Position numbers and translations under genes: made by a program. Of a stretch of DNA of 64,000 nt, positions 1-64,000 are shown piece after piece. The notes under the pieces are model-generated. The model ran no database searches, was not told the DNA's origin, and was given only the letters and a program-made list of their open reading frames with translations. How positions within the stretch are numbered: position 1 is the first letter of the stretch; each line of letters starts with the position of its first letter. The stretch is from Protoeuglena noctilucae (Eukaryota): positions 1,860,001 through 1,924,000 of the forward strand of contig OY253668.1 of the NCBI GenBank assembly GCA_958009085.1, written 5' to 3'.

Positions 1-204
1 AAGCTGCGGCGCCTGTGCCGCGTGCAGTACCACTACCAGGTGACCCCCGAGGTGGTGCGCGAGCTCAACCAGTCGGGGGCACGGGGGGTGCCGTCCTTTG
101 CAGTGGGGAGCAGCGGGGCTGCGTGGAAGCCGTCTCTCGGGGGCAAGCGGGTGGCGGAGGACGTCAGCAACCTGCCGCCCGTACTCATCATGGAGCGCGA
201 CTAA
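1..204 (+). CDS. 3' end of a hypothetical protein (partial, runs in from window edge)
   Basis: Frame open from base 1 (KLRRLCRVQYHYQVTPEVVRELNQ...LPPVLIMERD*), high GC3, TAA at 202-204; family not recognised. Confidence 0.6.
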   Translation, partial: KLRRLCRVQYHYQVTPEVVRELNQSGARGVPSFAVGSSGAAWKPSLGGKRVAEDVSNLPPVLIMERD

Positions 205-339
205 CAGACACCGTGCTCAGTCTTTGTCTTTGCTGCGCGGCACGATTCAACGTCTCGCTAACGATGCTTGCCGCACCGGCGAGCTACCAGGCAGACACAC
301 GCGTGGGCAGGCGGCCTCTCAAAGGCTGCGACATCGCGT

Positions 340-2777
340 CTACTCCTCGTGGAGGGCGACCTTGAGGGCGTGGGTGACCTTGGTCAGGACGGCGATGATC
401 CGCCCCTTGACCGTCTGGTCCTTGCCCACCTTGATCAGGCCCAGCAGCGCCCAGACGCCCGTGAGGGACTTGGACACGGCCACCACGAGGGCGGTCGTGG
501 ACAGCGTCTTGAACTGCTCCGACATGCAGAAGTGGTCGGTGCTGACCTGCTTGGAGGTGTCCTTGGACATGGGGGCGCCATTGAAGGCGTGGATGAGCAG
601 CTCGAGGTCGGCGCCGCCCTTGGTGTCGTTGACGACGATCTGCTCGAGCGTGCGGGCCACGCTGCGGATCGACGAGCGGGTCTGCAGGGGCGGATATGGA
701 CGGGGGGGTCAGCTTCCGCACCAGTGGGGTGCGCACCTGCATCCTGTTCCTGCCACAGCCCGCTGGTCACTCGCCTGGTACCACGCGTGCAGGGACATGA
801 CGGCCGAGAGTAGGTCGGCGAAGTTCTCGGGGTTCTGGATGGTGGCGAGCGTGAAGGCGATGACCTCGGCCAGGGCGCCGAAGAGCATCAGGGACGCCGA
901 CGAGAGGGCGAGCGACATGGACATGACGAGCTCGGTGATGATGTCGGTCTGGCCGGGCAGGAACTCGAACTTCTTGCGGGCCTCCATCTCCTTGGGGTCG
1001 AAGGTCGGGTCGGCCTTCTCGCCGCAGCAGTCGCGGAACTCGGCCAGCGCCGTGGCGGCCTCGACGGCCTGCGCCACCTTCTGCTCCTGGGACACGCGGC
1101 CGTGGTCGCGGGCACTCTTCTCGTTCTTGGCGCGGATGGTCTTGGACGTCTTGGGGAGGGCGGGCGTGATGAGCTGGTCGACCCACTTGAGGGGGTTGAA
1201 GGCCCACTCGGACGTCAGGGCCTCGTTCGTCTCGGGGAAGAGGTCTGCGCGGGCCGGGCCGGGTGGCAGGGGTGACTCGGCGAGGGATATCGGGGCACGC
1301 CGCAGTACCAACGCTGCCGTGCCGCGCGCCCCACCACTCACCCAGCAGGCGGTCGAGGAGGGCCATGGAGGCGACGATGGCGACGGCCGAGGCGACGTGC
1401 TCGGGGTGCTTGGTCTCCTTGGTCACGCAGACGAGGCGGATGAGGGCGTTCAGGAGCCACGCGGCGCGGAGGTGGAGGTAGAGCTCGTCGAGGCGGGTGA
1501 GGACGCTGAGGACCTTGGCGAAGTCGCAGTCGTGCCACAGGGAGGTCTCGATCTTGCTGAGGTCCATCTTCTTGGCGGAGGAGAGCTTCTCGCGGGGGTT
1601 CTCGTCCTTGAAGTGCTCCTTACCGTCCTTGGTCTTGCCAAAGCGGTCCGCGGAGCTCGAGCAGATGTAGGCGAGGCCGAGGAAGTTGATGGCGTCGGTC
1701 ACGGCGAGGATGATCTCGTCGTAGTTGATCTTGGGGCCGCTGCCGGGGTTGTTGAGGTGCTCGAGGTACGAGATGACGCCCGAGAAGAGCACCGCCGCCA
1801 CCGCGATGTAGTACATCACGGAGCACTGGGACAGCGCGTCCCTGACCGCGTAGATGTGCGCGATCTCATTCTTGGTGAAGAGGATGTAGCGCTGGGAGTT
1901 GAGCTCCGACTTGAAGATGGTCTTGAAGTCTTGCTGCGGGGGCAAGGGCAGTTCGTCGGAAGCGGCGCATTTCGAGATCGACCGCCGCCAACCGGCGTCA
2001 AGTTCGAAACGTGGCACGGGACCGCTGCGTGGGGGCCCGGAGGCGAGCCACGCGCGAGCAAGGGACGGCCAGCTTGGCCCAGGGCGCGAGGGCGAGCGCG
2101 ACGCATCCCCGCGGTCCGGGACACGGCAAGACAGCCCCCGCACTCGTTCGCTAGCGACAAAACTCGACTGCGCGGCCGGGGAGGGCTGAGGACCGCAAAC
2201 GCCCCCGCACACCCAGCCCGGGCCCCGGCGAGACCCGGGGCGTTGAGCAAGCCCTCCAAGCACCGCCACACCAGGAGAAGCGAAAAAAATCTCCGATGGC
2301 AGGCCGGAGCCGGAAGCCACGCGGCGGGCGCCGCGATCGAGCGAGGAGAAACCAGCCCTCCCGCGCAAACCTCGCCGGGCGGCCGCGAGCGATCGCCCTG
2401 CCGCGCAGCGGACGCGGTGCCGCAAGCTAGAGCGAGGGGCCCACGAGGCCGGGCGATCGCGCGCCCGAAGCGGCCGGTCAAGGCATGTCGCCTGCCGTCC
2501 AGATGCGCGGCGATCCAAGGCTCCACAGGGCAGCGCCGGGCTTGCAGGACATCGCATGCGCATCAACAGTGGACAGGGAGGACGCGCGGGGGCGCGGGGG
2601 CGGCGGCGGGGCCGGGATCTCGCCCGGCCAGGGCTGACGACCCAACTGCCCCGGGGCCCGACCCGCGCGCCCCGCCGCGGCTGGGCCACGACACCTGGGC
2701 TGTGTCGACGTAAACAGGAGGCAGGCGCAGCGGGAGCTCACCGGAGCGGGCTGCTCCTTCTGGCCCCAGCAGCTCAT
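340..2777 (-). CDS. Hypothetical multi-pass membrane protein with two internal repeats
   Basis: Exons approx 1935-1341, 1243-775 and 682-340 splice in frame, with strong GC3 and several hydrophobic helices. Probable first exon MSCWGQKEQPAP at 2777-2742 followed by a GTGAGC donor (start uncertain). Confidence 0.7.
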
Positions 2778-3066
2778 GGTGCGAGGCGGAACTCGGGGCG
2801 CTTGTGACGCGGTGCTCCGATCAGGAACCGAGGACGGACCAACTGCCGCGATCCGCGACTACTTTGGGCGTAGGGGGCCGGGGCGGAGCCTGAAGAGCCG
2901 CTAACAACCGCGAAACGCCAGACCTGGCAGTTTTGCAAGCTCCCGCTTGAGACTCGACGCTCGAGCTGCTCTGCCCCAGAAACACGCCGTGCGGGCGTAT
3001 GATGGAACCGCGGAGACATCGGCTCCGTCCCTGCGCCCTAGGACCGGCTGCAGCAGCCTCGTCGCG

Positions 3067-3976
3067 ATGCCGAAGAGTTTGTGTCACCACCGACTGGCCA
3101 AGGAGCTCAAGGTGACAGTCGCCCAGCTGCAGAAAGTGCCGTGAAGCAGCAGCGCCTGCGGGGGGGCACCGAGCCCCACTGCTGCGCGTGCCCACCCTCG
3201 CAGGACTTCGCCCGTGACGCGCACCCTGGCGTGTTCGCTGCCCCGAACCCCGACAACATCCTCGAGTGGCATTACGTCTTCGTCATCACGAACGATCCGT
3301 CTTCGCTGTTCTACGGCGGGGTTTACTATGGACGTGAGACCCCGCTCACGCTGAGGCCCTGTTGCTCCCTGCGCCACCCCGTGCCGCGCCCGGGGGTGTC
3401 GACTGCGTACCTGTTGACGCCCTCTCCTTCTCAGAGCTTCGTTTCACGGATGAGTACCCCAACAAGCCGCCCAGCGTGCGGATGGTGACACCCTCGGGTC
3501 GCTTCGAGCCGAGCAAGGATATCTGCATGTTGCTGACGAACTTCCACCCGGAGAGCTGGAACCCGAGCTGGAAGGCCGCCTCCATCCTCACTGGCCTGCT
3601 GAGCTTCATGCACGACACGGCCGTCTCGACGGGCTCATTGTCGCCGGACCCCGCCACGTGCCGCCGCCTGGCTGCCGAGAGCCTGGACTGGAACGTGGCG
3701 CGGTGTCCGCGCTTCCGCGAGCTCTTCCAGGAGAGGATACCCGGCTGGCGCGACGAGTGCGCCAAGTGTGCGAGCGGCCCGAGCACGTCGGGCGCGGGGG
3801 AGCAGAGCACGCCTGCACCGGCGGCCACACCGGCAAAGGTGCCTGAGGAGCGCCATGGCGCGCGCCTTGCAACATGGGCCATGCACGGGTCGGCCCAACG
3901 AGCTCTGGCTGCGGTGGCCGCCGCAGTAGTGGCGATGGGCGCGGCGTGGCTCTGGAGATGGCGTTGGGCCGAGTAG
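3067..3976 (+). CDS. UBC6: ER tail-anchored ubiquitin-conjugating enzyme E2 (UBC6/UBE2J2 family)
   Basis: 3 exons: MPKSLCHHRLAKELK / PNPDNILEWHYVF...GGVYYG / YPNKPPSVRMVTPSGRFEPSKDICMLLTNFHPESWNPSW...ILTGLLSFM. Active Cys intact; C-terminal hydrophobic anchor. Confidence 0.93.
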
Positions 3977-4459
3977 TGCCAGTCCGATTCTGGCTGGCGT
4001 TTCGAGGGACTTGCTCTCCTGCACTCGTCTAGGACAGAGCCGTATCATTTGGCGTCCATTTGCTGATTCCCAGGCCGTGAGACGAGCACCGCTGCTTGCG
4101 GAGTGAATTCGCCGGTCTGCGGATGGTGTGGTAGACGATTCGCAAGCAATGCGTGTATGTGCCAAGTGAGACGTAACAGACCCACGAGACACGTGATAGG
4201 CTGCTCGACGAGCGAGCCGCGGTTAGACCTGGGTCCCGAGCGCGCATGTCGGACGGTCAGGCCCTGCACGACCGCGAGGGTCAGGCGTTCACAAGAGACC
4301 TGCGGCCGCGCCGTCAGCGCGTCAAGAGAATTGGCAGGCAGCCCGATCTAGTAAAAGATGTGAGCGTGTGGAGCTCGTGGTCAACGCATCCGCCCTCGCT
4401 CCATTTTCGCTGCATTGCCCTGCGCGCGAGACCCGCCGCGCACCCCAGCGCGTCTGTTG

Positions 4460-6277
4460 ATGAGTGAAGAGACCTCCGAGTCCCCGGCGGAGGCAACGGC
4501 GCCCGCCCAGGTCGGGAGGGGGCGCATTTGAGAGGACCCTCAGCAGCACGCCGGGCTCGAAGCCGTGCAGGCCTCACTCGACGCCCATGTAACCTATGAG
4601 TGCAGGCGGAGATACCGGACTTTGTGCAGGAGCGGCGCCAGCTGAGCGATGCCGACCTGGTGCTGCTGCGGAAGCACTGCCCCGTGGCCTATTTCCACAA
4701 GGTGCGCCACGCCCGAGCCCAAAAAGCTCGCTCGCTTCGAGATTTTTTGATCATCAATCGATCGCGTCCCACCGGCCGCACCCCCAGTGCGAGCGTATGC
4801 GGCCCTGCACGGTGGGCCAGTACATCTCCCAATGCATGCTCTACAGCGAGAGAGACGGGCGCGTGCTCCTCCCCGCCATTTCCGAGGACGGCCGGGAGCT
4901 TTTGGAGCTGGCCCGCGCGTCCGGGGGATACGTGCGCGAAGGCGTGCTGCGGTGAGTCGTCGCCGAGGGTCAAGACCGCAGATGGCACGACACGCTGCGC
5001 TATCATGCGTCTCGGCCCAGCGTGCGCATCGCAGGTACCACGGGCCGGGCCTGGCGCGCCTGCGAGACCGCGAGATCGAGGACGTGCCGTTCTACGGCAA
5101 CGTCGTGCGGACGTCCGTGGGTGGCGTTGATGTCGCGTCCCTGCAGTACCTCATGCTCTATCCCGTCAACTACGGCTACCGGTGAGCGGCGCCATATGCG
5201 TGGATGGCCCTAGCAACCCGCGCTCGTTTGCTTGTTGGCCGACGGCGACGCACACCTCGGCCCGCCCTTTGCCTTTGTGTAGGTGTTGCTGCTGCTGCTG
5301 GGTGGGTTGGCACGATGCCGACTGGGAGCAGTGCCGCGTGGTCATCAGCGAGCGCACGGGCAAGGTCCTCGCCGTGTCCTTCCGTGCCCACGACAGCGAC
5401 CAGGGCCAATGGGCCACGGCACGCGGTGAGAGCGCTCAGCGCCCTCAGACCCAGCCAAAATGGGGTTCTACTAAGAGGCTGAGGGAGAGGGTTGCAGATG
5501 CGCCAGGGACCATCCAAGGCTGCGTGCATGGCACCCTTACAAGCGCGGACGCTCCCACGCCTTGCGAGCCGCCCTTCGTAGCCCCCTCTCTCTGCGACTG
5601 CACGACCGCACATTCCATCGCTCACCTCGCCCGCCTCGCCTCTCAGAGTGCGAGTTTTACGACGAGGAGCGCTGCCGGCCCGTGGTGTACGTCACCCCCG
5701 GGTCGCACGGCGTGTACCGCACCCCGCACTTCCTCTTGCGCATCTTCGGGGCAGCCAACGAGCGGCTGGGAAAGCACATCCCGTGGAACGCACGGTCGAG
5801 GCGGGTAGAGCCCCTCCCCGAAGTCTGCTTCCGCTTTCGGGGGTGGTTCGGGTGAGCCAGTGGGCGTGCCGGTTTCACGCACTGCCCGTGCTGGCAGTCC
5901 GCACTGGGGCGGGTGGATGAGTTATTGGAGCGCGCAACGCCGTAGCGAACGATGGGATGGGGTGCGACATCCGCTGCCGTACCTCACCTTGCATGCCGGC
6001 CTGACCTTGCACATCGCCATACCTCACCTGCTGTCGTGCCTGTGGCGGTCGCAGGCCCTGCTGCTCTAACCCCGCCTTCCGTTACGAGTTTAACACCCTG
6101 GGCCCCACGGGCCACATCACGGGGCTGCAGCGCTTCTTCTACCCCCTCTCGGCACCCTTCGTGCGACAGGTCGACCTGGCGAGGCTCATCAAGCGGGGCG
6201 GGGAGGTCGAGGTGACGGGGGACGGCAGCCACGGGGAGAACGGGCAGCCGGCACGGGACGCACCGAACCGGGTCTGA
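4460..6277 (+). CDS. Vps62-like (DUF946-type) protein
   Basis: Spliced motifs LLRKHCPVAYFH..E...P, LQYLMLYPVN, GWHDADWEQCRV, RPVVYVTPGSHGVY, FRFRGWFG typical of the Vps62 C-terminal domain. TGA at 6275-6277; start inferred. Confidence 0.75.
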
Positions 6278-6640
6278 TGCCTGGCGGGGCGAACAGCTGG
6301 TGCAGGAGGTGGTTATGGGACGGGCCCCGCTCGTCTACTTGGTGCTTGTCCGTGGCGACAATTGGTGCATGAGGGTGGCCGTGAGGAAGGCCATTGAGGT
6401 AGTGCTTGTCTGTGCACTCTTTGAACGCCGCAGTGAATGCGGCGGAGTGTAGGCGTGGCAAGGGCTGCAAACGGTCGCTTACTAGGAGCTGGGCGGTGGT
6501 TACGAGGCCCAGCCCAGGATAGGTGAAGGCACGACAGGCAGAGGGCGGCTAGTGGAAAGGGCCGCAGCGGAACCAAAGGCGACAAACGCGGACGGCACCC
6601 ACACTTCGAAACAACAACACATCGTCATCGCCCCGGCCCC

Positions 6641-9600
6641 TCACGACAGCTCTCCCTCCTCCCCCTGCCTCGCGCCGTTCCGCGCTGCCGCCCCGCCGCT
6701 GGCCAGGTCCCTTGCCAGCTCCTTCGCCACGTGCTCGGCGTCCGCCACCTCTGGCAGCACCACCACGTCAGAATCCCCGGTGTCAGACGCGCCTCCCTCC
6801 CACGTCAGATGGGGCCTGTCTGACGTGTCGCCGTCCTCCGCGTAACCCCCGGCGCCACCCGCTGCGTTGCTCCCGGCCTCGGCAGGCCCACCGTGGCCGT
6901 TGGGCCCCGCCACCGCCTGGCCCCCCCGCCCCGACGCCGCCCAGTACTGAGTCAGGTTGCGGTCGTGTGCGAGCGACTGGGTCGGCGACCTGCACGGGCA
7001 AGGCACAGAGGATCAATCATCAGCAGGCCTGCGAGGCGAGGGGCACCGGCGCAGCAACGGTACAGCCGCCGATTGTCGCGTGCATGTGCGCCGTCACCGG
7101 AAGTAGTTGAAGGGGGTGTATCGCAGGAAGTTGGACACGCGCGACGTGTAGATGTCGGCGTACTTCTCGATCTGTCGCGCCAGCTGACTCTGCGAGGACA
7201 CCAGGGGCAGTCGGCGGCAGCGTGTCGTGATGGCAAGAGCGCTCTCGCTCTGAGCTGCATGTTGCGGCACGTGACTCGTGGCAACACCGCTCTCTGCACA
7301 CGCATCCATCCCGCATCCGCTCCTCGCCTTGTCGTTCAGACCCGCCCGCGACAGGTACCCCCACTTGCGGCTGAAGTGCTCGCCGTCGGCCTGCATCATG
7401 GGCGCAATGCGCGCATCCAATGACTCCATCAACAGCAGGAACTGCGCCAGCGTGTCGTTGATCTGCTTGTCCTCCTCTGGGCTCAGACGCCGCCCGTCGC
7501 CCCCCGTCAGCTTCCTCTGCTTGAACAGCCGGATCTGGTTGAACACGTCCCCCAGCAATTCCTTGTTGTTCATCAACTCCTTAAGCCTGCGACGGTGCTC
7601 GCGGCCCCGCGCCAGCGCCTCGATCTGCAGGACGAGGAATTGAAGACACCGTCACGACACACGGCCGTAATGACGTGTGACGAGACCTCATGCCACGCCA
7701 CGCAGACAGTGCCACCTGCTGCCATCCAGTCATAACCCACCCCACCATGCCATGCCTTCCATCTCCCCCCCACTTGTCGCCCCCGCCCTCACCTCCTCCT
7801 CCAGCTCCCTGATGATGAGCGCCGTCCGCCAGCGCATGTTGAGCTTGGCCAAGGCGTTGTCCGTGTAAATGTGGTCCCCCACGTACATAATGTCGTCCCC
7901 ACGCAGGCCCAGGTACTCCTCCACCATGCGCGCCGAGCCACCGCAGAAGACACGGCCACGCACCAGCCGGTGCTCCGGCACGGAGTTTCTGGCAACTGCG
8001 CCCCCGCTGCTCCCGGCCGGCTGCAGCCCCGCGGGGCTCATCCCCATCACGGGCCGCATGAGGCCGTCCTCCGTGACGATTTGGAAGAGCGGGGAATTTT
8101 CCTTGAAAAACACCGGCTTGCGCGCCTGGACGATGATCAAGTCAAACAGGTCGCGGTACGTCATGCCCTGAGTGGAAAGGACAGCAGAGGGAGAGGGGTG
8201 GGACATGCAGACGGAGGCTGCGAGGGACATGGGTCATACGCTACGCGCATGCCCCAGCCCTCTTCACACCACAGCCAGTGCCTCCGGCACAGCCCACATG
8301 CCCTCTTCACACGACACCACCCCCCACACGCCAGCCCTGTCAAATCACCTCGGGCAGGTAACGATCGTAGGCGAAGGACATGAGCTTGTCCGTATAGGCA
8401 AAGTCCGAGTTGGTGATGAGGAGGAGCTTCTTGCCCGCGCCCTTCTGGTCCAGCAGCGTCAGTGCCAACTCCGGATCCAATACCACGAACTTCTCCGGCT
8501 CGTCCATAATCTCCTGCTTCAGCTGGCTCTCCACGTGCGCGTTGAACAGCGCCCTGCGTGGGAGACATAAGCGTGGGTGGATGGGTGCACAAGGGTGTGA
8601 GTCGGACAGCGCTTTGCGAGGGAGGCGTGGGTGTGGGTTGAAGAGAGAGTTTCGGAGAGAGGTAGAGAGCGGGTGGATGATGGCGAGGGTGAGCGTTCGG
8701 GCCACCCTTGCGTGACCCGGCAAAGCGAGGGTCGTAACGGTGTGCATTAACCGCGGGGAAAATCCCAAGCCCCGCGCTGCTGCGCCTCGCTCACCTCCCG
8801 ACGAGCGTGGCGAGTCCCTCGTAGCTCAGGTACTGCGGGCTGAGCTGCCCCAGGCAGCCCTCATCCAGCCGCTGCACGAGCTGCTGGTAGATGACCGCCT
8901 CAGACACGCTGAAGAGGGTGTTGAGGAATTCGTATCGATCCTCATTGCGGAGATTGACGTACTCGCGGCCGTAGACAGCATGGATGTCGGCGGGGGACAT
9001 CATACGGCCCCCGTGCATGGCGCGCTTGACCAGCCCAAACCTATCGACCTTGATGAGGTTGCCCAGGTGCTTGTCGACGATAAGGCCGCGGATGACCATC
9101 TCGGGATCGAACTCGAGACCCTCCGTGTTGACGCCCTGGGCCCTGGGGGCGCAAAGCATGGCACGAGGGTTGTGGTGCAGGGTTGTGCCAAAGTGGCCCG
9201 TGCTCGCTTGTCGCCTGCAACCTGCACCGCACCTAAGCCATCGGACTGAGTAGTCGTAGGCGCGCCCCTCCCACCGATTGACGTCGTACTGCAGCAGCGT
9301 GTAGTCCATGTCGTAGCCAATCGCCCGGATCGACCGAAGGTTGAGCGTGCGGGAGCAGTACACTCCCCGGTGGGGCGTGCCCCCAGGGTACGTGGGCGTC
9401 ACGCCGAGCTCGTGGAGCATGGCGTTCACGCGCTCCTTCAGTTGGGCGTGGCTCATACCCAGCAGCTCGTCACGCGTCGACGCCCCCAGCGCCTTCACCA
9501 CACCCTCCGTGCTGATGATCTGCACCAGCGCCAAATCCCCAAACGTCGTCTCTGCACGAGGGAAAGGATGGGGGCGCAGGTCGGCGATGAGGTCGAGCAT

Positions 9601-9836
9601 CGCGGATAGTAACAGCGATAATTGCGAGCAGGCGCACCTCCGAGGTAATCCACCGCCACGTCCCGCTCGTCGTCGACCTGCTCGAACAGAGGCGTGTCCC
9701 ACATGCCGCCGTCCGCAGGCCGCCAGTCCGCCGATTTCGCGCGGCAAACGAGCCCTGTGCGCGCTGTGCGCGGGGGCGGCGCGGCGCGGCGCGCGGCCGG
9801 CGCTCGCGGGGCCCGGGCGGCTAGCGTGATCGCCAT
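6641..9836 (-). CDS. HAD-superfamily subfamily IG 5'-nucleotidase (cN-II-like), plastid-targeted
   Basis: CSRTLNLRSIRAIGYDMDYTL (motif I), LLITNSD, ARKP, YVGDHIYTD, WRTALI, YADIYTSRVSNF. Ala/Arg-rich transit peptide MAITLAARAPRAP. Confidence 0.93.
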
Positions 9837-10310
9837 CGCGGCCGCGTCCGGTCTCTGCGACGAAAGGGCGCGCGAACCGATTGGCTGGACGCGCCCCGGC
9901 GGGCCGCGGGCATGCCGAGTGCGTCTGGGTTTTCGCAAGGGTATCTACGGCCTGAGAGGATGGGGGCCGCATCGCCAGCATGCGCATTACGCGAGAGGTT
10001 CTGCAAGCGTGATGCGCAAGCTCTGAACGGGCACCAAGGGCGCACATCGGGCTGGCCAGCCACACACCTAACGGCAAGCGATGGGGATCCCGCCACCCTG
10101 CGCCTCCTTGGCCTGATGACGTTGACACACCGCGTGAAAATGGCACTGCACTCACGACGGCCGACAGCGACACAACGATCAGAGTCTCCTGCCAGCCAAA
10201 ACCCGCCGTCTTGCAGCGAAGTTTCACTGGCAATTTTCACCGCCGCGTTCATTCGATTTGCTTGCGCAGCTGGCCGGCAGTTCGTCTGTTCGCACATGTG
10301 TCTCATCGGG

Positions 10311-11009
10311 ATGGCAAGCATAGGGCAGCTCGCACCTCCCGCGAGCCGGGTGGCCACAATTGCCTGGCCACCGTGCGCACATCGGCCCTGGAGCCACGCC
10401 CGGCCGCGCCTTGTTCGTGTGCAAGCAGCAGGTGCGCATGTGAAGACGGCATGAGTGCCCGCTACACACGCCAAAGCAGTAGGCTCCATCAGGCTCGGTC
10501 TTTTCCGCCCAGGGGATGATGACACTTGTCGCGATTCACCGGCGGGCCCCTTGACGCGCGTGACGCTCCGCCGGCCTCTCGGCATCGTGTTCGGGGAGCG
10601 CGGGAAGGGTGGCGCTGTGGTGGTGGAGGAGGTCGCGTCGGGGGGCAACGCGGCGCGGTCGGGGAAGGTGGAGGTGGGCGATGAGCTCGTGCGCTGCTCG
10701 GCGTACGTGCTCAAGTCCGGGACGGACGCGCCTCGGGAGGGATACGGTGACCGGCCGTACGACAACTGGGAGCAGACGATGTTCGACTGCCGGGGCGTCG
10801 ACTTCAAGACAGGTGTGGTGGGAGCGGGAGAGGCAGGCGATGCAAACTTGGCACCGTGCCCTCGTCAGCGACCGTGCACGCGAGTCGCCATCGCTCCCTC
10901 CTCGCACGCAGTCATGGTGGCGCTCGAGAGCAACAACCCGCGCTGGGGCATCACCCAGATCACCTTGGAGCTGCAGCGCGGATCGGGAGCGGCGCAGGAG
11001 ACCAGCTGA
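10311..11009 (+). CDS. Plastid-targeted PDZ-domain protein
   Basis: Transit peptide MASIGQLAPPASRV...VRVQAA, then RVTLRRPLGIVFGE...VVVEEVASGGNAARSGKVEVGDEL (PDZ signature); 2 introns. Confidence 0.78.
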
Positions 11010-11236
11010 CAGTTGCTTGAACAATTGGCGGACACAGCAGCCCAGAAACATCGCCAAGAGAGCGCTGCTCGCGTCTCGCACAGCACCGTGCTGCCAGGCT
11101 TGCCGGCCAAGCTAGGCCAAACGTAGGCTATGGTATCTCGCACGCACTCGCCAACCTGTCCGACAAAGGAATGGACGCGAGCCACCCTGTTCGACTCTCA
11201 TCGGCATCAGGCACCGCCCCGCTCGCTGGGAGCAGC

Positions 11237-14088
11237 TCACCGGGCCACGCCCTCACGTCTGCGGAGCTTGCCTTGCCGGTCGGGGTTGGCGGGTGGCGTG
11301 CGGACCACTTGGTCGGCTTGTGGGGCGGAGCTGATGCCCCCCACGGCCGCCTCTGCCACCTGCGCCGCCTCTGAGCTGATGACCAGGTACCCTCCCACTA
11401 AGTCGCTCCGAGCCGCATTGTCACCGCAGCACGCCACCGCCAGCGCCGCCCCCAGCACCGCCCCGTCCTCGCAGACCGTCAGGCGCACGCGCCGCGCCTG
11501 CTGAGGGCCCAGCACCATGCGCAGGCCGGCCATGAAGGCCCTCCTGCGAGCCGAGAGGAACAGTGGGGTACATGGCTAAGTTCTAAGGCTCCAAGCGAGT
11601 ACTCAACCGGTCACTACATGCGTCTCAAGGTCGCTTTCACCGCCGCATCAGCAATGCGGCATGGCCACCCACGAACGCGCCGTCATTCACCTGAACCGCT
11701 CGTTGTACCGAATCAGGGACCCCTCCGCCCCCACCAGCACCTCCCCCTCCCCCTTGAGCGCCTCGGTCTGCTCAATCGCCGCCGCCACCGCCGCTGCCCC
11801 CAGCCGCCCCGCCCGCTCCAGCACCAACTGGCAGATGCGCTGCACGTGCGGCCTGGGGCGAGGGAGACGCTCGATATGACGTAATTCACTCAAAGTAAGG
11901 CACCAGGTACTACAATCAGTCGCACGGATCCCACGTATGGAATCACAACCCATGGCAATTATCGCTGTTGCTTCCGCTGCCGCAACGTGCATTACACTCA
12001 GCCTAACCCTGGTCCCACCTCTCACCGCATGAATTTGGGCATCTCCGCCCCGAAGCTCTCCTGCACCTGCCCCGCCACCTCCGCCAGCTCCTCCGTCACG
12101 TCCGCGGCCATGCGCCCCACGTGGGCGGACGTCAAAAGATCCCTGCCGCTCTCCAGGCGCACAGGTACCTCCCACCGAGGCATCTCCTGGGGCCGGAGGG
12201 TCAAATTAAGATCACTTTCACGACAGGTCGAGCGACACGGAGCAGACCGGGGCACATGTAGTACTACACAGTGGAGCCACTGTGGCGCAGAGGCGCGGCA
12301 AGTACAGACTTGCCGTCCCATCACAATGACGGCATGCAACGAGGCCCTGCTCACCGCGGCAGCTGCCCTCCACATGCGGTGGATCAAGCGCCGCGCGACC
12401 TCCCCCAGGTGCATGCCGGAAATGAGCTTCTCGAAACGCCCCGTGCCGTGGTTGTGCGACGCCTCGTCCACGCGCGCGTCCTCTTGGACGGTGGGCAGGC
12501 AGTCGTGCCTGGGAAGGGAAACGAGGCTGGACATGATGCAGTCACGATGGTGGGGCTAACCCCGACGCTCACCGGTGGTGCAGCTTTTCTTCCACCACAC
12601 GCTGGGTTGTTGCCGCGACACAGCCTGCACGGCTCTGCTACCACCCGCACCCCGCCCACAGCCTCACCAAAAGTCAGCCCACTCTAGGCTGACAGACACC
12701 ACATTCAAAGCCTCACCAAAAGTTGGCCCACTCTGCGTTGATGAGCATCTCTTGGCCCCCACGGTATCCCTTCAGCTTCTTAATGCGGTCCGCCTGTTCC
12801 ACGTACGACATGTTGGTGCCCGTGCCGAAGATGGCCGCCACCTTCGTGGGCCCGTGGCAGTACTGGGAGCTGAGCAGCGGCGTGAGGGCGTTGTTCAGAA
12901 TAACCTCCACCTGCGGTCCGGGAAGAGCGACCGGCTCCGTCGCCCTGGTGTCGCACGCGGCAACTGCAATGCCACAATGGCTGCGCACACTGCCGCATAC
13001 ATCATGTCCACCCAGGCCCACTCGACCCTGCCCAACTCCGCCCCACCAAACTGCGCCCCATGCGGCCCCACTTGCCTTGGCGGACGTGCCTGAGTCGTCC
13101 AGAGCCCGCTGCAGCATCTGCACCGCGTCCTGCCCGACGGCCCCGGAACACTTGTACCCCTTGGTCCAGTAGAGGAGCTCCCCCGAGTGGCAGTCCTGCT
13201 GGCGCATCGGGAAGCTGAAGCTGAACCCCACCCGCGCCACCTCCGTCGGATCCCCGTGTCGCTCAATCATCTTGGACAACTGGAGGGCCAGGTGCGCGAA
13301 GAGGTAGCTCGCGGGGGCCAGGAGCAGGTTGCCGGGGACTGCGAAGCGACGCGAAGGGAGGACACTCGCACTGCCGCCGCGATGGATCGGGCCGCCACGC
13401 GACGCCACTGCGTCTCGGCTGCGCACCCGTGCCCTCCTCGACGACGATGCGCGACACCTCGCGGTCCCGCGGGCCCAGCTCGACCATGGCGACACGGAGG
13501 TTGGTGCCGCCGAGGTCCAGAGCGTAGTACCGGCCGCGCTCCTCTCCCGTGGGTAATCTGCGTGATTAGCCGCGCATGAACGCTCCTTACGAAGCTTCAG
13601 ATTGCCCGCTGGCGCTCCCTGGAATCCGCGTCGCGCGACTCACCGGTCCACGTAGGACGGAAGCATGTGCAGCATGGCGTCCTCCTTTTCCAGGCCCTCC
13701 CGCATCTCCCCGAGAACCTGGTCACGAACCATAATGAGCGCCTCGCGGGCGACGCGCATCACATGTTCGAGCTGCGAGAAAAGGGCCGGCGAGGTGGCAC
13801 GCAAGTTGTTGCGCGCGGGGGGGGGGCGTGGCGTCGGCGGCACCCCGGGCCCTTCATCTCGGACGTCAGTTCGAACCATGAAGCGCCAAACCGATCGCTG
13901 CCGGTCCCCCGATACGCGCGGAGGGAATGTGGCTGGGGACTGACGGGGGATCCGCGCATCCTCGCCTCGTCGACGACGCGCTTGGCCGCCCTCCGAGCTC
14001 TCAGGTAGTCGCTGACGAGAAGCGCTCCAAAGGTGGCCACCGGGGTGGCCACCATGAAGAGGACGAGCGACAGCGCGCGCCACGGCAT
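11237..14088 (-). CDS. HXK: Hexokinase-family protein with N-terminal membrane anchor; catalytic Asp absent (hexokinase-like)
   Basis: MLPSYV, ALDLGGTNLRV, GFSFSFP, WTKG, GTGTN, INAEW, FEKLISGMHLGEVAR, EDGAVLGAAL. N-terminal hydrophobic segment ALSLVLFMVATPVATFGALLV. Confidence 0.92.
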
Positions 14089-14375
14089 GACGCCCCCTGC
14101 GAATCCCGAGACTCGCGCACGTGCGTCAGCAATATCACTTCTCGAAACCTCAGCGCTTCTTGCGACAGAACTCCGCGGCAGATGTGAGCGCGGCCGTGGC
14201 AGGGAAGCTCCAGGAGGGAAGGGGAACTGAACTGGCCAGTCAGAAACACCGGGTTGCACCCGCGAAGGCGTTTCTCAACCCCTTTCGGCATCGATGCGGA
14301 TCGGTCAGATGAGACCGCGAAGGGGGACTGTGGTGCTTGGTGCTAGCGAGTCAACAGGCCGGGGCGGGAGCGAAA

Positions 14376-16207
14376 ATGAGCGAGTCCGCGGCCGGACGAT
14401 CGCCGTCCGGGCCCAATGGGTCGGGGTACGATCCGGAGGTTGCCCGGGTGAGGATGCTCTACAGCGAGGTCCCAGAGCGCTTTGAGTCCCACCAGGCATC
14501 GGCTCCGGTGGCCCATCTCGCTACCCAGCACGGCGATGCGGTGGACGGGAAGCTCTTGATAATGTCATCGACCTAGAGCTGGCGGATGCGAGCGCGACGG
14601 CGCTGCGGGCGTGTTCCTCCAGCGCCCCTTCCCCCCCACACGCCGCAGGCGGCTGCTGAGGCCATGTCCGACGAGATGGAGACGGTTAGGAGGCCCTCGC
14701 TGCCTCTGTTTGAGGATCTGATGGCGGAGGTGGCGGCTGCCAAGGTGCGCGGGCCCGCCACAGCTGCGAGCGCCGGCTTGCTGAGCACGAACGGTGGAAC
14801 CCCGGACTTGGCGACGCGGCGAGCTGAAATGATCCCGACTCGCTGCTGGCCACGAGATCCCTATGAGCACTTGCTACCATGCCAGTCGGCTGGAGAGCGA
14901 GGGGCGAGGAGCGCTTGTGTTTGGCCTTCCCCGCAGCCCGACGTAGTCGAGGGGTTCCACCTCCGCGCGCTCAAGCAGATCACGCCCAACCTGCTGATGC
15001 AGCATCAGATGGTCTTCACGAGGTGCGCCGCGTCCATCGCGGGGCACGGGGGGCACTGGCCCGGCGGCCCGGGCTTTCCGCAGTGAAACTGCAGAGCGCA
15101 CACGTGCACACCCGCAGGGTCCCTGTCCCGGTGTTCGGGGAGGCGCCTCGCACGCAGCCGCATTCCAGCTACAACTTCGGCGCCATCTTCTTGCCGAGCG
15201 CCCAGCGGCCCCAGACCATGGTCCGGGCGGACGTGGACGGGGACTTCAACAACAACTGCCGCTTTTCCTTCGACATCAAGCCGTGGCTGGTCGTCAAGGC
15301 GAGTGGAGCGGTTGGCGAACACCCTTCACCTGCGGTTGCGATCGCGATGCGATGCCCACCGCCCCCTGCTTGTGCTTCACGGTGGCCGCCCTGCACCCCC
15401 ACAGACGCAAATGCAGCTGATGAACGCGATGGGCGGCATGGGCAGGGATGACCCCAGCGGGTTCGACCTGGCGCTGCAGGCGCAGCGCGACAAGTGGAAT
15501 GCCAAGGTCTCGATTGGCACGGGGGGCATGTACCAGGCCAACGTGCTGGGGCAGGTGGGGCGCCCCTGCCCTTGCAGCCTCGCCCGGCCCCGCTCCGCTC
15601 CCGCGCCGCGCTCCGACCGCCGGCCCGGCGCCCGCAGATCACGCGCAACATTGCTCTGGGCGGGGAGGCCTTTTACTACTCGGTGCAGCGCGTCTCGGGG
15701 TACAGTTTGGGAGGGCGCGCGACGTGGGGCCCGCACACGATCGTCGGGCAGTGGCTGCCGGGGAACGGTTCCATCAATGTGTCGTGGCTGCGCAAGTACT
15801 CGGACAAGGTGCGTGGCACACCGTGGCTGTTGTGTGGCTGGCACTTGCGGCTGGCTGGCGTGCAGGGCTGGCGCGAAGGCTACCCGGCCCCGTCGCCAGG
15901 CCACGCGGGGCTCGATTGGAATGACGGTCATGTCTGACACGTTGTATGCTTGCAGGTGAACCTGTGGAGCACGCTGGAGATCAGCAAGGGCGGCGGGCGG
16001 GGCGAGGCGACGTGCACGGCGGGGTACGACGCGGCCTTCCGCCTGGCGCGGGTGCGGGGCAGCATGGACTCGCAGGGGGTCATGCGGCTGACGCTGGAGG
16101 AGAGGCTGATGCCTTCCCTCACGCTGGCGTTGTCGGCGGAGGTGGACCACGGGAGCCGGGACCACAAGTTCGGCATCGGCGTGAGCTTCGAGAACGCGCC
16201 GGCGTAA
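14376..16207 (+). CDS. TOM40: Mitochondrial import channel TOM40-like beta-barrel (divergent)
   Basis: Colinear with plant Tom40: KPDVVEGF, YNFGA, IALGGEAFY, GYDAAFRLARVRGSMDSQG...LEERL...LSAEVDH..RDHKFGIGV. Start is either 14376 or 14664. Confidence 0.85.
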
Positions 16208-16832
16208 AGGGGTCCTTTGTAGTCGGCTTTTTCAAGCGCGGGAACCCACAGCGGCTAGACGAGTCCAGCTGCGGCCCGGTTGCGCCCTTGAAGATTCTGA
16301 CATTTTGCGGCAGCCCTATTCAGTGACGCACTGCGCCGATGAGTCGGTCAGTTACTAGTGACGGACGACGACTTCGGCCTACCTTACCCGAAACTCCATC
16401 GTAGCACACCAAGACACCAAGACCAGCCATGCACGGACTTGTGACTGCTTCCACCTCGGCGGGCGTGAGGCTCCAGGTAGGTTTGCGTGGGCTTTTTTAT
16501 AGTTGCTGTCTGAGGGTGCGACTGGCCATGTGGGGATCCAAGACGGAATTCGGGGAGCGTCGATGACGGCCAGCCGACGCTTTTCCCAGTGGCACGGCGG
16601 GCCCAAGCTTTCCCTGGCCTTGCTTGACCGTCAGCGCGTTCGTATCTAATTTGATCGTGCGACAAACGAGCAGCGCATTGTCGGAGGCTCGGACGCCGGC
16701 AGGGGGCCCCCGGGCGCTTTTGCGTGATATCCCGCAGTGCAGCGCGCTGTCGAGGAGCTTGCCCGGATTCCGCTGGCACCCAACAGATTGGATTTGTATC
16801 CTGCGCGCGATGGGGCTCGGCAATTGACCCCG

Positions 16833-17257
16833 ATGGCTTCGTCGCTCCCGCGTGGCACGCAGGGCAAGAAGTTGACCGCGGCGGTGAGCAGGCCGGCGGC
16901 GGGCAGGCGGTCCGCGCCCGTCCAGGCGATGATGGGTGGGCAGGAGCCTCGCGAGCGCAAGTTCATCACCCGGGAGGAGGTGAGTCGCCTTTGCTTCGTG
17001 TAGCTGTGTTGTCCTCCAATCGTCCACGAGTGGCGCTCGCATAGTGACCCCGGCATGGCCTTGCCGACTGTCGACACCCGCGCCCCACGCAGGAGCCGGC
17101 GGACGCGTGGCTTTCGAAGGGGGAGCGCGAGGGCAAGAGCCCCTTCCAAGACCCTGTCACGCTCGTGGGCGCCACCATCTTCTTTTTCCCTTTCGTGGCG
17201 CTCCTGATCGCCCTGGCGAGCGGCGCCGTCGATTTCGAGGCAGCAAGGGCCTACTGA
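16833..17257 (+). CDS. Small plastid-targeted single-TM protein
   Basis: 2 exons: transit peptide MASSLPRG...PVQAMMGG, KFITREE / EPADAWLSKGEREGKSPFQDP, then TM VTLVGATIFFFPFVALLIALASG. Resembles a conserved green-lineage small protein (from memory). Confidence 0.75.
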
Positions 17258-17462
17258 GCGCTCGTGGAATTTGCGCCTGTCCACCCAGCGATACCTAGCG
17301 AGGACGCGGCCACGCAGCCAAGCGCGCACGCAGCGTCAGCCGCTCGCCGACCCTCCCGTTCCCCCGCCTGTTGGCCCACCCGGCACGTTTGAGGCACGTT
17401 GAGGCACGTTCTGTCCACCAGTTTTGCCAATTTTGAACTTTTTTTCCACGAGAGAAGAGAGT

Positions 17463-18943
17463 TCATCCATGCGCATGCAGCAGCCCCAGGGCCTCCAGCT
17501 CCCGCATGGCGCCTGCCTCGTCCACCCTTTCGACATCGAACTTCTGCGTAGAGTAGAAGAAAGCCTTGAGCATGCACCCATTGAGCTGCTCTGCGACGCG
17601 ACAGCCCGCGTGCTGCCCACACCGCGCTTCGCAACACACGAACCAAGCCCCCCAATCCTCACCTTGGCAAGTGGGACGTCGTCGCCTTCCTCGTACGATG
17701 CGTACGCCTTGACCTTGGAGGACAGGCGCCACCCAAAGGCCCCCTGCTTGTACACCAGCACGTTGTCGTACCCCGCGTCCCGGGCCATGGCCGCGGCCCA
17801 CACGGCGCGACGGTTGGTGCGGCACTGCATGACGACCGGCTCGGAGCGCGAGGGCCTGGGGAAGCGGTAGCGCTTCAGCCAGGCCTCCGAGGACATGTTG
17901 AGGGCCGCGGGGAGCTCCTCCACCGGGACGTGCCAGGTGCCGGGGATGGCGCCAAACAACGACCGCTCGTCGTGGCGCCGCACGTCCAGGACGGTGGCTG
18001 TCGCGTGGGCGGGGAGGGAGCCCTGCCCCAAGAGCAGCGCCAGGGCGTCGCGGTTAATGAAGCGGGGAGGGGGTGGCTCGGCGCTGCGGGGCGGGGGCGG
18101 GGTGGGGGTGCAGGCGTCGACTGCGGCACGCACCCCATCCACCCCCTGACGACGCAGCGACCCGTCATCTGCGCCGCGCCGCCATGTGCGTCACCTTTTG
18201 GATGCCCACAATGCCTCCAGACCCCCCGCCAACACCCCCAGGAGTCGGAACCCACGCCCGCTGGCCACTTGTGCTGCATGGTACATGTCCGCGTCACTGT
18301 CGGAAACAAAGACTGCGCGTGCGAAGACACTCAAAAGCGACTGTCGGCGACGCGGCCTGGGCCTGGTCGCGGCCTGGTCGGGGGCCCAGGGCATCGACGG
18401 TCGCGAGGCTTGATGCGCGCAGTGAGTCACCAAGAAAGGTGCCGTGGTCGGGGTGCGGCACGGGGCCTGCGGGCCAGCGCTTCGCGTCCACGAGCGCGTC
18501 CCCGAGCGCCGCAAGCGGCACGTGCGTCGCGCGCAGCTCCGAAGCGCTTCGCGACGTGGAGGCAGCCTCTGGCCTGCGTGCACGGCGCTCGTCGCGCTGC
18601 AGTCGAGCGCCGGGGCGCCTGCGCGCGGCCGCAGCGGGTCTGCGAAGCGCGCCGCCTTGCCTGACATCAATCACGGCGTGCCGGATGGGATCCTTCTCCT
18701 CGAGAGTGCGCAGCTGCGAGACCGAGATGGGGAACGCTGGTCGAGAGAGCAACGAGAGAGCATCGGCTCGCTGCCCTCGTTGCCAACGCAGTCTTTTCTC
18801 TCGCTCACCGCGTCCGGCGACAGGGCGGGGACGCTGCCCCGCTTCTCCGCGGCCACGGACTTGGCTGCGTCGCCCGGCCCGCTGTGCGACGTCGCGGAGC
18901 GCAGCCGGCGGATGAGCCATGCGATGCCCGCGACCACGAGCAT
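17463..18943 (-). CDS. Tandem rhodanese-domain protein with N-terminal hydrophobic segment
   Basis: Domain 1: ISVSQLRTL...VIDVR...THVPL...VFVSDS...GF..LGVLAGGLEA (no Cys). Domain 2: VLDVRRHDE...GAIPGTWHVP...VVMQCRTNRRA...AGYDNVLVYKQG..GW. The start may lie further upstream. Confidence 0.8.
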
Positions 18944-20216
18944 GGCGGTGATGGAGCCGCCCACGTTCGATACGCGGGCGAAGGTCCCCTGCGTGCGAAT
19001 TCTGCCCCGTCAGCGCTCGAAGTGAGGGAGCCCATCCCCACTCCGCTGGGGGCATCGGGGCCATGCCGCCCCTCTCGCCTGCCTCCTCTCGTCCCTCGCC
19101 ATGGCTCCCCGACGCCCGCGCACCGCAGCGTCCGCTGCCGGCCCAAGCCTCGCCCCCCCGCCTGCCCCCGCACTGTGCGAGAGAGCCCAGAGCCCAGCCT
19201 CGGGGAGCGACCGCGACGCCGCTGGACCTCGCGCAGCTGGATCGCGTGACGCGCGGGCAGCGACCACGCGAGGGCCGAGCAGAGATCCCCCTTTTACTGC
19301 CAGTCACGGCCGTGCCAGCGCCACGCGAGCGGGTGCGCGGGGAATTGGCATCCGTCCTCGCGTGGCCGGGACAGAATTCCGTCTGCGACGCGAATGCGCG
19401 AGGTGAGGGGCGGTGGCGGGCCTGCACAATCGCTTTTGGTCCTTTATTTAGGGCAGGGCCTGGAGCGACGCCGCCCTGGGCGCTCTGGGCGTTCGTGTGG
19501 CCTCCCGGCCGCGTCTTTTTTGTCCTTCTTCGCACTGGGTGCCCGGGTGCCCCAGGCTCGCGCTTGTTGGCGCAACAGGCGCGGGCGCAGGGCGAGCGTC
19601 GTGACCGTGCGTCGAGTCCCACCCCCCGGCCTCCCCGCTTCGTCTCCATGCACGGGACGGAGCGGAGGGGCAGCGCATTGCGCCGGGTGGCACGCTGCCA
19701 AACGCGGCAATGCGTGGGCTCAGACGGAGCACCGATCAGTGCGAAACTCCGCCCTCGTCTTCCTCATTGGTCCCTCTTTAGTGCGAGCAGGGCGTGGTGC
19801 CCTCCCGCGCGCTCGCAATGTGAGCTCTTTTTGGGCGAAATATCCGCCCGTGGGCTCGACGTCACGCCGGGCCCCGCGAGCTCCGCCGAGCTCGGCGTTG
19901 GTTCTATTCGCACACCTTGTCGCCGTTGCCGCCTCGGCATCCGCGGATGGGTGGCCGCGAGGGCCGGTCGGATGCCCCCCCTCCGAGTTCGTTGCCCCTC
20001 GGGAGCCTCGGCCGCGCTGGCGGGTCGAGAACCGGCCCGCGTTGCCGGGTTTTCTCGCTCGAATTCGTCGCGCGCGCGGCGAGGCGGGGCGGGCGGGGTG
20101 ATCGGGCCGATCCGAGTTTCGAATGGGACCCCGTGCATGCAGGGCCTGCAGTTAGCCCGGTTGACGACTCTCGACGCGGGCCCGGGCGGTCGTCGTGCTC
20201 GACTTCGGTAGACGAC

Positions 20217-22003
20217 ATGGAAATTCTCGCCTCGGCGTGCATGGAGGCGCTGGGGACGGAGGAGGAGCGGCTGGGACCCCGGCGTAGGGCCGCTGCAGCC
20301 GCGAGGTGGGAAGCCGCGCATCTCCCGCGCGCCGGGGCCCTTCGCCCCGAAGACGCCCGATGCGGGTAAATGACTCCCTCGTCCTTCCGTCGGCGTCGCC
20401 CGATCGCGCGATGGCCGAGGCGCGCGCGCGCCCGCGGCCCCGGAGGGTGCGCGCCAAATCCAGCCTTGCCCGCGGCCCCCGCCCGCAGGAAGGTCGTGGC
20501 GGCCGAGGCGGAGTCCTCGCCGAACTCGTTCAAGAAAGAGCGCAAGAAGGGCGTGGCGTGGACCGAGGAAGAGCACCGCCGCTTCCTCCTGGGCCTGGAG
20601 CGCCTGGGCCGGGGCGACTGGCGCGGCATCGCCAAGCACTTCGTCACCACGCGCACCCCGACGCAGGTCGCGTCGCACGCCCAGAAGCACTTTATCCGCC
20701 TCAACTCGTCCAACAAGCGCAAGAAGCGCGCCTCCCTCTTTGACATCACCGGCGTCCAGGAGCCCACGCCCCCGGCCCTGGCCACCAAGCTCGCCCAGCA
20801 CCGGCGAGTGCCCGCGAGCTCGCCGCGCGCCCGTCGTCGCGGAAGGTTGCCCTTGCCTCTCACCGCCAGGCCCCTGCCCTGCGCGCAGGTCGGACGGTTC
20901 GCACGACCCCTCGGAGCAGTCGGAACCCCCGCCCTGGGTGGCCCCCTGGGCGGGCGCGCCCCGGCGGCCGAGGAACCAGCGCATGCCGGTGGTCCCTCCG
21001 TCCGAAGACGGGATGGAGGAGGAGGACGAGGACGACGACGAGGGGCCCTCGGCGTCGGGCGGGTCGGGGCGGGGCGCCTCGCCGTCCCTGGACGAGGGCT
21101 CCCTCTCGCGCGAGCTCGACACCGTGCCCATGCGCTCCCCGGCCGCGCCCAGCACCCCGCCGCCGCTGGGCCAGGCGCTCGCGCGGCGCGAGCCGCCCCC
21201 GACCGTGCCCATGGGCCCTGCCGAGGTGCCCCAGGAGGGCTACTGGGTGTCGTACGTGCAGCAGCCGGACGGGAGCGTGGTAGCGGTGCGGGGGGTGCCC
21301 TTCATGGTGCCCGACCCCGCGGGTGGCTACCGCATGGTCGTCATGCCGTCCCCGGAGGGCCTGCCCCCGCTGGCCCCCGGCATGATGTACCACTGCTCCC
21401 TCGCGCCCCTGTCCGAGGACCCCGGGGCCAAGCCGGCCCTGTCCGTCGTGCCGTGCCCCTCGCACCTCGCCCCGGACGCGGCAACCAAGGCGAGTTTCCG
21501 CTCGGCGTGCGTGGCATGTGGCACGCCAGGTTGCGCATAGCTGCGCTTCACCAATAGTCGCCCTTGCTTCGCGCCACGCAGGTCGCGGACCCTATCGCGG
21601 CGCTGCCGTCGAGCCTGGCGATGCCGCCGCCCCCGCCGCGGGTCGCCTCGCCCCCCCAGATCCTCACGCCGGCCAAGACCGCCGCCACGCACGCCCCGCG
21701 GCTCGTGAGGCCCACCCCGGTGCTCGCCCGCCCCACGCCCATCCGGTGAGGCCCGGGAGCGAGCGGCATGAATGTTTAGCGTGGCCCACTGTCCCCGCGG
21801 GACGCATCAGCGCCCCCGTGCCCACCTGGCGCCTTCCTCTCCACCCACGCAGACTGCAACAGACAGACGTGCTGGCGTGTGCCGCGGGCGAGGGCCTCCC
21901 GCTCACGGCGCGCCTCCTGGGCCTCGGCCCGGCCAAGACCGAGGACGAGCAACACACGGACGAGGACGACGGGGTTCTGCCTGCCGTGGTTGCCTGCGTC
22001 TGA
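20217..22003 (+). CDS. MYB-related SHAQKYF-class transcription factor (single repeat)
   Basis: [55 protein letters not shown]...RASLFDI; acidic and Pro-rich C-terminal exons. Confidence 0.9.
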
Positions 22004-22706
22004 CGGGCCGCACGCCTTTTCCTGCGCGAGGCAGAGGGTATGTCTGGCATTCCTCTCGGCGATGATACCTTGGCGCCCCACGTGCTCCGCCCCGCCTGCA
22101 GCATCGACCCATGGGGTTGACCCCCGGCGCCAAACGCTGGTGCCGGGCGAGGGCCGGGGCGGGAGCCCAACACGAGACGGTCTTGTCCCGAGGCGCTCTC
22201 ACTCATTTTTCCTAGTCTTTCCTGCTTTGATAGCATTTTCTAGACACCCAACACGCCCTTCCCTACCCCGCGCCTCCCCACCGTTAGCAACTACGGTTGG
22301 CCTCTGCTTCGCTCATGCCCCTCGCTGTCTATCTACGTGCCGCCGCCCTTTCCGACTAGATGCAGCTCTCGCCGAGGCCATTGCGCCTCCTCCTAGCCTC
22401 CTCCCCTGCCATTGGCGCGTGGGTGACGTGAGGCAGGTTGGACCTTTGGGTCATCCATGCCGCTCTGCGCCGGTGGCTGACGCACGTGCCATGCACTACT
22501 GGCCGGGCCTGGGACCGGGGCGGGGCTGTTGGCCGCTCCCGGGCTCGCGCGCTGCCATCAAGCCGCCAGCGCACGGTCATTTCCTCCTGGCTGCGGTTTT
22601 CCTAACCTAGACACTGTGCCGTGTCTCCCAGTTATGCGCCATGCCCCTTTTCTGATCCTCTTGAAAATGTCGTTCGGTTTACTCGCCCGCTGGTCAAAAG
22701 AGCTCA

Positions 22707-23430
22707 CTACAAGTCTCCCAAGACGCGACGCAGCCCCGAGAAGAGGCCGCCCAGGCCCGCACCGCCCCGAGGCTCGAAGCGGGCCAGCAGCTCCGCGAAG
22801 CGCGGGTCGGAGCGGAGCGCAGCGAGGTCGGGATCCGACCGCAGCTCTTCGAAACCCTCGTATCCCGCTTGCAGGCACTGCGAGAGCATCGCCACAGCGC
22901 ATTGCTGGAGGGTGGGCGTGCGGACTGCGCAGCTGCGGCCCGGGTCTGCGTGTGAACAGGCCAGGGCTCACACTCGCCTGCGCCATCGCCTTGAGCGCAG
23001 CGTCGAGGTCGCCGAGCTGGCTGTGGCAGCACGCGATGTTGTACAGGGCCGCCTGTCGCTCCCCCGCGCTGGCTTCCGCTGGCTTGTCCTTAAAGCGCTT
23101 CAATCCCGTCCCTGGCAGCGTCAGGGACTGCTCAAAGATCGACAAGGCGCCGTTAAAGTCCTTTTCTGCGGGCCAAGGCGACAGGGAGCATTTCCCGGCG
23201 CTTGAGGCGATGAGCGCATGGTCGATTGGTGCGCGCTGCCTGTGCATTCATTCATTCTCACCTTGGCACATCGCGATTCCGACCTGAATCGCTTCGCGGG
23301 CGCTTGATGGGGCCTCCGCGGAAGCGATCACGAGCGCTCGCGCCAAGCGAGGCGGGCGGGGCAAGATTCTAGCAGATGCCCTCGCTACGGGGTAAGAAAC
23401 ACCCGCTTTCGCACTGAGCGCCATCATCAT
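22707..23430 (-). CDS. Plastid-targeted TPR protein (MET1/LPA1-like TPR module)
   Basis: Transit peptide, then AALYNIACCHSQLG...AALKAMAQ / CLQAGYEGFEELRSDPDLAALRSDPRF; 2 introns. Confidence 0.82.
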
Positions 23431-23698
23431 CGCCCTCCGGGCCCCGATGGTCTTGCTCGATGGGCTTGAAAAGCCGCAGCCGCAGAGACAGATGTGTCGT
23501 CGGAAATCGTGCAGGTGCTGTCACTGTGACAGCTTGCCTTGCACATTCAAGGGCTTGCGCACACACTGTAAGTGCCAATTGACGAATATGGGCCTCAGGC
23601 TCACAAGATGAAGGCGTCCGTCCGCTAGTCAGGGTGTCAGTCAGGGAAGTGGTTGGAACTAGACCCGCGATGCCATGCCATCGCAAGCGTCCATGTCA

Positions 23699-24740
23699 TC
23701 ACATGCCGTGCGGGTTGCGCCCGACCTGCAGGGCCATGGGCGGGAGTTGACCCGTGATGGGGAGCGAGGACGTCCCCACCGACGTGATGTCGTGGATGCT
23801 GCTGCGCTTCTTGTCCTTCTTGTTCATCTGCTGCAGCCGGATGAAGTACTTCTGCGCGTGGCTCGCCACCTGCGTCGGCGTCCGGCTGATGACGAAACTC
23901 CGGCTGATGGACCGCCAGTCGCCCTTCCTGCGAGCGGAGGGGGCCAGGTCGGCGTGCGGGGCCGCGGAGCGCAGGGGAGGGCGCGGAGTGAGGCCCCTCC
24001 GTGCGACTCTCACCCGAACTTGGCCAGGCCCAGCAAGAAAAGCCGGTGCTCCTCCTCCGTCCACGGGATGCCCTTTCGGCGCTCCTGGTCCGACGCCTTC
24101 TTCTTGGATCCCTGCGAAATCAGGCGAAAGCCCTCTACTGCCACCGAACCGTTGAATAGGGACCAGATGCAGGCGTCGCAACGGCGCGCCGACCCGCGGC
24201 GGCCAAACGCAGAGCCCTCGCGCACGACGCTCACCTTGCCCTCCCCTGCGCCCTCGTAATTGGGGAGGGGCACGCGGCCCGCTTCGATGCTTCGAATGTC
24301 GTCCTCTAGGAGCTTGAACCGTCGCTGCACCGCGCCTGCGACGTGAAGAGAGGAGCGGAAGCGCTGCAAGGCCCGCGACCGTCCTGCCGGGTCGAGAAAA
24401 CTAGGCAGAGCGGAGTCGTCGAAAGAAAGGCCATGAATGTGTTCCGTCACGATGCGCGGCTGGGCGAGGGGAACCCGGGCGAGGCGCGGCGGGCCGGATG
24501 TAGCCATGGCGCCCTAGGCGTGCCCCGCCGCCCGCACCTGCGTCCTTGCCGGGCAAGTGCATGGCGATCTTGGAGCATCTGTCCGGTTCGTGCCAGTACT
24601 CGGCCAAATGCGTCTCGAACACCTTGTCCTCCTCGTTTCTGCAGCGGCGAGTCCATGTGCATTGGGGGCGAGGCGGGGGACCGCTCGCGCTGCCTCCGCG
24701 CTCGCCGCCAGCCTCACGTCCACGCGTCCGCCTTCAGCAT
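23699..24740 (-). CDS. DIVARICATA-like two-repeat SANT/MYB transcription factor
   Basis: [14 protein letters not shown]...[14 protein letters not shown]...[18 protein letters not shown], then [49 protein letters not shown]...RSSIHDIT. Confidence 0.93.
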
Positions 24741-25029
24741 GGCGTCGCGCTCGGCCCTCGCGATTCCCCGGTGGGTTGTCAGCCCCAGCTCCGCCCCGGC
24801 AGGGGTTCAGGCGCGTCCTCCCGCCTGCTGGTAGCATATATGGGTCGGTGGCCAGTCGTCGGGCCGATTCCACTAACCCTTCGCTTTGCGGGTTAAACCC
24901 TTGCCAGAAAACACCACCGCAGGAACGCTCGAAAGGACACACATTCTTCGGGATTGGCTCGCATTCGATCACAGCGAGGACGGCTCCGCATGCAATAGTC
25001 TGTGCAACGCTTAAGGACCAGCCTTTACG

Positions 25030-26657
25030 ATGAAGCTCGGCGACGTCGTGCCCGAGTTCGGTGAGGCGGCGATTGGCTAAGCTTGGCTGAGCGACGAGGA
25101 GAGGGATCTGCGGGGCAGGTCTCGAGAGGCTGGCAATGGTCTGCCGGGGCCCTCGCGGCACCGGATGCGAATGGGCTGTTGCCTGCTTTATCTGTTCGCC
25201 GGGCGCCTCTCCTCATCCGCAGGGCCGGTGGACACATCCAAGGGGCGGATGCAGTCCTGGTGAGTGGCCTGCTGCGGGTGGATATGTCGCGCTTGCAGGG
25301 ATCCAGCGCGCCGTCTTTCCGCATGGGTGCCGTTGCTGGTGCGGCGTCTATGCGGTTAGGGAAGCGCTTGACCGCGCGTCTGTAATGTGTGCGTCATTTT
25401 CTAGCGTGCCGTCTCGCAGGCACGCCGCCATCGGGAACGATTGGGCCATCCTCTTCTCCCACCCGGCGGACTACACCCCGGTGTGCACGACCGAGCTGGG
25501 GACGGCGGCGGCGATGTACGAGGAGTTCCAGAAGCGGGGCTGCAAGGTCGGACCGCATAGCCGGGCGCTCAGGGCGGGCGTACGGCGCCGGAGTGCGTGG
25601 CAACGCGGCCCCCCGCGCCCGCAGATGTTTGCCCTTTCCATCGACTCGGCGGAGAGCCACCGCGGCTGGGTCTCCGACATCGAGTCCACGCGCTGGGCCG
25701 AAGGCAAGAAGGTCGCTTTCCCCATCATCGCGGACGTGGGCGGGAAGATCGCGGAGGAGTACGGGATGTTCGACCCTATGGAGAGCGACGGGAAGGGCAA
25801 CGTGCTCACCGCGCGCGCCGGTGAGTGCTGTTTACAAGCCGGGTGCCATGGGGGTCGCTGACGGGCCACGGGTTGTGCCCACCCGGTCCCAGCGGGGTCG
25901 ACGTGATGCAACGCGACGCCTGAAACCCCTCCCGAGCCCTTGTTCCTGCCAGTCTACTTCATCAAGGACAAGAAGCTCCGCGCGTCGATGCTCTACCCGG
26001 CGTCCACGGGCCGCAACTTCCCCGAGCTCCTCCGCGTGCTGGACGGGCTGCAGCTGACCGACTCCAGCAAGGTCGCCACGCCCGTAAACTGGACGCCGGG
26101 GTCCAAGTGCATGGGTGAGAACAGGGCAGACGGGGTGCAAGAACTTGACTCCGCTCAGGCTTGCGACGTGCGCGCCCAGCTGCGGCGTGTTCTCACTGGC
26201 GCTGCCCAACCACACCCCGACGAGCCTGCCCCACTCTCTGACACTTTCCCTCGCAGTCCTCCCCACGATCCCGGACGACCAAGCCAAGTCCATGTTTGAG
26301 GGTGGGATTGAGTACCTTTCGGTGCCGTCGGGGAAGAAGTACATCCGCATGGTGGCGGACCCCAAGGTAGGGTTGGCCCAACATACCCCATAGCGTGTGT
26401 TGCACCGCGCTTCAACCCCATGCTGACTTGTGCCGTGCTTTCGACTTGGCATTCGACGCTGGTCTGTGTTACGCTCAGCGTCGGCCTGCGCCGTGCTTGG
26501 ACCTCACTCCGCGCCCCTTGCGACGCAGAACAAGCAGCTGGCGCCGCTGGCCGCCCTGGCTGAAGCTGCCATCCCTGCCGCGACTGGGCTGCTGGGCATC
26601 GTGGCGGGGTTCCTGGTGGCTACGCTGAGGAAGGACAGCGACACTGCCAAGCAGTGA
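25030..26657 (+). CDS. PRDX6: 1-Cys peroxiredoxin (Prx6) with C-terminal hydrophobic extension
   Basis: [67 protein letters not shown]; extra last exon at 26529-26657. Confidence 0.92.
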
Positions 26658-26815
26658 GGGGTGGCTCGCAAGGCTGCCTAGAGCATGCCGCTTCCTTGGG
26701 TTATTGCCCGGTCTTTTGCGTTGAATTGCATACAGGCCCTTGAAACGATTGAACCCCGCCGTCGCTGCGCTGCAGCAACGCCCAGCACCCCTCTTGCTAC
26801 CCCTGTTGCCGCCCT

Positions 26816-29800
26816 TCACCGCTTGCCGCCCGACCCCGGCCGGAGCATGGCGGCCGTGCCGAACCGCTTGCGCGCGTCCGCCTCCTTGATCTCCGCGGCC
26901 GTCCTTGCGAGGCGGTGCGTGGCCCCGTAGAGCATCTCAGGAGCCGTGGAGGGCTCCGGGCGGTGTACGGGTACGTTCGTCATGGCGATGAACTGGGGCA
27001 CGCCGTCGATCGTCTTCCAGTGGAGCTTCTTCTTGCTCGTGTATAGATAGAGCTGAAGCGTTTCCCTGCGACGATAGGCACGGGGTCGGCCACATCACGG
27101 TCACAATACACCGACCCTCGAGTGCGCATGTCGCCGTGCCAGCGCATCCAGCGGCCCGTCGCCCTCACCGGTTCTCCTCGTCGCTCGCCAGCGCCAGCAC
27201 GATGTTCCGCGCGTGCCACCGCGCCTTGTGGTTGCGGCTCATGAGCAAAGGGGCCAGGTACCGAAGCACCCCCGCCTGCATCATCTCCTGCCGGTGCCCC
27301 TTCGTCAGCGCCAGCACGCGCAAGCACCCCGTGGCGTACCGCTGCCCCTCCTCCGTCCCCGGCACCGCGGGAGTCTTCTTCTTCTTCTTTTTCTTCTTCT
27401 TGCCCTTGACCGCCCCCGCCCCTTCCACCGGAGCCGCCTCCTTGTCGGGCAAAGGGCCCTGCGAGGTAAGAGGGAGCGAACGGACGGAGGTGGGTTGTTG
27501 CCTCCACCTCAGCGCTCGTCGGCGCTTGTTGAACAACTTGTTGGTTATGAGATGGAGCCCGGGGCACCCAGTCGGCCATCTCTCGCACGCCAAGTCATGC
27601 TGCTCACCTCGGGGCCGCAGCACAGGCTGATGAGGTAGGGCACGGCCCCGGCCTGCGCGACGCGCTCGGCGCGCTCCATGGCGAAGACGCGCATGGCCTC
27701 GTCGACCAGCAGCGACTCGTACCGCAACGTGTCATCCAGAGGGTCCATATCTAAGGCACTTGGGCCCCAATCAGAGATGTCGATGTCGCCCACGGGGCCC
27801 AGCGCCGTGTGGGGACGCGGCGACGGGGGCATGCGCTCCTTGCCGGGGGACATCACCCGCGTGTAGGGGTTGAACCCGGGGGAGGCCGGCGACAGGAAGC
27901 GAGACTGGGGACGCATCGAGCCGTCCAGCATGCGCAGCTGGGCCTCGAGGATCGACGCGGGGCCCAGCTCGCCTGCGGGAACGCGAGGGGTGGGCGCTGT
28001 GGTGAGAGCGAGGCGCATGGGCTCTGCATGGCATGCGAGCCGAGCCACACCAGCCGCAACGCACCGAGCTTGGAGGCGCGGATGTCACCCCGGGGCGCGA
28101 GGGCCGTCTGGGGCCGGTCGGCGAGGGGCTCTCGTGCGTAGGCGAACTGGGGCTGCAGCGTGGCGTAGGCGCTCACGGGTCGTGCAGCCATCTCGGCCTC
28201 CAGCACCTCGCGACGCGCTGTGCCCAGCTGCTGAGCGCGCTGCGGGGCAGGAACACGACGGTCGTTGAGGCTCGAGGAAGGGGGGCGGCGCAGGTCGCGG
28301 TGACCGTCCCGCATGTGCGCGGTGTCTACCGGCGCGTCTAACTGGGTTCCCCACCTCCGGGTCGGGCTTCATGATGGCACGCAGGCACCCAGCCGCCCGC
28401 GCCCTCGTGAGGAGCGAGAGGAGCGGGGCGGGCCCAGTGGCCGCGGGGTCCACGACTTGGGTGTTCTGGTCTGACAGCACGCACACCATGGCCTGCGCAG
28501 AGGTCTGGACAAGGTGGTGTCATGCACTGCGCTGCGGCCTCGTCAGTGATGACACCGCCCGCACCCCGCATGCCGCGAGTCACCTGGATGCCCCCAATGG
28601 CAATGAACTCGTCCCGCAGTGCTGCGTTGCCCGCCTTGAGGATGTAGTGCAGCGAGAGCACGGCGTTGTCCCTCGCCGCCAGATCCGCCACGGCCACGTC
28701 CCGCGCCCCGGCCAAGTCCACCAGAGCCTGGAGGCCCTTGGCTGCCAAGATCTGCTGGTGCGCCCGCTCCTGCGGCAGCGAACCCAGCTATGCGTGAGGC
28801 TTAAGCGAGTCCCTCTCTCATGACACAGCCATGCACCCGTCTGGTTCCTCGCCTGGTTGTCCCGGTCCGTCTTGCTGCCCCCCAGCTCCTCGTCGATCGG
28901 CGGCGCGAGCAGCTCGGCGATGAGATGCGACGCGCGCACGGTCGCCGTGCGGCCCCCGCAGGTCGGCATCTCCTTGAACAGCGTCAGTGCCAAAAGCAGT
29001 GGCCGGAGAGACGCCTCCTTCAGGAAGCGCATCAACTGCGTGCGGGGACGGGAATGGCAGTGAAGGACGGCAGGCATCCACGGCGCAGCAGGCGTCGACC
29101 GAGCGCTGCCTGGCTCACCAGGCGCTTGTTTTCGAGGGCGAGCTCCAGCCCCGTCTGCCACCCCTGAATGAGGTTGCAGAGGACGGCCATGCACTCGGCG
29201 CTGTAGGCCGCGCTGCCCTGGGACACGCCCGTCCAGAGGAGCGACCACGGCCGGAGGGCCGCGAGCGCCTCCCGCCCCGAGTCGACGCGCGTGAGCGTCT
29301 CTAGCAAACCCGTGGCGATCGTCTTCTCGTTGCTGTCCCCGTCCTTGACCATCTTCCACGCGAACTGCACAAGGCAGGGGCGCCTTTGTGTGGTGCATGC
29401 AGGCGAGCGTGCGAGTCCGCCAAGAACCACGCGAGAGCATCCGTACCTCAATTGCACTCTGTCCGATGGCCTCCTCCTTTTTCGGATTCATCTTCGTGGG
29501 ATTGACGAACATCCGGAGGAAGATGGCTGCCTGCAGAGATGAGAACGGGCCGGAAGGCTTGGGAGGGGCGCGCAAGGCGGCGCGGTCACAGCTACGCCAT
29601 GTTTGTTTGCATAACTCGTCGGGGAAAGGCATTCGGGCATTAACAGTGGAAGCATACGCGACCGGGGTGCAGGCATGTCGACAACGTCGCTTCCGCACCG
29701 AGCCGCGCACACGTCCCCCCCGCGGGCGACTTCTGACCGGAGCAACAGTAACATATGCGGAAACGCAAGCTTGCCCGCGCACCTGTGCGCGCCCAATGAT

Positions 29801-29941
29801 GGGCTTCGGGTTATCGGAGGTGGGCCCCTGCAGCAGCCCCGTGAGCAACACCGCGTCCTGAGCGACCTTCTTCAGCTCGTCGGGCATCCAATCCGGAATA
29901 TTGGACTTCTTCTTCTTCCCTTTGCCACCTTTCTTCGGCAT
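26816..29941 (-). CDS. ARM/helical-repeat protein with Lys-rich motifs (possibly flagellar)
   Basis: Multi-exon; MPKKGGKGKKKK start. ARM-like segments: GLQALVDLA, FIAIGGIQ, VAQAGAVPYLISLC, YATGCLRVLA...MMQAGVLRYLAPLL...ARWHARNIVLALA. Confidence 0.72.
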
Positions 29942-30496
29942 CTTTGCCGATCCCTCCCCGCAGTGCCCGGCGTTGCCGAAGTGCGGGCACGGGCCCCGCC
30001 CGTGCCCAGTCGCACCAACGCAGGCTTACAAAGACACAACGACGCTTCTTTGACTACGCACTAAGCTAGTGCGTTCGACTCAGCGGTTCCCTTCTGTGTC
30101 CTGGGATGACATGCGAGAGCCAGCCAAGCTAGGTGGGCCGAGCGAAGCGCACGAGGACAGCGCCGGGGACAGCTTGCCAGTGGAAGTATATGCCCTGCTC
30201 CCCTGGGACAGCCTGTGCGCGATGCTTCATTCATGCGAAAGACTGGCAATCGGCGGACGCATCGCACGGCGGATGGAAGCGCAGGAGGGGGCAGTCGAGG
30301 AGCGCATTCCCACCCTGGGTACATGAAGCTCACGAAGGCGTATCGGCAGTCGCGATTTAAGCATCGCACGACATCATCAGGTGGCCGAGGGGTGGAGAAG
30401 GGTGTGAGGCGCCCGGCTGGCTCCATGCCGCAGGGGTGACGGTCGCGATGGGCGCTGGTGTTGAATTCGCAGCTGTGGGCAGAAAAAGCGACTGAG

Positions 30497-32621
30497 ATGC
30501 CCAGCCAGAGGTCGACTGATGGGGAAAAAGAGCAAGCCTCAGGTGCGAGCCGTGCGCTTTTAAGCTGCGTGTTTCCTCAGCACACCTCCGATGGCACGCG
30601 ACAGCATCTACGTTTCCGTTTCTGCGCTCTCTGCGACCGTGGACCCCCTGCCCTCGCTGGTACGCTGCAGAGGCACCGGCCACGGAGGCCTGCGGCAGGC
30701 AAGCGCGATAGGGGAGCGCTGCAGGACGTCGAAGCCGTTCTATCACGCGCGGGTGAGGTGCTGGTGTAGGCGCTGGGAGGTCTCGCTGGGTTTTAGCTGT
30801 GCATTGCCTGGCTTGCTTTGGCCAGGACACGCCAATGTCTGCTCTGCTCTGCAGAGAGTCGGGAGGATGCCGAGTCCATGCGGCGGCTGCGGGAGGCCGC
30901 CACGGAACACGGGCTGGGAAACCCGGACGTCCGGCGGAGGGCGTGGCCCCTCCTGGCGGGGGCGGGCCGGGACTGGCGTGCTCTCGCACGCGCCGACCGC
31001 ATCGCGGAGCTGGCGGAGGTGAGGGGCTGCGCGATGTAGCGGCTGATCCCCGCCGATCATTCATTGCGGACGGACGCCGGCATGTCGAGGTGAAGAATGC
31101 ACGTCTCGCTCTCCTGTTGTGGATGCCAGACACCGCACAAGGACGCCAGCACCGTGGAAGCCGACGTGGCCCGATCCCTGTGGGCCGCCCCGGAAGGCCG
31201 ACGCGAGGAGCTGCGGGCGGGGCTGCGTCGCGTGATCAACGCGTCTCTGGCAGCCGCATCGCAGGCGTCCCCCGCACGAGAGGGCGAGGCGAGCCGGGCT
31301 GCGTGCCATGCAGGGACTTGCGCCCGAGCATCCCACACCTGAGCACGGTTGGGACATGTCTCGAGGACTCGTTGTCGCAGGTCCCGGCACCCGCCTTCTA
31401 CTACCAGGGCATGCACGACGTGGCATCGGTGCTCCTGATGGAGGTCGGGGAACCGTGTGCGTTCGCCATTCTCACGCGACTCCTCGTCGGGCCTCTCAGG
31501 CGAGCGTGGCATTGCAGCTCGCTCTGTTGGCATACTGCAGCGAGCAACCACGTCTGGTCTACTCCTTCAGTCCTCAGTGCGAGCGCCGCCATCGCGTGCG
31601 CAACAATCGCATGCGCCAACAGACCAGAAAACCACTTGTCCGCTGCAGGGACATGACTCAGCCGTCGTTGGCTCCGACGATGGCCTTGCTGGCCCTTCTC
31701 GAGCGCCTCCTCTGGGCCGCGAACCGACCCTTGGCACGTGCGCTGTCGTCGCTGGACGCGCCCGTGGGCGTCACGCTGGTCCTTGCCATGCCCTGGCTGC
31801 TCACCTGGTTCGCCCACTCGGTCAAGGGACCCGACAGGTGCCCGATGCGCCTGCCGAGCTCGGGTGGCTGGGTGCAGGCCTCCGCCGCTGTCGCCACCCA
31901 ACCAACCGCTCTCCCCATCCCCGTTCCCACCCCAGCCTCCGCTTCTGCTCCCGTCTCTTCGACGCGTTCTTGTCGTCGCACCCGCTGCTGCCTCTCTACG
32001 TCTCCGCCGCGGTGCTCAGCCGCCTCAGCGACGAGCTTCGGGGCGCCATCAGCCGCGGTATCGATTTCCCAGAGGTGCACCGGATGCTCACATCGCAGGA
32101 CGTGGCAGCAGTGGCCAAAGCCGACGAGCTCCTCGCGGAGGGACAAGCGCTGCTGCAGCGTGTGCCGCCAGCCACCCTCGTGTCCGCCCCGATCCCCGGG
32201 CCCCGTCTGGCGCTGCACGCGCCCTTTGCAGAGCGCGCGGCAGACGGAGCCTGGGCAGTGCCCGCTGCCGGGCGAGTCGTGGAGGGGTCCGCGGCGGGGC
32301 GGGTGGCGTGGGCCCTGCGGCGCGCGCCCGCTGTCGGGGGCCTGGTGCCCGCCCAAGCAACGCAGGCGCTGCCGGCCCTCGCAGCGGGCGCGGGGCTGGC
32401 CGCCATCGCCGCCGCGTGGTTGACCGCCCGAGACGCCGACCAGGTGCGTGCTGCTCGCGTCGTGTTGCCGACACACAGCGTCAGTGAGCCAGCATGTGGC
32501 TATGCTGAGCCAGGGCCTCTCTCTCTCTCTCTCTCTCTCTCAGGACTTCATCCCCGACGTGCTCGAGGCGGCGGCTCGTACAGCGCTGGCGGCCATAACT
32601 GGAATTCTCCAGCAACGCTAG
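30497..32621 (+). CDS. TBC1D20: Rab-GAP TBC domain protein (TBC1D20/Gyp8 family)
   Basis: GL..PDVRRRAWPLL, VEADVARS (Arg finger), YYQGMHDVA (Gln finger), MPWLLTWFAH, RLFDAFLSSHPLLPLY; C-terminal hydrophobic segment. Start inferred. Confidence 0.87.
32516..32541. repeat. (CT)n microsatellite in the last TBC intron
   Basis: About 13 CT units forming the polypyrimidine tract before the CAG acceptor. Confidence 0.9.
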
Positions 32622-32654
32622 GTGCCCGAGGCGGGTGACTAGCGCATGGCGGCC

Positions 32655-33172
32655 TCAGTGGCCTGGGGCGCGCGGGGTCTGGGGTGGCGCCTGGGGCTGG
32701 GCCTGGGGCGACGGCGCCGGAGTCGGCCCCTGGCCCTGGCCCTGGCTCTGAATCTGACTCTCCGCCTGCTGGATGAGCTGCTTGATGCCCAGGTACAGCT
32801 GCACGAAGCCCTGCTGGATTTCCACGCCTGCGTTGCTGCGAGCGCGGGACGTTCGGGCCAACGTGCTTCAGGGGACTTGCGAACCCGCGCGGTGACTGCC
32901 CTCCCGCCCGCCCGTGCTCACTTGGAGTTCGGCGCTCCTGCCTGGCCTTGCTGGGAGAGGACTCGGCTGCGAGAGCCCGCCTGCGTGAAGTGGTAGGGGC
33001 GCTGCATGTGGCAGATGGTGAAGGAATGCAAGTCGTCGGAATCTAGATGGGTCGCCTAAATCGCGAATATGTGCTTGATGGCCCTCACGAAGGATTGTGT
33101 ATCGCTAGAGGCCAGGATGGGCACCGTCAGTGCCAGGGCCATGAGGCCCAAGGCAGCTAGGAGCCGTGCCAT
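32655..33172 (-). CDS. Small secreted protein with Gln/Pro-rich tail
   Basis: Signal peptide MARLLAALGLMALALTVPILASS; 3 exons join in frame via GT-AG introns to NAGVEIQQGFVQLYLGIKQLIQQAE...QGQGQGPTPAPSPQAQPQAPPQTPRAPGH*. Confidence 0.68.
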
Positions 33173-33430
33173 CGTACAGGCGCGGGTAGATCGATAGCCA
33201 GGCGATGAGTTGGTGCTCGAGAGGATGTGGGACTGGTTGGTCGAAGGCTCGAGTTTCAAATATGTGGCATCACGCAGGACTGCCATGACACCGCAGGTAA
33301 AACATAGACCGTTACAGGAAAATTCACCCATCGAGGAGTCAGACTGTTCGAGTGTTCTCGTCTCGAGGGCGCCGCTCCTGAAAAGGACTAGCAGCATTTG
33401 AGAAGAGCTGGGGGAGGCGGGGGTGCGCGC

Positions 33431-36400
33431 ATGGGGGCTCGCACCGACGTGCTCGCCGCCGTCGACGAGCTGACGGCGCTCGACCTTCCGTTTGGCGCCG
33501 ATCGCGGTGAGATTTTCACAGCCGAGAGGATCCCGGAGCCGATTCTCCGCGCGGTTCGGTCGAAACGTCGAGTGCTGCTGCTTGCGGCCCGCAGTTCGCA
33601 TCCTGTTGCTCGGCCTCCTCGTCGGATGGATCGTGGGTCACATCCTGTCGATTCTCCTACCCTTCCCACATCGCGCGACCGCTCGCGCTGCCGTAGCGGC
33701 CCTGCATGACATCGATCGAAAGCGCGATGACTCCAAGGGGTGGGACTACGCCCGGCCGTCCCTGGTCGCGGGGCCATGGCTCCTGGTGAGGCGCATAGTG
33801 ATTATCCGCGCCATTTCCCGACGATCCGCACAAAGATGCGCTTCACACATTGCTCTTTTTGGTGGCGTCGCAGAAGTACCACCACTGCCAGCCCCGTTTC
33901 ATTCGCTATCCGGACTTCGACCGGGTCCCGTGGGTCAACGACGCCATCGATGAGCTGTGGCCGGTGGTGCGGGACTTCGCCCGCGACTTCGTCCACCAGG
34001 CGAGGGCCTCGAAAGGGTGGTCTTGACGCGGTTGTGCAGCGTGAAGCACCCTGTGAACCAACCGCCCTTGTCCCCTTGACCCAGAAGGTCAAGCCACTGG
34101 TGGACAAGTACCTTTCCGCCGTCCCCGGGGTCGAGTGTCAGCTGCAAGTGGACGTGGGGGACCGTCCTCCTCGTTTGGGAGGCCTCAAGGTCTATCGCCA
34201 GGACGCGACGGCTGGGGCCTCGGCCAGCCTCGAGGCGCACTTCATGTGGGGCAGCAACATGAGCGTCACCGTGGGGCTCAAGCTGGGAGGCGGCAAGTGG
34301 TTCCTCACCGTACCCCTGGTCCAGTTCTCTGACCTGCTGGTGGTAAGTCTCTGATGGCATCTGTCATGTCTTTCCTCTCGCAAAATGGCACCAACACCTA
34401 GCCCTCCCACCGAAAACCACAACCATCTCCCCCGCACGCAGAACGCCACTGCCCGCATCACCGCCGCGCCCTTCGTGCCACAGCTGCCCGTCGCCGCGGC
34501 CATCCGAGTGTCTTTGGTGGAGCCGCCCAATGTGGACTTCGACCTGCGGCTCTTTGCACCGTACAAGCGAGGGCCGCTCAGATGGATGAACATCGCCCTT
34601 CGCTGCCCTCCGCTGCCCTGCCGCCCACTGCTCTCCTTGCCCTTCGCTGCCCTCCGCAACTCCTGCCGTGCACTGCTCTCCCCACAACATGAGTGACACG
34701 CAACCCGCACCCACCAAGGGCTCTCGACGTTCTCATAAGTCGCCCTTTCCTCCCCTCCGCTACCCGCAGTCTCAAGTCGGTGCCGATTCTCGGGGACGCC
34801 ATGGACCTCGTCATTCGGTTCTTCCTCATGAAGTACGTCGGCTTCCCCAACAGCATCCCTATCGTCCTCGACCCAGCCGAGCTTGCCGGTGCGTCCCACA
34901 TCCACAGCACAATGCGCCATATTTTCTTCTCGTCTTGCACCCTCCAAGCTAGTGACGTTGTTAGCCCCATCTCTCCCCCAGATGTGCAGTTTCTCCATAT
35001 CCAGGGCTCTCCCACGCACTCTCACCCCATCTCCCAGCTGCTCCTCACCGAACCCCTGCCTCACGCACCTCCCCTTTTCGTGCTTTGCCCTCAGAGCCCG
35101 AGGGGCTGGTCACGATCAAAAACCTCCGCGTCCGCGGCCTCCGCTCGCTCCCCATGGCGGGCATCATAGCACTCGACATCCCCGACCCTTTCGTCCGGGT
35201 CAGCTGCCTCCCGGGCCGGCACAGGCGCACCCGCACCATCAACAAGCACTTCAGCGCTCACTTCCCGGGTGAGATCCTGTTGATTATCCACATGCACCGG
35301 GCTGTTTTCGCCACGCGACTGCCCCTGCATTCCTGCTCGGGGGTGTTGCGCTTGAGCCTCGCAGCTGTGCCTGGAGTCGGTCGGACGGCCGCACTCGTGT
35401 AACTTGGCGAACCACACCCCCTTCTCTTGCACAAACCCAGAGGAGTGTACGCTGTTGGTCAAGTCCAGAGAGCGCGACATCCTGCGGCTCAACCTCCATG
35501 ACGACAAGCTGTTTGGGGAGGGGCCGGTGAGCTGCAAGAGCTCACAGTGCATGTGGATGAAATGTTATCCAAATCTCGCACGAGCTGGGGCAAGCTCGTC
35601 GCTCTGGGCCCCGAACATCGCTCCTTTTGGCGCCCAGCACTGGCAAGTACTCTCGGCACACTGCGTCGCTCCCCGCCGTGCATCGCAGGAGCTGTGCGCT
35701 GCCGAGGTGGAGCTCAGGGACGGCAGCGAAGCCATGAAAGCCATCAGCGAGGGGCGCCCTTATACGGTCACGGCCGTGCAGGAGCCGCCCAAGGCGCTGC
35801 TGCATCTCCCCACCTGCGGCGGGGTGCGTGACTCTCGACAGCAGCGACAGTGCGCATCCCTGCTACCCTGCATGCACCCCCGCTACCTTGTGCGCACCCC
35901 TGCTGCCCCCGGTCCCAGTCCTGACCGCCAGCCCCGGTTCCCCACATCCAGGGCCGGACGCCGGGGTATCTGGAGGCGGACATCGAGTTCAAGCCACTCA
36001 ACCAGCCCCCGATGGAGAAGCGCATCGAGTGGGGCCGCACCTTCTCCACGCAGCCCGTGCGGCATTACGGCGTGCTCATCGTCACGGTGCATCGGTGCAT
36101 GGACCTGGGGGACGACGGCATGTCGCCGTATGTGCGCGTTCGTATCTTGGACCGGGAGGGCCACACCAAGTTCAAGGAACGGACCAACCTCGATCCCAAC
36201 ACCGCGGACCCCACCTTCGAGACCAGCTTCGAGTTCGCGGGCGTCACCGCCGCCGACAAGCTCGTGTTTGACGTGCGCAACAGCGGATACGGAGCCTTCG
36301 GTGCGTGGCGGGTCTGCAGGGGTCACCGTACACATAAGAGTGGCTGATGTGAGATGCCACACGCACGGTTGCTCTTGCATGCCCCGCCAGCACCCGCCAG

Positions 36401-36877
36401 CCTCGTGCACGGCACCCATCGCAAGCCCGCTGCGTATCGCCAAGCGCGCCCTCGTCTTTGTCGCAGGCCTGGGGTACCTCATCCGCAAGGCCATGCTGAA
36501 GGCCACGTCAAAGAACCTGGGCACGCTCACGGTGCCCGTGGCGGACGTCGTGGGGCCGGGCAGGCTGGGCGGCAAGCACTTCCTCAAGCAATCCGAGGTG
36601 AGGGGGCGGGGGTTTTGCGATCGCTCGTATGCTTGGAGGGTGGCTGGTGGTAAACCAGGGCTAGTGTGGAACTGGGTATGGCGCCCTGTTAACTGAGCCA
36701 GTCTGACACGGTTGGCGCCAGTCTCATGCAGCCTTTCTTGCATGGCGCTCGCAGGTGGGGCAGTGTCCCCAAATTGTCTTCTCGCTCCAGTGGATCACCA
36801 TCTGGCCCTCCTCGCCACTGACGCCAGAAACGCCGGAGTCGGTGGAGCGGGAAGGCACCTCGGCCAGCGCGCCATGA
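33431..36877 (+). CDS. Synaptotagmin-like (N-terminal TM + SMP + C2 domains) lipid-transfer protein
   Basis: TM ILLLGLLVGWIVGHILSILL. SMP: YPDFDRVPWVN..IDELWP, VGDRPPRLGGLKVY, VSLVEPPNVDFDL. C2: PDPFVRV, SPYVRVRI...DPTFETSFEF. Last exon VGQCPQIVFSLQWI...SAP* ends at 36877. Confidence 0.87.
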
Positions 36878-37222
36878 GGCAGAGGGCGCACACAGGCGCC
36901 GTGGGCTGCACGCATCATCAGCCAGTGGGCGCACGCACGACAGTTGCTGACGCGGCATGCGCCATGAGGCAGAGGGTGCACGCAGGCCGTGGACTGCGCG
37001 CGCCACCGCAGAGTGACAGCGGACACCGCTGTGGGCAGCAATCGGCAGCCGCACGCTGCAAGCTGTGGACTGTGCATGAAACCACGAGCGACGGGGAGTT
37101 CAACATCAACCGGAGTCCTGAAAGGGTGGCGTCGAAGTAGCATGGGGCCCACCCCATCCGTTGGCCCCTCGATAGGCTGCACGTACTCCTGCCCCACGGT
37201 CCCCTTCCCGCTTGCCCGCTGC

Positions 37223-38351
37223 TTAGAGCCCCGAGCCCTGCTCCGGGTTGAACGCCGCGTTCGGCGCGCCGTAGGGCTGCCCGCCGTAGGGCTGCGCTCC
37301 CGAGTAGGGCTGTGCGGGCGGCTGGTAGGGCTGGTATGTACCCACGGACCCCCCGCCCACGCTCGTGGCCGCGTCCTCCTGGGACTTCTGCACGCAACGG
37401 AAATAGATCTAATGCGTGGCCCGTCGCTGGTCTCGCGCTGGGCAGCGCAAGCAAGCACGGGTGCTAGCTGGGGCGGACTGCGCTCCGAGACTCGCACCTT
37501 CAGGGTGTAGGCAAAGTACGTCCCGACGAGCTTGATGGCCATGAGGCACACCTCCACCAGCACCAAAAAGCCGAACCCCTGTGGAGACCACAGAAGGAGG
37601 GACATCCAGGGCGGCGAGCAAGGACGGGACAGGGTGGGCAGGAGTTACCAGGCACAGTGGGGAGGGGAGGAGAGAGCAAGCCACGTGATGCACAGATTTT
37701 GCACGAGCTTTCGCTTACCTTTGGCCGCGCGACCACTCCCAGCTTAATGCAGTCCAGAACCACACTGAGGCGAGGAGCGGGGAAAGCATTTTTGTGGCCA
37801 TGTGCAGTGCGCAAGGGGCGCAGGGGCAAGAAGCGCGAGAGGATGTCATCTGTAGACCGTGGACAGGGAGCAAGGGGCGCAGAGGGGCGCGCGCTCGCTG
37901 GCAAGGGCTGGCGGCAACAATGCCGCGTCGAGACGCCCAGAGGTCGCACCTGGTCGGCGTCACGATGAGGAACAGGTTCAGCAGCTCCATGCTCGAGATC
38001 AGAACTGCGGGCATGTGACGGTGCGTCGTTTTTCCAGCGCAACGCGACCCTTTTGGCTGCCCGCGCGCTCGGAAGGGCGGGCATCCAACCTGCGACAATC
38101 CCCATGATCCCGAGCGCCACGTTCGTGTCCGGGACGAACATAGAGGCGATCATACCCTGCGAAGAGAGGCGCGGTGCGGGAGAAGTGCGCAGAAGCTTTT
38201 TCTTAGGTCTGGGCAGTTCCGCTGGGGGCCGCGGCGCAGATCCAGGCGTCGCAGCGCTGCCGCAACGCACCACTGCCACCATGCACGTGGACGTGAATTT
38301 CAGCCTGTCTCCCGGCGCCCCGCTGAAGAAATCCATGGCAATCCCCACCAT
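37223..38351 (-). CDS. Small four-TM membrane protein with QPY-repeat cytosolic tail
   Basis: 6 short exons with hydrophobic segments (GMIASMFV, VALGIMGIVA, LLNLFLIV, FGFLVLVEVCLMAIKLVGTYFAY); tail TYQPYQPPAQPYSGAQPYGGQPYG. Confidence 0.72.
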
Positions 38352-38691
38352 TTTTCCCCCGCCGTGAAGGGAGGGGGACGCTGTCGCTGTGAGGTGCGCA
38401 GGATCGCCTCCACTTGAACTTCGCGCGAGGCTGACGAGAGAACGCAGCGCGTCGGGGGCCCGCGGGACGCGAAAAAGCAGCCACTGTCCTGCGCCAGGAA
38501 ACTTGTGCCCACACCGGCGAAGGGCTCGCGATGCCGGGGCGCGGTGCCAGACGTCGACTAAACCATCTCGCTGCCTGGCCTCTGTTGGCTTCCGCCTTGT
38601 CGCCGGGAAAACTGAGAGTCTCTCCTCGTGTTTGCTCGCAAGCGCTCGTGGCCAGCCGAGCCCCGGCGAGTTCCGTTCGCATCTGCCGACC

Positions 38692-39799
38692 ATGGACAGG
38701 CCGCAGACGTCGCGAACACCGGGTGAAACGGGCGCCACCGCGGGTACGGCGCGCCGGGAGCCGCTCCCTGTGCCTCGCCTCCACTGCTCCTGCGTCGACG
38801 ACGCGGGGATGCGCCGACCTCCTTGACGCTTGATATCTAGGCATTGCTATCTCCTCGCATCATGCAAGCGCGAGGTCGAGCCTGCTGCAGTGGCCTCTCT
38901 CACTCCCACGGGCCCCTCACTCCCCGCAGTCCCCGAGCTGCCGACGTGCAGCAAGTGCCACGGTGTCCTGCTCTGGGACTCGGACATGATGGCGAAAGGG
39001 CAGGACCCCAAGTGCACGGGGCTCCTGCTGCCCGCGCACGCCAAGAGGGACGCCTTTTCGCCCATACCCGTCGAGATGGGCGCCTTCACGCACTTCCGGT
39101 ACGCGTGCGTGGGCAAGGCAATCTTCGAACGCCGGAACCAAGACCGCGCCAGCACCTCGGGCCGGAACGAGCCCCAGAACGTGACACGCTCCGAGGCGTT
39201 CCTTCCTGACTGCCGGTTCCTTCGCGTCACGTCCATGGGGCAGGGTGCAGCACAGCCCCACACGGCTGGGGCCCCGCCGTCGGGGACCGGGCGCGAAAGA
39301 GGTGCGTGCTGATGCCACAGCGCGCACTGCCGGGGATTGGCGATGCAGCGGCAGGCGATGTGGTCTTGCATCGCATCGCGAGGGCACCGTGGACTTTCTC
39401 GAGCATGCGTCGTTTGCTGAGGGATGAGCTGCTGGTTTCCTCACGCAGAGGGCTCTGATGGGGCGGGCAAGAGGGAGCTGTGGGGCATGGGGCCAGACGT
39501 GGACAGCGAGGGGGGCGAAACGAGCCCGAAGACTCTTCCCGGAAAGGTGCTGGACAAGTCGATCCAAATTTTGCAGAGGTGACTGCAGAAACGCCTGCAA
39601 GCACACGGGCCGGCTTGGCGTGGGTCTGCTGCGGATGGAAATTCATGTCGTTTTTACGCTGTCACATCGCAGGGTCCCCGCGACCGTGGAGACCATGTTC
39701 CGTGCGGCTCGGAGGGTCGCTTTTGCGGTGGAGCAGGTTGTGAAGGCTGTGGGGGGCTCGGGTGGGGGAGGAAACGACCGTGGCAGGAGCGGTGCATGA
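38692..39799 (+). CDS. Conserved hypothetical protein with Cys motifs
   Basis: KCHGVLLWDS...PKCTGL...FRYACVG..IF...LPDC pattern recalls an uncharacterised plant family (from memory). Start uncertain. Confidence 0.55.
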
Positions 39800-40189
39800 C
39801 GCTTGTGGTAGTGCATGGCGCTTGTGGTCACACATAGCGTCCCCCATAGTCGGGCAGCTGCATTCAAAGGCCGAAGTCGGGCATAGCGTCTCTGACAGAC
39901 GTCGGAAGACAGACGGTCACGGACCCTGCAGCGTCGCTGGGTGGCTTATCGCTGAGACCTTCTGCAATAAACCAATTATTGTTGAAATCAGGAACGCCTC
40001 GCGCTGCTGACTCGGTGACCAGCAGCGACGTGCGAAGCGCATTCCGCTTCATAGCTTGCACACTCCCTCGCGCCTGTGCGCTCTTCGCACGAATGTTTTG
40101 CGCCGCAACGACAGCCCATTGACTTCGTTGCTTCTTTTTCATTCTTCACCCATCGCGCAAGGCGGAATCGGTCCACCCCTGGGAGAGCC

Positions 40190-41461
40190 ATGGCAGCCAC
40201 AGTAGACCACCTTCCCAAACTCGAGTGCGGTGAGCTACCTCGTCGACTTTAGCAGCAGTACGGCTGAGAAGTTCAAAGCTATGATAGTAAGCATCCCGCA
40301 GAGAAGAGGAGCTCCGCGCCTCGCTTGCGCGGAGGGCTCCCTGCACCCTCATGGCCCCGTGCCTGCCTTGCCTCGCAGCCAACTGCGGGGACGTGGGGGA
40401 CCTGCTGCGGTGTTCCCGCTGCCGCAACATCTTCTTCTGCTCGGCCGAGTGCCAGCGGGCGTACTGGCCCCTGCACAAGTCGGAGTGCAAGAGGAACGAG
40501 TTCGCGGACGCCGTGGAGCATGCCGAGCCCAGGTTCGCGGCCTGGATGCGCAACCACGGCAAGCAGGCCGTGCTCAAGGACGACGAGGTCGAGAGACTCG
40601 AGCGGGCGCGCAAGGCGACCACCGGGCTGAGCCACGGGGAGGTGATGGAGTCGATGTTCGGGCGTGCACGCCCCAAGCCCTTGCTGGGGGACTACACGGA
40701 CGAGGAGGTGGCACGCATGCGAGCGAGGGAGGCCGAGGAGAAGAGCAAGCGCGCGGCGCTGACGACCCAGGTAGGTCCCAGAGGTGGCTCGAGCTCAGAC
40801 GGGTGTTGATGTGAGCAAAGGCACCGTCCCAATCCCAGCACCATAGTTGCCGAGTGACGCGACATTCACCCCGCTCGGTCCGTGGCGCAGGACAAGGCGT
40901 GGGCCTGCGTCCCCAAGGACGAGGTGCTGGGCAGGGAGAGTGCCCGGATGCGATGGCGACAGAACCGCTCGTACGTCGAGGTGCACCTCAGGCTGCCGCG
41001 CGGCTGCCCTCCGTCGACCGTGCGCGTGACGATCCGCCGCACGGAGCTCTCGGCCTACGCCGGGGAGGCAAAGCTGCTTGCCGGCACCCTGCACCGGCCC
41101 GTCAAGGCCGAGGAGTGCGTCTGGCTGATCCAGGACGGCGTGCTGGAGATCACGCTGCTCAAGGAGTCGCGGAAGGGGTGCCTCGCCGACGGGGAGACGG
41201 TGGCCAGCACCTTCTGGCGGGCAGGTGAGCGCCTGCGCCTTGTGCAGCTCTTGTACCTGCGCGGTATGGCTGAGAGGCTGAAGAAGCACCCGCCTCCCAT
41301 CAACTCCAGTCCTGAAAGACTCGGGAGAGGACGAGGCGATCCCCGACGGGCCTGTGCCGACGGCGTACTACGAGAGCCCCGCGGACGTGCACGACATGGA
41401 GCCCCATCGGCGGGTGAAGAGCAGCGGCCGCCCCATGATTGACCGCTCGCGGGAAATGTGA
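40190..41461 (+). CDS. MYND zinc finger + CS (p23/NudC-like) domain protein
   Basis: ECANCG...RCSRCRNIFFCSAECQRAYWPLHKSEC; WRQNRSYVEVHLRLP...LLAGTLHRPVKAEECVWLIQDGVLEITLLK; TGA at 41459-41461. Confidence 0.88.
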
Positions 41462-42289
41462 GCCTTTCTGCCGAGAGATTGGCTAGCACTCGCGGGTGAA
41501 ATTATGACAAATGTCCAACTAGGGCATTGGAGTCCCCCCGCGGTCTACGCAAGAGCAAATCCAATTGAGTCGACGAAGCCGAATGACGCCGGGTACTTAG
41601 CTTGAAGCTAGCTTGACAGAGGAAGCGTGAAGTAATTTTGCGCTCGTAGTTGAAGCTAGCGCTGCGCCACGCATAGCTGCAAGGCTGTTTGGATCTCCTC
41701 TAACTGCCTCTTGGAGTGGCAGGCGGAGCGCCCCCATGGGAGTGTGGGCAGGCGGCATTGCCTCTACGCGGGGATTTTTCCATCTACGTAGAGCCGTCTA
41801 GTACGCGAAGCGCTCGTCCGGTGGAAGGATACTTGCACAGGAGGTCATGTACGCGTGGAGGCGGCCCTGAGGTCGGCCTCAGGTGGGGGCTCGCGGCTCT
41901 CCTCGCTTTGCATGTGTCGTAAGCCAGCGCAGCGACGAAACGCCTCGGCTCTTGGCGTGTCTGACCGCGGCCTGCATATTTGCCATCTGCTGCTGAACCT
42001 GGAATGCGCTCAGCTCGTCGCGGCGCACGCAATCTCCGCTTCGCGTTGTCCTCGCAGGGACTAGAGCGCCGGGGGGGCTCTCCGCGCAGCCTTCGCCCGG
42101 AATGGAAAAGCACTTTCGTGTCAATGGCACCAAAGAACTGGGGTCCGCGCAGGTGGGGCCCTGAGACCGCTCCCTCGCGCCCCTCGCGACCGGTCTCATG
42201 TCGGTCCACCCGTTGCCGCACGCGGCGTATCGCGCGTCCCCTTTCCGCAGGAGTCTGCGGAGCATCCCGCTTCGACGGTTCCAGCTGGC

Positions 42290-45200
42290 ATGGGGCGGCC
42301 CCCTCGGGACGATGAGCCCGGTTCCGGGAGTCCCGTGGCGGGGTCAGATGGCGATGGCGCAGAGGGTCCCGAGGCGGAGGTCCCGTGGGGCACGCTGGGC
42401 ATCACGGAGCTCGACAGCCGCATTGCGGCTCTTTTCATGAACCTGGGCCGCCCCCTTGGGTTGATGACCGCGGCCGAACTGGCCCGGGAGCGACTCAAGC
42501 AGGCGACGTGGTGCGTGGAAGGCCCGATGCTCACGACTCTGCAATCGTCCCCCGGCGCCGCCTCCCTCTGCACTTTGTGTGACTTCCCGGCCGCAGGGAG
42601 GACGAGAGCGCGCCCTCGAAACCCTCCAAATGGCGTTGGAAAGAAGAGATGGGCCCGACGTTCTCGTGCCACCCCGACGGCCCCATCGCCAGGCTGGTCA
42701 GCAGGGCCAGGGAAGCGCACCGGCGGGACGAGGGCGAGGACAAGGTGTGGGTGGCAGTATTGCAGGTGTAACCTTGGGCAGGGCATACAGCGCAGCACAG
42801 GCCGTCACACCCGCCATGCACGTAACTGCTGATGGAAACCTCTTCCTGGTCTTTGCTCTGACTTGCGCGAGTCCCGCCCGCACAGGAGCATGACGCTCCG
42901 GCCGAGGAGCGGCGCGCGAGGCCGCAGGGGCCAGGGTCCAGCGCACACGGCGCTGTCGGCCCGGGCGGGGGCGTGAAGAGCGAGGTCCTCAACCCAGGCC
43001 AGGGTCTCTCGCCCAGCGTGGACCCTTCCCAGGCGCAGAATGGAACCGAGACTGGTGCTGAGGCAGCTTTGGGGGAGCCTGGGGCGGAGGCGGAGGTGGT
43101 GGCAGTAACGGCTTACGGAAGCGTCGTGTCGCGCTCGCGCGCGGGCCCGGCGTCGTCGTCGAGGGGCCGCTTCGCCTCCAAGCCGCTCACGCCCCGGTGG
43201 GGCATGCTGCTGGAGGCGGTGGCGGAGCAGGTGCAGGCGCAGCCGGCGGGGGCCACGGCGCCAGCCGCCAAGCCTCACGTCGCCAAAGGCGACGTGGGCC
43301 CGCTGGAGCGCTTCCGACGCAAGGCCATGCGCGTGGTCGTGGTGATCGTCGAGCACCGGTTGTTCGAGTGGGCCACGGTGGCGGTCATCGCGGCCAACTG
43401 CGTGACCCTCGCCCTTTACAAGCCCCTGGAGCCCAACTCGGAATGGAACAAGTGAGTGCGCATTGCTCACTATCACCGACGTTGCCCATCCCACCTGCAC
43501 CGTCACCACTGCCTGTGTTGCCGGCACCGCTCACATCGACTGTGCCCCTCGCCTCACCGCACCGCCCCTCGCCCCTCCCAGGCGCTTGGAACTCGTGGAG
43601 CTGGGTTTCACGGGCCTCTTCACCCTTGAGGTCTTCCTCCGCATCCTCTACCGCGGCGGGATTGTCCCCTTCCTCCTCCGGCCCCTCAACTCCTTCGACG
43701 CATTCCTGGTGGCCGTCGGCTACCTCTCCCTCGTGCCCTCCACCACCCGCGTCCCCGCCCTCCGCGCCTTCCGCACCCTCCGCGTCCTCCGGCCCCTGCG
43801 CAGCATCTCCCGCGTCCGCAGCCTGCGCTTAGTGAGCCTGTCGTTTGTCGCCTCCGTGCCGCTCCTACTCCAGACAGGCCTCCTCCTGGCATTCATCCTC
43901 GTCGTGGCGGCCGTCATCGCCATGGACCTCTTCCACCAGGTCTACCACCACCAGTGCTACGACCCAGTCACGCAGACCTGGGAGGTCGGGCAGGGCGCGT
44001 CGCCTGACGAATTTGGCTGCGGGGGTTGGCGCGACTGCCCGGCCGCATACCCCGTGTGCGCCGACCCTGGCCTGTCCCAGGGGCAGATCCAGCAGGGGTA
44101 CGCCAACCTCGGCACGGCCTTCATGAGCGCCTTCCAGGTCATCACGCTCAGCAACTGGGACGCCGCCATGTATCGCGTGGTGGACGCCACCGACTGGGCC
44201 GCCATCATCTGGTTCATCGGCCTGGTGTTCCTGGGCACCTACTTCGCCCTCAACCTCAACTGCGCCGTGCTCAAGGTCCGCTTTTCCAAGGAAAACCTCG
44301 CCATCATGGAGACCAAGCGCAGGGAGCGCGAGCAGAGGGCGGCGGTGGCCGAGCAGGGAGTGCAGCGCGCGAGGGGGCGCTTCAAGGACCTTTTGGCTGA
44401 GAGGAGGCACCGGGTGAGTCGGGCAGAGGGCTGTTCGTGCATGTCGCGCGTGGTTGCGTGCGCTGAGCGAGTGTCGGCGACTGCGGCAGTCAACCTCGCG
44501 CATGCGTCGGTCACCGCGCATCATCCTCTACGCCTGCTTGCCATGCAGGCGGCCCGGGCGGCGCTCGGGGACCGCCGGGGCGCGTCGAAGGCCCTGCTGG
44601 CGCTCAACTTGATGGCCGGGGCCCAACAGGAGGAGGAAGCTGGGGAAGGCAACGAGGAGGTGCCGGAGGCACAGGACGAGGACGTGGGCCGAGGGCGCAT
44701 CGCATTGCTGCGGGCGAAGATCCTGGTGGAGAAGCGCGCGTGGACCCGGGCGTGGCTCCGCATTCGTTTGGCCCTCCTGCGCCTCTGCTACAGCCGCTGG
44801 TTCGGCCACTTCATGTTCGTGGCCATCCTGCTCAACCTGGTCGTCCTCGCCATGGACTCGCCCCTCAACTCCGCGAGCCTCGAAGAGAAGCTCAACAGTG
44901 AGTGGCGTGGCATGGCTTCTGCTATGCTGGTATGCGTGCTCGCTTGATACGGTGCGCCGACACGCGTCCCTCCCTCTCACCTCTCCCCTCTGGCCTCTCT
45001 CTCTTGTCTGTCGCCTTTCACCTCTCTCCCCTTACCTCTTCCGCTCCCGCAGTCATCAATGCCACGCTCACCGCGCTCTTCGGCGCCGAGGTCCTCGTCA
45101 AGCTCATGGGCATGACGTGGGACTTCTTCAGCGATCGCTTCAACATTTTCGACTTCGTCGTCGCCCTCCTGTCCGCCCTGCAATACGGGCCCCTCCCGAG

Positions 45201-48200
45201 CCTGGGCATACGGAGCCTCCGTGCCGCACGCACCATCCGCGTTTTACGTGGACTGCGCGTACTCCGCATGGTCCGGTTCTTCCAGTGAGCGCTGGACCGG
45301 GGCAGGAAACGCTGCTATTTGATTTTCTCGCTCGGAGCCCCGCTTGCTTCCGCCCGTTGCGCTGCCTCGCGTGCTGCAGTAACTCTTGCCCTTTGCTTAC
45401 TGGTCGCAGATACATGGGCACGCTGCGCAAGATCGGCAACATCATCTCGCAGTCGGCGAGCATCTTCGCCAGCGTCTTCATGCTCCTCTTCATCCTCATG
45501 CAGACCTACACCATCCTCGGCCTTCACTTGTTCGGCCACGTGACCATCTCACCTGACGCGCAGACGACCAGCAACTTCAACAACTACCCCCGCGCCCTCG
45601 CCACCATCTTCCACGTGAGTCGAAGCAGCGCACGCGAAGCCGGGAGAGATTTCAGTGAGGCTTATCGAGCTTGTATGAAGGTCAGCTCAGCGCTTGTCAG
45701 ATTTGAATCGTCGATGCGTCTCTGCAGGTTCTGTGCCTGGACGACTGGGAGGTGGTGATGGCTACGTACCGCGACCAGGTCGGCTACGGCTGCTGCGTCT
45801 TCTTCATGAGCTGGGTCGTCCTGGGCAACTTCGTGTGCCTGTCGCTCTTCCTCGCCGTGGTCATGGAGGCGTTCGAGTCCAAATACGACGTACAGGCGAG
45901 TGCGAGAGCGAATTTGTGACAATAATGGTCGCATAGACTTACCAGAGATGTACTGAGCGAGGGCTGGGAATCCCAATGCTTGGTGCAATGTGGTGCCGTC
46001 GATGGTCGCTGCGTTGCAAGCGACCGATAAGATACTGTTCATTAAACAGATCCGAGCATATTGCTTGCTATTCGCAGACCACAAACGAGATTAAGATCCT
46101 CGTGGTGATCCCCTGGGTCAAGCATCAGCTGCAGGCGGCGACAGAGAACATGGCGCACGCGGACGCCCTCGCATCGCGCATCACGCACAAGGCGCAGGGC
46201 GTGCTGGACTTCATTATGCAGAAGAGCGGCATGGCGCAGAGCCAGGCGGCGGAGAGCGAGGGGCAGGGAGGGGACCGGGGGGAAAGCAACAGAGAGGGGT
46301 GGGAGCAGGGGGGCGGGAGCAGTGCGGGGGCCAAGGCCCCAGGTTGCGAGGGCGTTGGGGAGGCTGCGGGGGTGGATAAGGGGACGGATGTGGTGCAGCC
46401 ACTGGATGGGAACGCGGGGGACGGGGTGGGGGATACGGGGGGGTCGGAGGGGCGCCGTCTGACACAGCTGTGCCAGTCTGAGGGACGCAGGGGGGTGGGA
46501 GAGGGCGCGGGAGGCGCGGGAGCTGACATCGACGGGCCCATGGCTACGCGGGCTGTCCCGGCGGGGGTGCTGGCGGCTGCGGTGGGTGGTACTGCGGGAG
46601 CGGTGGGGGCGGAGCAGGGCTCGCCGAGGGTGCGCGGGAGTTGGTCGGGAGTGGTCGAGACACGGCAGATAGAGTGGGCAGCCAGGGGAGCGGGGCGGGT
46701 GGCGGCGGGGGTGTGGCGGTGGGGGCCGCGAGCATCGCGGCTGACACGCCACCGCCACTGGGCCCACTCCCCGTGGTGCGGACGACGGGCGGGGTCTCCG
46801 ACATGCCACTCATTCGAAGAGTGCCTGGCGACGCGCCGGGACCGACGCCGCCCCTCGTGGGGGCACTGGGGGAGGGTGCGGGGGATGCGGACACACCCGG
46901 GCCACGGGAGGGTGCGGGCGAGGGTGGGGGCTTGTCAAGGGACCCGGCGAGCGACGCAGCGGAACCGCGGGGCACTCCCTCGCCGCATCCGGGCATCCCG
47001 GGGCCAGCGGGGGAGCCCAGGGTGTCAGCGCCGCCGCGCGTGTTGGGCCGGGGTGGGGCAGCAGGGTCGCCTTCACCCCTCAAGGGGCTGAGAGGGACCC
47101 GGGCATCTAAAAATAACGGTTCTGCGAGGACGGGTGCGCCGGGTCCGGTCGCGGAAGGGCTGGAAGAAGACTTCGCACAGAGGCATGGGCAGGGGCCTGA
47201 GGGTTGCGAAGAGGCCAGCCCCAGGTGTCGAGATGGAGGCGAGGGGCGGGTGCGCTCTACCCTGCGTGCCCCGTGGCGTGAAGCCAGGGGTGTGCGTGGG
47301 AGAGGGTCTGCGGTGTCCTTAGGACCGGCGGGGCCGGTGGCAGAGGGGCTTGAGGCTGGGAATGAGGCTGGGCATGAGGGTGAGCGGGGCGCAGAGGTTG
47401 GGGTGCCGGAGCGGGTGAGGGTGGCGTGGGGAGCGGGGAAGAAGGGCGGGGGTGACGGGGGAGGGCAGGGAATCCTGCGGCCTGGCAAGGGTGCGCAGGT
47501 GCACCCCGGGGATGGAGCGGTGGGGCAGGCGGGAGGCGCGGCAACGGGCCCCGCCAGCGCACCGGGTCCTGCGAGCGCGGCGGGTCGGCCGAAGAGTGCG
47601 GTGAAGAAGACAACGGCGCGCAAGGCCAGCCGGCGGCATGTGGCGGTGGTGGCGCCAGAACCTGGGGCGGCGCAAGGGGCCAGGGAGGAGGAGGAGGTCC
47701 GTCGGCCTCGTGGCGTGGCTTGGGCGGACTCGGGCGCGAGTCGCCGAGCCATGGCGGCGTTAGTGCGGTCGGTGTCTCAGTCGGCGTCACGGGCGTTTGA
47801 TCGGGCCAACAAGAGCATGGCCGCGACGTTGCTGAGGGACCTGGAGGCGATTGGGATGGAGGTGAGCGGTTGTTGTTAATGTGCATGCGAACGAACTCGC
47901 AGAAGGTTTGCAATAAGCAGACGGATGGGCGCGGAGGGGCCAGGGATACGCGGAGAAGGCACGACACATGTGCGACCCTCCCTGCTCCTGCTGTCTCGCA
48001 GGCCAAGTCTCTGCGGGGCCGGACGTGGGCGGAGCCCGCGTCGCTGACCAAGGCGCAGCGGGGCTTCCGGAACGTAGCGATGAGGGCGCGGGTGGCGGCG
48101 GCGTTTGGGGACGCGCGCAACAGGAAGGGCGACGGTCAAGGGGAGGAGGAGGAAGAGGGACGGGAGCGTGGCATCCGGGCCTTTTTGTCCATGGCTCGCA

Positions 48201-51038
48201 AGACGATGACGACGCGCGACCCCCACGAGTGTGCTCTGGCCGGGCTTGCCGAGTCCAACTACCTCGGCGCATCGTGCTTTGTGTTCGGGACAGATAACAA
48301 GTTCCGCCGGACGTGCTACGAGATCGTCTCCCACCCGATCTTCCAGAACGTCATGTCGCTGCTCATCCTGGGTGAGTGCAAGCGCCGTGATGGACATGCA
48401 ATGTTACATGTTTGGTGCCGCATGCGCCCACCGTGCCACCCGCCCCGGCAGCTCTCATCTCCAGCCTGCACCCATGCAACCACGCGCCGTTCCTCTCCGC
48501 AGCCAACTGCGCCATCATGATGTTCGAGAAGCCCCAGATGGCGAGCGGCTCGGAGCTGTGGGTCTTCTTGGTGGCCACGGACGTCATCTTTACGGTGATC
48601 TACATCGTCGAGGCTGGGCTCAAGATCTTCGCGCTGAGTTTCCGCCGGTACGCGGCGCGAACGACCAACGTGATCGACCTGCTGGTCGTCATCAGCTCGG
48701 CTCTCTCCGTGGCCACGATGCCCACCGGCCTCAACATCAAGATCGTGCGCGCTCTGCGGGCCCTTCGGGCCTTCAAGCCCCTCCGCATCATCACCAGGCG
48801 AGGCGGCGTTCGCAACAAGGCGGCAATTTGCAAGAACACAGCGCAGAGAGGCGCACATGTGCCGCCTCGCCTCTGCAGTGTGCGCGTCGTCCGCTGCGGT
48901 CGTCCCTGCGCTTAGCTGACTTACATCCGCCTCTTTCTCAGCCAAACCGCCCGCGTGTCAGCCGACTCGCCAGCTCCGCCCGCCTCTCCCCGCAGGAGCC
49001 AGGGCATGCTGGTGATCCTGCGCTCCATCACGCTGTCGATGGTGGCCATGGCCAACCTCCTCATCGTCCTCACCCTCGTGTGCCTCGTCTTCAGCATCTT
49101 CGCCGTGCAGCTCTTCGGGGGGCGCCTGGGCTCCTGCAGCGACCCGTCCATCTCCACCCTCGCCGCCTGCACGGGCCTCTACTACGACGGCTCGGCCTGG
49201 GTCGAGCGAACATGGCAAAACCCTTTCTTCAACTTCGACAACGTCCCCAACGCCATGCTCACGCTCTTCGCGGTCGGAACGCTCGACAACTTCTCCGCCC
49301 TCGTGTCCCTGTGCATGGACGTCGCGGGGGAGGGCTCCGTGCTCTTCTTCATCGTCTACATCGTCATCGTCACCTTCTCCATGTCGCAGCTGTTCGTAGG
49401 GCTCATCTTCTTCCAGTACACGCGGCTCAAGCTCCTCGCCGACACGGGCACCGCCTTCTTCACCAAGCGACAGACGCAGTGGGTCGAGATCAACCGCATC
49501 CTCGCCAGCATCAAGCCGCAGGTACGCGCATGTGTTACACACATGCCCGCCCGGCTTCTAACTAGAATGGGCAACTTGTTTTCGCTCCTCCGTCCGCAGC
49601 GACTGGCTCTGCGTGCCTGACTCCGCTGCGCCTGAGCCGCCGCTCCTCTCCTTTGCCCTCACAGCAAGTGCTCCGCATGCCCCGCTCCCGCGTCCGCCGT
49701 TGGGCGCTGTCGGTGGTCCAGTGGCGGCACTTCGACACGCTCGTCCTCACCCTCATCGTCCTCAACTTTGCGCTCCTGGCCTTCCCGGTCTATCCGGACA
49801 CCTCGCGCATGGCGCTGGGTCTCAAAATCGCGGGACTCTACTTCTCCTGCGCCTTTATCGCCGAGGCGGTCCTCAAGTCCACCGCCCTCGGCTGGCGCGC
49901 CTACTTGCGGCCGTCGTGGAACCGATTTGACTTCGCCATCGCCCTCGTGTCCATCGCCGACGTGTGCATCGTCCTCGCGGCGCCCTCGGGGGCCTTCGCC
50001 GTCGGGGTGTTCAAGCTCCTGCGCATCCTCCGCCTCGCACGCATGCTGCGGCTCGTCAAGCGCGTCAGGCGAGGCGGCGCTCGGGCTGCCTACCGCACAG
50101 AGCCCCTGACATGATGGCACCCGTCTCGCGGGCCTATGGCAATGTCCCCGTTCCCTCGTCCCAACACCTCCCTACCCCATCTCTGTTTTCCCAGGATGCT
50201 CATGGACCTCTTCAGCACGTTGATCGTCTCGCTCCCCGCGCTGTGGTCGCTCGGCGCGGTGCTCTTCATCATGATGTACATGTACGCCTACGCCGGCGTC
50301 ATCCTCTTCGGCTCCGTCGAGGAGGGCAGCTACCTTGACCAGCACGCCAACTTCTCCGACTTTGGCCACGCCCTGCTGACGCTCGTGCAGTTCGCCACCA
50401 TCGACAACTGGTCCAGCACCTTAGAGGACCTCATGGTGCGGCCGCCCGCGTGCTCGGTGACGCAGGGCGACTGCGGGTCGAGGCTCGCGGTGCCCTACGC
50501 CCTGTCCTTCGTCATCCTCGTGTCGATCGTCCTCGTCAACCTGCTCCCGACCGTCATCGTCGAGAACTTCGAGACGTCGCTCGAGCAGGAGGCGTGGGAC
50601 GTGCACCCGCGCCACGACATCGAGGCCATGGTGGCCGCCTGGGCGCGCTACGACGACGGGTCCAACACCATCCGCCCCGACCAGATGGAGGCGCTCCTGA
50701 TTGACATCGGGAGGCCCCTCGGGATCGGGCCCGACTCGACGCAGGAGGAGGTCGCGGAGTTCTTCGCGCAAATCCGCATGCCTCTCACCAAGGACGGACG
50801 CATCGCCTTCAGCGCCGCCATGTACGAGGTCTGCCGGCGCGTCTGCGAGGAGGACCTGCCACCCGGCGAGGCGCACGACATGGTGGAGGCCACCTACCGC
50901 CGGATGGTCGCCAGCGCCGCGCACGTGCGCTCGATCCGGCCTTGGGAAAGAGGCGGCGGCAAGAAGGCCGACCCGGGGCGCCGCGTCGTCCACGTGCAAA
51001 GCGTCGACCAGCGCGAGCTCGTCGTGGTGTCCAGCTAA
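42290..51038 (+). CDS. Four-domain voltage-gated cation channel alpha subunit (Cav/Nav-like)
   Basis: Four 6-TM repeats with S4 segments (LRAFRTLRVLRPLR; RAARTIRVLRGLRVLRMVR; RALRALRAFKPLR; KLLRILRLARMLRLVK), four pore loops and an EF-like C-terminus. Start approximate; frame discontinuity near 46626. Confidence 0.92.
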
Positions 51039-51067
51039 TAGAGCTCGTCGTCATGTCCAGCTAATAG
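51015..51067 (+). repeat. 26-bp tandem duplication spanning the channel stop codon
   Basis: gagctcgtcgtggtgtccagctaata followed by gagctcgtcgtcatgtccagctaata (2 mismatches). Confidence 0.9.
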
Positions 51068-51317
51068 CGCCCTTTAGGTAGCCAGTCGCACGTCGTAATA
51101 GCGGCATTGTCTCCTAGTTCTAGTGAAACACGCGACTCTGAAAAATACTCTGACATACAGACGAGCTCAGGCGCCCTGGACCGTCGCGTTGTCAAATAAT
51201 CTCACGCGGTGCTTCGTAGAGCCCCCAATATCCGCCGATCGACGGCGGATTCGTGCAGCTGTTCGCGGTGGACCGGGCCGCCCCTCGTCTCGTCTGTGCG
51301 CCGCCGTCCTCTCATCG

Positions 51318-54300
51318 ATGGCTCCTTATCAATGGAAGGCGGACTCATGCCGTCCGCATCGCGGTCGACGGGCGCGCGGGGCCCGGCCCGAAAGGTGGGT
51401 CCACAGGGTCCACACCTAGCGCGCCTCAAGCGCCTCGTCTTCGACTAGCACAGTCCTCGTGCGCTGGATCTAACTCGAGGGACACAGCCCCGGCGGCTCC
51501 TGCGCTCCCCGGATTACGCAGGGACCCTGCCTTGCTCAATCGCTCCCGTTGCCTTTCTGTCCGCACGCAGCTGATATTCCGCGTTGTCTCCTGGTTGAGG
51601 GACGGTCTTGCGGGACGGGAGGTGGACGTAATCGTACAGGGGCTGGCCAAGGGCTTCGTGCAGGCCACAGCTCTACGCATCACGATCATCCACCTCCTCG
51701 TGGCCTTCGTCTCCGTCGTCACAAGGGCGCTGCGCCCCGAGGAGAACACGCCGGTCTTCCCAGTACTGAACTACAATCATGAGATGGCCCTGCCCGGCAG
51801 CCATTGTCGAGGCGGCCCGGATGACGGCTTCTGCACCCCGGGGTGGCTGACTGGGGCCTTCCTGGGCCTCACCGTCGGGCAGGTGCGCGCTGCCATGAAC
51901 ACAGAGACGATGAACATGGCGATCCTGCAGACCCGGCTTGAACTGCGCTCTTCCGATCCCTTGCCGCAGCTGGCGCTACTGGTCCCCGGCTGCCTCGCCC
52001 TGGCAGTCCCATCGCGCCTCCAGCGGGGCCTGACCAACGTGGTCGCCGTGGGAGACAGCGCCTTTATCGTCGCCCGATGGGCCGCGCGCATTTTGGCCCT
52101 CTTCCATTCCAACACCGTCCTCACAGGTGACCCTGGCTCAGACACTTTAAGCGCTCTCTGTTACCACCCTCGCAGGGTGGCAGCGTGCATCCTCGCCGCG
52201 AGATGACCACAAGACACCTTTTCGCCCTTCCCGCAGCCCTGGCCGGGTTTGCCCTGGAGACGTCAGATGTCACGATGGATGTGATGCTCTACGGTCTCCT
52301 CCTGGCCTCGTCTGCTGCGCCCTGGACGGCCTGGCTCGGCCCGATCATGATCGTCCTCGGCACCGTCATCATGTGCGGCCGAGAGATCGCCGTCAACGCG
52401 CGCCTGGGCCTCTGGCTGCAGTGGCGCGCCGCAGCCATCATCATCGTGCCCGGCACCTGGCTGGTCACCACGCCGCTCATGGAGATTTGCTGCGGCGTCC
52501 ACAACTCCCTATTTCCCGGCCAGCACCCGCCCTTCCGGCCCCCCTACTGCCGCTGCCGCAAGTGCACGCACTACCACCAGCGCCACGTGCGCCATTCCGC
52601 AAAGGAAGGCGCGTCAGACGAGCGCAGCAAGCGGTCCATCAGCGCGGGGAGCGGTGTGACGGGGACCAGCGAACAGACAGCGGGCGGCATCTGCACTTGC
52701 GAGGAGCGCCCGTGCATCGTGGGCCGCATGCGTGCCGCTGTGTGCAACAACCTCCTCCTCGCCAACCTCCTCCTCGCCGTCGTATGGCTGCTCGGCCCGG
52801 CCGGTCTCGTGCTCGCGGGCTTCAAGATCACCCAGTGGAATCAGGAGGTGAGCACGATACGCTGGAATGCGGTGAGTGCTGGGCGCCGAGGGCCCCTCAG
52901 AGGCACATGCCGCCCTTCCCCCAAGCACAGCCTGCCCGATTCTCGACATTGGTGACGAGACGTGTCTTTTCCAGAAACTGCGATCAATGTTTTGTGACAT
53001 GGGACACCTAACGTTTCATGCTGTGCTTTGTCCCACGCAGACGCAGCTGCGGTACGAGGCGTGTCGCGCGGGCTACTCTCGCGACTGCCACCCTCCGCCG
53101 CTCGTGTTCTGGGATGCCGTGACCCCCATTCTCCTGTTCTTTTCCTTCTTTATCACCTTCGGGGCCGCAGTGCGCCTCGCCAGGTAACACCCACGCCATC
53201 CTAGCGCCAACACCACCCTCGCTCGTCAGTCTTGTCAGCCTTGTCAGCCTGACCTCTCAAGCCCTGCCTTCTCTCATTCGACACATACATCGCACATATT
53301 CACGCGCGCTTCCCATGCTTCACCTCGTAGGGTCCTAATATCCCATTGCGACGCCCTGCTCACCGACATCATGCCTCGGGACGTGGCCAGGACACTCGTG
53401 ACCACGCAGGCCCTGAGCCAGACCAGGACAAGGGACCTCAACGGCTCCACCACCGTCTCGGGGGCACTCTCGGGGCCCCCCATCGTGAGTGCTGGATTAT
53501 GCATGCGGCTGCAAGGGCGACCATCGCGGCATGTGCCCATGCACTCTGCATTGCGGCGGGCGCAATGTGCATATCTTGCGTAGCTTCGTACGCTTGTCAC
53601 CATGTCTCTGCTCATCTCTCGCCCCTCCCACCACCTCGCTCATTCACCCTCACCCTGCTCACTCACCCCTCACCCCCGCAGCCGTCGCTGTCCTCCCCGG
53701 GTCTCTCCAGCAACGCCTGGCCTTTCTCGAGCCTCCCCGTGGACCCCAACCCGGTTCTACTCCTCTCCGTGCACGCCCCCGCCATGCGCACCCTCAGCGT
53801 GCCGGCCATGCCACTGCGACAGGCGCCGGGGGCGGTGACGGAAGCAGTGACTGGGGCGGCGACAGGGGCTGAGGCGGCACCCCAGATAGAAGAGGAGTCG
53901 CTGCAATCGGTGGCAAGCGAGGGCCGAGAAGGATTGGAAGAGGGCGGGAGTGACGGGGCGGAGGATAGTGACGGAGTGGATGAGGGAGAGGGCGCGGGGT
54001 CAGGGATGGCAGAGGAGGGCGTGGGGGAGGAGAACGGTGACAAAGGGAACGTGGATGTGACGGTGCGAGTCCCTCGTGAGGACGAGGGGGAGGAGGTGGG
54101 GCGAGAGAGGCAGCAGCTGGGTGTGCGACGCGGGTGGAGCGAGGGAGAGCATCACAAGGCGCATACGTGGGGGCGGTTATCGCGCCGGCGGTCGTCCCTG
54201 CCCGTCAGGCGAGGGCCAGCGTCGCAGCAGGGTGCCGGAATGTGCTGTAGTTGTGCAGGTTTGGCACCCCATGCTGCATGCGCGTCTCTGCACTTTACGT

Positions 54301-55951
54301 CGCTCACGCCGGCCCCCAACCACTTCCCCGCCCTGTAGCCTGCACAGCATCTCTGCCGCGCGGCTCCATGCTCGCTCCAGTCCTCAGCTATGGAAAACAA
54401 AGCCTCGTTTCTTACGCAGGCCCACCGTGGCGGTGTCAGAGGAGATCAGAGAGGTGCAAGGTGGAGAGGGGTTCCCAAGCCACGTCATCCACACTCATAG
54501 GGAGCTGCTCAAAGTGAGCGACCCGAGTTGCATCACCCGCCTCTGTGCCCGTTCCCGTCCCCCCCACCTCGCTGCCGCTTTTGTTCTGCCGATTGCACCA
54601 CGCTGCTCACCCCCCACACGTCACGGCCTCTTCTGTGCCACCCCCCGCAGCTCCCGCCCCTGACGTATAACCACGAATGGGCCGAAGTGACGCTGATGTT
54701 CTCCGACCTCGTGGGGTTCACAAGGGTGACCAGTGATTGGCAATCGATGTGACTGAGTATGCCCAACTCTGTGTCCTCTTTACCCTGTTCGTGCCTCACG
54801 CACTCTCGCCCGCAGCTAGCCAGCGGCATGAGCCCGCACGTCACTCTCAAGACCCTCCACGCCCTCTTCTGTCTGCTTGACGTCGTCTCCACACACCTGC
54901 GATGCTGGAAGTACGAGGTGCGGCAAGATGGGGCGCTAGAATGGTGGCAGGGCTGAGGTGGATGAGGTGCAATGCAATGATGGGGTGCGACACAGCTATG
55001 GTGTCCAGGGCTGTGTTGTAAACACTTATGAGGGATGTGCACTGCACAGTAGAAGCGAAGCTGGTGATTGACCCAGTCACTTTTGTCTCCTCTCACCCAT
55101 AATACGATACCGTGTTTACCTTCTGTACCACAGACGGTGGGCGATTCGTACATCACGGCAGCCAACCTGGTCCGCCGGGACTGTCGGCACCGAATGGCCT
55201 CCCTTCGCATGGCAGTCACGCTCATCAGCGTCGTGGGACAGGTCGACGTGGCAAGGACGGGGCCGGGGGCGGGACCGGGGCCGCTGGAGGCGAGGGTGGG
55301 GCTGCACACGGGTCCAGGTGTGGCTGAGGCTTGTGGCAGTGGTGCATGCGGGGGCAGTGCGGGGCAAGCAGCGGCGGCTGGGCAGGGTTGGCGGGGCTGG
55401 ATTCCTTTGTCAGCGATGTTATCCGCTTTCCGCAGTGGCGGCGGGCGTGTTGGGCCGCAAGCGCCGGGTGATGAATTTGGTGGGTGACACGGTCAACGTC
55501 GCATCGAGGATGGAGAGCTCTGGGCTCCCTGGATGTGTTCAGAGCACGATGGAGTTCTGGCAGGGCCTGCCCAATCACGTGGAGGGGCTGTTTGGGGATC
55601 GCGTGGAGGAGGTCAAGGCGAGGGGGGTGGGATGATCGATGGATTGATGGGCTGACTGTGGGATGTGCAGTGCGAGGGGAGAGTGGCGGTGTTGGCGATG
55701 GCGTGGGTTTGCATGTAATGGACTGTGTCATTCGAACCCGTGCACATTGGCCGACTTGTCATGCTCAACAGCCGTAGGTACACTTTGTAAACGTGTCACT
55801 CGTCCCCACCATCTCGCAGGGCAAGGGGCCGATGCCGGTCAAGACCCTGGATGTCGCAGCCCAGGCAGACGCGTGCCGGCGGTTGCAGCTCGACCTGACT
55901 CAGGACCCTGCCGTGTCGGGTGCTCTCTTGGCAGAGGTGGGGCGGTTCTAA
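51318..55951 (+). CDS. Membrane-bound class III nucleotide cyclase (guanylate-cyclase-like)
   Basis: Multi-TM N-terminus; LLTDIMPRDVA; VTLMFSDLVGFT; KYE/TVGDSY; RVGLHTGP/V.AGVLG; LVGDTVNVASRMES; EVK/GKGPM. TAA at 55949-55951; start approximate. Confidence 0.9.
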
Positions 55952-56658
55952 CCACCCTGGCCACGATTCTGACCGTCTATCAGTCACTCATCCCGTGCCA
56001 CATCGCCAACCTGTTGCCTATGTTTCGGCTCTGTTGCACCCTGCAGCGCTTCATGGCACTCTGCACAGCGCCCTCCTACAACACGGTGCATTCTGCAGCC
56101 CTTTCCGTATCTTTGCGCATCCTGCAGTGCCTTCTGTGCAGCACAGTGTGTGTGTCATGGCACCAGCGGCGCATTTGTGGCAACAACAGACCTGGTCCTG
56201 TGCTCTTGCGTCCCCCTTTGTTCATTCCCCGCCCTTTGGCTTCCCTCGCCCCCAACTACCCTCCCCTTATCCATCCGCCTTTGGCTTCCCTTACCCACCC
56301 ATGCCAGCCACCCTAACTCTGCTTCCCAAGCGTGCGCCCAACGCCCGGTAAGGTATGCCGGCGGGCGCCTGGCCGCAGCACGCCGCTCTTGTCCCAAGAG
56401 TGCAGTGCCTTTACGTGGGAACGACGGTATCCTCAGCGTTCCCTCTCCAGAAATGTGTTGCTTAGAGCGCTTGCCCTTTCCCAGCTCTGCAGCGACCCCG
56501 ATAGGGCGGCAAGGGGCCAGAGCGCACTCTTCTTTGGTTTTTCGCGCACCGGACACCGAGCCGCATCGCACGGACTCTTGAAGCTCATGCTGCCATTCGC
56601 AAGGTGCGTCGGTGCGTATACGAGCGTTGTGGAAGCTACGCGTGCGCCCTCGGCAGCC

Positions 56659-59162
56659 TCAGCGAGCGCCCTGGGGACCTCCCCCGCCCTCCCCGCCCTC
56701 GCCCCGCTTCCAAGGCTCACTCCTCAGCAGCTCCCGCAAATCATCCAGCTTCACGAGCATCCTCGCCGTCATGTCCTTCGCCTTTTCCACCTCCCCCAGC
56801 ACTCTCTCCATCTTCTCACTCATCCCCGCATTCGCCTCCATAATCTTCGCCAGGTCCTCCATCTGCTGCCCCAGCCGAGCCAACCCAACAGCCACAGCGT
56901 CCCCCGGCAGCGACTCTTGCGGCGTGTCTTGCATTCGTGGCACCGTCCGCCCACCCCTGCCCCCCTGACGCCCTCCCCTGCCCCTCTTGCCACGCTGCCC
57001 CGCTCCCCGTGCCGCCTCCTCTCCCCAGTCCTCATCCGACCCTCCCGACTGCCCCGCAATGTCATCGCCGTGATCCACGACACCGCGCTTGCGCCGTGAG
57101 CCCCGGATGCTGGGTAAGGGCTCAGGTGTACCCAGGTCTGCCACTCCCACGCGTCGGAGTGGGGCGCCGCCCTCCTCAGCGTTGGGCAGGGGCAAGGGGT
57201 CCTGGGGCCGGGCCTCTGGCGGTATCGGCACCGGTGCAGGTGCAGGTGCAGGCGCGGGCGGGGCCACTGCAGCCGGGAGGGCGAAGAGCGGGGCCGCCGC
57301 TTTCTTCGCGGGGCCCTCTGGCGCGCGGGGTTGGGCCCTGCGCCCGGCCTGCGACACAAAGCGCTTAGAGGATGCGTCGCGGCACGTGCAGACACGCGCA
57401 GAACATAGCAATGCGACGATGGCCCTTGCGTGACACTCACCTCGTGCACCCCCGTGCCAGAACCTGAGCCAGGCGCCTCGCCCCCGCCCTCGCCTGCCCC
57501 TGCGAGTGCACAAGTGCAGGCGACACGATTGTTGTATGAAGCAATGTGCTACGCCGACCCATTTGAACCCCACCAACCCAGCCGAGCCAGCTTGGCTGCG
57601 TCCCATCACCCCGTCGCTAACCCAAGCATCCCACCAACCCCGGCTCATCCCTGCGCCCCAGCGCGCCCTCACCCGCACCGTCCTGCATCTGCCGGTACCG
57701 CTGAATGAGCTCCAGGTGCCCAGACAGGCGCATCATCCATGCCACGGCCGCACGCCGCTGCTCGTGGGGCACGTTCTCGAACACCCGCCGCTCGAAATCT
57801 GAGAAGGGCGTCGCGAGGGCCGCCGCAGCGGTCGCAGCATCGATGTCAAACGGCGCGGCAACCCCGGCCGCGCCGACCAAAACGTCGTCGTCGTCTAGGT
57901 CTTCGTCATCTTCGGTCGCCAGGGACCGCGCCCAGCGAGGCGGCATGTGGTCCTCCACCAGGCCCATCGTACGCTGCAGCGACCGCACTTCGGTGTCCGG
58001 CAGCGACGAGGGGTCCAGGCCCAGCAGCGCACACGCCCCCTGCAAAGACACGGGCTATGCTGGTCATGACGCAGGTCGTAGCTGCGATGGGGACTGGGCT
58101 GGCCGTAATGGTGCGAGGAAACTGGTACTACTGTGACGGGGTCTGCCAATGCGTGTGCGCTTGCTGAGCCTAGCCAGTCTCAACAGTAAGGCGCCTGGTT
58201 TTACTGGTCTCGCAAGCGCCCCCTCCCCCCGCCGTCACCTCCACGCTCGGCCCGTGGGTGGTCTTGAGCAGGTCATCGATCACGACCTTGAGTGCCGCAT
58301 CTCGCGCCGTCGCCTGCCGACGCCCCGCCGCTGTCCTGCCGGCCCCTCCACTTGAGCCTGCGGGACAGGCGACGGGACGCTCACTGCGCCTGAACCTCTT
58401 TCGCACCCCTGGACTGCGCCCCGCCTTAAAGCCAACCACGCCACACACTCATGTCCTTGCAAAGCGCTCATTCCCTCCTACCCTGCCCCTCTCCATCCCT
58501 TCTCCCTTCCCTCCTGACAGCTATCTAACTCACTGACCCACTCACCGCTGCCCCGTGAGGCCCGCCCCCCCGGGCGCCCCACCATGTTTGCCGGAGGTGG
58601 CAGGGGCGGCCAGCCGAGTTCTTGAAAGAGCATTGGCACGAACACGTCCCTGCTGAAGTCCCTGGACTTGGCGTGATCCTCGTAAAACTGCCGGGACACC
58701 TTGTACCCACGCTCACGCACAAGGCGCTGGGCTGCTTCGTACGCCGCCCGCACCGCCGTGTCGTGATCGAGGCCTGCGGGTGACAGAGTGCTGAGGCAAA
58801 TGGATCCAAACAACCCCATGCCGGTGTCGTGGCGGCTCCCGGGCAGTCAGCACCAGTCGCTGGCACCCAGCTGGCTCGAGGCACCGCACTGTGAGGCACG
58901 ACGGAGCAGCTGCCGTGGCGCCAGCCTCACCCAGCTTGTCCGTGTACTCCCGGGTCAGCGTCACCGTCCGCCGCGTCTCGCTCCCTTCCCAGTTAAACTC
59001 CGTCTCGAAGCGACTGCCCGGCTGGGCGCCCGCTTGGGTCGGGTTGACCTTCCCCAGTCGCGTCTCGTACAGAGGAGGCTCGTCGCCCATTCCGCCCGCA
59101 ACAGGACCGTTGCTGGCGGCCAAGATCGCACGCTTTCCATCCTCTTCGGTCAGGTGCGCCAT
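56659..59162 (-). CDS. Orphan hypothetical protein with acidic patch, basic motifs and C-terminal coiled coil
   Basis: About 6 exons with GT-AG junctions, from MAHLTEEDGKRA to LARLGQQMEDLAKIMEAN...LDDLRELLRS...GPQGAR*. Confidence 0.65.
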
Positions 59163-59706
59163 GGAATGCGCGCCGGGGACGCCTGCGGGAGGCGAAGCGC
59201 GCACAGCATAGTGGCAAGCAAGCCTTGGCTGCGAAGCGCGATAAGAGCAGTAAAACGCGCGGACCAGCGGTCGAACGCTTTAATGCGATTTAACAGAAGG
59301 TGACTGAGGCCCGCGAGATGCGCTTCAGACGAGCGATGCTCCCACAGCGCAACTTGGATTTGCTCGCACTGTGCTGCGCATTTTCCAAGCGATCTCGACC
59401 GCGACCGCGACGACTCGCCTGGCTCCCTTTAAGGATTACTCCTAGAGCCGTTTTCACCAAGCATGGCGCTTCAGAGGGGCTCCGGAGGGCGTGACCAAGT
59501 GGAGCTCGATGTGCTTGGTTTCAATGCGAGAGAAAGCGCCGGACGTAGCGGTGGTAAACGAACAGAGTAGAAGACGCTGCCACTGTTTACAGCGATGACG
59601 CGGGACAGCGGAGATACGAGCATTCTTGCGTGCGCCAGTGAGGCCAGGGCATACATCGACAAGCATGGTCCGACATAAAACAAACCAGCAGTTCCACTAC
59701 AACACC

Positions 59707-62700
59707 TCAGATGCTCCCTAACGCCCCGAAAACCCTGCCGGGCCTGGAGATGACCCCGTCGGGCCGCGCTCGCGTGGCCACGAATGTGCAACTGTCGTTG
59801 TCGACGCCCCTGCGGCAGCGGAACGGCGCATCTGTGGGTTGGACTGCGTGATGTTGCACAGAACCCAACCACACCCGCAATGCCCGACACCCGTCGCCCC
59901 ACTCACCACAGCCCGACGCGCCAGCGGGACGGGTCTCCCGACTCCCCCGCCCAAATGGGTTCCCCTCCCGCCACGGCGGCCTCGAAGCACAGGTCCTCCC
60001 GCACGCAGCGCACGGCGACGGACCGGGGCTCCTCGAGCCGCGGCACGGCCACGCATCCGAGCGCCACGTACCCCGGGGGAGGCACCGGCTCCCAGAGCGT
60101 CACGGCGCGGCCCGGGAGGGACGCGTCGCGCCAAACGAGCAGGAAATCCACGGGCGCGGCGAGCCGCGGCGCGTCGGTGCCCAGCTCGACGTCGTCGCGC
60201 ATGACGTAGACGGGCTGCTCGGGCTCCTGGTGGCCGTAGACGAGCACGTCGCCGACGCTCGAGTAGCCCGCGGGGGGCACGGGGCGCCAGACGCTGAGGG
60301 GCGGCCGGCCCGTGCGGTAGTCCTGGTCGCCACGCCACTGCAGGCGGTAGGCGAGGCAGGGTAGCCGCCCCGGGCAGAGCTGCGGGGACCCGGGGGGGCT
60401 GTCGGACACCGGAGCGTCCGCGGGGGCCGCGGCGCTGCCGAGCGGGGGCGCCCGCGACACGTGGGGCGCCACGAGGTGGTCGGAGACCCATGTGTCCTGG
60501 GCGTGGCGCCGACGCACGATCTGCAGCACGCGCCGGGCGACCACGGCGCGGTTGGTCCCGGTTTTGAACCCCACGGCGCGCGACAGCGTGGCCCCCGCGC
60601 CGCCCTCGCCGCCCTCCTGCCCCAGCAGCCCGCTGAGGATCCACCCTCCCGCGTCTTCCGCAGATGCCAAGTCGAGTCCCTTCAGGTGCAGCACGAGCAC
60701 GTCCGGGGGCTGCCCGGGCCCCGCGGAGGGGCTCATGCGGAGCTCGAGCGCGAGCACGTCGACCCATGGCGCCTCCCACATGGGAGCCACGCGGAGGAGG
60801 CGGGGGTCGTTGCCAGAAACGTCGAGGGCGCCGGCGTCCGGGGCACGCACGAGGGCCACGCGGAGGTTGGTGGCGACGAGGATCTGCTCGTGCGTGACGA
60901 CCATGTGCCACTCGTACCCCTCCGCGGCCATGCGGTGGGCCAGGAGCGTGGCGGCATCCACGCGAGCTTCCGGCAGGGATGCCGCCATCGCCGCCTGCTG
61001 CTCAAACATGGCCAGCACCACCGCGGCGCCCACGGACTCGGCGTGACTGCGACGAAGGAACGCGGGGCGGGCATGGCTCTTTGCGAATCTAGACAGGCAG
61101 TTGAACTGAGAGCACCGCACATCGATGCGAGCCCAGGACAGTCCTTGCCTGTACGGCCGAGCGACGCCGTCCCCGGTGACGACCCTGGGGAGTCGCTTCC
61201 TCGGCGGCACAGCGGGCGCCGCGCCCAGCGTCTCTTTGATGTCCTTTACGGTCCCTAAGGCGCCCTCGGCTGTTCGCGACACCAGGTCGATGGCGCCACT
61301 CACGGGCTGCGTAACCACGCCCACGAGGCCCTTGGCCACGCCGCGCGCGAAGCCGCGGAAGCCCTGCTGCGCCGCGCCCTGCGGAGGAGAGGGCGGGTCG
61401 GATGGCGTGGGTACAGGCAGCGCGGGGGCTTGAAGGCAACCGCGGGGACTGCATCGAGAGAATGGCATGGAGCGGGCGTGACATGGTGACAGCTAAGGAT
61501 CAACGACTCGCATGCTTTGCATCGCATGTCAGCCCAATCCACTCCACCGCAAGTGGGCCCGCTCTGCTGTGCCTCTCGCCTCCATAGGTTTGGTGAGCAG
61601 CCCCGTAACGCCCCTCCAGACGCCCTTGGCGAGGCTCTCGCCGCCCGCGGCCACCCCGGACGCGAGATCCGTGACCTGGCCCCTCTGGGCGCCCTGGGGC
61701 CGGAAGCCCTGGTCCATGGCCAGGCCCGACACGACTGACGCGAAGTGGTCGAGCACCCGCGTGGCGCCCTTGCCCCAGGAAGCGGCGAAGAGGACCTTGG
61801 ACCATTGGCTGAGGAGCTGCCGGGTGATGTGGCGCCACAGCCCGGCGACGAGGGCGCTCTGCCTGACGAGCTGCTCCCCTCGGGTCACGCCCAGCAGGCG
61901 CAGTCGCACTTGCTCCAGGTTGGCGAATGCCATGCTGATGCCCAAACCGAGGCCGGCGAGGCCCGCGCGGAAGGACTGGGGCCGCGTGGACTCATCGGAC
62001 GAGAAGGTGATGACCGCGGGGAGCGGCTCAAGCCGGAGGATGCCCAGTCGCACGACCGGGTCCGAGGCAGCGGCGGCGGTGGTGGGGCCGGCGCTGGGGA
62101 ACACCGCGGCGAGGGAGTTGGAGAAGGAAAAGAGGCGCCAGACCAGGGGCTCGTCGATCATCAGGTGCGGACCGCCCACGACCTGCGATGGAAGGTGGGT
62201 GGGCGAGCGCAGTGGGTGGGTACGGGGTGGGATGAGGTGGGCAGCGAGTGCGGAAGTGGCATACAACGGGGTAGCACATTGTAGATACGTGGCGAAGGAG
62301 GGGACTCGCCTGGAGTAGGAGGAATGGGACGTGCGTGACGGCATGGGTGCGGGTGGAGGTGTGCTGCACGGACACGCTCACGGCCGGCCAGGCGTCGTGG
62401 CAGGGCTCGGGGCGGACCCAGTGGAGCGCGACGGGGTGCGCGGTGCGGAGCATGTTGTCCACCTGCGAAGGGACGGGGCGGGGGGTGGGCGATTGTCAAC
62501 CTCATGATTGTTGGCAGGGGCGCACTGGTGGTGAGCATGGGTGATTATGGGCGTGGTGGTGGGTTAGTGTTAGCAGCGCCGAGCGTCGGCCCAGTGCCAC
62601 CGCTCGTGCAGCAGGCGGCTAGCGACTTGCCTGGAGGCTGTGGAGCGACGCCCGGAGGCGCGTGCTGGCCTGGATGCCTAGGCCCGTGCGAAGGTGCACT

Positions 62701-64000
62701 TGGACCCCCGTTACTGACACCAGCACCAACTCCTGCAACTGCTGGTCGATTACTGCGGGTGCGAAGAGGGCTGGCCAGTTGCTGAGCCCCTAAGGACGGT
62801 CGCTCAAGGGCAGCATACCCGTCCCATCGCTGTGCGTGCCAAGAGACAAGTGCTTGCAGTACCAGCAGTGCTGCCCACATTGCCACCTCAGTCTCACCGG
62901 ACAGGTCCATGGCCGCGACGGCCACGTGCAGCGTCACGGGCGTGGCGGGCCCCGCCTTGGGAGCGCGGGACTCGAGGGTGGCCGCCCCCGCCGGCTGCAG
63001 CACGAGCACTTGCGTTACGGCACGAGGGCCGCCCACGGCGGCCGCCCACTTCTCCGATGCAGAAGCGCCCTCCTCGGGGCTGCGGAATCCAAAAGAGGCA
63101 ATTAAATATTGCAATCAAATACACTAGCAGCGATGCAACAGTGACCGGACTTCAGCCCTCCCAAACGCCCTGCCACGCATCGCCCTCCACCGCCACACCC
63201 TCGCAGCCCTTCAACGCAGCCCCACAGCGCCTTGCCACCCCCACCACCCCCGACATCTCACCCGTACGACAGCAGGGCCCCCTTGGCCACCATCACGTCC
63301 GCACGCACCCCCGCCGCGTGACCTGGCACCCCCCCGACCTCATCCGCACTGGCAAGGTCCTCCAGTCGCGCGTGGCCCAGGCTCATCAGCGCCTCGCTCT
63401 CCACGTCCGCGTCGCCGGGCACACCTCCCGTGGGGGTGGCGCATGCACCCAGGATATAGGTGCGTGGTGCGTGCACCATCGGCGCACCCGTGTCGTCCTG
63501 GAGCGCCACCTCCGCCACCGGCCACGCCCCCGGCACCTGCCACGACACGCCCGCCGCGTGCATCGGCGGCACGCGCAGGGGAGGCAGGCGGCCTCGGGGC
63601 GTGCACGGGCGCAGGGACGCCGGGAGCGCTGCGGGCGTGGGCAATGACATGTGCGTGACTGACATGACATGTGGAAGATATGTGATGTGGCGAGTAACTA
63701 TCGATCAATTGGTCGTCCACCAGTGCACTCGTTCGCAGCATACCAGCAAGGAACCATGCATGCGCTGCAATGCGACTTGCTCGGCAAGCACCCAGCTGCC
63801 GTGTGTTGCATGAAAGCGTCTCACCGGTGGCGTTGACGATGATGTGTAAGGGATCGATCGCCACGGGTCCCACCTCCACGCGCACCACCCCGCTGGCCGT
63901 CCGGCCCACACGCACCGTCACCATGACCCAAGCGCCAGAGACCGAAGCGCCCATCACCAGCACCCCGCGCGCGCGCTTGGCGGCGCGAGAGAGCAGCTCC
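59707..64000 (-). CDS. VPS13: VPS13-family lipid transfer protein, 3' part (plant VPS13M type with terminal Vps62-like domain); partial
   Basis: LQVDNML, AKGVWRGVTGLLTKPMEGAAQQGFRGFARGVAKGLVGVVTQPVSG..DL.S, RKRLPRV, PH-like segment, SVWRPVPPAGYSSVGD, LWEPVPPPGYVALGCVA, LWGVDNDSCTFVA; TGA at 59709-59707. Confidence 0.92.

Follow-up and report, generated by a model that had tools for sequence, protein, structure and literature searches.

Gene structure, expression and independent sequence support

A hexokinase-family gene lies on the minus strand between positions 14088 and 11237 of the window, by which we mean the whole stretch of 64,000 nucleotides that was analysed. The DNA comes from a GC-rich eukaryote of the sea, probably a green alga. 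The gene model was built from coordinates and comprises nine exons and 540 codons. Its features are given below as window positions, strand, content and evidence.

14089..14175, minus strand: 5' untranslated region, reaching at least to 14175, the end of the match of RNA contig X9 record 16
11237..14088, minus strand: whole coding region, from the ATG at 14088 to the TGA at 11239-11237 (sequence, RNA joints, Pfam on exons)
13966..14088, minus strand: exon 1, 41 codons, an anchor-like hydrophobic segment and then basic residues, GC donor at 13965 (joint 13771/13966, ends CT..GC, in X9 and X11)
13644..13771, minus strand: exon 2 (RNA joints; Hexokinase_1 positions 6-48, 21.1 bits, under the curated cut-off)
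13427..13557, minus strand: exon 3, phosphate-1 loop DLGGTN, with D98 at 13517-13515 (RNA joints; Hexokinase_1, 43.4 bits)
13076..13338, minus strand: exon 4, FSFP and WTKG, with K187 at 13162-13160, GC donor at 13075 (RNA joints; Hexokinase_1, 75.2 bits)
12717..12910, minus strand: exon 5, LNNALTP, GTGTN and EWANF (RNA joints; Hexokinase_2, 45.1 bits)
12890..12892, minus strand: codon AAC for Asn222, which replaces the general-base Asp (codon table, phmmer alignment, family column)
12355..12508, minus strand: exon 6, FEK, with E306 at 12432-12430 (RNA joints; Hexokinase_2, 39 bits)
12026..12186, minus strand: exon 7, variable region of the large domain (RNA joints; no Pfam match by itself)
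11691..11852, minus strand: exon 8, GAEGSL, with E428 at 11725-11723 (RNA joints in X11; Hexokinase_2, 34.8 bits)
11237..11543, minus strand: exon 9, EDGAVLGAAL loop, low-complexity tail of about 65 residues, stop (X11 joint; Hexokinase_2 positions 210-242, 18.5 bits, under the cut-off)
11459..11461, minus strand: codon GCG for Ala467, which replaces the Ser of the DGSG loop (codon table, family alignment)

The limits of the coding region agree with those of the original prediction, and the frame, which the prediction described as apparently intact, is open across all nine exons. No upstream in-frame ATG was present within the open frame 13759-14274, and the end of exon 1 at 13966 was set by the RNA contigs, which gives a protein of 540 amino acids. 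When exon pieces 2-9 were searched against Pfam, five of the eight scored above the cut-off for Hexokinase_1 or Hexokinase_2, two fell below it and one was unmatched. Both family domains appeared in order, with exons 2-4 covering positions 6-181 of PF00349 (Hexokinase_1) and exons 5, 6, 8 and 9 spanning positions 1-242 of PF03727 (Hexokinase_2). Hexokinases in the PDB were matched down to E = 1e-30 (phmmer); exon 9 alone, searched in the same way, returned chance matches only (E at least 0.018). The GC content at third codon positions (GC3) was 0.885. The eight introns were also compared with the rest of the window for introner-like repeats and had no other copies there, save one short self-match.

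Expression was confirmed by metatranscriptome contigs, in which all eight splice joints of the model were found (eight in X11, six in X9 and none in X10). Neither the lack of joints in X10 nor the lack of RNA cover in several bins bears on the parts concerned. The gene is thus spliced as modelled and transcribed in the sea. The RNA contig X10, at a depth of 2.8, carries a non-synonymous variant at 11707 that changes Tyr to His. Sampled words of the sequence were all or nearly all present in DNA runs of two separate studies, from 2016 and from 2023-2025.

The codons at 12887-12895 were unchanged in a DNA contig (X2 record 12) and in two RNA contigs (X9 record 16 and X11 record 11), all of which are assembled contigs that may hide minor alleles. 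X2 record 12 comes from a separate study, has a depth of 226 and showed no other letters over the whole stretch. Over exon 5 there were no differences in X2, X9 or X11, which represent that DNA study and the RNA of two further samples, and the Ala467 codon was covered by X9 record 15 and X11 record 9, again with no other letters. The Asn codon might instead be an artefact of sequencing or assembly, or else a rare allele. The comparison does rest on assembled contigs, and one DNA run containing the sequence may be the window's own source, but the identical reading in three contig sets makes this explanation highly improbable.

The N-terminus contains a hydrophobic segment at residues 7-25 (14070-14014), with a 19-residue Kyte-Doolittle mean of 2.14, followed by a stretch rich in R and K. 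The original prediction described the protein as membrane-anchored; an anchor-like segment is indeed present by hydropathy, and the protein is accordingly a putative membrane-anchored hexokinase-like protein. Comparable means were obtained for a Chlamydomonas (2.19) and a Citrus (2.74) hexokinase. Among the closest relatives the feature is weaker, with means of 1.34 in P0002 and 0.91 in P0012, and P0001 is without the segment.

The neighbouring genes are unrelated to hexokinase and include UQ_con, 5'-nucleotidase, rhodanese, Myb, ion channel and Vps62 genes. A tblastn search of the 64-kb window with six hexokinases matched this gene only, and no second hexokinase was found there.

Active-site residues of the hexokinase-like protein

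From position 12910 the sequence reads GTG GAG GTT ATT CTG AAC AAC GCC CTC ACG CCG, which translates as V-E-V-I-L-N-N-A-L-T-P and includes the predicted AAC AAC GCC at 12895-12887. The second Asn, Asn222, was aligned by phmmer without gaps to Asp657 and Asp209 of human hexokinase 1. The column was then compared in a MAFFT alignment with 148 other single-domain family members, the set being all proteins of 380-700 amino acids among P0001-P0170, with 22 left out for length. Asp occupied the column in 144 of the 148, Ile in three (all of one Drosophila group) and a gap in one; Asn occurred in none. The general-base Asp that marks a competent hexokinase (glucokinase D205, HK1 D657, yeast D211) is therefore absent from the window gene.

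Asp205 of glucokinase is described as the general base (PMC2706991), in agreement with the original prediction, and Asp211 of the yeast enzyme as the 'catalytic base' (PMC6460350). Human HK2 is reported to need the Asp, and changing it in both halves of the protein, as D209A/D657A, 'diminished the enzymatic activity' (PMC5803496). The same account reports that D209A also lowered the stabilisation of HK2 by glucose, and it is accordingly uncertain that the Asn form binds glucose. For glucokinase, calculations describe a second path with a higher barrier, by which the proton of the sugar passes straight to the gamma-phosphate (PMC2706991). Given this path and the ability of Asn to form hydrogen bonds with the 4- and 6-hydroxyls, the protein may retain some kinase activity.

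The remaining motifs were examined for kept and changed residues. DLGGTN, FSFP, WTKG, GTGTN and FEK are all present, as predicted. The predicted drift of the ATP site was only partly upheld: the variants AEGSL, EDGAVLG and EWANF are there, but they are mostly a trait of the subfamily to which the gene belongs. The three subfamily relatives (P0001, P0002 and P0012) all have EW(A/S)N and have all lost the last Gly of DGSG, and Glu for Asp in the xDG motif is found in P0002 and in seven of the 148 family members. Since this drift is common to relatives that bear the Asp, it is no evidence of decay in the window gene. Compared with those relatives, the substitutions unique to the window gene were Asp222Asn, Ser467Ala in the DGSG loop, Gly225Thr and Ala475Val. 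On this alignment, Ser467Ala is the only motif change that adds to Asp222Asn.

A competent hexokinase is also expected to carry a Ser in its C-terminal nucleotide loop, DGSG. That Ser is present in 134 of the 148 family members and in each of the three subfamily relatives, and the window gene has Ala467 in its place. We take Ser411 of glucokinase to be the DGSG Ser, at the position equivalent to Ala467. The hydroxyl of Ser411 is described as bonding the alpha-phosphate of ATP (PMC2706991).

Both phosphate loops were identical to the family consensus (phosphate-1, DLGGTN, at residues 98-103 and phosphate-2, GTGTN, at 244-248). The hexose-contact residues were all kept, specifically Thr186 and Lys187 of WTKG, Asn221 just ahead of the base, Asn248 of GTGTN, Glu275 of EW and Glu306 of FEK, their roles being assigned from the equivalent glucokinase residues as described in PMC2706991. 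Across the 73 family-conserved columns the window gene departs at 13 and keeps 60; its three relatives depart at 12, 14 and 18.

Phylogenetic position and signs of constraint

The window gene grouped with P0001, P0002 (Pedinophyceae sp.) and P0012 in one clade with support of 100/99 (IQ-TREE, 37 rows), and the same four members were recovered with a support of 98 by FastTree on 94 rows. The three relatives all keep the catalytic Asp. Shared motifs of this subfamily are ND[AC]L.PL, EW[AS]N and a Val that replaces the last Gly of DGSG. Land-plant hexokinases formed a separate clade (99/96, IQ-TREE, 37 rows) with the window gene outside it. The proposed origin apart from land-plant hexokinases is thus supported, and the loss would have arisen independently.

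The nearest relative showed 48% identity over 434 columns. No orthologue nearer than P0001 was among the matches listed in word-index searches, two of which also missed known relatives. When 1.84 billion representatives were searched with a profile, scores above 700 bits were confined to the clusters of P0001, P0002 and P0012, which are the profile's own training clusters, and the next matches were two-domain or canonical hexokinases. The 90%-identity clusters of P0001, P0012 and P0030 hold 11 members, and the atlas annotation of P0001 is 'hexokinase family' only; for an ion-channel ORF near the gene, the atlas gave a mixture of eukaryote phyla. On these trees and searches, the group is a small divergent subfamily, so far from one pedinophyte green alga and marine sequences.

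Two sets of candidates were rejected. P0027, P0028 and P0029 proved to be tandem or other-type hexokinases rather than subfamily members. The metagenome locus L001, the one locus obtained from 472 pattern matches, was considered as an orthologue and turned out to be a hexokinase of canonical, animal-like type that bears INDTVG.

With no close orthologue found, the Asn substitution could be recent. This bears on a second explanation, in which the gene has recently been disabled and is turning into a pseudogene, still transcribed and spliced but without a selected function. The two active-site losses would fit such a gene, as would the Tyr to His variant in the low-depth contig X10, and the collections searched held no close orthologue by which the substitution could be dated. 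Against it stand the open frame with all eight splice sites working, the GC3 value and a count of kept family-conserved columns as high as in the relatives. The terminal branch is no longer than that of P0001 (0.6 for each, IQ-TREE), and the sequence recurs in the DNA runs of two studies, with X2 identical throughout. Taken together, a decaying pseudogene appears improbable. The normal conservation and the equal branch length would suit a working enzyme just as well as a pseudoenzyme under selection.

Predicted loss of catalysis and relation to known hexokinases

We propose that one G-to-A mutation in this lineage would have converted the general-base Asp to Asn222, and that the DGSG Ser would have given way to Ala467. 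As the hexose contacts and both phosphate loops are kept and the base is lost, the protein would be expected to still fold, to close on glucose and probably to bind nucleotide, with phosphate transfer slower by orders of magnitude. The reading that we favour, with modest confidence, is that of a functional, transcribed gene encoding an N-terminally anchored, glucose-binding, catalytically crippled hexokinase-like pseudoenzyme. Its kinase activity would be lost and its binding of glucose retained. By analogy with plant and fungal hexokinases that lack catalysis, it might act as a regulator, sensor or scaffold.

Alternatively, the protein may still be a working hexose kinase, possibly a slow one, in which the subfamily's remodelled active site makes up for Asn222 through a different base or through substrate-assisted proton transfer. 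The complete set of hexose-contact and phosphate-loop residues, the expressed and spliced gene and the lack of rate acceleration relative to the Asp-bearing relatives would all agree with this, as would the proton route computed for glucokinase (PMC2706991). No canonical paralogue was found within the 64-kb window, and a loss of activity would be less likely in an organism that had no other hexokinase. The subfamily also combines an unusual DGSG loop with the Asp, and because its nucleotide loop is non-canonical even in Asp-bearing relatives, the standard residue rules may not fully apply. Conversely, none of the 148 relatives has Asn at the catalytic column, and published accounts of human HK2, glucokinase and the yeast enzyme treat the Asp as necessary for catalysis (PMC5803496, PMC2706991, PMC6460350). 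The Ser at position 467 is lost as well, in this gene only, as expected from relaxed selection on catalysis. We regard continued kinase activity as a serious possibility, though an unlikely one. If the protein were active, the family's 'invariant' base would be dispensable.

Returning to the favoured reading of a crippled pseudoenzyme, the change would be a near-minimal natural one, consisting of the general base replaced by Asn and one nucleotide-loop Ser replaced by Ala in an otherwise intact hexose pocket. The case that sugar sensing is separable from metabolism in plants and fungi rests mainly on non-catalytic hexokinases. If glucose is bound without turnover, the gene would offer a clean natural setting, in a unicellular phototroph, for studying what hexokinases do apart from catalysis, and an entry point to an algal hexokinase subfamily that is as yet uncharacterised. 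A more far-reaching version appears doubtful. It would make the window gene the organism's only hexokinase-family protein, the whole ND[AC]L.PL subfamily a set of unrecognised membrane-anchored sugar-binding regulators of early-branching marine green algae, and the Asn222 form a natural 'pure sensor' without catalysis.

Non-catalytic hexokinases are already known from land plants and fungi, and the window gene is probably an algal member. No paper on non-catalytic algal hexokinases or on prasinophyte hexokinases was found in the literature searched, which is not proof of absence. The original prediction, which numbers the catalytic Asp of AtHXK1 D230, states that its loss spares signalling; catalysis-independent signalling by AtHXK1 was reportedly demonstrated with other mutants, G104D and S177A.

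Non-catalytic members are described from Arabidopsis, S. cerevisiae and A. nidulans (PMC2755033). AtHKL1-3 resemble the window gene in their hexokinase fold and in an N-terminal membrane or mitochondrial anchor, which is putative in the window gene, and they are reported to lack kinase activity, a loss that for the window gene is predicted from its residues. AtHKL1 and AtHKL2 are predicted to still bind glucose, and AtHKL1 is regulatory (PMC2755033). The inactivity of the HKLs is ascribed there to many changes and no single residue, whereas the window gene has lost the general base and one loop Ser; it also stands outside the land-plant clade, with an independent origin. HxkC and HxkD of A. 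nidulans and a meiosis-specific factor of S. cerevisiae are natural family members described as regulatory rather than catalytic (PMC2755033), but they belong to another kingdom and are more diverged.

A further parallel, at the same residue, is engineered. Kinase-dead human HK2 (D209A/D657A), glucokinase Asp205 and yeast Asp211 all concern the residue replaced by Asn222, and kinase-dead hexokinase mutants are reported to lose activity and to reveal non-catalytic scaffold functions (PMC5803496, PMC8850586). Those mutants carry a laboratory Ala, whereas the window gene has a natural Asn that keeps the capacity to hydrogen-bond. On the more far-reaching version above, the Asn222 form would be a natural counterpart of the engineered kinase-dead hexokinases.

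Within the green lineage, glucose signalling via HXK1 is described in Chromochloris (PMC6753101). The canonical green-algal hexokinase of Chlamydomonas and Gonium (P0019/P0020) shares with the window gene its fold, an N-terminal hydrophobic, anchor-like segment and a probable origin in the green lineage. This canonical type keeps NDTVG and DGS(S/G) and forms a separate clade (100/100), whereas the subfamily of the window gene has ND[AC]L.PL and an x-x-S-V loop.

Gene model and transcription

The hexokinase-family gene was modelled from open frames and splice-site consensus, and the model was then compared with public RNA contigs. The resulting nine-exon gene lies on the minus strand (11237-14088) and encodes a protein of 540 residues.

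Exons of the hexokinase-family gene (window coordinates), with RNA evidence and single-exon Pfam matches
14088-13966, minus: exon 1; RNA joint
13771-13644, minus: exon 2; RNA joints; match below cut-off
13557-13427, minus: exon 3; RNA joints; match above cut-off
13338-13076, minus: exon 4; RNA joints; match above cut-off
12910-12717, minus: exon 5; RNA joints; match above cut-off
12508-12355, minus: exon 6; RNA joints; match above cut-off
12186-12026, minus: exon 7; RNA joints; without match
11852-11691, minus: exon 8; RNA joints; match above cut-off
11543-11237, minus: exon 9; RNA joint; match below cut-off

All eight predicted introns were joined in metatranscriptome contigs of two runs (eight joints in X11 and six in X9; a third run, X10, had none), and the frame is intact across exons, as originally predicted. 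RNA contigs placed the end of exon 1 at 13966, with a GC donor. Introns 1 (13772-13965) and 4 (12911-13075) were GC-AG, in agreement with the RNA joints, and the other six were GT-AG. One RNA contig put the transcript start at or upstream of 14175, and the ATG at 14088 is the sole in-frame Met of the open frame reaching that region. When exons 2-9 were scanned singly, five of the eight matched Hexokinase_1 or Hexokinase_2 above the curated Pfam cut-off, two matched below it and one had no match; these matches were colinear with both profiles. Codon bias was strong (GC3 0.885). That the gene was recently disabled and is drifting is improbable, given its intact structure and splicing.

Intron 4 is 165 nt long, in frame and without stops, and a low-depth RNA-library contig (X10 record 4, 12747-13058) runs through part of it, which may reflect unspliced RNA or DNA carry-over. 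The end of exon 5 and its GT donor are duplicated 49 nt downstream within intron 5 (12660-12734; identical 14-mer at donors 12716 and 12667; 26-nt self-match, 92%). Use of the second donor would change the frame; RNA contigs splice at the first. An X10 contig (depth 2.8) carried A>G on the plus strand at 11707, changing Tyr to His in SLIRYNERF of exon 8; this could be population variation or an error.

The catalytic-base position

Exon 5 begins with V-E-V-I-L-N-N-A-L-T-P, encoded in part by AAC AAC GCC at 12895-12887. In an ungapped phmmer alignment, the second Asn (residue 222, 12892-12890) corresponded to Asp657 (C-half) and Asp209 (N-half) of human hexokinase 1, which bears out the predicted replacement of the catalytic Asp. 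Of 170 collected family members, the 148 with lengths of 380-700 aa were all aligned with the model; the other 22, mostly tandem or fused forms, were left out by length. In these 148, the residue-222 column held Asp in 144, Ile in three, a gap in one and Asn in none. The three Ile rows (P0022, P0023, P0024) form one Drosophila paralogue group, which also carries Pro at the DGSG Ser; here too the base was lost naturally, and the branch is very long (1.63).

The codon was checked against other sequence data. A DNA contig from a study other than the window's probable source (X2, depth 226) covered the whole stretch in one piece, and two RNA contigs (X9 record 16 and X11 record 11) spanned exon 5; none had any other letter, in a comparison of assembled contigs under which a minor allele is possible. 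Since independent DNA and RNA contigs read the same letters, the Asn222 codon is not an assembly slip, and this agreement leaves an artefact of any kind very little probability.

The excerpted literature agrees with the predicted role of this Asp. It is the general base taking the glucose 6-hydroxyl proton in glucokinase (PMC2706991) and the catalytic base in yeast hexokinase (PMC6460350), and human HK2 needs it for catalysis, activity being diminished in a D209A/D657A double mutant (PMC5803496).

Subfamily placement and motif variation

The nearest protein was P0001, an unnamed sequence of 582 aa with 48% identity over 434 columns, followed by P0002 from Pedinophyceae sp. YPF-701 (38%) and the unnamed P0012 (36%). 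These and the window gene formed a clade (98 in FastTree, 94 rows; 100/99 in IQ-TREE, 37 rows), separate from a land-plant clade (Cucurbita, Citrus, Oryza; 99/96) and from a canonical chlorophycean clade (Chlamydomonas, Gonium; 100/100). The IQ-TREE placement upholds the proposed origin apart from land-plant hexokinases. A profile of the three relatives, searched against 1.84 billion representatives, recovered 5842 family members, among which nothing but the three query clusters stood apart; the next-best scores were two-domain or canonical proteins. Public data thus contain few subfamily members. Neither this search nor further collection and metagenome searches found a close orthologue of the window gene. 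The only named member is the pedinophyte. The window DNA is GC-rich (66%), the gene is intron-bearing, and the matching runs, metagenomic and metatranscriptomic, carry a marine label. On these three grounds the source is probably a green alga. The window gene belongs to an as yet uncharacterised subfamily of algal hexokinases.

Another set of unnamed hexokinases with anchors (P0030, P0013, P0051; ENA, Logan or unlisted sources) carries NDTVAT, with a D-A-S-V loop in P0030. It is sister to more unnamed sequences, and jointly with them to the Chlamydomonas-type clade, and could represent the canonical hexokinase in marine picoalgae. In P0017 (JGI, 652 aa), precomputed Pfam places PF02781 (glucose-6-phosphate dehydrogenase C-terminal domain) before both hexokinase domains, suggestive of either a G6PD-hexokinase fusion or a merged call.

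Each of the three relatives retains the catalytic Asp (LNDALGP, VNDCLGP, VNDALAP). Shared across the subfamily are Ala or Cys in place of the Thr that follows this Asp, Pro in place of Thr three positions later, EW(A/S)N instead of EWG, and a DGSG motif whose last Gly is Val. P0002 and 7/148 family members also have Glu in place of the xDG Asp. The predicted ATP-site drift is thus present, but it is mostly common to Asp-keeping relatives, and by sequence these variants mark the subfamily with no sign of decay. Across 73 columns with conservation of 85% or more in the 145 rows outside the subfamily, the model departed from consensus 13 times (P0001, 12; P0002, 14; P0012, 18). Departures in the model alone were Asp222Asn, Gly225Thr, Ser467Ala and Ala475Val. 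Residue 467 is the Ser position of the DGSG loop and was Ser in 134/148 family members and all three relatives; we take it to be the equivalent of glucokinase Ser411. D98, G100, G101, T102, N103, R105, T186, K187, N221, G244-N248, E275, E306 and K307 were kept, which are all the other residues needed to hold sugar and phosphates. Branch lengths show no acceleration (end branch 0.6 for both model and P0001 in IQ-TREE, 37 rows; root-to-tip within the clade 1.34, against 1.25, 1.09 and 1.85 for P0001, P0002 and P0012).

Predicted activity, putative membrane anchor and neighbouring genes

Because two independent changes of catalytic or nucleotide residues stand amid normal conservation, selection on catalysis may have relaxed with selection on the fold continuing. 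The Ser411 hydroxyl of glucokinase bonds the ATP alpha-phosphate in the excerpted account (PMC2706991). The original substitution is borne out and its interpretation supported in part: we moderately favour a hexokinase-like pseudoenzyme, a membrane-anchored protein that would fold and bind glucose, and probably nucleotide too, but would have lost most phosphoryl-transfer activity.

The main rival, a still-active kinase, is possible but rather doubtful. Asn keeps hydrogen bonds, a substrate-assisted proton route was computed for glucokinase (excerpt of PMC2706991), the subfamily nucleotide loop is unusual in any case, and no second hexokinase, and so no canonical paralogue, was found within the 64-kb window. 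Adjoining genes were unrelated, and most long open frames lacked a Pfam match, as expected at 66% GC.

Other genes of the window
3338-3976: ubiquitin-conjugating enzyme
8791-10236: 5'-nucleotidase family
17336-18190: rhodanese
20370-21557: Myb DNA-binding
43406-45758: ion-transport channel, two ORFs
59903-61492: Vps62-like

Judged by its residues and placement, the window gene most likely encodes a new hexokinase-like pseudoenzyme of independent origin, in a class already known. Plant hexokinase signalling experiments reportedly used mutants other than loss of this Asp. A regulatory or sensing role would be by analogy with AtHKL1 and fungal non-catalytic hexokinases (PMC2755033) and with kinase-independent scaffold roles of HK2 (PMC8850586).

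Residues 7-25 are hydrophobic (mean hydropathy 2.14) and followed by Arg/Lys, so that the N-terminus resembles the anchors of Chlamydomonas and Citrus hexokinases (2.19 and 2.74 in the same test). The segments were weaker in P0002 and P0012, and the P0001 model begins too late to carry one. A low-complexity tail of about 65 residues follows the kinase domain.
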